Below, piece by piece: positions 1 to 64,000 of a DNA stretch of 64,000 nt; positions within the stretch are counted from its first letter, which is position 1; every line of letters starts with the position of its first letter. The DNA comes from Octopus vulgaris. Its lineage: Eukaryota. The translations under genes and the position numbers were made by a program. The stretch spans positions 33,170,001-33,234,000 of the forward strand of contig OX597821.1 in assembly GCA_951406725.2 (NCBI GenBank), in the 5' to 3' direction. The notes below the pieces were generated by a model. The model worked only from the letters and a program-made list of their open reading frames with translations. It made no database searches and was not told the origin of the DNA.

Positions 1-1003
1 GAATATGGGTGGTCGCTTAGTTGAATTTCTCAGCACAGGTAAGACATGATCTTTTACAAGTATTTTATAAACTCCTGCATTTACCTTTCCATGTAATCGC
101 ACCAAAGGGCCCACACCATCTCCAGATATCATTCCCCAAACCATGACACTTCCTCCACCGAATTTAACACTAGTCTTAAGGCATTTAGGCGACAATTTTT
201 CATTAGATTTGTCACTGAAATGCACCGTTTGCCATTTTTCTTGAGACCACAACACATGTTCGGTTGCAAAGGTAAGACGACACTTTTTATTCTTAGAGCT
301 GATCAGTGGCTTCACTGCAGGTGCTCTTGCTTGTAGGTCATGTTCAACTAAATGATGAGACAGTTTTTTGAGATAAAGTTTTCTTCAGTACGATGCTCAT
401 TTCCAGAGAAACAGCAGCAGCAGTTTTAAATCTGTCCTTTTTAACCAACTTTACCATAGCACGATCTTCTCTCTTGGTCGTTTTTCTTGGCCTACCTGTA
501 GACTGTCTTGCTTCACACGAACCACAATCATCGTAGACCTTAAGAATACCGTGAACAACACTTTTTGACTGGTTAACAATCTTTGCAATAGACCCAATAC
601 TTAAATTATCCTTCTTTCGAAGCTTAATAATCTGCTGACGAATTGGTAACGGAGTAAATGGCATTATATTAACAAAGTACGCTGTAGGTATTCTTACTAA
701 TGTTTAGTAAATGAACCGTCGCGTGAACAAATTCAAAACAGAGTTCGCCGGTCAAATATACTAAAACACGGAGTAAAAGCAACCATTCTGATCATTTTGG
801 CCGTCATGGGTTTTGCAGTAAATCACTAAATCATCCATAACTTTTGTATTATCCTCTCAAATTACACCAAAATCTCAGACAATAACAATTAATATCGTAT
901 CTATTGTCTGTGAAAATTATAGAATATAAAACAACTTTGATAAAAACTTATACCTACTTTTCTGACGAAAACAATGCCATTCTGAACATTTTGGCCACAA
1001 CTG
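1..1003 (-). mobile_element. Tc1-family DNA transposon, left end and decayed transposase (runs off window start)
   Basis: ORF 344-664 encodes a paired-like HTH and GRPRKTT motif. After a stop/frameshift the minus strand reads KPLIS..NKKCRLTFA..H..W..EKWQTVHFSD and VKFGGGSVMVWG. The terminus reads CAGTTGTGGCCAAAA next to TA/(TA)n. An inner repeat of the terminal motif (ccattctga..ttttggcc) at ~783-802 suggests IR/DR-type ends. Confidence 0.92.
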
Positions 1004-1020
1004 TATATATATATATATAT

Positions 1021-1369
1021 AATTTAAAGGACTGACCACTAAAAGTGGACGGTCAATATGCTAGATATAGACGTCAAAATCGCTATTTTCCACGAAGAAT
1101 GTGTTCTCATAGGTAATCGTTTTTGATTTCATATCTTTTCATTTGTCTTGCTTATTTTTTACTCTTTGGTTTTGTGCTGAGTTTTTTCTTGAGAACACAT
1201 TCTTCGTGGAAAATAGCGATTTTGACGTCTATATCTAGCATATTGACCGTCCACTTTTAGTGGTCAGTCCTTTAAATTTTGTATGTAAAAAATATTTTAA
1301 TCTTTGGATTTTTTTTAATATGCTAGGCCACTAGTTTTAATTGATTAATATCAATTTCTACCCTTATTC

Positions 1370-1374
<5 letters not shown>
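1021..1374. mobile_element. Small (TA)n-flanked element with a perfect 89-bp inverted repeat (possible Penelope-like relic)
   Basis: 1021-1109 is the reverse complement of 1190-1278, and (TA)n lies on both sides. The family assignment is inference. Confidence 0.6.
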
Positions 1375-1415
<41 letters not shown>

Positions 1416-2133
1416 GATGCCACACACACTTTCATACCAACACTGAATGACAATGTTGATATCAATCAGGCCCCTATGATGTGTTAGAATGCTTTCAAAG
1501 TAGCATGGTAACATTAATAAATTAATATAGCCATGTTGTCAATAAAGATGGCAAATAAAATCAATGTTACTTAAATGTAATGAAATGAAAATAATAATAA
1601 AACAAAAGTTAAAATATAGAAAACTACCTTTATTTTTAAATACAGATATTTACATGCAATAGGTTTTGCATTGAACAATCATGGAAAAAACATCTTTTTA
1701 TTCCTTTTTAGTTTAGTTTAGTATTTATTTTAAAAGTACATAAACTGAAAATGTAACCAATTTCAGAGAAAGGATCACACAATAACACTGAGCATGCAGA
1801 GTGTCTGTAGGGACTATTTAATGTAATTTAATATTACAGTTTTAGTGAAAACTTTCTCAAAAAATAAAATCCTTGGTTGTAATTATTTTCTACATGGCGT
1901 TACTATTTTTATTTGATTATTTCATTTTTTTTGTTTTGTTTTTCTAGTTCTAGTTCTGCTAAATGTCACGTAGAGTAGCCTGCGAGAAAATAATGGGAGA
2001 AGGCAGGTATGCTCCAACTTTAACATAAGCGAGCGACTGTCCTTCCAATTTGTTAATGGGTATTGCAAATGTTGGATGTTATCTCTACATAATACTATTG
2101 ATCCTTCTCAGTGAGCACACATGTCTGTAGATG

Positions 2134-2215
<82 letters not shown>

Positions 2216-2226
2216 CACACATATAT

Positions 2227-2271
<45 letters not shown>

Positions 2272-2574
2272 TATACACATACACACATATATATACATAC
2301 ATATATATATATACATACATATATATATATATACATATATACATACATATATATATACACATACACACATATATATACATACATATATATATATACATAC
2401 ATATATACATACATATACATACATATATATATATATATACATACATACCTATATATACATATACATACATACCTATATACATACATATATATATACATAC
2501 ATACATATATATATACATACACATATACATACATATATACATACAGATGATGATGATATACATATACATACATA
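2134..2574. repeat. Compound (TA)n/(TACA)n microsatellite
   Basis: Directly visible. Confidence 0.97.
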
Positions 2575-2661
2575 TTAACCCATGCTAGCATGGAGAACGG
2601 ACGTTAAACGATGATGATGATGATGATGATGATTATACATACATATTTATACATACATATT

Positions 2662-2716
<55 letters not shown>

Positions 2717-2717
<1 letters not shown>

Positions 2718-3108
2718 GAGGCGCAATGGCCCATTGGTTAAGGCAGCGGACTCGTGGTCGTAGGATCGCGGTTTGGTTAAGGCAGCGGACTCGTGGTCGT
2801 AGGATCGCGGTTTCGATTCCCAGACCGGGCGTTGTGAGTGTTTATTGAGCAAAAACACCTAAAGCTCCACGAGGCTCCGGCAGGGATGGTGGTGATCCCT
2901 GCTGTACTCTTTCACCACAACTTTCTCTCACTCTTACTTCCTGTTTCTGTTGTACCTGTATTTCAAAAGGGTGAATATCCCCGAGAACTACGTTAAGGGT
3001 ACACGTGTCTGTGGAGTGCTCAACCACTTGCACGTTAATTTCACGAGCAGGCTGTTCCGTTGATCAGATCAACCGGAACCCTCGTCGTCGTAACCAACGG
3101 AGTGCTTC
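2717..3108 (+). mobile_element. tRNA-derived SINE family B, with internal ~40-bp duplication in the head
   Basis: Head GGAGGCGCAATGGCCCATTGGTTAAGG..GGTTTCGATTCCC has A/B boxes. Related copies at 48382-48661(-), 12587-12915(+), 21697-22025(-), 60821-61035(+). Confidence 0.85.
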
Positions 3109-3111
3109 CAA

Positions 3112-3144
3112 ATATATACATACATATTTATATACATACATATT

Positions 3145-3176
<32 letters not shown>

Positions 3177-3194
3177 CATATTTATATACATACA

Positions 3195-3230
<36 letters not shown>

Positions 3231-3369
3231 CATACATATTTATATACATACATATTTATATACATACATATATATATATAATATATATATATATATATAA
3301 ATACATATATACATATATATTTATATACATATATATATATATATATACATACATATTTATATACATACA

Positions 3370-3413
<44 letters not shown>

Positions 3414-3431
3414 CATATTTATATACATACA

Positions 3432-3475
<44 letters not shown>

Positions 3476-3552
3476 TATATATGCACACACATACAGAATG
3501 TGTACAAACAAAAGAGAAATGCATTCAAAACATTATATAGAATATATATATA
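3112..3552. repeat. Compound (TA)n microsatellite
   Basis: Directly visible. Confidence 0.95.
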
Positions 3553-3791
3553 TTTGTAGGTGGGCAGTTAGTGACTTGGCATAGTTATTACTCAAAGTTC
3601 CATAGGCACAAAAAAACCTGTGTCTATAAGGTGTCCACCATACAGCAGACATCTGATGAATTAGATACATGTTTTCACACCTTTGAAACTGAATATAGCT
3701 GCATAAATCACCGACTGTTTTCCTATGTGCCGTGGCTGTTTGTGTGTATGTATGTATGTATACATGCATGCATACATCTGGTTGTATGTTA

Positions 3792-4189
3792 CTCTCTTTT
3801 ACTTGTTTCAGTCATTTGACTACGGCCATGCTGGAGCACCGCCTTCAGTCGAGCAAATCGACCCCGGGACTTATTCTTTGTAAGCCCAGTACTTATTCTA
3901 TCGGTCTCTTTTTGCCGAACCGGTAAGTGACGGGGACGTAAACACACCAGCATCGGTTGTCAAGCAATGCTAGGGGGACAAACACAGACACACTAACACA
4001 CATACATATATATATATACATATATACGACAGGCTTCTTTCAGTTTCCGTCTACCAAATCCACTCACAAGGTATTGGTCGGCCCGGGGCTATAGCAGAAG
4101 ACACTTGCCCAAGATGCCACGCAGTGGGACTGAACCCAGAACCATGTGGTTGGTTAGCAAGCTACTTACCACACAGCCACTCCTGCGCC
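3792..4189 (-). mobile_element. tRNA-derived CORE-like SINE family A, full length
   Basis: Head GGCGCAGGAGTGGCTGTGTGGTAAG..GGTTCAGTCCC, CORE-like CTTGGGCAAGT, internal microsatellite and tail GACTGAAACAAGTAAAAGAG. Many near-identical copies in the window. Confidence 0.9.
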
Positions 4190-4760
4190 TCAAAAAATTA
4201 TAAAAAATTTTTTTTTTAAATTAAAGCAAGGAAAGAACAAACACTAAAAACATCAACACTTTAATATTCCCAAATATGTACACCAATAACAAAACCATAT
4301 AAAAAAAAGAATAAAGAATGATTACAATTCATCATAATCAACATTATCATATTCAATATTCATTATCGTAAATAATGTCCTTTATTTTATGCTAGCATTG
4401 CTAGTTGGATCTAAGATATGTATTGTTTTTTTTTGTACAATAAAGAATAAAAATTGTGTCATAGAACAACAGGCTGTTTTAGCCAGATTTCTTATCTTCC
4501 TCTCGATGTTGTTCACTAGAGAAGAGCAAAACCAAACATTTCAATTTATCTTCTAGGAAAGGAAGACATTTCCATTGACAGTTGTCAATCGTCTTTAAAT
4601 TTACATACATACAACAGTAACTAGTCTATTAACAGTGTATATACATTAAGTACGGCACATACATGGGTATTTTAATATATGTACCTATATATATACATAT
4701 ATGCACATGGTGTGTGTGTATATATATATTTAATATATATATATATAAACATATATACAT

Positions 4761-6120
4761 TATCATCATCATCATCGTTTAATGTCCGCTTTCCTTCCAG
4801 GCATGGGTTGGACGGTTTGACTGAGGACTGCTGAGCCAGAAGGCTGCACCAGGCTCCAATCTGATCTGGCAGAGGTTCTACAGGTGGATGCCCTTCCTAA
4901 CACCAACCACTCCTAGAGTGTAGCGGATGATTTTACATGCCACTGGCACGAGGGCCAGTCAGGCAGTTCTGGCAATGACCATGCTCAAAAGGTGTTTTTT
5001 ACATGCTACCTGCACAGGAGCCAGTCTGGCAGCATTGGCAACGACCATGCTCGAATGTCGTTTTACATGTGTCACTGGCACATGTGCCGGTAAGGCAATG
5101 CTGGCAATGATTATACTCAAATGGTGCTTTTTACGTGCCACCAGCTTGGAAGCCAATCCATGGCCTTGGCAATGATCACACTCGGATGTGTTTATAACAT
5201 TCCACTGGCACAAGTGCCAATCAAGTGGTAATGTCATCGGCCACGTCATTGATTTTGATTTTACTTCCCTCAATAGGTTTTCACAAGTGAAGTTTATTGT
5301 CCAATGAATGAAGGGTTCTTATAAGTGGGCTGGTTACACCTACTGGCATAGGCCACGGGCTATGGTTTCACTTGGCTTGTCGGGTTCTTCTCAAGCACAG
5401 CATATCTCCAAAGAGTCTCGGTCACTAGTCATTGCCTCGGTAAGGACCAATATTCGAAGGTCATGCTTCACCACCTCATCTCAGGTCTTCCTGGGTCTAC
5501 TACTTCCACAGGTTCCCTCAACTGCTAGGGTGTGACACTTTTTCACACAGCTGTCCCCATTCATTTGCAACACATGACCATACCAGCACAGTCATCTCTC
5601 TCTTGCACACCACATCTGATGCTTCTTAAATCCAACTTTTCTCTCAGGGCACTTACACACTGTCGTATATTCATACTGACATTACACATCCAGCGGAGAA
5701 TACTGGCTTCGTTCCTTGCAAGCTTACACGTCACCAGCAGTCATGTCCCATCTTTCACTGCCATGTAGCATGGCTGTTCGTACACATGCGTCATATAGTC
5801 TACCTTTTACTCTGAGTGAGAGGCCCTTTGTCACCAGCAGAGGTAGGAGCTCTCTGAACTTTGCCCAGGCTATTCTTATTCTAGCAGCTACACTTTCAGA
5901 GCATCCACCCCTGCTACTGACTTGGTCCCTTAGGTAACAAAAGCTATCAACTACTTCTAGTTTTTCTCCCTGGAATGTGACAGAAGCTGTTCTCTGCACA
6001 TTTTTAGTGTTTATAGCACCTGAGCATTTACCACATGCAAAAACAATCTTCCCCGTTAGCCTTCCTTTGATATTGCTGCACCTCTTATGTGTCCATAGCT
6101 TACACTGGGTACAACTTATG
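4761..6120 (-). mobile_element. 5'-truncated RTE-clade LINE (RT C-terminal half, repeat-containing 3' UTR, (ATG)n tail)
   Basis: ORF 5724-6164 has LEVVDSFCYL.D, ARIRIAWAKF and KGRLYDACVRTAMLHGSE.W. WYGHV and RPRKT follow downstream with stops. The (GAT)n tail is at ~4762-4776. Confidence 0.92.
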
Positions 6121-6627
6121 GAGTTTATATACGTATATAAACATGTATACACAGACACACACACATATATCCATTCAATGCTGATTAATCATTGTTATTC
6201 AGTCACTACTCTGAGTTTTGGGCTTGTGTGCATAAATTATTGCATACAAGTGTGAAACTGAGTACTAATTGGTAACTTCAAATGAATAAACTCAACATGT
6301 ATTGAGCACTTATTCTTCCATTTCTACACCCTAATGTGTGTGTATGCTTTGTTGGCAGCCATTACTAATGGTGTGATTAGGAGACAGGGTGAAAATATGA
6401 GTCTAATTTATGAGGGAGGCAGTGTAAATAGGGTGGCAGGGAGGTAGAGGTAATGGAAGTGGAAGAGAGACTGAGATGTAGCTATATGTTGGACTGGACG
6501 GAGACCGCATGATGAAAGGAGGAGTAAATAATGAGACCGAGAGTAATACATATCAAAAAGGAGTGAAAAGGAAGAAGAGAACAAAGGCAAAAGAGATTGA
6601 AAGATAAAAGGATAATAATATGTGTAG

Positions 6628-7061
6628 TGACGTACACTTGCCATTTAAATATAGCTAACCCCTAAGGGTAGATGCTACTGTAGTTTGTAGCCCCAGGAGG
6701 ACACCTCCTCCAGCTGGCTATAGACACACTTTCTGTGCCCTATCAGAAGCCATCCTTCCCGTCTTCAACTTATGATACATTCGAGTTTCTGGGTATTGAC
6801 CCGTCATCGGCGTGTGACAGTCACAGTTGTCAATGAGAAGTAGGTTCCCTTCACAAATACTTAAACCTTTTTCCAGTATCGATAGACACTGATATCGAAA
6901 AAGTGTAAACAAGCAATAATAAACCTCAGAGCGAGTTAAAAACAGTAGCTACAACACATCGTGACGTATATTTGCCATTTAAATATGGCTAGCCCCTAAG
7001 GGTGGATGCTACTGTAGTTTGTAGCCCCAGGAGGACATAACTCGCTCTGAGATTTATTATT
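6628..7061 (+). mobile_element. LTR-like repeat (~330 bp) plus partial tandem and inverted copy
   Basis: 6628-6702 is repeated at 6961-7037. AATAAA occurs near the 3' end and the unit ends ..CTACAACA. 6915-6938 is inverted at 7038-7061. Confidence 0.55.
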
Positions 7062-7542
7062 AATACATGTAGTGATAGTAAGAAAGTGGTGTGTGTGTAC
7101 ATGTAAAATATAAGCAAATATATTCACACAGGAATGCTCCGATTAAGGAAGCATCGCACTCCTGAAAATCTTGTCTTAATTTGGTAGACATCCTATGTAT
7201 GTATTTATGTATGCATGTATATATGTCCTTCTGTATGTATATAATTGTGTTTGTATATGTGTGAAAGTATGAATATGCAGGTTTGTGTCTCTTTGTTTTG
7301 ACATAGCATGACAGTTGTAAATGAGTGCCACTGTCATACAAGCAGTGTCGTTCATTTCTGATACTTTGAGAGAACTCTCACCTTGGATAAATATTACCTT
7401 GCAATGGAATCAGATTAGAGTTGGCAACAGGTTGGGCACCTGACCATAGAAAATCTGCTTTGATTTGATCCATGCAAGTGTAGAAAAATAGACCTTAAAA
7501 TGATGATATATATATATATACATATATGTGTGTTTATGTACT

Positions 7543-7784
7543 TTACTTTATACTTGTTTTAATCATTAGACTGCAGCCATACTGAGGTACCACCTTGAAG
7601 AATTTGTAGTCAAATGAATCAACCCCCAGCATTTTTTAAAGCCAAATACTTATTCTATTGGTCTCTTTTGCAAACCATTAAGTTCCAGGGACATAAACAC
7701 ACCACTTTTGGTTGTCAAGAGATGGTGGTGGTGGTGGTGGGGGGTACACGAACACAAATCCACACACATATATACATACATATT

Positions 7785-7823
<39 letters not shown>

Positions 7824-7982
7824 GATGGGCTTCTTTCAGTTTCCATTTACCAAACTCACTTGCAAGACTTTGGTCAGCCCGAGACTATAGTAGAAGACAC
7901 TTGCCCAAGGTGCTACACAGTGGGAATGAACCCTTAACCATGTGGTTGCAAAGCAAACTTCTTACTACAGCAACCCATGCCT
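7543..7982 (-). mobile_element. SINE family A, diverged copy
   Basis: Colinear similarity to 3792-4189. Confidence 0.8.
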
Positions 7983-8330
7983 ATACAATATATATACTAC
8001 ACACACACACAGTTCTTATTTGTTTTAGCTTACTAAAAGGTAAAATAGTCAATATACCATTGAATCAGAAGCACGTAAACTTAATGAATGTACCTAGATG
8101 GTTAACAAGATTACAAACCCTTACATAAAGGTTTTGTATAACTCACCAAGTGAGATTGTATTCAATCTCACTTGGTGTATGTGTATATGTATTGCTCAAG
8201 TTACTACTTAGCTCTGTGTTCTGAGGAGTAAGGTAACTGTGAATGGGAAAATAACAAACTCATTTGTCACAACTAACAATTTTCCCACAAGTTGATGGAC
8301 CTACTGTGTGGTGAGTATCCCTCAATGTAA

Positions 8331-8544
8331 ACCTTTTAGCATTTAAACTGGTCATATCCAGCTAGAACATTCTGTTTTATGCTCAGACCAGACAGACCTG
8401 GCTCCTCACATGTACCCTACAATGTCATTCTAAAAGTACACAGTAACAGGACCAAAATCTCAAAGCTACAAGACAATGCATTATTTTTTCAAGACAATGC
8501 GATTAAATAAGCATTGCTTTTGACAGAATTTGAATTCTAAAGGG
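8331..8544. mobile_element. piggyBac-type MITE (inverted relative to 11745-11965)
   Basis: Ends CCTTTTAGC..CTAAAGGG|TTAA; internal similarity to the 11745 copy. Confidence 0.7.
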
Positions 8545-9375
8545 TTAAATTAGAATTTCATACAAATGACTCATAAATACAGATTTTCGTAGTTGATCCA
8601 AGATGCCAAATGGAAAAAAAAAAAAACATAAAGGAAATTATTTAATTATTTACATAAAAAAATGAATGTAACAATCACCGCCATCATCATAATTTACAAT
8701 ATTAAGTGTCAAATGTTCATTTTGATGATAGTGCTAGTTCTTGTAATAATAATAATAATGATGATTGTGATGATGACTTTAAATAGAAACTTTAAAAGTT
8801 CATTCCTTTATCACAGATATTCATTACTCAGGAATATGTTCCTTCTTCAAAATGATCCAGCAAGCATATTTCAAATGCTTAACTTCCCCCACCCCACCCC
8901 AGAAACTCCTGGGAATTTTTTAATAATCTCGACAAGAGAAATAAAGAAATTTTTTTTAAAGTGAGAGGAGTTGGATGGAATTGAATTAGAAATAACTGGC
9001 TCTTAGAGACAAGCAAGAAAAAGAAAGTTTCTTTAAAAGAATATTAATCAATATTTTGGCTTTGAACCTTTTCCCGAAGCCATGATTGATTAAATGAAAT
9101 GTCCCAGGTTCAGCCTAGAATTGAAACCTAATAGTCTCCTTTGCTTCACTGTGAATATATCAATCTTTGTTATTGCAATAGAAGATCAGACAATAAAAAG
9201 TCAATTGAAGTGTGTGACTACTGCTGGCCTCAGAAAAATGAAACACAAAGTCAACTTCAAAAAGATCTGATCTTGAAAACAGTGAATGAACCTAAATATT
9301 AATGCATCAAGTCTGGGGCTTGAACACTCCTGCTTTATTTCTCATATTAGGGCTCAATAATAATAACAACAGCAA

Positions 9376-9800
9376 TAATTTCAAATTTTGGCACAGGGCC
9401 AGCAATTTTAGTGAGGTGGTATTAGTAAATACTATTGACCTCAGTACTTAATTAGTACTTTATTTTATCAACCTCGAAAGGGCTAAACTGACCAAAGCCA
9501 GAATGTAAGCCACAAGGTAGTTTTTCTGAAGCTCAACTGATTCAGCCAATCTACTGCCCTTAAATAATTACTTCTAACTTTAAGCACAAGGCCAGCTATC
9601 TTGAGAGTAGGGGGTTAGTCAATTACGTCAACCCTAGTACCTGACTGATACTTTATTTTATCAATCCCTTAACGATGAAAGGCAAAGTCGACCTTGGCAA
9701 GAATTGAACTCAGAATTTATAGTACACAGTTTATTATACTGACTCCAGTATTTGAATTCTCAGGATAACAGGTAAAATCAACCTCAGAGGAATTTGAACC
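9376..9800 (-). mobile_element. Cluster of degenerate SINE family D fragments
   Basis: Repeated GATGAAAGGCAAAGTCGACCT..GAACTCAGAAT-like blocks. Confidence 0.65.
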
Positions 9801-11675
9801 TAATTTTTTTGACCCAGGTTTGAAAGCCTTGTACTTCAAGGGTTGCGGTAATTTTTATATTCCTTTACCAACATCATATGTCCTAAATTTATTGAAAATG
9901 GCTCCATGATTGAAACTATCTCTCTCTTAGGCACAAATCCATTTTTTCTTAAATGGACATATGCAGTTTATTATATAGACAGCAGTTTATTATTGGTACA
10001 TATCAAACTCAGTTGGATGAAAGACAAAGTGTTGGCGCTAGCAAGATCTGAACCACAAGCAGCACAAAATACAACAAATTATAAGATCTAGTGCTTGACT
10101 AACTTATTCAACTTCCTTGCCTTCCTTTATAAATAATAGTGATAAACATGTATTTGCCCCAAGGGCATCAGAAATAAAAAAACAATAACAAGTCAGATCA
10201 AAAGCTTTAACATTGTTCTTTCAAACTTTGAAAAAATGTTGAACATTCAAAAAGATTTTCATTTTAATTTAGAAAATATATATACACTATAAAACAAATA
10301 CATACATCTTGTAAATATGAGTTATTTATACTGGACAAATAAAAACAATCTGAAAACCCAAACAAGTGTCAACATAAGTCAAATGCATTCTCCCTGATCC
10401 AGCTGGCAAATAAAACTGAATTATTGAACCTTTCACTCTTATCAAAGAGACAACTTTCATTCATCATCTTTCATAAAATTTACTTCTCCTTCTGTTCTCA
10501 CCTTTGATAAGGGTTCTGTTCACAAACAAGCAATCTGAGATCAACCCTTTCAATTTCATCCACTACACAAGATCTTCCACTCTGGCCAAAAGAAGAAAAC
10601 TGTTCGCGTTGACTTGGCAAAAGAAGTTGGGAACAAAAAAAAAGTCATCAGACTAGTTTCAGTTTCCTTCATGCAAAACTAACTGGGAAGGCAATCCATA
10701 AGCACTGGACGAGTTTATGTACAACAGTTTCTTCATTGTGTCACATCCCAGACATGTCCAACTTTTATATTGCCATGCCTATGCAACTTATCTCAAAGTG
10801 ACAAAGACTGCTATTTCCAGGCAGATTTTCTATGCCAAGGAATTTTGAAAATTGTCCATAATCTTTAAACAAAAGTTATCTAGAAAATTTTGCCAGTTGC
10901 TTTTGTCAACACCCACAGTGACATCCCAGACCATCACTGATCATAAAATGCAAAGGTATTAATTTATTTATTTTTAACTTGTGGCACAGCTAGTGTCTGG
11001 CAACACTCAAGATAACATGTAACAATCATTGGACTATATTTGATACAAGAAAAGAACTCAGTCAAAGAAAGCTGCAATGAGGAGGCATGGTTACTAGATG
11101 GAAATCAAACCTGCTTCAAGAATGTCTGCTGACACCTCAAACCCATCATTATACACCTGGAGAAAAACAAAGTCTACTGCAAGACCCCTGTATATGTGCC
11201 TAATTCAACATTGCAGTTGTTGTCAAGCTGAAAGTGCCTTCCAGACACAGTGAATGACCATTATCATCAAACAGATGAAAAGTAATATAAACATGTACCA
11301 ATTATGACACTTTACTACAACCTGGCCACATTCATATTGGGTATACCTGTCCAGACTAAGATTAATGCAAAGCAGATATGAGAATTGAGTTCTGGCAAGA
11401 AAATCTCTGTACTCTGATAAATATTTTGACCAAAGCATTGCCCTGAAGGAATTTGAGGAACTGTCAAGGTGTAAGGATCTTGAAATAATAATTGGAGTAT
11501 TAGGTATAATAATAACACAATAAAAAAAAGCATTAAAAAGCTATGTCAGAGGTTATTACCCCATATGAAACAGCCAAAAATGCTGTTAGGAATAGCACAT
11601 ATCCTATGTAGGACACTTTCAATTCAATAGCACAACTCAGACAATAAATGAAACATACAACTTATATGGTATATA

Positions 11676-12061
11676 CTATATTTTAACGTGTATAAGGAAC
11701 CCCCTAATTTTTGGAGCTTAAAATTTGGAAAAAAAGGTCTTTAACCCTTTAGTGTTCACATTATTCTGCCAAAATTAATCCTTTTTCATCCACATTGTTT
11801 TGAACTAATCATGCATTATCTTGTAGCTATGAGATTTTGAAGAGGTAGCTGTTAATTTTTAAAACGATATTGTAGGGTTGGTGTGAGAGACTAGATCTGG
11901 CCAGTTTGAACATAAAACAGGCAGAATACTTTTGGCCGGATATGGCCAGTTTAAATGCTAAAGGGTTAAGGGATTAAAATACTATCCATGTATAAGAAAC
12001 TCCCATATTTTTTAACCTAACTTTTGACAAAAAAGGGTTCCTTATACATGTTAAAATACAG
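11676..12061. mobile_element. pogo/Tigger-like MITE interrupted by a piggyBac MITE
   Basis: TIRs CTATATTTTAACGTGTATAAGGAACCC / GGGTTCCTTATACATGTTAAAATACAG. Confidence 0.75.
11745..11965. mobile_element. piggyBac-type MITE with TTAA target-site duplication
   Basis: TTAA|CCCTTTAG...CTAAAGGG|TTAA. Confidence 0.85.
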
Positions 12062-12586
12062 TTAAAATACATTCGATGAAATAACAACCACATAGCACAT
12101 ACTTTACACATCACAATCCAAATAAAATAATACAACACTTACATATATTCGTATGTAACTGACACATCATACTATAACACACAACCTCATACAACCCCAA
12201 ACTACAACATACACCACTCAAAACTCAAATTCTACACAATTACCAACCAATGATATAACAACCCATGCAGCATATACTCTAAAGCAGTGATTCTTCACCA
12301 TCTTTTTTTTTTCGTAGCACCCACCTAGGTGGTGAGTGAGGTATCACAACTAAACTAACTTAAAATGGATGATAATTTATAAGTTTTACTCAAAGAATGG
12401 GTTGTATAAGCTATTAACAGTGGACAAACAATTAATAAAGACAAAAGTTGTAAATTTACTTTATACATTACAAGTCAATGACATCCTGTGCCAGATGAGA
12501 TCTAGCTAAATTTTCTATATCAAGTTGAGCTACTGTCTAGATTCTTCACAGTTGCTTGACCTACTAGAAATAGCAGCATACTACTT

Positions 12587-12915
12587 ATGGCTCTGTGGTT
12601 AAAGCATTGGGCTTGCAATCATGGGATTAAGAGTTTGATTTCTGGATTGGGCTGTGTGTTGTGTTCTTGAGCAAGATGCTTTATTTCACATTGCTCCAGT
12701 TCACTCAGCTGTAGAAATGAGTTGCGACGTCACAGGTGCCAAGCTGTATCGGTCCCTTTGCCTTTCCCTTGGATACCATTGGTGGCATGAAGAAGGGAGA
12801 CTGGCATGCATGGGTGACTACTGGTCTTCCATAAACAACCTTGCCTGGACTTGCGCCTTGGGTGGGGGAACTTTCTAGGTGTAATCCCATGGTCATTCGT
12901 GATTGAAGGGGTCTT
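12587..12915 (+). mobile_element. tRNA-derived SINE (family B-related)
   Basis: Degenerate A/B boxes; reverse-complement homolog at 21697-22025. Confidence 0.75.
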
Positions 12916-12983
12916 TACTTATCTCTCACTTTTATTTTAATAATCATTATAATACAATTACTACAATGGGTAAAATTTAGTAT

Positions 12984-13347
12984 GTTAAGTTTAAGTTAAT
13001 TTTTTGGCTCAAAAATCAAAAGCAAGGCCATGTAGGGGGACATGGAGTTATGTACAGGGAGGGTGTTCGTGCAAAGAGTTCAGGCCATTTCTGGTCAAGA
13101 GAGTCTTTGAACCGAGTGGTCGTCGGCATCTTCACCATCTCGTCCAGCAGCTTATTCCATGGATCCACAACCCGGACAGAGAAAGCCCCTCTCCATCGAT
13201 TGAGATGAAATCGTCGCAGATAGAGCTTTTCGGAGTGACCCCGCAGCCCACTCTCTGGAGCAGGAGTAAAGAACAGCTCTTTCGAGAGGTTACACTTTCC
13301 GCTTATGATGTTGTGAGCGAGAATGAGATCAGCACGGCGTCGTCGTT
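12984..13347 (-). mobile_element. CR1-group LINE 3' fragment with (TTAAC)n tail
   Basis: Manual minus-strand translation: RRRRADLILAHNII..LRGHSEKL..AFSVRVVDPWNKL..FKDSLD. Confidence 0.85.
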
Positions 13348-13769
13348 AATTATGATACCACACCAACACCTAAAGCCTAACATCCCCTTTGACATGCCCA
13401 GTGCCCCCTTGGGGGCAGAACCATCCATTTTGAGAACCTCCACTCTAAAGTATTAGCAGAAAGCACAAAAACACATGACAACTCAAACACATATGGAATA
13501 TAATTTACCACCCAATGAAAACTGAAAACTTGTGTAGCAAAACTTTACAGCAAACAGGTGAAATATTAAATCAATCTTTCAAAGGTATGAAAAAAAAAAT
13601 TCAAAATTTGATTTTAAAAAATTATCACTCATCAAATAAATTAGTCATTTGTTATTTATTATTAAACCCACCTCATCTCAATTTGGCTGTTTGTTCATCT
13701 TTGTTTTGTTTGCATTTTTGCTTTTTTTTTTGACACCCACCATATATTTTAACTTTTAAGAAAAGAAAG

Positions 13770-14149
13770 TTACACCAACTCGCCTAATAGCGGGCTAAGA
13801 ATAAAAGAACACGTTGACTGTGAAATCCAAAGCATTTCCAATACATAAAACTCAAGAACGCCAATTATACAGCCACATAAAACATCAGTAAAATGGTGGC
13901 GTCCAAGGAGGAGTCTAGAGAAGCACACAAAAGCAGCCCAAGTGTAAGTAAATACAATCAATTTCCTTGTATCTGGTACCTGTTTGGCTATGAATATTGC
14001 CAGATAGCAGGCCCGTGTTGCATGACCAGACGGAAAGGAGTACTGGTCTACTTTAGAAGTGGCAACCATGTCCATGTAGTTTGCACTGGGTCGTTGTCGT
14101 TGAACCAGCCATTTTATAAGACATACCAACAGGATATCAAATATTAAAC
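13770..14149 (-). CDS. PLPP6: PLPP6-like polyisoprenoid diphosphate/PAP2 phosphatase, coding exon 2 (last)
   Basis: Motifs C1 KWLVQRQRP, C2 YSFPSGH and C3 SRLLLGRHHFTD. Acceptor ttctgttgtag at 14150, phase 1, matches exon 1. TAA stop at 13770-13772. Confidence 0.93.
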
Positions 14150-14233
14150 CTACAACAGAAAGAAAAACAGTTGTTAAATAAACTCAGCAAAATATATATA
14201 TAAATATAGATAGATAGATGGAAATAAATTTAA

Positions 14234-14786
14234 CTCTTTAGCATTCAGATTACTCTGTCAAATGTATGCTTCCTTATTCACATTGTTTTAAATTAATCAT
14301 GCAGGAGTGACTCTGTGGTAAGTAGCTTGTTTACCAACCACATGGTTCCGGGTTCAGTCCCACTGCGTGGCACCTTGGGCAAGTGTCTTCTACTATAGCC
14401 TCGGGCTGACCAAAGCCTTGTGAGTGGATTTGGTAGACGGAAACTGAAAGAAGCCTGTCATATATATGTTTATATATATGTGTGTCTGTGTTTGTCCCCC
14501 TAGCATTGCTTAACAACCGATGCTGGTGTGTTTATGTCCCCATTACTTAGCAGTTCGGCAAAATAGACCGATAGAATAAGTACTGGGCTTACAAAAGAAT
14601 AAGTCCCGGGGTCGAGTTGCTCGATTAAAGGCGGTGCTCCAGTATGGCCACAGTCAAATGCCTAAAACAAGTGAAAGAATAAAATCTCATAGCATTGAGA
14701 TTTTAATAATGTGTTTGTTTATTTTTAGAATGACATTGTAGGATAGGTATGAAAGGCCAGATATGACTGGTTTAAATGCTATAAGG
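14234..14786. mobile_element. piggyBac-type MITE split by a SINE A insertion
   Basis: The halves 14234-14300 and 14683-14786 match the 11745-11965 MITE. Confidence 0.7.
14301..14682 (+). mobile_element. SINE family A
   Basis: Matches 28077-28472. Confidence 0.9.
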
Positions 14787-16004
14787 CTAAACATAGTTTT
14801 GTCATGATTTTATGTTTTTGAGTGTATGTTTTATACACACACACACACACACACACAGATATTTCAAAAGTGAATAGACATCATTTTTGGAAGATATATT
14901 TCTAGAAATACACGCACACAGAGGGGGAGTTGGAGGGTGAGAGAAAAAAAGGAAAAGAGATGCATAAAATATCCAGAATTTAGTCACCACACCTTAGATT
15001 AGCAATTCCCAAAACTTATTTTGTCAAGGAACCTGTTATACAATCTCCCAAAAACCATAATCACGAGGTCCATATTTCTATTTTTAAAGACCACCCCCAG
15101 ACCCTAACGCTAATAAGGCATTAAATGAAATGAGAATTATGTTTGGAAGAGAACATTCCTGTTATGAAAACAAAAACAATTTTGAAAAAATATTCTCATA
15201 ATATTCTGTTTAAAGTCACCTTATCACACCCGCCCCCACCTTTTTCTTAAAAGATCTCTGGAGTTCTTCAGAACCCCAGTTTGAAAACTCTGCCTTAAGT
15301 TACCCAGACTGTTTGTCCCCAATTGGATCTTGCTAAATTTCTTCAAACCACTTGTAGTATTTCAAACTGTCACCAGATTATTTCCAAGAGATGTAGTTTT
15401 TGCATGCTGATGACGAAAATTACATTCATCCGCACCACCCCATAAATTAAAGTTAGGTAATTTTTGCCAGTCAGTAGCCTCCAATTCAGTGAAAATTCAA
15501 AACACTAAATGGTTAAAAGAAATTTAACAAGATCCGTCCAATTTGATTGCTCCGACTGTGAATACTGGATCTTGCGTTCTATTTTTATAACACACTTAAA
15601 TAGCACCATACAACTAGAGGAAAATTTTTCTACCAGCAACTTAATATATTTTTCATTGACCCTTGATATATTGCCGAACAATGTAGTGAAATTTGAATAG
15701 TTATTCTGGAAGTGCAAAATAAAGATAGCCCCCAAAATTCTCATTGTTTTTGCATATTAAGTGTGGAGTGGAACCAGTGCTATATGTGACTGTAAGAGTT
15801 ATTTCCCTTCGTTTAAGCATAACCATCGTAGGCATGACGTTAGTGACAAAAGCAAAAGTCGAGTCCGAGGGTAATTCTGGTGATCAACGTTGATGAAAAA
15901 ATAAAAAATAATAATAATAAATTCATATTGCAGTATAGAATTAAAAAAGGAGGTGAATTCTGACGTTTCTGCAAAATTTGTCTTCGGGGGAAGAAATAAA
16001 AGTA

Positions 16005-16662
16005 CGGTATTTGACGGCATATAGGACGCACTTTTTTCCAAAAAATTTGGCTCAAAAAATCGCCCTGCGTCTAATATGCGAAGTCAAGACCCTCCCGTAG
16101 GCTAATCTTCTCCCAGACGCTCACTAACCTAGCTTACGATAAGTATTTCTACCTACGCTAACGCCTTAATGATATTTTCCGTACTCATGCATCATTATTT
16201 TATTGCTAGTATTATTGTTATTATTATTACCAGTATTATTACTTTAAAATACGAATTATCGTAAAAATCAAAGCAATCTACCGTAAATTGTTAGGCTGCG
16301 ATCCATGACACACGTTTACTAATATCAGCTGATCGGAACCCTAACTCGATGCCATCTGGCGGTGATGGCACAGAAGATGATGCATTATTTGAAGACAGTG
16401 ATTTCAGCAGTAGTGATGAAGATGTTCCTTGTTTTGAAGATGATGAAGACTTTTCTGGTGTAGAAGATGATGAAGAGTTTTCTGGTTAAAAAGATGATTA
16501 CTATTGTAATTTGTATGCTTGCTTTTATACAGCAATGTTTTCTGCTTTTGTAATGTGCTGCTAGACTGCTTTCAACAATATATGCTTAAATACACTTAAA
16601 ACTTTTTTTCCTGAATTTGACCTGCTGAAATGAGGGTGCGTCTAATATGCCGTCAAATACGG
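16005..16662 (+). mobile_element. Non-autonomous pogo-like DNA transposon (internal deletion derivative)
   Basis: TA|CGGTATTTGACGGCATATAGGACGCAC...GTGCGTCTAATATGCCGTCAAATACGG|TA. It retains an acidic transposase C-terminus, DGTEDDALFEDSDFSSSDED, at ~16364-16489. Confidence 0.85.
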
Positions 16663-17639
16663 TACATATTCTAGTGTAGTCCCAGATTAGCCTTATTCGA
16701 GCGAAGTCACTTACACCTAATCATATCCAATTTTATTCTCTGAGAGCATTTTATTCCTAGGATTACATTATCCAGTATCTCGTTACTTCCCCAAGATGAT
16801 AATAGGAGATTTGGCTGCTATTTCTAGCAGAGCAAGCGACCACGAATGGCTTCCTACTCGAGACTGCGTTGCATTTCTTAACTACATTAGTTTCACTTTC
16901 AGTTTCTCGGAGGGTCCGTATCTAAAATACATACGGTTCTGGTCCTTAAGCTGCCGCTTGCCTCTTAATTTTAATGAATTCTCACAAAAGGACAAAACTA
17001 AAAATCCGTTGAATTGTATACTGCATATCACTGGCACTATACCCCTATGCCCTAGGAAGTATTTGAACTCAGGATATAAAGAAACAGAGCTAAATACCTC
17101 ATGGCATTTCGCCCAGCAACCTACCGCATCTGTTCCTGTACTATATAATATTTGATACAAAGAGATCTTAAAACATGCACTATTCTATATACAATAAATG
17201 TAGTAAATATTAATGATCTATGAAATCGTTAAAGTACATAGCAATAAGCACAACCGCATGTCTAGACTGGTAGAGCAGAGGAGGGAGTCTCTAGCCATCG
17301 TTCGCCTTGCTAGAAATAGCAGGCAAATCACCTTCACATTACACCCTAATCTTTTATCTCTTATGATATTAAAAGTGAATGGACACACCTGATAATGTAG
17401 TCTAAAATACACATTAATCATCATCATTTAACGTTTGCTTTCCATGCTGGCATGGGTTGGACGGCTTGACTGGAACTGGTATGCCGGAGAGCTACACCAG
17501 GTTCAAGTCTGAATTTGGCTTGGTTTCTGCGACTGGATGCCCTTCCAAACGTACTAGGAAAATACGAGACGGTCACGACTGGGTTGACTTTGATCAAACA
17601 TCTTCTTGATCAGTGATAGATAAATAAATAACTCGTCAT

Positions 17640-18075
17640 TATACAAACCAACGGGATGCTCTCTATATGGTTATGCAATCTGCTAGAAATAGCAGCCAAA
17701 TTTCCATTAAACCACACATCTTAAAAAAGTAAAGATACATAAGATGAGATAGTCTTCCTAAATACACTAGAGCCAAAAAAAAAAGACAGGATGGTCGTGA
17801 CTGGGATACCTTTGATCGTAGATCTGTTCGATCAGGGATGACTCGGAGCTAAACATTAATTAATGATCATACAAACCAACAAGGAACCCTCTATATGGTT
17901 ATGCAACTACTAGAAATAGCTGCCAAATTTCCAATGAAGTATACATTTTAATAAAGGAAGTATACATAAGCTATTATAGTCCTAACAAAAATAGGCGGCG
18001 TGGTCATGACTGGTATGCTTTTGATTATAGATCTATTTACTCGACTAGGGCTGACCTGGAGCAAAGCAATAACAA
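17640..18075 (+). repeat. Two tandem ~230-bp copies of old dispersed repeat family F
   Basis: CTAGAAATAGCAGCCAAAT..GGTCATGACTGG..TTTGATC..CTAAAC units. Related fragments at ~16680-16870, 17260-17410, 18720-18960, 32320-32950, 37630-37790, 41860-41925, 46290-46420. Confidence 0.7.
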
Positions 18076-18247
18076 CGCATAATACCCTAAAATAGGCAAC
18101 AGACAACATAAGATATTGATTTCCCATTTCTAGAACTCCCGGATCGTTGAACGAAAATAATAATTGCACAGTAGCAGACTATATATATACACATTTATCC
18201 ATAACCCATATTTCATTGGTACTTTTCTAAGTAATGTTTGACAGAGA

Positions 18248-18452
18248 GTAGTAGATTGACAGAAAATCGTTAGAACGTCAGGAGGAAGCGTTTTGAGGTA
18301 TTTGTTCAGGCTATTTGCGTTCTAAGTTTATATTCTGCAGAGAGGATAGTTTTTACCTTCCATCCCTCTAAGGTTGATAAAATAAAGTACCAGTAAAATA
18401 CTGGAATTGATGGTATCGACTAACCCTGCACTTCAACATTGCTGGCCTTGTG
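18248..18452 (+). mobile_element. SINE family D, diverged
   Basis: CCTTCCATCCCT..GGTTGATAAAATAAAGTACCAGT core. Confidence 0.65.
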
Positions 18453-19213
18453 CATTGTATCTGGTAGCCAACTTTGTACCATTATGCAAGTGAGCTTATA
18501 CCCAAGCACATATACATGCGTACGCTTTAATAAAAATCTTACAACTATCATTAGGTGAGAAGGGAAGGCAAGTAATTCCTGATGAATTGCTATAAAAAAA
18601 AAAAAAGGTAATTAGTCGATTTGATCCTCATCCTAATCTGTTGAAAAATCCCTGGTGTGGTCTAATTTCGCAAGAAGATTAATTGCATGTAGATATAAGC
18701 CTGTATATTTCTAATAGTAGTAGAGAAATACGTAAACTCCAAGGAAAGATATTGTTGCTAAGCATGATGTCAGCTTTGATCGAACAAGACCAATGATAAA
18801 AAAAAAAAGGTTCCCGATCATAATTTTTTTTTTATTATTTATCTTTTTATGAATTGTGTATCCAATGTATCCGTCCTTCTTTCATTTTAAGAGGCGGCGG
18901 GGGGGGGGGGGGGAGGTACGACTGGAGGAAAATTTAGCTGTTATTTCTAGTAATTGCGTAAAAGTTTCATGCCACAGAAAAAAGACCTGAATGTCACAGC
19001 TTCCAATTTCCTTAATGACAGATAATGATAATGTCTTAATTCCTATATAAAGCCGTTTCACTTCGCTTCAAATCGTTTATGCTTTTCATCACTGCATGAG
19101 TATCAATGCATCTTATCACAGTACTTTGCTAGTAACCTTGAACCTACGTAAGAATTTGATAAACATAACGGCAGAGTTAAAAATCAATAAGTAAGTCTAA
19201 AAAGATAAAACTA

Positions 19214-19447
19214 CAGGGCTGGCCAAAAGTTACCCGACAGTATATCAAAATTCCATAAATACTATCTTGTAATTCTGTATTGACTCGAATGGGAAAATGT
19301 GTCGCTCAAGAAGGACTTCAGTTTGAACAATTTTCATGATGTTTCATATTTACATGCTTTTATTAAATTCAATCAGTTGTTAAACATAAATAAATTTTGG
19401 AATTAAATGGCTTTGATTTAGTGTCAGGCGACTTTTGACCAACCCTG
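19214..19447. mobile_element. Tc1/mariner MITE
   Basis: TA|CAGGGCTGGCCAAAAGT...ACTTTTGACCAACCCTG|TA. Confidence 0.8.
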
Positions 19448-21696
19448 TATAGTCGACATTTACGTCGTTTTATGCCCTTCAAAAGGAGTTTGAACACCAT
19501 GCAGTGGTTTTTCTATAAATCAGACGAAACCTTTGTTCCTGTGTCAGAGATCGATAGATTTTTATAGATTTAAAAGGTGAAAAGCAAAATAAAAATTAAT
19601 TAAAGATTACGTTAAAAGCATTTAATTTCATCCTGAACCCATTGACTGTTATCTTATTTTTATATCTAATCTAACACGTGTGTACATCACCTTCTACCCC
19701 GGTTTTGTGACCCAAGGGAGGCGGTTCTGAATGAATAATTAAAATCGATTCGGCCACTCAGATAACATTAGCAAATACACGCTCGCACAGAAACACAGCC
19801 TAACGAATATACATACACTGATTAGTTTCGACATAGAAATAACAGTTGAACATTTTGTTAAGAAGGAGAAGGAGGAAACAAGGCTAGCAACAACAGAGCA
19901 GTTACAAAATACGTTCAGTAATGTCAATTATGAGTAAAAATAGTGTATTTTATTTTCTTTCGTTGATATTTTTTTATCCTTCTTTCTCTCTCTCTCTCTT
20001 TTTCTTCTCTCGGTACTTTTATTACATGTAGGATGTTGAATGGAAAATGATAGCTTTACTATGAATTCTCACTGTCTTTATCCACATGACTTTAATTGTA
20101 CCTCGTATACACACACACACACACACGAGCACGCGTGCGTATATGTGTGGGAGCGTGTGTACATATACATACTTGTATGTGTGTGTGTTAACATTGATAT
20201 ATAAACACAAACACATATATACTCATATGATGATTAATACACACATATTTATCTATACACCTATATAGTTTGGCATAGTTTCTGAATGCCTTTCCTAAAG
20301 CCAAACATTTCATAAAGTGTACATGTGCTAAACACACATATATATTTACCCATATACATTTATGTATACACACATTCATATACATGCACACACATATTCG
20401 TATACATTCACACACATATTCGTATACATACATACATTCTATAATTGGATGGCCTTCCTAATGCTAAACATTTTACTAAATGTACAGGTACATTTTATGT
20501 GGCACCAGCACTAGTGAGGTTTCCATGTAACTCAGTAGTTAAAGAGCATATCTAACTGAGAGGTAGTACAAGGGAGGGCAGTGGCTTTTATGCAAATTGT
20601 TGAGAGGTTAAAGTATGCTACAAAGAACAGGAACAGGCTTGTTATTGAGGAGATACATAGTTACTCCATTATATAAGAATGGGTGGGAGCAAGTAGAGTG
20701 GAGTTGGAAATGGAGACAAAATTGGTAGTGAAAAAGTATCAGAGCCCACCATCAAAGAACAAGAAGGTGAACAGAAGAAAGCATGGAGGAAGAGCAAAAG
20801 GGGTAGGTGGCTAAAATTTGCAAGAGTGTTTGGGGGCAGTGAGAGATGGTTAGGAATAAGAGTAAGAGTGAATGTAGTGGTGAGTGAACTACGGAAGGGG
20901 AGGATCAATGTTCAATCTGAGTTGGGAAAATGGCTATAAGAATGAGAGACGGATGTCAATAGAAGGGTTTAGGGGAAGAGGAGGTGATGACTGGCAGTAG
21001 AGAAAGGATGATGAGTAGCAGAATAAGAGTTAGAGGAGAGATAAAGGGATAAGAGATAGGGAGGTGAGAACTGGAAAGGATGAATAAAGGTTGAAAGAGT
21101 GTGAAGACAGACAGAGATAGAAGTGAAGGTGTTTAGAAGTGAATGTTGGAGAATAAAGAAGTGGGTGTGATTGACAATAGTCATGAGGTGGTGTTATAAG
21201 TAAGAGATGACCAACAAAACTATAATAGGAATTAGTTTGGGAGATGAGGGTGATGACTGTAGTATAGAAGGGGAATCATCATCATCTTCGTTTAGTGTGA
21301 GCAAGGACAATGTTAAGAATAAGGAATGGATGTCAAAAGGAAGTGGTTCAGAGGAGAGGGAGAGATAATATAGAAAGGGATGATGACATGTGTAGCTCTG
21401 TTCTCATTTTATTACAACAGCAGAATAATGCAGGCAGTTAGAAAAGTGATGGTATGATCAGTGAGAGATGAGGTGGTTTAGCTGCTGGCAAAGCTTTTCG
21501 TGTCACCCCAGTCCACTCAGCTGTAAATAGGTAACCCTGCAACAAACTAGCATTTCATTCAGGGAAAATGTTGGCCTGTCCACCTAGCCAGTAGGGGTGG
21601 CATCAATTGAAAGTTAAAACAACGCAAGGAAGAACATTGTGACTCGCAGTATGTACAACATCCCATAGTCTGGCCAATAGTGATAAGGGTGAGGGT

Positions 21697-22025
21697 GACC
21701 CCTTCAGTCATGAATAACCATGGGATTGCACCTAGAAAGTTACCCTCCGAGGCACAAGTCCAGACAAGGTTGTTTATGGAAGACCAGCAGTTGCTCATGC
21801 ATACCACCAGCCTTCCCTCTCCATGCCACCAATGTTATCCAAGAGAAAGGCAAAGACCAATCCAGCTTGGCACCAGTGACATTGCAACTCATTTCTACAG
21901 TGAACTGGAGCAACATGAAATAAAGTGTCTTGTCCAAGAACACAACACATAGCCCAGTCTGGGAATCAAACTCATAACCTCACGATTGTAAGCTCAACAC
22001 TCTAACCACTAAGCCATACGCCTTC
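21697..22025 (-). mobile_element. tRNA-derived SINE (family B-related)
   Basis: Homologous to 12587-12915. Confidence 0.75.
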
Positions 22026-22128
22026 ACAAAAGTGATATATATATATAAGAAAGAGAGCCATGTGGTTACTTAAACTGAATCATTAGATACACACCACACA
22101 ATATGTATATATATATATATATATATAT

Positions 22129-22700
22129 AAATTGAGATAGGGGTTGTAAATGCAACCCTCCATGGGATAACATATATCCAATATACTGCTAGTGAAGTAC
22201 CCAACAAAGTTAATACATAAATGTTAAGGATTGCGATGCAATCAATTCATTTACTGTATTATATGGGCAAAGGTAAAATGATTTACCAGAAATTACTAAT
22301 ACAAGATAAGAAAATGGAGAAATACATCTAAATCAAATATCAATTACCAGATAATACTCAATCACATACTTTATTAAACCACCACCTAAGAGACTGTAGG
22401 GTTAAACATAAAAAAGCAGTACAAATCAGTGTACATAAAGGAATGTACATAAAAAAGTGTACATAAAAGAGTAATGTTATATAATAAGTAGAATATATAT
22501 AAAAAAGAGAATATAAATATTCTACTTATTATATAACATTACTCTTTTATGTACACTTTTTTATGTACATTCCTTTATGTACACTGATTTGTTCTGCTTT
22601 TTTATGTTTAACCCTACAGTCTCTTATGTGGTGGTTTAATAAAGTATGTGATTGAGTATTATCTGGTAATTGATATTTGATTTAGATATATTTCTCCATT
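22129..22700. mobile_element. (TA)n-adjacent element with a 184-bp near-perfect inverted repeat (possible Penelope-like relic)
   Basis: 22313-22496 is the reverse complement of 22517-22700 with only a few mismatches. Confidence 0.6.
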
Positions 22701-23097
22701 CGTCCAACCCATGCTAGCATGGAAAACGGACGCTAAATGATGATGATAATATATCATCATCATCATCATTTAACGTCCGTTTTCCATGCTAGCATGGGTT
22801 GGACGGTTTTGACTGAGGGCTGGCACCAGGCTCCAGTCTTGGTCTGGCAGAGTTTCTACAGCTGGATGCCCTTCCTAACGCCAACCACTCCGAGAGTGTA
22901 GTAGGTGCTTTTTACGTGCCACCTGCACGGGGGCCAGTCAGGCGGTACTGACAATGACCTCGCTCGAATCTTTTTACATGTGCCACCAACACAGGTGCCA
23001 GTGAAGCGACGTTGGTAATGATCACGCTCGAATGGTGCCCTTTTACGTGCCACGGGTATGGAAGCCAGTTGGCTGCTCTGGCAATAATAACGCTCGG
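22701..23097 (-). mobile_element. RTE LINE 3' UTR fragment (family C) with an inverted duplicate of its tail
   Basis: Matches 4761-5280; 22701-22747 is inverted relative to 22755-22805. Confidence 0.85.
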
Positions 23098-23300
23098 AAA
23101 TATATATATATATATATATATATACATATTGTGTGGTGTGTGTCTAATGATTCAATTTAAATGAAGTAACCACAAGGCTCTCTTTCTTTCTCTCTCTCTA
23201 TGACTGGGTAACCATGTATCTCCTCTATATCATGATATTTGTTTCTGTCTCTCTGTCACACTCTAACCTTTCATCATCTGGCACAGGATCACCTCCTCCA

Positions 23301-24021
23301 ATACCCCATGTCCTCTCAAAGGACCTTTGTCTTGCAAGTTACTTGGTGATCCTGCCAGTACTGGTGCCACATAAACAGCATCCTGTCCACACTGTAAAGT
23401 AGTTGGTGTTTGGAAGGGCATCTAGCTGTAAAAAAAAAACCATGCCAAAACTGAGCTAGCCTGTGCTCATGCCACATGAAAAGTGCTCAGTCCACTTTGT
23501 GGAGTGGTTGGTGTTAGGAAGAGCATCCAGTCATAAAAACCATGCCAAAACAGACAGTGAAGATTGGTGCAGTCTTCCACCGAGTCAGCTCCTGTCATAC
23601 TGTCCAACTCATGCCAGCATGGAAAGCAGATGATTAATAATGATGATGATGATGTGTGTGTGTGCTTCTATTGCTCAAATGCAAATAAAAATATAAATAA
23701 TAGCTTTTATTTATATTTTTATCTGCAATTGAACAGCCTCTTAAAAAGACATTCTCACATTTTTCATATGTATATACATGCATATGTATATATACATATA
23801 TAAATATAGATACATATATATATATATACATATATATATATACATACATATATATATATATACATATACATATATATATATACATACATATACATACATA
23901 TATATATATATACATACATATACATATACATACATATACATACATACATATATACATACATATATACATATATATATATACATACATATATATACATATA
24001 TATATACATACATATATATAC

Positions 24022-24060
<39 letters not shown>

Positions 24061-24061
24061 C

Positions 24062-24133
<72 letters not shown>

Positions 24134-24543
24134 TCATACATACATATATATATACATACATACATATATGCATACATATATATATATACATACATACATA
24201 TATATATATATACATACATATATATATATATATATACATACATACATACATACATATATACATACATATATACATACATATATACATACATATATACATA
24301 CATATATATATATATATATACATACATATATATATACATACATATATACATACATATATATATACATACATACATATATATATACATACATATATATATA
24401 TATATACATATATATATACATATATATATACATACATATATATATACATACATATATATATACACACATATATATATACACACATATATATATACACATA
24501 TATATATATACACATATATATACACACATATATATATATACAC

Positions 24544-24583
<40 letters not shown>

Positions 24584-24600
24584 ATATATAGAGACATATA

Positions 24601-24641
<41 letters not shown>

Positions 24642-24652
24642 ATATAGACATA

Positions 24653-24693
<41 letters not shown>

Positions 24694-24704
24694 ATACAGA
24701 CATA

Positions 24705-24745
<41 letters not shown>

Positions 24746-24799
24746 ATACATACATATATATATATATATATACATACATATATATATATATATATATAC

Positions 24800-24830
<31 letters not shown>

Positions 24831-25240
24831 CACATATATACACACATATATACATATATATATATATACACACACATACATATATATACACACATATATA
24901 TACATATATATACACACATATATATACACACGTATATATACACACATATATATATACAAATATATATATATACATATATATATATAGAAATATATATATA
25001 CACACATATATATATGTGTGTGTATATATATATACATAAATATAAATTATACATATATATATATAAATACATATATATCCATACATTTCTATATATATAC
25101 ATATTCATACATATCTATATATATATATACTTTGATACTTTGATAGGTTTCGGCCATTATTGGCCCAGGCCATGTCTAACCTAACAGCACCATATTCATA
25201 TATATACATATTCATATATATATACACATACATATCCATC

Positions 25241-25271
<31 letters not shown>

Positions 25272-25437
25272 ATACATATCCATACATACATATAAATATA
25301 TATATATATACATATATATATATACATACATATCCATACATACATATATACATACACATACATACATATAAATATATATATTGGAAGCCAGTATCCATAC
25401 ATACATATATATACATACATACATATACATACATACA

Positions 25438-25480
<43 letters not shown>

Positions 25481-26185
25481 ACTGGCTCCTGTGCAGGTAG
25501 CACGAAAATGACCCACTTGAGCTCTGGCCGTTGCCAGTACATCTGACTGGCCCTCGTGCTCCTCTGTCACGGCGTTCTCTGTCATCCACCTGTAGAATCT
25601 CTGCCAGATCAGAATACCCCATGTCCTCTCAAAGGACCTTTGTCTTGCAAGTTACTTGGTGATCCTGCCAGTACTGGTGCCACATAAACAGCATCCTGTC
25701 CACACTGTAAAGTAGTTGGTGTTTGGAAGGGCATCTAGCTGTAAAAAAAAAACCATGCCAAAACTGAGCTAGCCTGTGCTCATGCCACATGAAAAGTGCT
25801 CAGTCCACTTTGTGGAGTGGTTGGTGTTAGGAAGAGCATCCAGTCATAAAAACCATGCCAAAACAGACAGTGAAGATTGGTGCAGTCTTCCACCGAGTCA
25901 GCTCCTGTCATACTGTCCAACTCATGCCAGCATGGAAAGCAGATGATTAATAATGATGATGATGATGTGTGTGTGTGCTTCTATTGCTCAAATGCAAATA
26001 AAAATATAAATAATAGCTTTTATTTATATTTTTATCTGCAATTGAACAGCCTCTTAAAAAGACATTCTCACATTTTTCATATGTATATACATGCATATGT
26101 ATATATACATATATAAATATAGATACATATATATATATATACATATATATATATACATACATATATATATATATACATATACATA

Positions 26186-26233
<48 letters not shown>

Positions 26234-26319
26234 CATACATATACATATACATACATATATATATATATATATACATACATACATATATACATATATATAT
26301 ATACATACATATATATACA

Positions 26320-26359
<40 letters not shown>

Positions 26360-26360
26360 C

Positions 26361-26451
<91 letters not shown>

Positions 26452-26828
26452 CATACATATATACATATATATATATATACATACATATATATATATATAC
26501 ATACATATATATATACATATATATATATATACATACATACATACATACATATATACATACATATATACATACATATATACATACATATATACATACATAT
26601 ATATATACATACATATATATATACATACATATATACATACATATATATATACATACATACATATATATATACATACATATATATATATATATATACATAT
26701 ATATATACATATATATATATACATACATATATATATACATACATATATATATACACACATATATATATACACATATATATATACACATATATATATACAC
26801 ATATATATACACACATATATATATACAC

Positions 26829-26894
<66 letters not shown>

Positions 26895-26932
26895 CATATA
26901 TATACATACATATATATATATATATAGACATA

Positions 26933-26973
<41 letters not shown>

Positions 26974-26984
26974 ATACAGACATA

Positions 26985-27025
<41 letters not shown>

Positions 27026-27077
27026 ATACATACATATATATATATATATATACATACATATATATATATATATATAC

Positions 27078-27108
<31 letters not shown>

Positions 27109-27519
27109 CACATATATACACACATATATACATATATATATATATACACACACATACATATATATACACACATATATATACATATATATAACACACATAT
27201 ATATACACACGTATATATACACACATATATATATACAAATATATATATATACATATATATATATAGAAATATATATATACACACATATATATATGTGTGT
27301 GTATATATATATACATAAATATAAATTATACATATATATATATAAATACATATATATCCATACATTTCTATATATATACATATTCATACATATCTATATA
27401 TATATATACTTTGATACTTTGATAGGTTTCGGCCATTATTGGCCCAGGCCATGTCTAACCTAACAGCACCATATTCATATATATACATATTCATATATAT
27501 ATACACATACATATCCATC

Positions 27520-27550
<31 letters not shown>

Positions 27551-27709
27551 ATACATATCCATACATACATATAAATATATATATATATACATATATATAT
27601 ATACATACATATCCATACATACATATATACATACACATACATACATATAAATATATATATACATATCCATACATACATATATATACATACATACATATAC
27701 ATACATACA

Positions 27710-27754
<45 letters not shown>

Positions 27755-27886
27755 ACTGGCTCCTGTGCAGGTAGCACGAAAAAGACCCACTTGAGCGTGG
27801 CCGTTGCCAGTACATCTGACTGGCCCTCGTGCCGGTGTCACGGCGTTAAGAAGGGCATCCACCTGTAGAATCTCTGCCAGATCAGA
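23301..27886. repeat. Tandem duplication of a ~2.3-kb unit (23301-25613 / 25614-27886) containing a ~1.7-kb microsatellite
   Basis: Identical unique sequence at offset 2313 (identical ORFs at 23564 and 25877). Confidence 0.93.
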
Positions 27887-27979
27887 TTGGAGCCTGGTGC
27901 AGCCATGTGGTTCATGAGTCCTCAGTCAAATCGTCAAACCCATGCTAACATGGAAAGCGGACGTTAAACGATGATGATG

Positions 27980-27980
<1 letters not shown>
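27753..27980 (+). mobile_element. RTE 3' end fragment (family C) with (ATG)n tail
   Basis: GGAAGGGCATCCAGC-like block and CATGCTA.CATGGAAAGCGGACGTTAAACGATGATG tail. Confidence 0.85.
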
Positions 27981-28076
<96 letters not shown>

Positions 28077-28078
<2 letters not shown>

Positions 28079-28472
28079 CGCAGGAGTGGCTGTGTGGTAA
28101 GTAGCTTGCTAACCAACCACATGGTTCCGGGTTCAGTCCCACTGCGTGGCATCTTGGGCAAGTATCTTCTGCTATAGCCCCGGACCGACCAATGCCTTGT
28201 GAGTGGATTTGGTAGACGGAAACTGAAAGAAGCCTGTCGTATATATGTATGTGAGTGTGTTTGTGTGTCTGTGTTTGTCCCCCTAGCATTGCTTGACAAC
28301 CGATGCTGGTGTGTTTACGTCCCCGTCATTTAGCGGTTCGGCAAAAGAGACCGATAGAATAAGTACTAGGCTTACAAAGAATAAGTCCCGGGGTCGATTT
28401 GCTCGACTAAAGGCGGTGCCCCAGCATGGCCGCAGTCAAATGACTGAAACAAGTAAAAGAGAGAGTAAAGAG
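28077..28472 (+). mobile_element. SINE family A, full length, between (TA)n tracts
   Basis: Complete head-to-tail match to the other copies. Confidence 0.92.
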
Positions 28473-28699
28473 TATATATATATATATATATATATAGATA
28501 TACTCTTTACTCTCTCTTTTACATATATATATACAGGTAACAACACCGAAGATGTATCCAGTGCATCGCAAGATGTAAGATGTATATACGCACATGTAAT
28601 CTGTATATGGTCACTCAAGGACCAAGAGTTTCATGAATGACCTGTACGTAACACTCAGCCCTTAAGTCCCAATCGTAACTTTCTACAGAAACAATAGTG

Positions 28700-28742
<43 letters not shown>

Positions 28743-28897
28743 ACCTAAGTATGTTTACATACACTTTAGATTATATTTATACATGGGTGTGTTAATATAC
28801 TAACATTCGTTCATATATTTATGCACACCAAATGTACTATATATGTATACACGGATACATGAATATATATATATATTCATAACTACAGTGTGTGTAT

Positions 28898-29029
<132 letters not shown>

Positions 29030-29352
29030 CACACGAGGGTGGGTTCATTTCCTTAAGTTTCTTTTCGTTGCTTTTATCCATCACTGCTCAGTTCATGCTG
29101 AAGCTTATTCGAGCAGAGTATGCACATATATGTACACTATTTATCCATATATATATACATACATACATATACACACCCACACATTTATTCACATATATAC
29201 ACTAACCACACAGCAAGCAGTGTTATTATAAGTTATAGCCAACAACAGCTGATATATGTATTTTTAAACTCGCTCTTTTCCATTTTTCCTTTCTTCACAC
29301 TTCAATTATTATTATTATTATTATTATTATTTCGTTTTGATTTGTTACTTAC

Positions 29353-29635
29353 CGAAAAACAAGTTGAATACAATCTCAACATGGTTAGCTTTATGGATGC
29401 ACATCAGCATGGTTATAGTCGCCACGATCCACAAGAGTCCGTGGCACGATATTTCCAAAACGATCATAATGGGACGGAGGATACCAAGGGGGGCATCGTT
29501 TGTGGCACATAAAGCAAGTTGATTCCATTCGGGAGCAGGTGACGGTTCTTTGACTTTGGTTTTATCGTTTGGAACTTCGGCAGGCTTTTTCTCTCGAACA
29601 CTGGTCCGTTCCCTCACTGACGATTCTGTAGACAT
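29353..29635 (-). CDS. PLPP6: PLPP6-like phosphatase, coding exon 1
   Basis: ATG at 29635 (MSTESS..). LEISCHGLLW matches the PLPP6/7 LE.S.HG.PW segment. Donor G|gtaagt at 29352. The spliced product reads NLFFG-LIFDILLVCLIK; total 663 nt = 220 aa + stop. Confidence 0.9.
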
Positions 29636-29833
29636 CGTGTTGCAGTTTTGCGTCAGAGAATGGTGTTGTAGGTAAGGTAGTTGTCGGTAAATATTGTTGT
29701 CTTTATTTATTCCTTCTCCCACCACACTCAGGTCTGCTTGGCACGTAATAAATACTTGTGGATATTACATATAAATATTTATATAATTTTTTTTCCTCTT
29801 CTCGGCAAGTCAAGCTGACTGTTTCCTTTACGT

Positions 29834-29867
<34 letters not shown>

Positions 29868-30310
29868 CATGTGCGCGCGTGTGTGTGTGCGTGTGTATGT
29901 GTGTTCGTGTTGTGAGCAGAAAGAAAAAAAAACGATAGTATGTCAGAGGGTGAGCTATATAAAATAATAAACACCTATAAAACAACTGGAACCAGCCTTC
30001 GATTCAAATTAAAATGTCACAGACCAGACAAGGGAAAAGTGGGTGGGGACAGAGTGAGAGAGAGAGAGAGAGAGAGAGAGTGAGTGAGTGAGAGAGAGAG
30101 AGAGGGGGGAGAAGAAAGAGACGGCGATAATAAATATAAAAAGAAAATATGCGCTAAAACACAAAATCTAAAATTAAAAAAAAACCATGTGAATGTTAAA
30201 TCGCGATGGAAGTGGAGAAGTAATAAACACTGGAAGAGCGAGGAAAAGAGCACACACGAGGAGAGAAGAACACTAGAAGTAATCCGCACTGGGACTGGCT
30301 ACCCTATTGA

Positions 30311-30356
30311 ACTGTTGCATTCTGGGTAAATGTCACGTGACGCCGATTGAAGGTCA
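30311..30356 (-). promoter_or_regulatory. Candidate promoter motif cluster of the PLPP6-like gene
   Basis: ZNF143/Staf-like TTACCCAGAATGCA (minus, 30316-30329), palindromic E-box GTCACGTGAC (30332-30341) and TGAAGGTCA half-site (30348-30356), ~700 bp upstream of the ATG in CpG-richer unique sequence. Confidence 0.55.
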
Positions 30357-30405
30357 CCACTGATCTGCTAAACAGAAGTGCTTTAATTTGTTTCCAGTGT
30401 TGCTT

Positions 30406-30793
30406 TATATGCATACATACATACATATGTGTGTGTGTGTATATATATATATGTATGTATGTGCATATATATATGTATGTGTATATATATATGTATGTAT
30501 GTGTATATATATATATATATATACATGTATGTATGTATGTGTATATATATATGTATGTATGTGTATATATATGTATATATGTATGTATGTGTATATATAT
30601 ATGTATGTATGTATGTGTATATATATGTATGTATGTATATATATGTATGTGTATATATGTATGTATGTGTGTATATATATATATATGTGTGTGCGTGTGT
30701 ATATATATATATATGTGTGTGTGTATATATATATATATATATGTGTATATATATGTATGTATATATATATATGTATGTATATATATATATATG

Positions 30794-30874
<81 letters not shown>

Positions 30875-31149
30875 GTATGTATATATATATATGTATGTAT
30901 ATATATATATGTATATATATATATATGTATGTATATATATATATGTATATATATATATGTATATATATATATGTATATATATATATATGTATATATATAT
31001 ATGTATGTATATATATATGTATATATATATATGTATATATATATATGTATGTATATATATATGTATATATATATATGTATGTATATATATATATGTATGT
31101 ATATATATATGTATGTATATATATATATGTATATATATATATATGTATG

Positions 31150-31196
<47 letters not shown>

Positions 31197-31197
31197 G

Positions 31198-31244
<47 letters not shown>

Positions 31245-31303
31245 ATATATGTGTATGTATATATATATATATGTATGTATATATGTGTGTGTGTGTGTGT
31301 GTA
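30406..31303. repeat. Long compound (TA)n/(TATG)n microsatellite
   Basis: Directly visible. Confidence 0.97.
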
Positions 31304-31493
31304 TTTCGTTTTGGGATTTGGTTTGCAAGATTCTTTATGTGAGTTCGTGTTTTGAATTATATTCTGTTGTGTCTGGGGAGAGTCATTCTCTTTTGGTGCC
31401 TTACATTTTAATACATTCACCGGTAAAATTTCCACGTTTCATTTTTTTTTATTTTTCTATATTTTTCGTTGCATCTTGCAATCTTTCCAATAT

Positions 31494-31614
<121 letters not shown>

Positions 31615-31621
31615 TGTGTAT

Positions 31622-32128
31622 ATACTTTGATACTTTGATAGGTTTCGGCCATTATTGGCCCAGGCCATGTCTAACTTAATAGCACCACCTGGTGAAGTCT
31701 TTCAAGTCAGAATTTGGGCACTATGGCCCACTCAAGTAGAGAGTTATTGTTTACAGAGACATATCCGGGTGTAGGGGGTTTATCCGGGATTTCTTGAAGG
31801 AATCTGTCCAAAGACTTCTTGAACCCTATAGGGTCAGTTTCTGTTTTAATGTGTTTTGGTGTAATGTTAAAGAGAGCGGGGCCAATTGAGGTGAAATAAT
31901 TGTGCCGTATTGTTGTTATGAGATGAGAGTGCGATTTTTGTTTTGGGCGGATGGCACGGGGCCCAAGCCTTGGATGTACCTTAAAGGTGATGCCAACATC
32001 ATTTGGGCAATGCTGATGGAATATTTTCCACATCATGCAGATGATGTAGCGCTCACGACGACGTTGGAGAGAATAGAGTTTTAGCTTTTCTAGTCGACCC
32101 CAATAGTCGAGGCCTGTCATGCCATCTA
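31622..32128 (-). mobile_element. CR1-group LINE 3' fragment with an open ORF2 C-terminus, flanked by (TA)n
   Basis: ORF 31707-32120: LDYWGRLEKLKLYSLQRRRERY..GPALFN..FKKSLDRFL..IPD.P; tail (ATCAAAGT)2. Confidence 0.88.
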
Positions 32129-33016
32129 TCTATATATATTTCGTAGTCAAGACTATTGAAAAGGTTGCAAGACGCAACAAAAATTTTAGGAAAATAATAA
32201 TTAAGGAATAAGTGGAAATTTTACCGGTGAGTGTCTTACATTATAAGGCACAAAAGAAAATCACTCTCCCTAGACACAACAGTATATATATATATAACAA
32301 GCCAATGTGACACGCTTGCTTTTCAGCCAGTTATGAAATATCTTAAATTCCATGCTCTACTTCCTTAAAAGAAAAGCAGGACACATTGACCCTATTTGTA
32401 TCTGAATCTGAGCGCTTTTGATCATAGATATATCTGCTCAATCTGGACTGACCCCTGAGCTAAACAACAAGAGTTAGTCTGAAATCTCACTTAAGGCACC
32501 CTCTGATCCCAGCAATGAGCAAACTGTGGCCCGCGGGACTTTCTGAATGACACAACTAATGGAAAATTATCTATTTTTCTTTAGTGGTGCGGCCTGCCTG
32601 AGGTTGCCCCATCTGCTCTATCGCCTTAAAAAATGGCAAAGGCACATAAGCTTATGTAATGTAATCCAAGTAATATGTTTGAATAAAACATGAGATTGTC
32701 ATAACTGTAATCTCTTTGATCTAAAGTTTTCTCAATCCAGCAGCAGGCTTCAAGCCAAACAACAATTATATACTAAAAAAAAAAAAAAAATTATTAGCGC
32801 TTGCACATAATCACTGAAACTGCTAAAAATAGCAGTCAAAAAATCCACAGTCAAGTGCCTTAAAAAGAGAGTAAAAAACACAGATAAATTAGTTCTAGAT
32901 GCACTATAATGGATGATCTGTTAAAACAAAAAGGGATGGGTCTGTAGCGGGCTGGATGTAGTGTGCCATATCAATTAGATACGATGTTAGCCCACAACTA
33001 AATGTAACGTATAGAT

Positions 33017-33641
33017 GTAACGCTTCAAGGTTCTCGCGTCGGAATAACCAATAAACATCGAAGAATTAACACCAAGAAGGAACAAATGTTATTTACATAC
33101 ATTTATTTGTTTACCCGACAGATTGTTAAAGAGATAGTGGCAATTCTAGTGAAAGTGACGACAAGGATGACTCGCTGGTTAGTAGTTCATATGTAGAAAA
33201 AGGTTCTCTATCAGTAGAGAGGGAAAGAGTAAGGTAGTCATGGTGCTGACTAGAAAGGATAAAGGTGGCATCGCCTTTCTTACGGCCAAAAGCCTCTCTT
33301 AGCATGTCGAGCGAAAGGGCGAAGGGAAGTGCTGCTCTTGGATAAGGCTGATGCAAAAGCGGGTGTTGCTCCTTGGTCTGGCTGAAACCTAAGAGCCGGT
33401 GTTCCTCTTTGGTCATAGCTGACAGAGGAAGAGATAGAAAATTTTCCGTTATATAGGATATGGTCATTAATGTAGGGCAAACCTTAAACAAGGGACTGAC
33501 CTTTCCTTGACCAGTACAGGTCCTAGGGAGTGGAGTGTTTCCTCATCAATCATCTAGTGTGGAGGATTTCCCACTCATTTTGACAAGCAACAAGCCGGTG
33601 GATTTGGTTTCAAATCTCAGGCAGAGATAGTTGTTGTTGAC
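33017..33641 (-). mobile_element. Solo-LTR-like repeat
   Basis: TGT..ACA boundaries and minus-strand AATAAA near 33102. An inverted homolog of 33195-33275 lies at ~38460-38550. No TSD seen. Confidence 0.4.
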
Positions 33642-33917
33642 AAACAACAGCAGTAATTTTATTCAACTGAATACATGTCATTGATTGGTTGAAATTATTG
33701 AAATATGACAACTTTAACAAAAAACAACTTCCAAAATACAGAATTTTCTCAACAACGCCAAGAGTAAAAGGTGTTTTATGTGACACATTCTACCAGTGTA
33801 CGAAGTTTGAAAGTGTTTAGTTACAAAAATTTCTTTTTTAAATCTGTCGGTCAAAAGGTAAAGATCCGAAAAGAGTTAGCTCACTATATGAAAGAGAAAA
33901 TGTAATAAGTCGTTTCC

Positions 33918-34266
33918 AGCAATCATCTCGTGCTAAGACCCAGGCAATTTGAGATGCGAAGCTGAAGTCTTAGATTTCTGTAGCAAACAATCCGCTCTTC
34001 TTCGACATGTTCGAAACAACTTGTCGTACGTTTTAGTGGAGACATGAACTCACAGATAAACCAAGAAGGCTTAAATTCATTGTCCACCATCTAACCAAGC
34101 AAAATTGTCTATGCATGCTAGGTTTTTAAAAACATAATTGTACTATATTACACTTTATTGAATGACTGGCGCTATACAATCCATGATGACGCGACTATCT
34201 TCAATAAATGACCGCCTAGCAAAAATTCCAATATGCGCAGCTCTGAGGTAGCACAACTCGTAAACT
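33918..34266. repeat. Diverged direct copy of 36735-37097
   Basis: Colinear similarity (CAATCATCTCGTGCTAA..GCAGCTCTGAGGTAGCACAACTCG). Confidence 0.85.
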
Positions 34267-34583
34267 AACCAATCAGTGTATCATTCCGTGTGACTGAAAT
34301 CACTAGACAGTTGATGAATGCACTAATCTTTCAGCTTCTAGGCAGCCACTAGAAAGTTTTTTAAGTTTATGAGCCCTTCCTCTGAGCTGAAGTCGTCATG
34401 TGTATTCCTCCGCCGCTAGCTTTTAAAGGGCAGAGAAACGCAGGGACGAAATAGTTCGACTGCCCAACAACATATGCTTCTTCTTCCATAAAATCAATAT
34501 TGTTTTTGTGGACAGTCGTGCATATTATGTAACCACATGCGTTCATTTGTGTGTGTGTGTAGGTAGATTGATAGCTACATATA

Positions 34584-35537
34584 CAGGGTGTTTCAAAAGT
34601 CTATGTCACATTCTAAGGACTCTTATATCATGAACTACAAATGGTAGCATGATTGAACTGATACATTTAAAAGCTAAAAGTGTCAAGTTTTCTTCTGTTA
34701 ATTTAATTTAATTCATTAAATTTAATTTAATTTTGTTTTTGTCCTTTTTTTTCTCTTTTCAGATCCAGTAATATCATTCACAAACAAGAGGTCATTTTAC
34801 GTCCTAGAATACGCTAAAACTAAATCATGGACACATGTTCTACGCAAATTTCAGACAACGTTTACCAAGCAGGCCCCAGACACACGTTCCATTTTGAATT
34901 GGCATGCAAAATTTAAGGGGAGGTGTTTGTGTCCGGCAAAGAGAATAGGACACTCCTGAGCAAAATTCATGGCGAATAGGTTTATCTATGTCCTTCAACT
35001 GTCGAACCAATTGCAGCTTATATGGTGTGAACTGCAGCCGTCTCCTGAAGACACGCCAAACAGTTGTTGATGGGGGCTTAAGTTCTCGATTGGCTATTCT
35101 GACTGATTTCTGGGGGCTGCGCAAGAAGGCTTGCCGAACTTGTTCAGCTGTTTCATCTGAAGTTGAGAGGTCCCCTGTTCTCTTTGCCAGGTACAAACAC
35201 TCCTCCTCCTTAAATTTTGAAAGGCCAATTCAAAATGGAACGTCAGCCTGGTACCTGCTTGGTAAACGTTGTATGAAATTTGCGTTGAACACAAGTCCAT
35301 GATTCAGTTTTAGCATGTTCTAGGATGCAAAATGACCTCTTGTTTTGTGAATGACATTACTGGATCTGAAGAGAGACAAAAAACAAAATTAAATCAAATT
35401 TAATTAAATAAATTTGAATTAAATTAACAGAAGAAAACTTGACACTTTTAGCTTTTAAATGGTACCAGTTCAATCATACTACCATTTGTAGTTCATGATA
35501 TAAAAGTTCTTAGAATGCAACATAGACTTTTGAAACA
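34584..35537. mobile_element. Fold-back mariner-like (maT/DD37D-type) derivative built from two inverted 5' ends
   Basis: TA|CAGGGTGTTTCAAAA end. ~34584-34960 is inverted at ~35165-35537. The minus-strand ORF has VRQAFLRSPQKSVR...TTVWRV.RRRL...PYKLQLV.QL. Confidence 0.85.
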
Positions 35538-35649
35538 TATATATTTTCAGACATCAGCCTATGTAATCTATATGCTTATATATTTATATGCAACTTCGTC
35601 ATTGTCTCCCGGTGTTAATGTTACCATTAGCACTAAATTATATTGTACT

Positions 35650-35852
35650 GTGCCGGTGGCACGTAAAAAGCACCCATTACACTCTCGGAGTGGTTGGCGT
35701 TAGGAAGGGCATCCAGCTGTAGAAACTCTGCCAGATCAAGATTGGAGCCTGGTGCAACCATCTGGTTCACCAGACCTCAGTCAAAATCGTCCAACCCATG
35801 CTAGCATGGAAAGCGGACATTAAATGATGATGATGATGATGATGATGATGAT
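35650..35852 (+). mobile_element. RTE 3' end fragment (family C)
   Basis: Family C sequence with (GAT)n tail. Confidence 0.88.
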
Positions 35853-35879
35853 GTGCTTTATTACTCTTGTACTACCATC

Positions 35880-37100
35880 TTTTTGTACTACCATCTGCTT
35901 GAACTTGCTCAGTGTTACCTGAGTCAATCATGCCACCTGTCACGATATTGCATAATATTCAGGAGATCAGTAGGGCAACATCTGTGTCCATACAGAGTTG
36001 GTCAATAAAGATCCTTTTTTTTCTTTATTTACTGGACAGCTTTCTAGCGTAAATCATTGCCGAGCTGTCCTTGGGAGTGTATCACTAATGAGGTCTTGCT
36101 TAGCTCTCCATCAACGCCTTGCAAAACACATACGTCTCTTTCCAATGGCACCAGTGATTGCAAGAAGACAGCTCTTTAGATACTGTTTTTGGTTAGAATT
36201 TTTTTTCCATGAGATATTCAAAATAGCTTGTGGCATGCGGGTGTAAATTCCAACAAGCCTTCCTTTCGTTTTTTTGATGAATTTTCAAACAGTGGACTCA
36301 TTCAATAGCACTGATTCCACAGTTTCTCAGAAAAGGTTGCCATTAAGATCATCAGGTAACGATGTTTTTCGTGTGTCGCCGAAGCCCTGCCGGACAGCTC
36401 TTTCTTTCGCAAGACAAATTTATGCATCCTTTTTCTGTGGATTCAATTTTACCTCCTAAATATGCAGAAGAGTCTTTAGATTGATAGAGGGCTTTGTTTG
36501 ATTGTACTTGGTCTACTATTCGTAGTAGATGTAGCCTGCCATTGAAACATTGATATCTGTGGTGAGGAATGGGCTGGAGTTTATATTTGGCTCACCGCGG
36601 AAAAACTCAACAAGCTCAACAGCTGTAAGAGACTCTTACTAAGAGTGGGAATACTTCTCAACCCTCACACACTAAAGTCTGAGCAGTGTAATTTTTTTCT
36701 ACAGTTTGAACGATCATCACAGTATCCCATAGCAACAATCATCTCGTGCTAAAGCCCAGGCAAATTGAAATGCGAAGTTGAAGTCATAGATTTTTGTAGC
36801 AAACAATCCGCTCTTGTTCAACGTGTTCGAAACAACTTGTCCTACGCTTTAGCTGAGACATGAACTCGCAGATAGACCAAGAAGGCTCAAATTCACTGTC
36901 CCCCATCTAACCAAACAAAATTGTTTGCACATGCTAGGTTTTTAAAACCATAATTGTACTATATCACATCTTATTTAATGACTGGCGGACTGTTTTCAGA
37001 TGCTATACAATCCATTTTGACGCGATCATCTTCAGTAAATGACAGCCCACAAAAAATTCCGATATGCGCAGCTCTGAGGTAGCACAACTCGCGAACTACG
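35880..37100 (-). pseudogene. Possible decayed CCCH zinc-finger (PARP12/ZAP-like) coding remnant
   Basis: Manual translation across stops and frameshifts gives LQLRISICLGFS..GYCDDRSNCRKKLHC..KYSHS..ESLTAVELVEFFR. Weak pattern match only. Confidence 0.3.
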
Positions 37101-37228
37101 ATCCGCTCCGAAGGAAACTAAGTACGCAAACAATTACCCCATTCGTCATAAAGGGCTCCACGCGCTTTTTTTTTTTTTTTATCCTACTTTGAATTTTAAA
37201 TTGGTTTTAATATTATAGCCTATCTTCC

Positions 37229-37379
37229 ACTGAGACAGACCAACGACAGAGCCTGTATGTGGCTCGGATAGTGGTTGAATGTGTCAGAAGTTTTTCTATT
37301 CTGTACATAAAAGAAGTTTGGCTACTTTTTTAGCAAGTCATGCAACCACATACAGGCTCCGTCTTTGGTCTGTCTCAGT
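37229..37379. mobile_element. Small MITE with ~34-bp TIRs
   Basis: ACTGAGACAGACCAA.GAC.GAGCCTGTATGTGG / CCACATACAGGCTCCGTCTTTGGTCTGTCTCAGT. Confidence 0.65.
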
Positions 37380-37424
37380 AATAATTTTGTTGTTATTTAG
37401 TCTCAAATCAACCTTGATATAGCA

Positions 37425-37618
37425 ATCATCATCATCATTGTTCAACCGTGGTCAAGACAATGGAATTTACCATGCTACACCAGACTTCATAATCCATCAT
37501 AGCATTACGGAGGTCCTGTTGCTGGATGCCTGTATCCCTGGAGATTACATCAGGGTAGGAGAGTGTGTGCCCTCTGGTATTGTGAGTAGATGGCTTCCAG
37601 AGGAGAAGAGTAGAAATT
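37425..37618 (-). mobile_element. RTE-like LINE extreme 3' end
   Basis: Minus strand reads LLLWKP..RG..LSYPDVISRDTG..DLRNAMMD..VW followed by (TGA)n. Confidence 0.65.
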
Positions 37619-39184
37619 GCCTTGTTTTCAGCAAACCTATCATCAAAGACATTCCAGCCTTCAGCAAATTGTCTTTTTAGGGATAATCTTGGACATTACA
37701 TACAATGGGCGTGTGATTTAGGTAATGGGATACTTTGGCTGCTATTTTTAGCGTGTCGAACAACCAGGTAGAGGTGCTTTCATTGGTTCGATTGCGTGAT
37801 GAGATTTTTTTTACACATATATTTATCAAAAGGGTTTTGTTAGGGGAGATTTTCAGTTTAAATTTTTCTGTTGTCGAACACTCATCGTTTTGTCAATGGA
37901 CCTGGAAGTTGTTGTTCGCAAACGGCTGCAGCAATTTTTTTCAGCTGAATACATGTCGTTGATTGGTTAAAATTACCCAAATACGACAACTTTAACTCGA
38001 AATAACTTCTAAATACAAAATTTGTCCAAAACGTTAAGAGTAAACCCTGTTCTATGTGACACATTCTACCAGAATCCGAAGTTTCAAAGTGTTTAGTTAA
38101 AAAAGTAATTAAAAGATCTGTCCATCAAATGGAATAGATCCGCCAGTCGACCCCGTTATATAATAATTATTGTTGTTATCTGTAAAAGGCCATTGTTGTT
38201 TGTCTTAATGTGTGATCAGAAAATCTTCCGTTAAATGCAGACACACACAGCCACGGTCAGCCCTAGGGTTGCTGGCAACCCATGCAAGCTGAACTTCAGC
38301 GCCCTTACAAATATAATTTTTGTCTTTGTCACATCCCCTAGCATATGACACCCTGGGTGACTGCCCGAGATGCCGGTACCTTGAGCTGGCCGCGAAATTT
38401 TTTTCTCACGAGAGTTCCGGACCCCAGTAATGAACTCATTTGCATATAGCCAATCAGAGCAGAGCCACCTTCATCCTTTCTTCCTTTCTAGTCAGCACCG
38501 TGCATCCTTTACTCTTTCTCTCTCTACAGACAGACAGCAACTTCTCCGTCAAGGTTAATGCTTGTTTCTTTTTGTCATTGAGCATTGAGATAGCTGTGAG
38601 GTATGCTAAAAATAATAGCTAAATAAATTTTTTTTGATAACTCTTTTAAATTAAAGCTTATTTGCCAACATCTCGCTCAGAGATTTAAAACTGGTTTTCT
38701 CTTTTAAATTAAAATAAACATTTATTTACATAAAAGAAAATTACAGGAGAACATTCATCTAATTCTTCTAAATCTTTCTGTTAAAAGTTGTAATGTGTTT
38801 ATCGCATGTAACGTGTTGTTTATGACATTTTCCTTAAGCACTGGTGGTTGTAAGGTGTGCTAAAAATTACAGCTAAATAAGATTTATTTACATGAAGTAA
38901 AATTACTGGAGACATAACACGTTGTTTAAAATTTCTTTTCTACTCAAGGCACAAGGCCCGAAATTTTGGGGAAGGGACCAGTCGATTAGACCGATCACAG
39001 TACGCAACTGGCACTTCAATTTATCGACCCCGAAAGGATATATAGCACTTATTCATTTATCCATATTTTGGCTTTTATTGTAAGGTGACCGTGTGGTGTT
39101 CAAAGGAGTCATTCATTTGTCACCATCTCTTTTCGCACGGTCGTTCTACAGATGTAATCGTTAGATTGTCGGTATTTGTTCTGG

Positions 39185-39609
39185 GGATCTTTTCGGTTTG
39201 AACGGCAGTTTTTAACATAATTTCTAGGTAACTAAAAAATTCTAAACTTTGTATACTGGTAGAATGTGTTAATAAAACATCTTTTTCTCTTGGCTTTATT
39301 GAGAAAATTCTATAGTTTTTAAGATATTTGTTGTTTTTTTTCTTCAATTTCTGCAATTTCAACCAATCACTGACATGTATTGAAGTGAAAAACATTCTGT
39401 GCCATATGAATATGTCCCCCATTTAAGAAACAGATTGGGTTTATTTACATTTCTGAAAAAAAAGATAACCTTCTCCCCACCCCTAACCCTAACCCTAACT
39501 AACCCTAACCCTAAAACAGATGCAATAGATCGATACTAGGGTCATAATTATGGGTGACAATTTCATATGACAGCGCTAGAAAAAACTGCCGTTCAAACCG
39601 AAAAGATCT
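39185..39609 (+). mobile_element. MITE family E (GGATCTTTTCGGTTTGAACGGCAGTTTT TIRs; internal (CCCTAA)n)
   Basis: ~28-bp TIRs at both ends; multiple copies in the window. Confidence 0.88.
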
Positions 39610-40689
39610 TGTTCTGGTTCTTTACATTTAGACTTTATCTTATCATCTTGAAGGGATAAAAGGAAAAGTTGTGCTCGACGATATTTGAGCTCACAATGTA
39701 AAGTGCCAACAACAACATCATCAACAACAGTAAAGGTTTTGGATATAGGCATAAAGTCAGCAATTTTGACGAGGGATAATTAGTGGTTATCATCTGCCCC
39801 AGTGTTCGAAGAAGAGGACAAAACATATCTCGAGACTTTTTTTATTACATTTTTTTTTAGGTTTTTTTTCTTCTTGATAAACAAAAAGCAAATGCTGCCG
39901 TTACTAAGAACGGCAAACCGTTGAGAAAGTTTGAATGTCATTTTTCTTGGTGTAATTGTAGATGCAAAGGGTTAGTTTCTGGTCGTTGCGTCGATAAGAT
40001 AAAGTCTAAAAACACTCATGAAAACTTCTAAATTCAACTTCTTAATTATTTGCTGAGGCGTCAAGTTTACTGCTATTGTGAAAGTATCAGTTCCACTTCA
40101 GCTCCAATAGAACTGGGTCAGTGACCAGTTTCAAGGAAGTGTGACGAATATATCAATTTTATGCATAAGAACATATTTATTGCTACATTAATACAGAAAG
40201 TGTTCGTGTATTACACGAAGAGGAATAGTTAGATGAAATGACGTACATCACAAGTGCAGGAAATCTTCGTCAGAAATTCGACGGTCAGGCTAATTTTTTA
40301 CACACAAATATATATTCTAGTTGCCGTATTACCGTGGCATGTTTCATCATCTACTACGCCAGGTTGAATATGTAGCTGTGGAAATAGCTATATAGCGAGA
40401 GGGACATCTGCTGAAGATCGGATCACTCCGAATTCTTTTTTGCGCTCAAATGGGCTAATTTTGAAGGCTCTCTTCATGGAAAGTTCTAGTCATACTACCA
40501 GACTATCACACGAGCAAAAGTCGTTGATTGGACTGAAATGAAGTTTGGCACATGATCAACACGTGATTACAATGTAGCAAAATGTGGGTCGAAACCAACT
40601 GTTATAAATATTCTGGCTTCTCAAGAAAGAAACGGAAAGTGAATTTTAGCAGTTTTTGCGTATTGTTTAGATAATTAAAATGATTCATT

Positions 40690-41104
40690 GAATCTTTTCG
40701 GTTTGAACAGCAGTTTTTTCTAGCGATGTCATATAAAATTGTCACCCATAATTATGACCCTAGTATCGATCTATTGCATTTCAATCTGTTTTAGGGTTAG
40801 GGGTGGGGGGAAGGGTATCTTTTTTTTCTTCAGAAATGTAATTAAACCCAATCTGTTTCTTTAACGAGGGACATATTCATGCGGCACAGAATGTGTTTTT
40901 TACCTCAATGGATGTCAGTGATTGGTTGAAATTGTAGAAATTGAAGAAAAAAAACAACAAATATCTTACAAACCATAGAATTTTCTCAATAAAGGCAAGA
41001 GAAAAAGATGTTTTATAAACACATTCTACCAGTATACGAAGTTTAAAATTTTTTTAGTTACCTAGAAATTATGTTAAAAACTGCCGTTCAAACCGAAAAG
41101 ATCC
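40690..41104 (-). mobile_element. MITE family E
   Basis: Reverse complement of 39185-39609. Confidence 0.88.
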
Positions 41105-41521
41105 GAGAAATATTGCAGATTTTCGGGTAGACAAACCATCATCCACATTAACTACTGAGAAAATATATTTAAAAGTTAAACATGTTTTTAATTAGCCAAT
41201 ATACAATTGTTCAGCAACAGCAACAGCAGCAACAATTACTAGTAATAGTAATAGTAACTGTTGTTGTTGTTGTTGCTCTTGTTGTTGTTGTTGTTTTGGG
41301 GTTGGGTGGAAATGATAGTGTATCTGGAACTACACTATGCAGTGTGACCTTTGTGAAAGACTCTAGGATGTGATTTGAGATAGATATCTGTATAATTATA
41401 CAGATATAAAATATAGCTATGCAATTATGCATGAGCATAATACGCTATGTTTATTTTTTAAATATCATTTTAATTTTTGCTAAAATATTATGAATGTGAT
41501 TATTATTATTATTATTATTAT

Positions 41522-41553
<32 letters not shown>

Positions 41554-41722
41554 TTATTATTGAATAATCAATAAAATATCAACAGTGAAGTCCTTCGCTG
41601 CAATTTTGCTGCTGCTTTTGATGATGACTTTGACGATGACGATGGGAACAGCAGCAACAGTGGTGGCGGCGGCAGCAACAACAACAGCATCCTAGGTCAA
41701 TCCTGATCAAGTAGGCCTTTCA

Positions 41723-41759
<37 letters not shown>

Positions 41760-41762
<3 letters not shown>

Positions 41763-42290
41763 TAGGAGTTAAGCCCAGTTTCGCCCAGTCTGTTTGGATG
41801 ATGTGGCTGTGATCGTTTTCGGTTAGGCATATGTGAATGAAAATTAAGTTCAGACCTGTACATGATAGTTAGACCTGGTAGAAATAGCAACCAAATCTCC
41901 CTCAAAACACCCTACTGTCTTAATCTGACAATTCTGCCTATTATGTAGTTTGAATGAGAAACTGTAACTAAAGATTAAGATTATTAACCCCACAACTGTT
42001 ATAAATATTCTGGCTTCTTAAGAAAGAAACAGAAAGTGAACAACAACATTTTGTCACCGACTGCCAAATCCAGAAAGCCACATACGATTGGCAAAGAATT
42101 TTTCAGCCAACTATTAGTGTGGTCCTATGAATAATCTTGTACAATCCAATGATTTAGGCATTGTCTTATATATGGTGGATTAGACTAACATAGTGTCTAG
42201 CTGCAACTAAAATGAACTTTAATCAAAGCTGAAATGCAAGCTTTGTATATTATCATGTAAAACTTCCCGAAGATTCTCTTTATATTATAT
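41760..42290 (+). mobile_element. Helentron/DINE-1-like non-autonomous element (degenerate)
   Basis: Starts TACTAG..GCCCAGTTTCGCCCAG after (TA)n; the 3' boundary is uncertain. Confidence 0.35.
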
Positions 42291-42624
42291 CAAGGAAACA
42301 TTTCTCTTCTGAAATCACACCTTACAGTCTTTAATCAAAGGGAATGATATATTAGATAACAAAGACTTGGATCGGTGGTTCCCAACCTGTAGTCCACGGT
42401 CCCTGATGAAGGCTAGTTGGCTGAAACCTCAAAACCACCACCACCACTCTGGGAGTGTTTATGGGGATGTTTGGGTAAAATATTTGCGAGAGTATGTGGG
42501 TGAATTGTATGTATATATGTGTGCGTATGTTTGTGTGTGTCAGTTTCTGTAAATATGTTTAATTTTGGGGAAACTTTTTTTATTTCAATAAAGTGTATAC
42601 ACACACACACACATATATATCTGA

Positions 42625-42992
42625 TTCGATTTCCATTGATCAAATCAGAATCGAAATCGATCAATGGAAATTGCAGCTGAGATACCAGTGCCAGTGGCAT
42701 GTGAGAGAACCATCCGAACGTGGCCGTTGCCAGCGCCGCCCCGACTGGCCTTGTGCCGGTGGCACATAAAAAGCACCATCCGATCGTGGCCGTTTGCCAG
42801 ACTCGTCTGGCACGTAAAAAACACCCACTACATTCATGGAGTGGTTGGCGTTAGGAAGGGCATCCAGCCGTAGAAACATTGCCAGATCAGACTGGGCCTG
42901 GTGCAGCCTTCTGGCTTCCCAGACCCCAGTTGAACCGTCCAACCCATGCTAGCATGGAAAGCGAACGCTAAACGATGATGATGATGATGATG
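42625..42992 (+). mobile_element. RTE 3' UTR fragment (family C)
   Basis: Family C repeats and (GAT)n tail. Confidence 0.88.
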
Positions 42993-43480
42993 TTCTGATG
43001 AAGGCATGTAGGTCGAAACTTCGATGTCACTGTTACTACTCTTCTTGTAAAAGTATAATGAATATGCATTCTGTAAAAAATGCTGAGTAATTCATCGCTT
43101 TAATATTGAGTTCTTTTTTATTATAACTTGTCTTAGAACCACACACACACACACACACACACACATGATAATTTTTTGTGCTAGTCATGTTTAGCATTAG
43201 ACCTGAATAAAAAAAAATCAATAACCTTAATTTGCTTTAATCTTTTTCCTTTACCCGAAATCGCCCCAAGTAAAGCCTGTATGTCATTTCTAGAGAAAAG
43301 ATCATGACAGAAGTGGAGACTGGCATAAAATCATTTGAATATTAAAAAAAAAAGATTGCGAGGGTTTTGGGTTTGCTAAAATATATTATAATGGTAAAAG
43401 ATTAGAAAGCGCTGATGTGTCTGTATGAGTCAATATTAGAAATCAATAATACGATATTATAAAATTACATATGTAATATT

Positions 43481-44068
43481 GGTTTCAAATGTAGGTTGAA
43501 GGGCAGCAATTTTGGAGAGGGGGTAAGTTGATTATATTGATCTTAGTTAGTATTTGATTGGAACTAGTTTTATCGACCCCCAAAAGGATGAAAGGCAAAG
43601 TCGACCTCGACGGATTTTGAACTCAGAATGTGAAGACAACGAAATACCAATTTCTTTACTACCCACAAGGAGCTAAATGCAGAGAGGACAAACAAGGACA
43701 GACAAACGGATTAAGTCGATTATATCGACCCCAGTGCATAACTGGTACTTATTTAATCGACCCTGAAAGGATGAAATGCAAAGTCGACCTCGACGGAATT
43801 TGAACTCAGAACGTAAGACAGACGAAATACCTATTTCTATTTCTTTACTACCCACAAGGGGCTAAACACAGAGAGGACAAACAAGGACAGGTAAACGGAT
43901 TAAGTTGATTATATCAACCCCAGTGCATAACTGGTACTTATTTAATCGACCCTGAAAGGATGAAACGCAAAGTCGACCTCGGCGGAATTTGGACTCAGAA
44001 CGTAGCAGCAGACGAGATACCGCTAAGCATTTCACCCGGTGTGCTAACGATTCTGCCAGCTCGCCGCC
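43481..44068 (-). mobile_element. Tandem trimer of SINE family D (tRNA head with Meta/MESC-like core) within one TSD
   Basis: Three GAAAGGATGAAA.GCAAAGTCGACCTC units. Flanking direct repeat ATTAC.TATGTAATATT at 43464-43480 and 44072-44088. Confidence 0.85.
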
Positions 44069-44155
44069 TTTATTACGTATGTAATATTACAATATCATGT
44101 GTACATTATACTGTTATGCAGGACCAGTACCAGAATAGTCAGCACCTGAAGCGAG

Positions 44156-44800
44156 CCCTACAATGTACTTCCCCTTCTCTCAGCTTACAATGTACCTCCC
44201 TTATTCTCCCAGCTCTACAATGTATTCCCTTTCCCCTTGTTCTACAATATACTTCCCTTTCTCCCAGTCTTACAGTGTACTCCCCCTTCAGCCAGCCCTA
44301 TATACTCCTCTTCATCCAGCCCTTCAAAGTACTCTTCTTCTCCCAGCACTTCAATGTACTCCCTTATTCTCCCAGCTCTACAATATGCTCTCCCTTCCCT
44401 AACCTGACCATGTACTCCCCTTCACACAGCCCTACAATGTACTCCTTTATTCTCCCAGCTCTACAATATGCTTTCCCTTCTCCTAACCCAACCATGTACT
44501 CTCCTTCTTGCAGCCTTACAATGTACTCTATTTCATTTTACTCTACAATATGCCTCCCCTTCTCCCAGCTCTACAATACTTCCCCCTTCTCCCAGCTCTA
44601 TCAAATGCTTTCCCTACTGCAAGCTCTATATTATGCTTCATCTTCCAGCCCCTATAATGTAATCTCCTCCTCCAAGCCCTACTATTTACTCCCCCTTCTC
44701 CGGCCTTTATAATGTGCCTCTCATCTTCTCTCAGTCCTACCCATTTTTCGCAGCCCATCAACGTGCTTTTTCTTCTCTCAGCCCTACATTGTGCACCTCC
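44156..44800. repeat. ~29-30-bp pyrimidine-rich minisatellite (CCCTACAATGTACTCCCCTTCTCCCAG-like), about 20 diverged units
   Basis: Recurrent CTACAATGTACT spacing. Confidence 0.85.
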
Positions 44801-44976
44801 TTAATTTGTTTTCAGATTCTTTTAGCCATCACTTTCTTTATACTAACAGAAAAGTGCAATCATAAAAGTTTAATTAACATGCACACAAAAACGTTGCGGT
44901 TTTATTATTGTTGTACATCATCAAGAAAATCTGTTATCTGACAAAACTGGAAATGTTCCACACCAAATCATTCCAA

Positions 44977-46274
44977 GATACCCTTCCCCCACCCCTAACC
45001 CTAACCCTAACTCTAACCCTAAATCTAACCCTAAATCTAAAATAGATTGAAATGCAATAGATTGATACTAGGGTTATAATTATGGGTGACATTTTCATTT
45101 GACACCGCTAGAAAAAAACTCCCATTTTCCATAGCGGTGTCGTATGAAATTGTCACCCATAATTATAACCCTAGTATCGATCTATTGCATTTCAATCTAT
45201 TTTAGATTTAGGGTTAGGGTTAGGGGAAGGGTATCTTTTTTTCTTTGCAAATGTAAATAAACCCAATCTGTTTCTTAAACGAGGAAAATATTCATACAGC
45301 ACGGAATGTTTTCACCCCAAATGGAGGTCAGCGATTGGTTAAAATTGCCGAAATGCTTGAAATTAAAGTGGAAATATGTTTCTTTATTACCCACAAGGGG
45401 CTAAACATAGAGGGGACAAACAAGGACAAACAAACGGATTAAGTCGATTACATCGACCCCAGTGCGTAACTGGTACTTAATTTATCGACCCCGAAAGGAT
45501 GAAAGGCAAAGTCGACCTCGGCGGAATTTGAACTCAGAATGTAACGGCAGACGAAATACGGCTACGCATTTCGCCCGGCGTGCTAACGGTTCTGCCAGCT
45601 CGCCGCCCTTTAAAGTGGAAATGTTACAACATATAGAATTTTCTCAATAAAGCCAAGAAAAAATTATGATTTATAAACACATTCTACCAGTATACGAAGT
45701 TTAAAAGTGTTTAGAATTTTAACCAATGAATCGCCTCTAATTGAGCTAAAATCATTTGCTGCGTCTAAAACTGAGACAACACCCTCACCCTCATCCTAAC
45801 CCTAACCCTAAATTTTTGCCTTTCGTTTTTTTTTCTTAATTGTTAAATTAATTTAAGGATAACAATTAAAAAAAAAAAAACGAAAGGCTAAAACGAAAGC
45901 AATGGAAAATAATTTAAACAATTAACAAACAAAATAATTCTATAATTTTATACACACGCTTTCCGTGTAACAATTAAATTAATTTAACAATTAAGAAAAA
46001 AAAATTTAGGGTTAGGGTTAGGGTGAGGGTTAGGGTTAGTGACAGAAGGTTGTCTCAGTTTTAGACATAGCAAATGATTTTAGCTCACTAGAGGCGATTC
46101 AATGGTTAAAATTCGAAAACTTAAACTACGTTAAACAAACAAATTACAATTTTCTCAAGAAAGCCAAGAGAAAATAATGTTTTATTTTGACACATTCTAC
46201 CAGTATACGAAGTTTTAAAGTGTTTAGTTAACTAGAAATTGTGTTGACATGTGCCGTTCAAAAGGAAAAGATCC
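44977..46274. mobile_element. Rearranged MITE E complex with two internal palindromes and (CCCTAA)n/(TTAGGG)n
   Basis: Inverted repeats 44977-45110/45132-45235 and 45716-45815/46001-46114; TIR-like end AAAAGATCC at 46274. Confidence 0.8.
45378..45608 (-). mobile_element. SINE family D with a 13-bp TSD, inserted in MITE E
   Basis: TTAAAGTGGAAAT at 45363-45375 and 45610-45622. Confidence 0.92.
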
Positions 46275-46652
46275 CAAAGACGTTCTAGCTATGACTATCT
46301 CATCGTTATAAATTATTCAATGTGTACTTTTTTTTTTAGAGAGAGTTAAGTGTGATTTGGGAGAGACTTGACTGCTATTTCTAGTAGGCCGAATGATGAC
46401 GTAAGAAGTTCCCTTGTCAGATTGTAACTATAATACAAGGTAAATAATCTTTCATAATCTCAAAGTTGTCTCCCTTGGATTGCGTGCTTTATTTTTCTAT
46501 CGATATTCTTTAGATTAATATGAGCCACAGATTCACAGAATCGTTAGAGCTTCGGAAAATCATGTCTTTTGATATTTTTTCCGACTCTTTACGTTCTGAG
46601 TTCAAATCCTTCCTTTGCCTTTCATCCATTTGGAGTTGATAAAATAAAGTAC

Positions 46653-47024
46653 GGATCTTTTCGGTTTGAACGGCAGTTTTTAACATAATTTCTAGGTAAC
46701 TAAAAAATTTTAAACTTCGTATACTGGTAGAATGTGTTTATAAAACATCTTTTTCTCTTGGCTTTATTGAGAAAATTCTATTGTTTGTAAGATATTTTTT
46801 GTTTTTTTTCTTCAATGTTTTTTTACCTCAATGGACGTTACTGATTGGTTGAAATTGCAGAAATTGAAGAAAAATAACAACAAATATCTTACAAACTATA
46901 GAATTTTCTCAATAAAGCCATGAGAAAAAGATGTTTTATAAACACATTCTACCAGTATACAAAGTTTAAAAGTTTAGTTACGTGGAAATTATGTTAAAAT
47001 CTGCCGTTCAAACTGAAAAGATCC
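46653..47024. mobile_element. Palindromic MITE E derivative (two left arms)
   Basis: 46653-46816 is inverted at ~46863-47024. Confidence 0.85.
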
Positions 47025-47379
47025 CAAAAAGGGCTTATTATTGTAGTGACAGAAAAGTTAGAGAAAAGAGACAGCACATTTGTGGGCCAGAGTTGGAGAG
47101 TGTCTGTTCATGATTGATTAATTCTGTGTTCACTAAAGGGGGTATTTTGAACAATGGAATTGAGTCAGAGAGCAAGGACCAGACCAGAACCATTTCATTT
47201 TAAGAGCATGATTCAATGAAAACTTAATCAATATCATAGATTCTGTGATTTTCCAACTTGCTTGTAACATTGTGTTTATCATGGAAAATACTAATATTGG
47301 TCTCAAATTTTGACCTATTTATCTCTCTTCCTTTCATTCACCCCATCAACTCTTCACCAACCACCATGCACTGGGGTCA

Positions 47380-47605
47380 GGCGAGCTGGCAGAAACGTTA
47401 GCACGCCGGGCGAAATACTTAGCGGTATTTCATCTGCCATTATGTTCTCAGTTCAAATTCCGCCGAGGTCGACTTTGCTTTCATCCTTTCAGGGTCGATA
47501 AATAAAGTACCAGTTATGCACTGGGGGTCGATGTAATCAACTTGATCCCTTTGTCTGTCCTTGTTTGTCCCCTCTGTGTTTAACCCCTTGTGGGCAATAA
47601 AGAAA
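47380..47605 (+). mobile_element. SINE family D
   Basis: GGCGAGCTGGCAGAAACGTTAGCACGCCGGGC head; reverse complement of the 45378 copy. Confidence 0.9.
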
Positions 47606-47635
47606 TATATATATAAATATATATATATATATATG

Positions 47636-48340
47636 CTCTTTTACTATTTTATTTGTTTCAGTCATTTGACTGCAGCCATGCTGGAGCGCCATCTTTAGTT
47701 GAACAAATTTCAGCAACATGCAACCAAAAGAATACCCTCCATCAGGCATTTGCCATATCCTGAACGCCTTACTTCCCTGGGCATGGACACATTGAAACTC
47801 CGACGTCTGGCAGCTGACTTGGCAGACACCCATAAAATTATCGACCATCGCACAAACAATAACTCTGAGCACCTCTTCAAACTCCACCCATCTAACACCC
47901 GTGGACATATTTACAAAGTAAGAAAACAGCACAGCTCCCATGACTTCAGGAAACATTTTTTCACGCTGAGAGTTGCTGAAGCGTGGAACAAACTGCCGGC
48001 ATCGGTTGTTAGTTGTCGGAGCACTGCATCCTTCAAAACCTCCATGCTTCCTGAGATTCGCCAACACTACACTTGATACACACACAAGCATGTTCACTTT
48101 CCAGACATTTCTACATTGCTGCATGTACTTTATATGCACTTTCTGACAAGTTGTGGTGCACCTGAGCACTGTATACAATAATTTCATTATTATTATTAAA
48201 TCAACCCCAGGACTTTTTGTTTCTAAGCCTAGTACTTATTCTATAGGATTCTTTTGCTGAACTGCTAAGTTACAGGAAAGTAAACACACCAACATGGGTT
48301 GTCAAAGTGATGGTGAGGTGACAAACACAGTCACACAAAC
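47636..48340 (-). mobile_element. SINE family A 3' half, interrupted by a CR1 fragment
   Basis: 47636-47708 continues at 48198-48340. Confidence 0.8.
47709..48197 (+). mobile_element. CR1 LINE 3' fragment with (ATT)n tail
   Basis: ATKRIP..LPYPERL..L..RR..DL..TRGH.YK..FFTLRV..WNKLP; AAAT repeated at both junctions. Confidence 0.92.
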
Positions 48341-48346
48341 ACATGC

Positions 48347-48381
<35 letters not shown>

Positions 48382-48382
<1 letters not shown>

Positions 48383-48661
48383 CACCGTGATCACAATGAC
48401 CGACCAGGCTATCAGATGTTGCTACACATTGCTGGTCACAATGCGCTTCGCATTGTTTTAGCCTCCAAATGCCGCCACCCTGCTGGCTAAGCGAGCATCC
48501 AACAGAAGAAAGAGTGAGAGAAAGTTGTGGTGAAAGAGTACAGCAGAGGTCGGAACCTCGTGGAACTTTAGGTGTTTTTCGCTCAATAAACACTCACAAC
48601 GCCCGGTCTGGGAATCGAAACCTCAATGCTACGACCCTAACCACTGGGCCATTGCGCCTCC
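48382..48661 (-). mobile_element. SINE family B variant
   Basis: Head shared with 2717-2940; a different 3' part shared with 57855-57965. Confidence 0.8.
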
Positions 48662-48713
48662 ACATATATATATATATACATACAGACATACATGTATAAA
48701 TATATATATATAT

Positions 48714-49198
48714 CAATGGAAATAGTAGTTGTGATACCTGTGTCGGTGGCACATAAAAAGCACCACCCGAACGTAGCCGTTACCAGCACCGCCTCGACTG
48801 GCTTCTGTGCCGGTGGCACATAAAAAGCACCATCCGAACATGGCCGATGCCAGCGCCGCCTCGACTGGCTTCTGTGCCGGTGGCACATAAAAAGCACCAT
48901 CCGAACGTGGCCGATGCCAGCACCGCCTTGGCTGGCTTCCGTGCCAGTGGCACGTTAAAAGCACCAACCGATCGTGGCCGATACCAGACCCCCCTGGCAC
49001 CTGTGCAGGTGGCACGTAAAAAGCACCCACTACACTCACAGAGTAGTTGGCGTTAGGAAGGGCATCCAGCTGTAGAAACACTGCCAGATCAGACTGGAGC
49101 CTGGTGCAGCCCTGGCTTCCCAGACCCCGGTCGAACCGTCCAACCCGTGCTAGCGCGCGGAAAACGGACGTTAAACGATGATGATGATGATGATGATG
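48714..49198 (+). mobile_element. RTE 3' UTR (family C) with ~64-bp internal tandem repeats
   Basis: GTGGCACATAAAAAGCACCATCCGAAC units and (GAT)n tail. Confidence 0.88.
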
Positions 49199-49474
49199 GG
49201 CTTCTACCAAATCCACACACAAAGCTTTGGCCAGCCCAAGGCTATAATAGAAGACACTTGCTCAAGGTGCCATTATATGTCATTATTCAGTTTTATTACA
49301 AGATTTATTGCCAATAGAGAAAGAGCCAGTGTCTAACAAAGATCCAATCCTCCTTCATTGGAATTTCAACAACACCAACAGGGTATTTTTGTATGTATGT
49401 TTGTATATGTGCAGGTTTGTATGTTTTGTTTTATGCATGTATTCTCACGTATATACTTGCTCCTATATACATAA

Positions 49475-49808
49475 ACTAGCACTATGACCCGGTGTTGCCG
49501 GGTCATAGTGCTAGTGCATGCATATACAGCTGCGTGTGTGCACACATACACACGAGTACTGTCCAAATCTCTGACATTCAATTGGCGTATCAAGTTTCAG
49601 GCACTTTGATTGGGTTTTGGATAGAACATTCACAAAAAATCACTTCTATTGATTTTTTAATAGCTTTGCAGGGGAAATGTAAAGATGTGCATGACCACCC
49701 TTGGACGGTTTTGAATGACCATAGAAAGTGCGAGCCCTCTAACTGAAAAATTGTGGATTTGTATAAAGGACACACACGCAGACATTTTGCCATTTATATA
49801 TAGAGAGA
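49475..49808 (+). mobile_element. Helentron-associated (DINE-1/HINE-like) element
   Basis: 5' perfect 18-bp hairpin ACTAGCACTATGACCCGG-tgttg-CCGGGTCATAGTGCTAGT; 3' end ..ACACGCAGACATTTTGCCATTTATATATAGA. Confidence 0.6.
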
Positions 49809-50099
49809 TGATAAACCTCTGGAAAGTTTTACAGATTTTTACAGTTCGAGTGATGGACTGGATTTGTAGTCTTCAAATCAGTTTTCTCCTCTCTTGTCTT
49901 GCGAAGCTTAATTTCTGAAGATTGGCATCTTGGCAGTATGTTACATATCCCAGTGCCCCAATAATTACAAGTATAAACCTGAACTTGTAACCTGGATAGA
50001 GTAGCTGTAGATACCTCAATAGTTTAGCATAGGTATTTTCTTTTTTGCTGATCTTTAGCTCTATGTTAACATCTGCTGGGCAGCTGATGTTTGTGTGTA

Positions 50100-50305
50100 T
50101 GTGACGACATGTGTACCATTGGTGATTTTTTTCTCCTCCATCTTCCCTTCTTTGGATCTTTCCTTTTCCTATGTTTCTGATGAAGAGCTCTGCTCAAAAC
50201 GTTAAACCCTCCTTCTTTCCTGAGTGTCCAATAATACTATACTTGTTTCATGTCCTCGCGTTGTTGTGTTTTCTCTTTGTGTTTTCATGTTTGGATTAAC
50301 TATGT
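50100..50305 (+). mobile_element. Small hammerhead-bearing (Penelope-like) repeat
   Basis: Diverged inverted copy at 51449-51655; contains CTGATGA-A-GAGC-tct-GCTC-aAAAC. Confidence 0.6.
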
Positions 50306-50565
50306 ATATATGTATGTATAACACAGGTGGGTTGCACTTCACTACAGCTGTTTCAGAGATGTTTTTAATTGATGCACAAAAGTGTTACCGCATGCAAAAT
50401 ATAAAAAAAAACATTTCAAGTTGGTATACGTATAAGTCCTTACTGTGGATTGAGACGTCCTTTAGTGAGAAATCTAGGTTAACCTTTTATATCTTAAGTA
50501 TCAGAAGCTTCATGGAAATATGCTTCCAAGGTAGACATAATATAAACATTTTCAGAATTAGAAAC

Positions 50566-50567
<2 letters not shown>

Positions 50568-50599
<32 letters not shown>

Positions 50600-50745
50600 G
50601 TTTAACGTCTGTTTTCCATGCTGGCATGGGTTGGACGGTTCAACTGGGGTCTGGGAAGCCAGAAGGCTGCACCAGGCCCAGTCTGATCTGGCAGTGTTTC
50701 TACAGCTGGATGCCCTTCCTAACGCCAACCACTCCATGAGTGTAG
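50568..50745 (-). mobile_element. RTE 3' end fragment (family C)
   Basis: (CAT)n followed by family C sequence. Confidence 0.85.
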
Positions 50746-50928
50746 TTATTATTATTATTATTATTGTTATTATTATTATTCATTTTGTTCAACGTGTACA
50801 AGTACGTATGTGTTCAATATTGTTTTATTCAATTTTAGAAAAACTGAAACATGTCATAGACAATTCTAGAACATATTGAACTTTGTGCATGACTTTTGGC
50901 TCATCCTGTATGGATGTATATGTATGTA

Positions 50929-50970
<42 letters not shown>

Positions 50971-50978
50971 TGTGTATA

Positions 50979-51409
50979 CAGGTAGTTAAATAGTAAAAAC
51001 ACCAAGGTAGAGTCGGTGACAGCGCACCTGTGTCATGACAATATATACTGATATATACATACTTACTAAAGTAAATACAGATTTTGTTCATCAACAGAAA
51101 ACATGTCTGAAACAGCTGTAGTGAATTGCAACCCATTTGTGTTATTATTTCTTCTTCACCTAAATGGGAACCTTCTATATATTTGGATATGAAGTCTGTA
51201 GTTGACTGTGGAATATGTGCAGTGAGTGTATCCCTGTATGACTTTGATGTCACGTTGGTATGCAGTCAGTTACTTGTGAATGTATGTATAATGGGAAGGA
51301 CAAATCTATATTTATATTATAAAGTACATGTATGTCAGTATACATTGTTTGTACACAGGCGCACTATCCCTGACTCTACCCCTTGGTGCTTTAATTATTT
51401 GAATACCCG
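50979..51409. mobile_element. Tc1/mariner-like MITE (degenerate)
   Basis: TA|CAGGTAGTTAAATAGTAAAAACACCAAGGTAGAGTC / GACTCTACCCTTGGTGCTTTAATTATTTGAATACCCG. Confidence 0.55.
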
Positions 51410-51448
51410 ATCCTTTCAAATACTGAAAGGATATATATATATATATAT

Positions 51449-51655
51449 AATTAATCCAAACATGAAAACACAAAGAGAAAACACAACAACGCGAGGACGT
51501 GGAACAAATATAGTATTATTGGACACTCAGGAAGGAAGGGAAGAAGGAGGGTTTAATGTTTCGAGTGGAGCTCTTCGTCAGAAACATAGGAGAAGGAAAG
51601 ATCCAGAGAAGGGAAGACAGAGGGAAAAAAATCGCCAACGGTACACACATGGTCA
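51449..51655 (-). mobile_element. Small hammerhead-bearing (Penelope-like) repeat, second copy
   Basis: Minus strand CTGACGA-A-GAG-ctcca-CTC-GAAAC; ends in (TA)n. Confidence 0.6.
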
Positions 51656-52527
51656 TGCTGTTAGAGACTTCTAGAGGCAGTCTTTGTAGCGCTTCCTCAG
51701 AGCTCCTCTCACTCAGTGGCCAGTGGAGAGTTCACCAAACAGGGCAATTTTTGGAAGGCAATGGTTCTCCATTATGGAGACATGCCCTGCCCATCGGTGG
51801 TGGTACTTCAGTAGCGTGGCTTCAATGCTGGGGATCTTGGCCCGCTCCAAGACTTCAATGTTTGTGACGAAGTCACTCCAGTGAATGTTGAGGATGGTGC
51901 AGAGACATCGCTGGTGGAAGATCTCGAGGAGACGGATGTGACAGCAGTAAATAATCCAGGTCTCTGAGACATAGAGAAGAGTGGTGAGAACCACGGCCCT
52001 GTAGACACTGATCTTTGTTTTGTTTTTCAGGCCACCATTGTGCCAAGCACGTTTGTACAATCTGCCAAAGGAGCTATTTGCCTTAGAAAGTCTATTGTCA
52101 ATTTCCTTGTCGATCCTTGCATTGGATGAGATGATGCAGCCCAGGTATGTAAGCTGCTGTATTGATTTCAGTTCGGTACCGCAGATAGTGATGTGGGGTG
52201 GGTGGTATTCCTCTTGGGGTGTAGGTTGGTGAAGTACCTCTGTTTTCTTGAGGCTGATCTCCAGGCCAAAGAGCTGCGAGGTATTTGCAAAGCAGGACGT
52301 GATGTGCCACACGATCTTCAACGCAGTCAGCAAGTTTGAAGAACAAAGAAGAGTCGCAGGAGGAAGGCGCGAGCCGCCTCTGACACCACACCGGATGTTA
52401 CCTTTGTCTGTGGACACTGCTCACGGACCTGCCTTTCCCATATTGGACTTGTCAGTCATGAGCGTGCATGTACGCGATGTGGACAGCCTTCCTGATCTTC
52501 GTTCGCGAAGCCGAACCATGATGATGA

Positions 52528-52530
<3 letters not shown>
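51653..52530. mobile_element. RTE-BovB-like LINE with a 5' inversion
   Basis: Minus 51653-52305 encodes RT C-terminal motifs ([37 protein letters not shown]). Plus 52306-52530 encodes the terminal C2H2-like finger [14 protein letters not shown] and the (ATG)n tail. Confidence 0.9.
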
Positions 52531-53005
<475 letters not shown>

Positions 53006-53961
53006 ACAGATAATTTTCAGTTTACCAAATTCACACAAAAGACCCTGGTTGGCATAATGTTATGGTCGAAGACACTTGCCCAAGATGCCATGCAGTGGGA
53101 CTAAGCCACAAAAACTAAATGGTTGAGCAGCAAATTTCTTAACCACAACCTGTACCTTACATCTTGTATTACCAATATTTATTTTACAAACTGATATTTA
53201 TTTTACCTGCATTTGGCAAGAATTGAAATCAGAGCCAAGAATTATGAAACTAAGCTTTGCAATATTGGAGCTCTATTATAGATAGTTAAACTCCAGTCTT
53301 TAAAATATATGATTAATACAAGCAAACTGGTATTAATCATCATCAGCAAAAATTACTTAGCATATATCTGGATAACTTAATATGCCTTGAAGAGACAAGA
53401 CTCCTGACATTTCAAGCAAAGCTCTTCTTCAGAGAACACAAAAATCGTTTTTAAATTTTAAGAAACAATTTCTTTATACGACAAAGGGCTTGGTTTAAAA
53501 TGTCACGATCCTTGTCATTCCATGACATATGAACTTGTCCAGATCTACAAACTTTAAATAGATAAATATTAAATATTTGTGATAAATAAATATATTATTT
53601 GTTATTTAGATCTGACTGAAACTTTCTTATCACACACTTCACATACTATTGATATATGTAAGTCTTCTATCCCATCTATTTGTGCGCACACACACACAAA
53701 TACAACACATATCTACACTATACACAAACACAACATGCACGCACAAACACACATGCACACACTCTCTCTCTTTCTCTCTTATGAAGATAATAGAATAAGT
53801 AATACAAAGAATTGCTGAGTAATTTTTATCATATCTTTATTTTTACCTTCAAGTTTGCTTTTAATACATCTTCCACCTCTCTATCTGTCTGTCTATCCAT
53901 CAGTTTGTCTGTCCATTCATCCATCTATCCATCCACCCTTCTATCTACCTATCTATTTACC

Positions 53962-54000
<39 letters not shown>

Positions 54001-54004
<4 letters not shown>

Positions 54005-54351
54005 TCATCATCATTTCACGTCCTCTTTCCATGCTAGCATGGGTTGGACGATATGACTGAGAACTGGTGAACCAGATGGCTGCACCAGTCTCCAATCTGA
54101 TCTGGCAGAGTTTCTACAGCTGGATGCCCTTCCTAATGCCAACCAGTCCGAGTGTGTAGTGGGTGCTTTTACGTGCTATGGGTACGAGGGCCAGTCAGGT
54201 GGTACTGGCAAAGGCCACACTCAAATGCTGTTTTTTCACGTGCCACTGGGATTTTTATGTGCCACCGGCATGGAAGCCAGTCAGCTGCTCTGGCAATGAT
54301 CACGCTCGAATAGTGTTCTTAGCACTCCACTGGCACAGGTGCCAGTCATCA

Positions 54352-54424
<73 letters not shown>

Positions 54425-54465
54425 ATATACATATATATATATGTATATATATATGTATATATATG

Positions 54466-54497
<32 letters not shown>

Positions 54498-54935
54498 TAT
54501 ATATTTATATATACATATATATATATATATATACATATATATGTATATATACATATATATATCTATATGTATATATATACATATATATATATACATGTAT
54601 ATATATGTATATATACATATACATATATGTATATATACATATATATATATATGTAATATATGTATGTATGTATGTATGTGCGTATGTATGCATGTATGTA
54701 TATATATATATGTACTGAGGAGACATATTGAGTCAAGTAAAATCAAAATCACAATCAGAATCTCAATCAAATCGAAATCAAAATGGAAATTGTAGTTGTG
54801 GCCAATGCCGCTGCCACTTGGCTGGCTCTTGTGCTGCTGGCACACAATAAGCACCATCCATGCATGGGTTGATGCCAGTGCCGCCTGCCTGGCTCCCCGT
54901 GCCAGTGGAATGTAAAAAGTACTGTCCAAATATGA
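54001..54935. mobile_element. Two oppositely oriented RTE family C fragments (54001-54346 minus, ~54715-54935 plus) around a microsatellite
   Basis: Similarity to 4761-5280. Confidence 0.8.
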
Positions 54936-55273
54936 TCAACATATATATGTATATACACACATATATATGTATATGCATACACATACGCATGCACACGTGC
55001 ATAAACACACCCGCAGACACACACACACACACATATTTTCGACGATGGGACTGATAACTACTAATATCTTTTACTAAGGAGATTCCTTAAGTTTTCCTCT
55101 CTGAAGAGTAAATAGTTGGATTTTATATGAAAATCTTTGCTCAATGAGATATACACTATATAAACAGCATTTTCAGAAACAGCTGTGAAGACTGTATAGA
55201 TGTCACCCATTTCAAGAAAGTATCAAGCAGGCTGTAAGACAAAAGTCTGCGGGCCTCACATTTTGATTACCCT

Positions 55274-55483
55274 TTACTCTTTTACTTGTTTCAGTCATTT
55301 GACTGCAGCCATGCTGGAGCACCGCCTTTAGTCGAGCAATTCGACCCCGGGACTTATTCTTTGTAAGCCTAGTACTTATTCTATCGGTCTCTTTTTGCCA
55401 AACCGCTAAGTGACGGGGACATAAACACACCAGCATCGGTTGTCAAGCAATGCTAGGGGGACAAACACAGACACACAAACATC

Positions 55484-55534
<51 letters not shown>

Positions 55535-55713
55535 ATATATATACATATATACGACGGGCTTCTTTCAGTTTCCGTCCAACAAATCCACTCACAAGGCTTT
55601 GGTCGGCCCGAGGCTATAGTAGAAGACACTTGCCCAAGGTGCCACGCAGCGGGACTGAACCCGGAACCATGTGGCTGGTAAGCAAGCTACTTACCACACA
55701 GCCACACCAGCGC
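55274..55713 (-). mobile_element. SINE family A, full length
   Basis: Matches 3792-4189. Confidence 0.92.
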
Positions 55714-56374
55714 CTATTGTTCATTCTTTCTAAAATACATGTATGTATGTATGTATGTATGTACATACGTTTTACATGCATGCAAGCAGGCAGGAAGCTA
55801 GCTAGCTTAACGTGCCCTTACAGCTTACCAGATTCTGTTAAGCCCTCACCAGCATGGAAAATGGACAGAAAATGATGATGATGATGATGATGATGATGAC
55901 GTGTGTGTTTTTATGTATATATGTGTTTGTGTGTGTGTAAGTATCATCATCATCATCATCGTCGTTTAATGTCTATCTTCCATGCTGGCATGGGTTGGAC
56001 AGTTTTAGAGGGGCTGGCCAGGCAGGAGCCTGCACCATGCTTCTGTGTCTGTTTTAGCATGGTTTCTACAGCTGGATGCTCTTCCCAACACACACAATTC
56101 ATAAATATATGTTATGTGTGAGTTTATGTATTTATGTTTTGTCTATATATATATATAATTCAAGTATGTGTGTATAATTCATATCCATTTAATATATAGC
56201 GTGGACAACGAATGTTAAATGGTGATGACGATATGTGTGTGCCACTATTTATGTTTATATGTGTATATATATGTATCTTTATGTATGTATATGTATGTGA
56301 ATGCACAGATTGAGAGAGGGGAAGGAAGAGAAAGGAAATGAGAAAGAGTGCAAGGCAGATAAAAAGATAGACAA

Positions 56375-56414
<40 letters not shown>

Positions 56415-56897
56415 TTGAGAGGGGGAGGGGGAGGGAGGGAGGTGGGGAAAGGAGAACATTCAGTTCATTTAGTATAATAAGCAAATTTCTTGAAAGTTAA
56501 TTTTACACACACACAAATGTGTGTGTGTGTGTGTGTGAATATGTATATAGATATAGATAGATAAATATATATAAAATTTCACTGAGACATTCCACAGATG
56601 ACATTTTAAGGAAGAATGTCGTTCGAAAGTTTCTTCTTTTAAGAAAACTTCTTTAGGATGAAATGAAATAATTGCCTCTTTGATAGAAATACTTTTAACT
56701 CCATAGTAGTTGTAGTAGTAGTAGTGGTGGTGGTGGTGGTGATGGTAGTAGTAGTAGTAGTATTAGTAAGAACACTTTGCAGATGTAGATAGGAGTAGGG
56801 GTAAGGATTAATTTGGAAGCACAATACAATTAGTTATGGCATAATTGGGTTTTATGTATATATATGTATATATATGTGTGTGTGTTTGTGCATGTGA

Positions 56898-56929
<32 letters not shown>

Positions 56930-58184
56930 ATGTATATATCTATATGTGTGTGTGCGTGTATAGCTCTGTGTGTGTGTGTGTGTTTATGTATGTATGTATG
57001 GTCTCTTTTATTTTTAATTACTTAAGATCTTCCTGTAAGGAAGGAGCTGGTTTTTAACAAAGATTATAATAAGAGATACAAAGCTTCAACATTGGAATGC
57101 AGATAACAAAAATGAATTCACACTTTGAACTTAAGAAAGTCACACATATGTTCACTGTTCCACTTACAGATTGTACTTTTAGATATACAAGTTAGCTGAT
57201 TGATTTCTTTTTCTGAGGACCTTGGCTAATGCAGACTGTCACTTAGGCATTTACCAAATGCACTAATTATTATTGGTATAAATGTAAATTTATTATCTGT
57301 ATATAGAAACCATGTGTGTCTGTGTGTCCACTCAGCTGGCAGAAATTAGTAGTACTTGGAGTAATTCAAAGGGAAGCCTTGTCACATTCTGTGTCACACT
57401 GAATCTCCCTGAGAACTATATTAAAGGTATGTGTGTCTGTTGGTGTGTTTACATCCCTCTAACTTAACATTTTGGCGAAAAAACACTGATAGAGTAAGTA
57501 CTAGGCTTACAAAGAATAAGTCCTGGGGTCAACTAAAATGTTCTTTGACTAAAAAAAAATCCTTTGGGGCAGTGCTCCAGTATGGCCTCAGTGAAATAAC
57601 TGAAACAAGTAAAAGAATTAAAGAAGACTGTCAGAATGATGCAGACGCCTCTGATGAGAAACCAATCAGATTCAAAAATCAATTAAGGTGGTTCATCGTT
57701 TTTTTCCGCCTGTGGGAAAATGGCTAAAGTTTGCCCTGTTTATAATTATACGTTACATACACACACACACACACACACACATATCATTTTTCATTTTATC
57801 TAATTTCAGCTTATGAGCTGTGGCACCGCCATTCAATATATATATATATATCCTGCTCACTTAGCCAGCGGGGTGGCGTCATTTGAAGGCTAAAACAATG
57901 CAAAGGGCATTGTGATCAGCGATGTGTAACTACATCTGATGGACTGGTCGGTCACGTGACGTGACGATATATATATACATACACACACACATGAACATAC
58001 ACATATATGCACATGCACTTATGTAGTCATTAGACTGCGGCCATGCAGGGGCACTACCTTTGTACTTTCTTAATACTTTTTTTTTTTATTGTATTTATTA
58101 TGTATATATTAATGCAGAATGGATATTTAATTCACAGGCAGTGCTGTGTGGTAAGAAACTTGCTTTCCAACCACATGGTTCCTG

Positions 58185-58403
58185 GCATAGGAGTGGCTGT
58201 GTGGTAAGTAGCTTGCTTACGAACCACATGGTTCTGGGTTCAGTCGCACTGCGTGGCACCTTGGCCAAGTGTCTTCTACTATAGCCTCAGGCCAACCAAA
58301 GCCTTCTGAGTGGATTTGGTAGGTGGAAACTGAAAGAAGCCCGTCGTATATATGTATATGTGTGTGTATATATGTATATATATGACCATTCCGAAATATA
58401 ACA

Positions 58404-58437
<34 letters not shown>

Positions 58438-58968
58438 ACATGTATGTATGTATGTATGTATGTATGTATGTATGTATGTATGTATGTATGTATATGTGAG
58501 TATATGTTTGTGTGTCTGTGTTTGTCCTCCCAACATCGCTTGACAACCGATGCTGGTGTGTTTACGTCCCCGTAACTTAGCGGTTCGGCAAAAGAGACCG
58601 ATAGAATAAGTACTAGACCTACAAAGAATAAGTCCTGGGGTCGATTTGCTCAACTAAAGGCAGTGCTCCAGCATGGCCACAGTCACATGACTGAAACAAG
58701 TAAAAGAGTATTACTTTGGAAACTGAAAGAAGCCCGTCGTACGTGTGTGTGTGTGTGTGTCTTTTCCCCACCATCATTCGACAACCGATGCTGGTATGTT
58801 TACGTCCCCGTAAATTGGCGGTTCGGCAAAAAAAAAAAAGACTAACTGGAAAAAGTGCCAAGCTTAGCAAAAATAATAAGTACTAGGGTCAATTCATTCG
58901 ACAAAAAATTCTTCAAGGCGATGCCCCAGCATGGCCGCAGTCAAACGACTGAAACAAGTAGAAGATTA
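58185..58968 (+). mobile_element. SINE family A full copy (58185-58709) plus a tandem partial copy
   Basis: Matches 28077-28472. Confidence 0.88.
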
Positions 58969-59226
58969 AAGAAATCGAATATACACAGCAAAATGTGTAT
59001 GTGCGCGTCTGCCCGTATATATGTATTTGCAAGTATATTGTGTGTGTGTGTGTGTGTTGGTTGGTTGGTTGGTTTCGATTTCACCTAGTTTCTCTTGGGA
59101 CACTATTAGTCCTTCTGAGTGTGTGTGCCTCTCTTTCTCCTTAGATTTTTAAAATTTTATTTATTGTTGGTGATTCTTTTTCTACGAATAGGCAAAGTCA
59201 GTCAAAGTTCATTTGTTTGAACTACG

Positions 59227-59280
<54 letters not shown>

Positions 59281-59373
59281 GACGTTGTTTTTGGTGTCCT
59301 GTACCCATATATGCATGTAGAGGTAGGTACGTACATATATGTATGTATATATGCATATGTTTTATTTAATTTA

Positions 59374-59426
<53 letters not shown>

Positions 59427-59429
<3 letters not shown>

Positions 59430-59656
59430 CTTTACTACCCACAAGGGGCTATACACAGAGAGGACAAACAAGGATAGACAAACGGATTAAGTCGATTACA
59501 TCTACCTCAGTGCGTAACTGGTACTTATTTAATCGACCCCGAAAGGATGAAAGGCAAAGTCGACCTCGGCGGAATTTGAACTCAGAACGTAGCGGCAGAC
59601 GAAATACTGCTAAGCATTTCGCCCGGCGTGCTAACGTTTCTGCCAGCTCTCCGCCA
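59427..59656 (-). mobile_element. SINE family D between (TA)n tracts
   Basis: Matches 45378-45608. Confidence 0.92.
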
Positions 59657-60231
59657 TATATATATATATATGTATATATATGTATATATATGTATATATA
59701 TGTATATATGTATATATATATAAAATGGCGGTGCCCCAGCATGGCCACAGCTCAAGAGCTGAAACTGGAAAACATATTCATACACACACACACACATTCA
59801 CGCAACACACACCCACACTCATACATTCCCGCACATATAAATATACCTGCTCACACCAAGCACGCACATTCCTGTTAGGATATTACACAGTTCATCCTAT
59901 TCGCGAAAATTAAAAAACAACAACAAAAAAAAACTTTTTTTCTGAAAGTTGATTCCACTTTCAGTTTGTCACAAGCTCTTCCCTCCTCAACCAATTGTTG
60001 ACGTGTTTTTTTTTTTTTCTCTCTTTTAGTCATTCCCATCTGTTTTACTCTGTCTTTCACAAGCATACACACACACACGCATATACCACATACAAAACTT
60101 AGCATGTGTTTAACAAGCTTGCGGTTAGCTGGAAGACTTTGTTTGTTTCAGTTCGCTTACCATATATTTTTTATACAAACATCTATCATCTCATTTCTCA
60201 TACTTGTTGCTTCACTTTTTCTTCGAAAGAT

Positions 60232-60677
60232 ATGCCGACCGCTGGCAATGTGGAAACCAAACTGAACGACTCCCACGATAATAACACTACATCTTGTTCT
60301 GTCTTGCTTGTCCTAAAGAATGCGTTCCATTCTTGTGTACCGTTTTCGAAATTAAAGTTATTAGTAGAGAAAAATGGGTCGAAAAACACTTCTCCGCCAG
60401 AGATAGCGACTGTTTACGCGAATTTTGAACTTTTTAAATCTGGTCTGACTACAACTATTAATGACGGCGGTGATAGCTGCAATGGTGCTACTTGCGGTTA
60501 TAATAATGGTTATGATGATTATTATAGTGAAGCCGTCCCACATCCACATGTATCCATCGGAAAAGTTAAAGAAAGTAGGATACGGTTATTAAACATTGAA
60601 GCCGGGATTGAAAACGTTCCGACGAAAATCGATGAGAGTTCTTCTAGTGTTATTAAATATCGCACGCCAAACTTCAG
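60232..60677 (+). CDS. Probable first coding exon of an unidentified gene (continues beyond the window)
   Basis: Non-repetitive open frame MPTAGNVETK...KYRTPNF ending at a strong donor CAG|gtaagt (phase 2). A possible acceptor, tttttcttcgaaag, lies just before the ATG. Confidence 0.65.
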
Positions 60678-61043
60678 GTAAGTTCTTGCTTGCTTCTGTT
60701 GTTTATTCAGTGAAGAAGCATGCTCGTAAATTGAAAAGTTGCCATTAAACAGCATCAAGACACACACAGGTGTGTATGTTGTAAGCATGCGTATGTAAAT
60801 GTGTATTGTTGCGTGTATGTGGAGGCGCGTGACAAAGTGGTTAGAGTGTTGCACTCATGATCGAAAGATTGTAGTTTCGATTCTTGGATCAGGCGGCGAT
60901 GCGTTGTGCTCTTTTTAAACAAATCTCTTCATTTCAGCTGGCAAAAATGAGTAATCCTACGAGGGACCAGTGTCCCATCCAGGGATGAGGTAATATCTAC
61001 GCTGCAGAATCTGAAAAAACCAGCCTTATGAGCCAATGACCTT

Positions 61044-61131
<88 letters not shown>

Positions 61132-61265
61132 ATCGGGGAACGCCGTTAGTAAGATAGGTAAGGAGGAGGGAGAAAATAAAATAAAGTTAAAAGGTAATAT
61201 ATAAAGGAGGAATATATATATACATCTGTGTGTGTGGCCATATATATATGCTTGTGTGTGGCTAA

Positions 61266-61307
<42 letters not shown>

Positions 61308-61599
61308 GTGTGTGTGTGTGTGTGTGTACGTGAGTCGTCTATAAGTCGTGGGGAAAGTTGCTCTCTTTCCAAAAGATGTATAATTATATATATATATATA
61401 TATAGGCTGTATACTCTGTATATGTATGTACACACGCACACATATATATATTTATGGGTACATGCTATATTAATGTTTGTTTTTATGTTCAGTTATAAAA
61501 ACAGTTTTACATTAATCTGTAGAATACAAATTTGTTATTCGTATAAAAGAATGTTGTTGATAGTAACTCCGAAGTTTCGGCCAGCTAAGCCATCGTCGG

Positions 61600-61995
61600 A
61601 TTAATGTTTATGTGTACATACATGTAAGTGTATATAAATATATATATATGTGTATGTATGTATGTATATATATATATATAAACACACACACACACACACA
61701 CATTGCCTATGTTTATATGTATATTCGTGTGTTTGTGTGTGTAGTGAGAGAGAGAGATGTGTGTGTATATATATATATAAACACACACACTCATTGCTTA
61801 CGTTTATATGTATATTCATGTCTGTGTGTGTGAGTAGAGAGAGAGAGAGAGAGAGAAACATTTAACTTGTATATTATATATATGATATACACACACATCC
61901 GTTGCCTATGTTTATATGTATATCTATGTCCGTGCGAGTGTGTGTGTGTGGAGAGAGAGAGAGAGAGAGAGAGACATTTAACCTGTATATTATTA
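61600..61995. repeat. Three ~100-125-bp tandem units built from microsatellite blocks
   Basis: TTGCCTATGTTTATATGTATAT..(TG)n(GA)n repeated. Confidence 0.7.
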
Positions 61996-62282
61996 ACTAA
62001 CAATAACAACCACCAACTGTGTAGCGATAGAATATGACCGTCAGCCGTCACTCCAATCGTTAAAAACGAAATCGGTTGAGTAACAGTGACTTATTGAATT
62101 TATTGTAGGCAACATTGTGACTGATCATATATCGATTCTATCGGGATGATATAATCACACATAGATACCTAAAGTCTCTATAACTGCCCACTGGTAATCA
62201 CAATAACTTTGAACATCTAACAATGCTCTTGGTTAGCTGTGTACAGGCATACTTCAAGTAACATGGTTTTTTGGGTGAGGGG

Positions 62283-62721
62283 GGGTCTTTTCGGTTTGAA
62301 CGGTAGTTTTTTCTAGTGGTGTCATATGAAATTGTCAACCATAATTATGACCCTAGTATCGATCTATTGCATTTCAATCTGTTTTAGGGTTAAGGGTGGG
62401 GGGAAGGGTATCTTTGTTTCTTCACAAATGTAAATAAACCCAATCTGTTTCTTAAACGAGGGACATATACATACGGCACAGAATGTTTTTTTTACCCCAA
62501 TGGACGTCATTGATTGGTTGAAATTGCAGAAATTGCAGAAAAAACAACAACAAATATCTTACAGACAATAGAATTTTCTCAATAAAGCCAAGAGAAAAAG
62601 ATGTTGGCAATGAAACTTCGCCAAGATGTTTTATAAACACATTCTACCAGTATACGAAGTTTTAAATTTTTTAGTTACCTAGAAATTATGTTAAAAACTG
62701 CCATTCAAACCGAAAAGATCC
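62283..62721 (-). mobile_element. MITE family E
   Basis: Both TIRs present; matches 40690-41104. Confidence 0.88.
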
Positions 62722-63344
62722 TTTTTTTTTTGTTATGAAATTAATGGAAAAAATAAACCTCAACTTCAATCGCTTTATCCGAGTTTATGTCGGTCTCAGC
62801 GAACATGTTGAAAAGCATAAAAGTAAGATAAAAACACCGAAGAACCAAAACTCAAGTGCAAAATCCAAATAAAATGCATGCGCATATATGTGCATAACAT
62901 TTATTAAAACACACATAATCTAATAAAGTTTTTGAAATATTTCTTCGTACTGCGTCGATTTTCTAATGAAGTTACATGTCTTGGGGACCAGCTACCGACG
63001 TAAGTTGAGATATGCCTGCGCTAACTTTATAGCTTGAGTGAGTGTTTAACTATTTATCGTCCGGTTTTGTTTCCACATGGTGAGAACTATATTGCCAGAT
63101 AACCATCTCTCGAATGCTCGTGGAATTACGTTTTACATAGTGCTAGCCTATCGAATGTGTGTAACTTTTTATCGATTCCGCTCTATCCATTTCTCTTCAG
63201 AAACTCTGTTATTAGTCAGTTAGTTGGTTATCTCCTTCATTTTTAATTAATTATAATAAATATTCTAGGAATTCTTCAAAATCAGATTGTATTCACATAC
63301 ATTCTCGTTCTTTCTTTCTTTCTCTCTCTCTCTCAGACACTCAA

Positions 63345-63505
63345 ACAAGGACTGTTTTTAGCAGCATCATAGGACTTCGATTAAACCACTGCACAGGGCC
63401 CCTATAGAAATTATTCATTGAGAGCAAACCACAAAAGTGGGCCCCTAGACTCGGGAGTCCCATGGGAAACAGCCTAGTGTGCCATTGCCTTAAGACACGG
63501 CCCCG
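63345..63505. mobile_element. GC-rich Harbinger-like MITE remnant
   Basis: GGGCCCC motifs and a GCCTTAAGAC.CGGCCC end; a similar-style element lies at ~38255-38392. Confidence 0.35.
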
Positions 63506-64000
63506 ACCTGCACGCATGCACGCACGTATACACAGTTCTCACCCACTGCTATTCTGTTTTAAAAAAAAACATACTTAATTACAAGAAAAATGGATTGTTA
63601 TAAAAACACACGTATTTATACAAATACGTATTTGTACATACACATATTTTATACACCAGAACTTTTATATTTATCACCATGGGCATGGTACATACATTTA
63701 CATTTTCACATTTACAAACGTGTACAAATACAGAATTAGCCCACACGCACACATAAGCATACGCGCGCACACCCACAACGCACGCATAATGTCGTGATGC
63801 CTGTGACATTTCGTTTTGCAAAGTTTCATCTTCCAGCGATCATTTATTTTCCTCACCCTCCCCAAGAACAGATTATTTCCCGGTTAAAACTGAAATAGGG
63901 TCCGATTTACAGCTTTGCTACTTGCTAGCCTAGTTGGTTGAATAGTGTGAATCAGTGACGGTGGGGACGGGGTGAGGCTGAAACCGCTTATTCTATAGTC

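What the first reader, a model, noticed from the sequence alone, without database searches (positions are those of the whole stretch)
50100..51655. Inverted pair of small non-coding repeats, each carrying a variant minimal hammerhead ribozyme
Seen: 50100-50305 (+) and 51449-51655 (-) are diverged copies of a ~200-bp unit ending in (TA)n. The copies read gttt-CTGATGA-A-GAGC-tct-GCTC-aAAAC-GTT-aaac and gttt-CTGACGA-A-GAG-ctcca-CTC-GAAAC-ATT-aaac. That is the hammerhead core CUGANGA..GAAA with stem II, a short stem I, an extra A after A9 and almost no stem III. Known: Penelope-like elements and retrozymes carry minimal type I hammerheads that can cleave as dimers. Inference: a non-autonomous, microsatellite-associated, ribozyme-bearing retroelement family. 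Each copy carries one inactivating-looking change that the other lacks.
Basis: partly seen in the sequence, partly recalled or inferred. Interest (0 to 1): 0.72.

Follow-up and report, generated by a model that had tools for sequence, protein, structure and literature searches.

The report
Solo Penelope ends with minimal hammerheads
The two repeats are real, but they are two likely independent, decayed end pieces of an abundant Penelope-type jumping gene that carries an already published tiny hammerhead-ribozyme motif; the one curious point is that the most numerous subfamily in this genome has a core change predicted to weaken self-cutting.

Summary
Observation confirmed. The copies at 50099-50300 (+) and 51450-51656 (-) are 87% alike. 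Each holds a motif that fits the published minimal type I hammerhead of Penelope-like elements (PLEs) feature for feature; the extra A and missing stem III are normal for that class.
The unit is the pseudo-LTR of a PLE with reverse transcriptase and GIY-YIG domains (Neptune-type by motif), found at both ends of full-length copies elsewhere in the genome. It has at least 9,650 copies, roughly 20,000 by estimate.
Solo copies share a sharp 5' edge: 66 of 90 start 95-120 nt upstream of the predicted cut and none at the cut, so templates were uncut RNA. This fits published internal priming at the pLTR-ORF junction.
The two window copies differ at subfamily-diagnostic sites, so the inverted pair is likely two insertions. 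Their defects are CpG decay.
Twist: the commonest core is CCGACGA (U4C; 4,704 exact copies against 1,021 canonical), and copy B's canonical U4 is likely a CpG change from C.
The scan noted such solo ends and fixed core changes before, in this genome and others. Cleavage is untested.

The parts
50099..50300 (+). Copy A: solo pseudo-LTR of a Penelope-like element, canonical-core (U4) subfamily; begins about 105 nt upstream of the predicted cut, ends GGATTAAC
50173..50207 (+). Minimal type I hammerhead motif of copy A (C3 at 50177; G12 changed to A at 50196, a CpG site; predicted cut between 50203 and 50204); predicted inactive
   Evidence: sequence; family columns; published consensus
50301..50320 (+). 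TA/TATG microsatellite after copy A, likely the insertion target
50321..51430 (.). Spacer unrelated to the PLE: a common ATC-tailed repeat at about 50560-50745, microsatellites and two short inverted repeats
   Evidence: no match to the full-length element or its protein
51431..51449 (-). (TA)n after copy B, likely the insertion target
51450..51656 (-). Copy B: solo pseudo-LTR of an intermediate sub-lineage whose exact background mostly carries C4 (82 against 9)
51551..51585 (-). Minimal hammerhead motif of copy B (outer stem II pair broken at 51566, palindrome ACGT changed to ACAT at 51557; U4 at 51580 likely a CpG change from C)

Best explanation
The two repeats are solo pseudo-LTRs of an endonuclease-positive Penelope-like retrotransposon, likely inserted separately into TA repeats and likely made when the element's reverse transcriptase started just behind the 5' pseudo-LTR of an uncut RNA and ran off its 5' end. 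Shown: the unit flanks an RT-linker-GIY-YIG ORF in full-length copies; 3' ends are fixed at GGATTAAC(TT)(TA)n; 5' ends pile up 95-120 nt upstream of the predicted cut and none lies at the cut; a U4 and a C4 subfamily exist; the window defects fall at CpG sites. Inferred: transcription starts near an initiator-like TCATTC at the upper edge of the pile-up; the GIY-YIG domain nicks (TA)n; priming uses the UUUAUAUA that follows the 5' pseudo-LTR; the cDNA end is joined by short homology. The hammerhead would cut only as a dimer through its ACGU palindrome, probably with protein help, and is not needed to make these copies, which would explain why a U4C lineage could become the most numerous. Both window copies are likely inert.
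For: Walking upstream reached a CA-rich 3' UTR and then RT and GIY-YIG sequence. Of 20 ten-kb loci picked on the RT, 17 hold the unit downstream of or beside the ORF and 4 (L118, L130, L132, L133) have it in direct orientation on both sides. L133 has an 806-codon open frame with DKG, YIDD, CX4CxxC linker and CCHH GIY-YIG and 1,939 homologues with RT domains, best 54% identity. 5' ends of 90 copies taken in genome order: 66 at -120..-95, 22 shorter, 2 longer, 0 within 3 nt of the cut; 13 of 15 scorable U4 copies also sit at the boundary. Four ORF-linked 5' pseudo-LTRs run on into TTTATATAC. Frangieh 2024 (PMC11167929, main text read): internal initiation at the pLTR-ORF junction, hammerhead mutants do not affect insertion, uncut RNA is the main substrate. 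Subfamilies: 19 of 19 U4 in one class and 50 of 52 C4 in the other when classed without position 4; 6 changes on the tree against 23 shuffled, 0 of 500.
Against: No transcription start site was mapped; no raw RNA reads were available. The Pfam scores of the L133 frame are below the curated cut-offs. The in vitro model comes from a Poseidon-clade element whose start site is not homologous to the target, whereas here it looks TA-complementary. Second units within 3 kb were seen at 5 of 53 distinct loci, about 1 expected (one is a diverged sister copy), so pairs are somewhat clustered and 'independent' may mean separate hits on a favoured region. The hammerhead dimer is not the predicted minimum-energy duplex. 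Tree support is mostly weak.
Confidence: 0.72

Rival explanations
1. The 210-nt unit also spreads on its own, like a SINE: short RNAs from the promoter of 3' or solo pseudo-LTRs are copied in trans by the PLE protein.
For: Discrete length; only 2 of 90 copies extend beyond -120; PLE promoter sequences lie in the pseudo-LTR (PMC2377424, discussion read); dispersed monomers of PLE-derived retrozymes are described (bioRxiv 2026.07.22.740005, part 1 and passages).
Against: ORF-linked copies are spread among the solo copies in both subfamilies. Most solos start downstream of the initiator-like motif. In the published assay the template needed sequence beyond the priming site.
Confidence: 0.2
2. The copies are ordinary random 5' truncations, or come from a ribozyme-cut circular RNA, and the 5' pile-up is an RT stall or short-homology hotspot rather than the RNA's 5' end.
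For: 22 of 90 copies are truncated at scattered sites; 5' junctions often merge with TA or TG repeats; a circular template has been proposed for PLEs.
Against: The CA-rich sequence upstream offers more short homology yet is almost never reached (2 of 90); full-length L118 and L133 start in the same interval.
Confidence: 0.06
3. The inverted pair is one functional unit in which the two damaged ribozymes complement each other.
For: Only 1.15 kb apart; local pairs are somewhat more common than chance.
Against: Opposite strands cannot lie on one RNA in ribozyme sense. The copies differ at diagnostic sites, the defects are CpG transitions, the spacer is unrelated, and the usual PLE inverted structure is head-to-head, not tail-to-tail (PMC3846280 passages).
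Confidence: 0.02

Closest known systems
Minimal type I hammerheads (min-HHR) in pseudo-LTRs of metazoan Penelope-like elements (Cervera and de la Pena 2014, PMC4209133; parts 1-2 of 4 of the text and parts 1-2 of 3 of supplement file 2 read; file 1 not available)
   Same: Fits the consensus NNN CUGANGAH G..C GAAAN palindrome NUH NNN; 4-bp helix I, extra base after A9, C-G palindrome without loop 3, U-rich flanks; mostly single dispersed copies; opposite-strand pairs already noted there.
   Different: The majority core here is CCGACGA; no motif row of their figure S3 shows C at position 4. Their list has no cephalopod row.
Neptune-type endonuclease-positive PLEs (as defined in Craig et al. 2021, PMC8557442; passages read)
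   Same: RT with DKG, then CX2-5CxxC linker, then C-terminal GIY-YIG with CCHH; microsatellite targeting; pseudo-LTRs.
   Different: Clade placed by motifs only; no tree with reference elements. The 3' UTR is long and CA-rich.
Poseidon element PAc of Anolis (Frangieh et al. 2024, PMC11167929; main text read)
   Same: Priming about 90-100 nt behind the hammerhead cut, uncut RNA as template, hammerhead dispensable for insertion.
   Different: Here the ORF does not appear to start in the hammerhead, the priming site looks complementary to the (TA)n target, and no 30-40 nt tail was seen.
Non-LTR retrozymes (bioRxiv 10.64898/2026.07.22.740005, part 1 and passages; PMC7229834, search listing only)
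   Same: Short non-coding hammerhead-bearing units related to PLE pseudo-LTRs.
   Different: Retrozymes are defined by tandem arrays; these units are overwhelmingly single and match the pseudo-LTR of their parent PLE.

Membership tests
PLE minimal type I hammerhead | CUGANGA and GAAA core | tested here: met
   Met by the U4 subfamily (1,021 exact copies) and copy B; copy A has G12A; the larger subfamily has U4C (4,704)
PLE minimal type I hammerhead | Extra nucleotide after A9, G10.1-C11.1 pair, short helix I, palindromic 15.2-16.2 | tested here: met
   Columns in 113 copies against the published list
PLE minimal type I hammerhead | Lies in the pseudo-LTR of a PLE | tested here: met
PLE minimal type I hammerhead | Motif more conserved than flanks, stems covary | tested here: inconclusive
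   Between subfamilies 2 of 35 against 30 of 160 and 32 of 158 (p 0.08, 0.05), but 2 of 35 against 18 of 166 and 6 of 35 against 37 of 158 (p 0.5). Other families in the held DNA keep the core with different stems; no formal covariation test
PLE minimal type I hammerhead | Self-cleavage as a dimer | not testable with these tools
   Only energies computed
Endonuclease-positive PLE | Single ORF with RT and C-terminal GIY-YIG, flanked by direct pseudo-LTRs | tested here: met
   L118, L130, L132, L133; Pfam hits below cut-off; 1,939 homologues. None of this ORF lies in the window
Neptune clade | CX2-5CxxC linker plus CCHH motif, DKG | tested here: met
   L133 and L132 translations against definitions
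Neptune clade | RT phylogeny with reference elements | not tested
   No named reference sequences were in hand
Non-LTR retrozyme | Head-to-tail tandem arrays of the unit | tested here: not met
   5 of 53 distinct loci have any second unit within 3 kb; one locus picked on the RT (L118) has three units in a row, separated by TA
Non-LTR retrozyme | Abundant circular RNA | not testable with these tools
   No raw RNA reads

The most novel reading that the evidence does not exclude
The roughly 20,000 solo units are an in vivo record of both the RNA start and the internal priming site of a Neptune-type PLE, and the dominant lineage spread with a crippled catalytic core (U4C) while keeping the rest of the motif unchanged: the hammerhead fold is kept as a protein-binding or positioning element and cutting is dispensable.
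Probability: 0.35. Interest if true: 0.5.

Novelty: new member of a known kind. Interest (0 to 1): 0.28.

Why it matters
The motif and its setting are published, so the finding itself is ordinary. Its value is as a natural experiment on an open question, what PLE hammerheads are for. Two sister subfamilies with thousands of copies differ at one catalytic-core base, and copy ends show that the templates were uncut. This supports in vivo, in another clade, what was shown in vitro for one lizard element, and offers a clean U4 against C4 pair to assay.

Tried and rejected
Rfam scans: no hammerhead listed. Folding z-scores: not informative. Expression: no RNA holder listed; four contig sets were laid and cannot show starts, ends or strand; a few back-joints from the 5' UTR to the unit start were low-depth and not followed. 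Ribozyme-defined 5' ends: rejected, 0 of 90. U4 copies as mere CpG decay of C4: rejected for the main U4 subfamily (19 of 19), accepted as likely for copy B (9 against 82). Order of subfamilies: not resolved; the C4 class is slightly less diverged (3.1% against 4.4%, p 0.057) but U4 sister families attach inside the C4 side on a long branch. A cap-G mark at 5' junctions: not seen. A PLE ORF in the window: none. Lunse et al. 2017 (PMC5785218) and Ambros and Flores 1998 (PMC147498) were not held; the first lists many PLE hammerhead variants (recalled) and may already include U4C. Paper searches turned up no report of this family or of U4C in a PLE; Repbase and Dfam could not be searched.

Full report
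Observation. The sequence shows both motifs as described. The copies align inverted at 87%. Copy A spans about 50099-50300 (+) and copy B 51450-51656 (-). Searches of the window's own 2.8-Gb genome gave 5,343 and 3,789 first-look candidates, of which 40 each were scored. A 35-nt degenerate pattern has 9,650 matches and a 3'-side pattern 7,731, both with 0 in the reversed control. In the first 33.45 Mb of contig 1 the two lists hold 100 and 78 places with 37 shared (counted by hand), which gives roughly 20,000 copies. The host looks octopus-like from its repeats; that is recalled and echoed by earlier notes, not tested.

The motif. Family copies read GUUU C(U/C)GACGA A GAGC UCC GCUC GAAAC GUU AAAC (113 copies, enriched for neighbours of the window copies). 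Cervera and de la Pena 2014 (PMC4209133; parts 1-2 of 4, supplement file 2 parts 1-2 of 3) define this minimal hammerhead, including the base after A9, the short helix I and the palindromic 15.2-16.2. They report that most motifs are single, probably truncated PLEs, that some lie close together on opposite strands, and that cleavage needs dimers and is weak. Rfam does not detect copy A and folding z-scores are flat. The window defects (A: G12A; B: outer stem II pair and G16.2A) are transitions at CpG sites of the family majority, so they are decay after insertion.

The parent. Some copies extend upstream. Following them led through a CA-rich region of 1-2.5 kb to RT and GIY-YIG sequence. Of 20 loci picked on the RT, 17 carry the unit and 4 carry it in direct orientation on both sides of the ORF. 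L133 has an 806-codon open frame; L132 has 626. The protein has DKG, YIDD, a CX4CxxC linker and a CCHH-type GIY-YIG, the Neptune-type layout by the definitions in Craig et al. 2021 (passages). Pfam hits are below cut-off, but 1,939 homologues of the same architecture were found. No part of the ORF lies in the window. The unit is therefore a pseudo-LTR.

Why the unit has a fixed size. I took the first 90 of 7,731 matches to a 3'-side pattern, in genome order, and mapped their 5' ends. 66 start 95-120 nt upstream of the predicted cut, 22 are shorter, 2 longer, and none starts within 3 nt of the cut. The upper edge falls at an initiator-like TCATTC (label recalled). Full-length L118 and L133 start in the same interval. 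3' ends are GGATTAAC followed mostly by TTTA (31) or TATA (30) among 75 scored, and four ORF-linked 5' pseudo-LTRs continue into TTTATATAC. TA-type repeats flank 77 of 90 3' ends and 70 of 90 5' ends against 19% background. Frangieh et al. 2024 (PMC11167929, main text) showed for a lizard PLE that RT starts internally at the pLTR-ORF junction, that hammerhead mutants do not affect insertion and that uncut RNA is the main substrate. Applied here, priming behind the 5' pseudo-LTR and run-off at the RNA start would yield this unit. The RNA start is inferred, not mapped.

Two subfamilies and the core change. Exact 35-mers: 4,704 with CCGAYGA and 1,021 with CTGAYGA. In the first 100 of 9,650 matches (by hand): 66 C4 and 2 U4 on one background, 28 U4 and 4 C4 on the other; G5A, the CpG partner change, occurs in 5 of 70 C4 and 0 of 30 U4 copies. 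Classed without position 4, the split is 19 of 19 U4 and 50 of 52 C4, with 8 further copies in small or unclear classes. With position 4 masked, the label needs 6 changes on a 109-row tree against 23 shuffled (support mostly weak). Most ORF-linked copies, including both long open frames, carry C4. Copy A belongs to the U4 subfamily. Copy B has an intermediate background in which C4 outnumbers U4 82 to 9, so its canonical look is likely a CpG change, though a short-lived U4 master is not excluded. Perreault et al. 2011 (PMC3088659, passages and section 8) state that U4C lowers activity considerably in vitro yet still permits viroid infectivity; the primary paper was not held. The rest of the motif stays nearly unchanged between subfamilies, a weak signal (p 0.05-0.5). 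Which subfamily came first is unresolved.

The pair. The copies are tail-to-tail, 1.15 kb apart, differ at diagnostic sites and enclose unrelated repeats. The typical PLE inverted structure is head-to-head (PMC3846280 passages). Second units occur at 5 of 53 distinct 3-kb loci, two of them tail-to-tail, against about 1 expected, so some clustering exists. Two insertions is the likely reading.

Novelty. Minimal hammerheads in PLE ends, solo ends and microsatellite targeting are known. Seven paper searches found no account of this family or of U4C in a PLE, but Lunse 2017 and supplement file 1 of PMC4209133 were unavailable and may bear on that. Earlier notes of this scan describe solo Penelope ends with fixed core changes in this genome and similar cases in others; they are unchecked and I reached the reading before seeing them. 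Verdict: new member of a known kind, interest 0.28.

Noticed in passing
window 42393-42440 (+), 42989-43035 (+), 53440-53395 (-): Three more CUGANGA...GAAA motifs with a plausible stem II, from other sequence families; probably ends of other PLE families.
   Followed up: no
L133 (-) near 2380, L165 (-) near 1691, L130 near 1535 and 1005, L120 near 7346: Hammerhead-like motifs with the U3-A8 core covariant, some with a CCGG or similar palindrome in helix III.
   Followed up: no
L046:2320, L049:1173 and 1100, L126:9703: A hammerhead family with palindromic helix III CAATTG and stem I CCAC/GTGG; two copies in L049 are inverted.
   Followed up: no
L007, L029, L038, L054, L201, L207 (5' junctions): 6 of 14 copies that begin exactly at the upper 5' edge carry a C where long copies have T; unexplained, not a cap-G signature.
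   Followed up: partly
window 50318-50381 with 51082-51145, and 50981-51084 with 51301-51407: Two short inverted repeat pairs (88% and 75%) between the copies, possibly decayed MITE ends.
   Followed up: no
window 51713-52420 (-) and 47699-48076 (+): Open frames of 235 and 125 codons that look like 3' parts of LINE ORFs (RTE-like and CR1-like, recalled); no Pfam hit. Copy B's 5' end lies about 55 nt from the first.
   Followed up: partly
L035, L047, L048, L062, L064 (contig 17): A segmental duplication family sharing one insertion with C3T, in which position 4 differs between duplicates (C or T), as CpG decay would give.
   Followed up: partly
L118:7807-8668 and L133:3544-3732: L118 ends in three head-to-tail units separated by TA runs. 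In L133 a unit is fused directly to ORF sequence, replacing the 5' UTR seen in L118 and L132, so its 806-codon frame starts inside the unit.
   Followed up: no
window 22696-22811: A near-perfect 116-nt palindrome formed by two tail-to-tail copies of a common ATC-tailed repeat.
   Followed up: no
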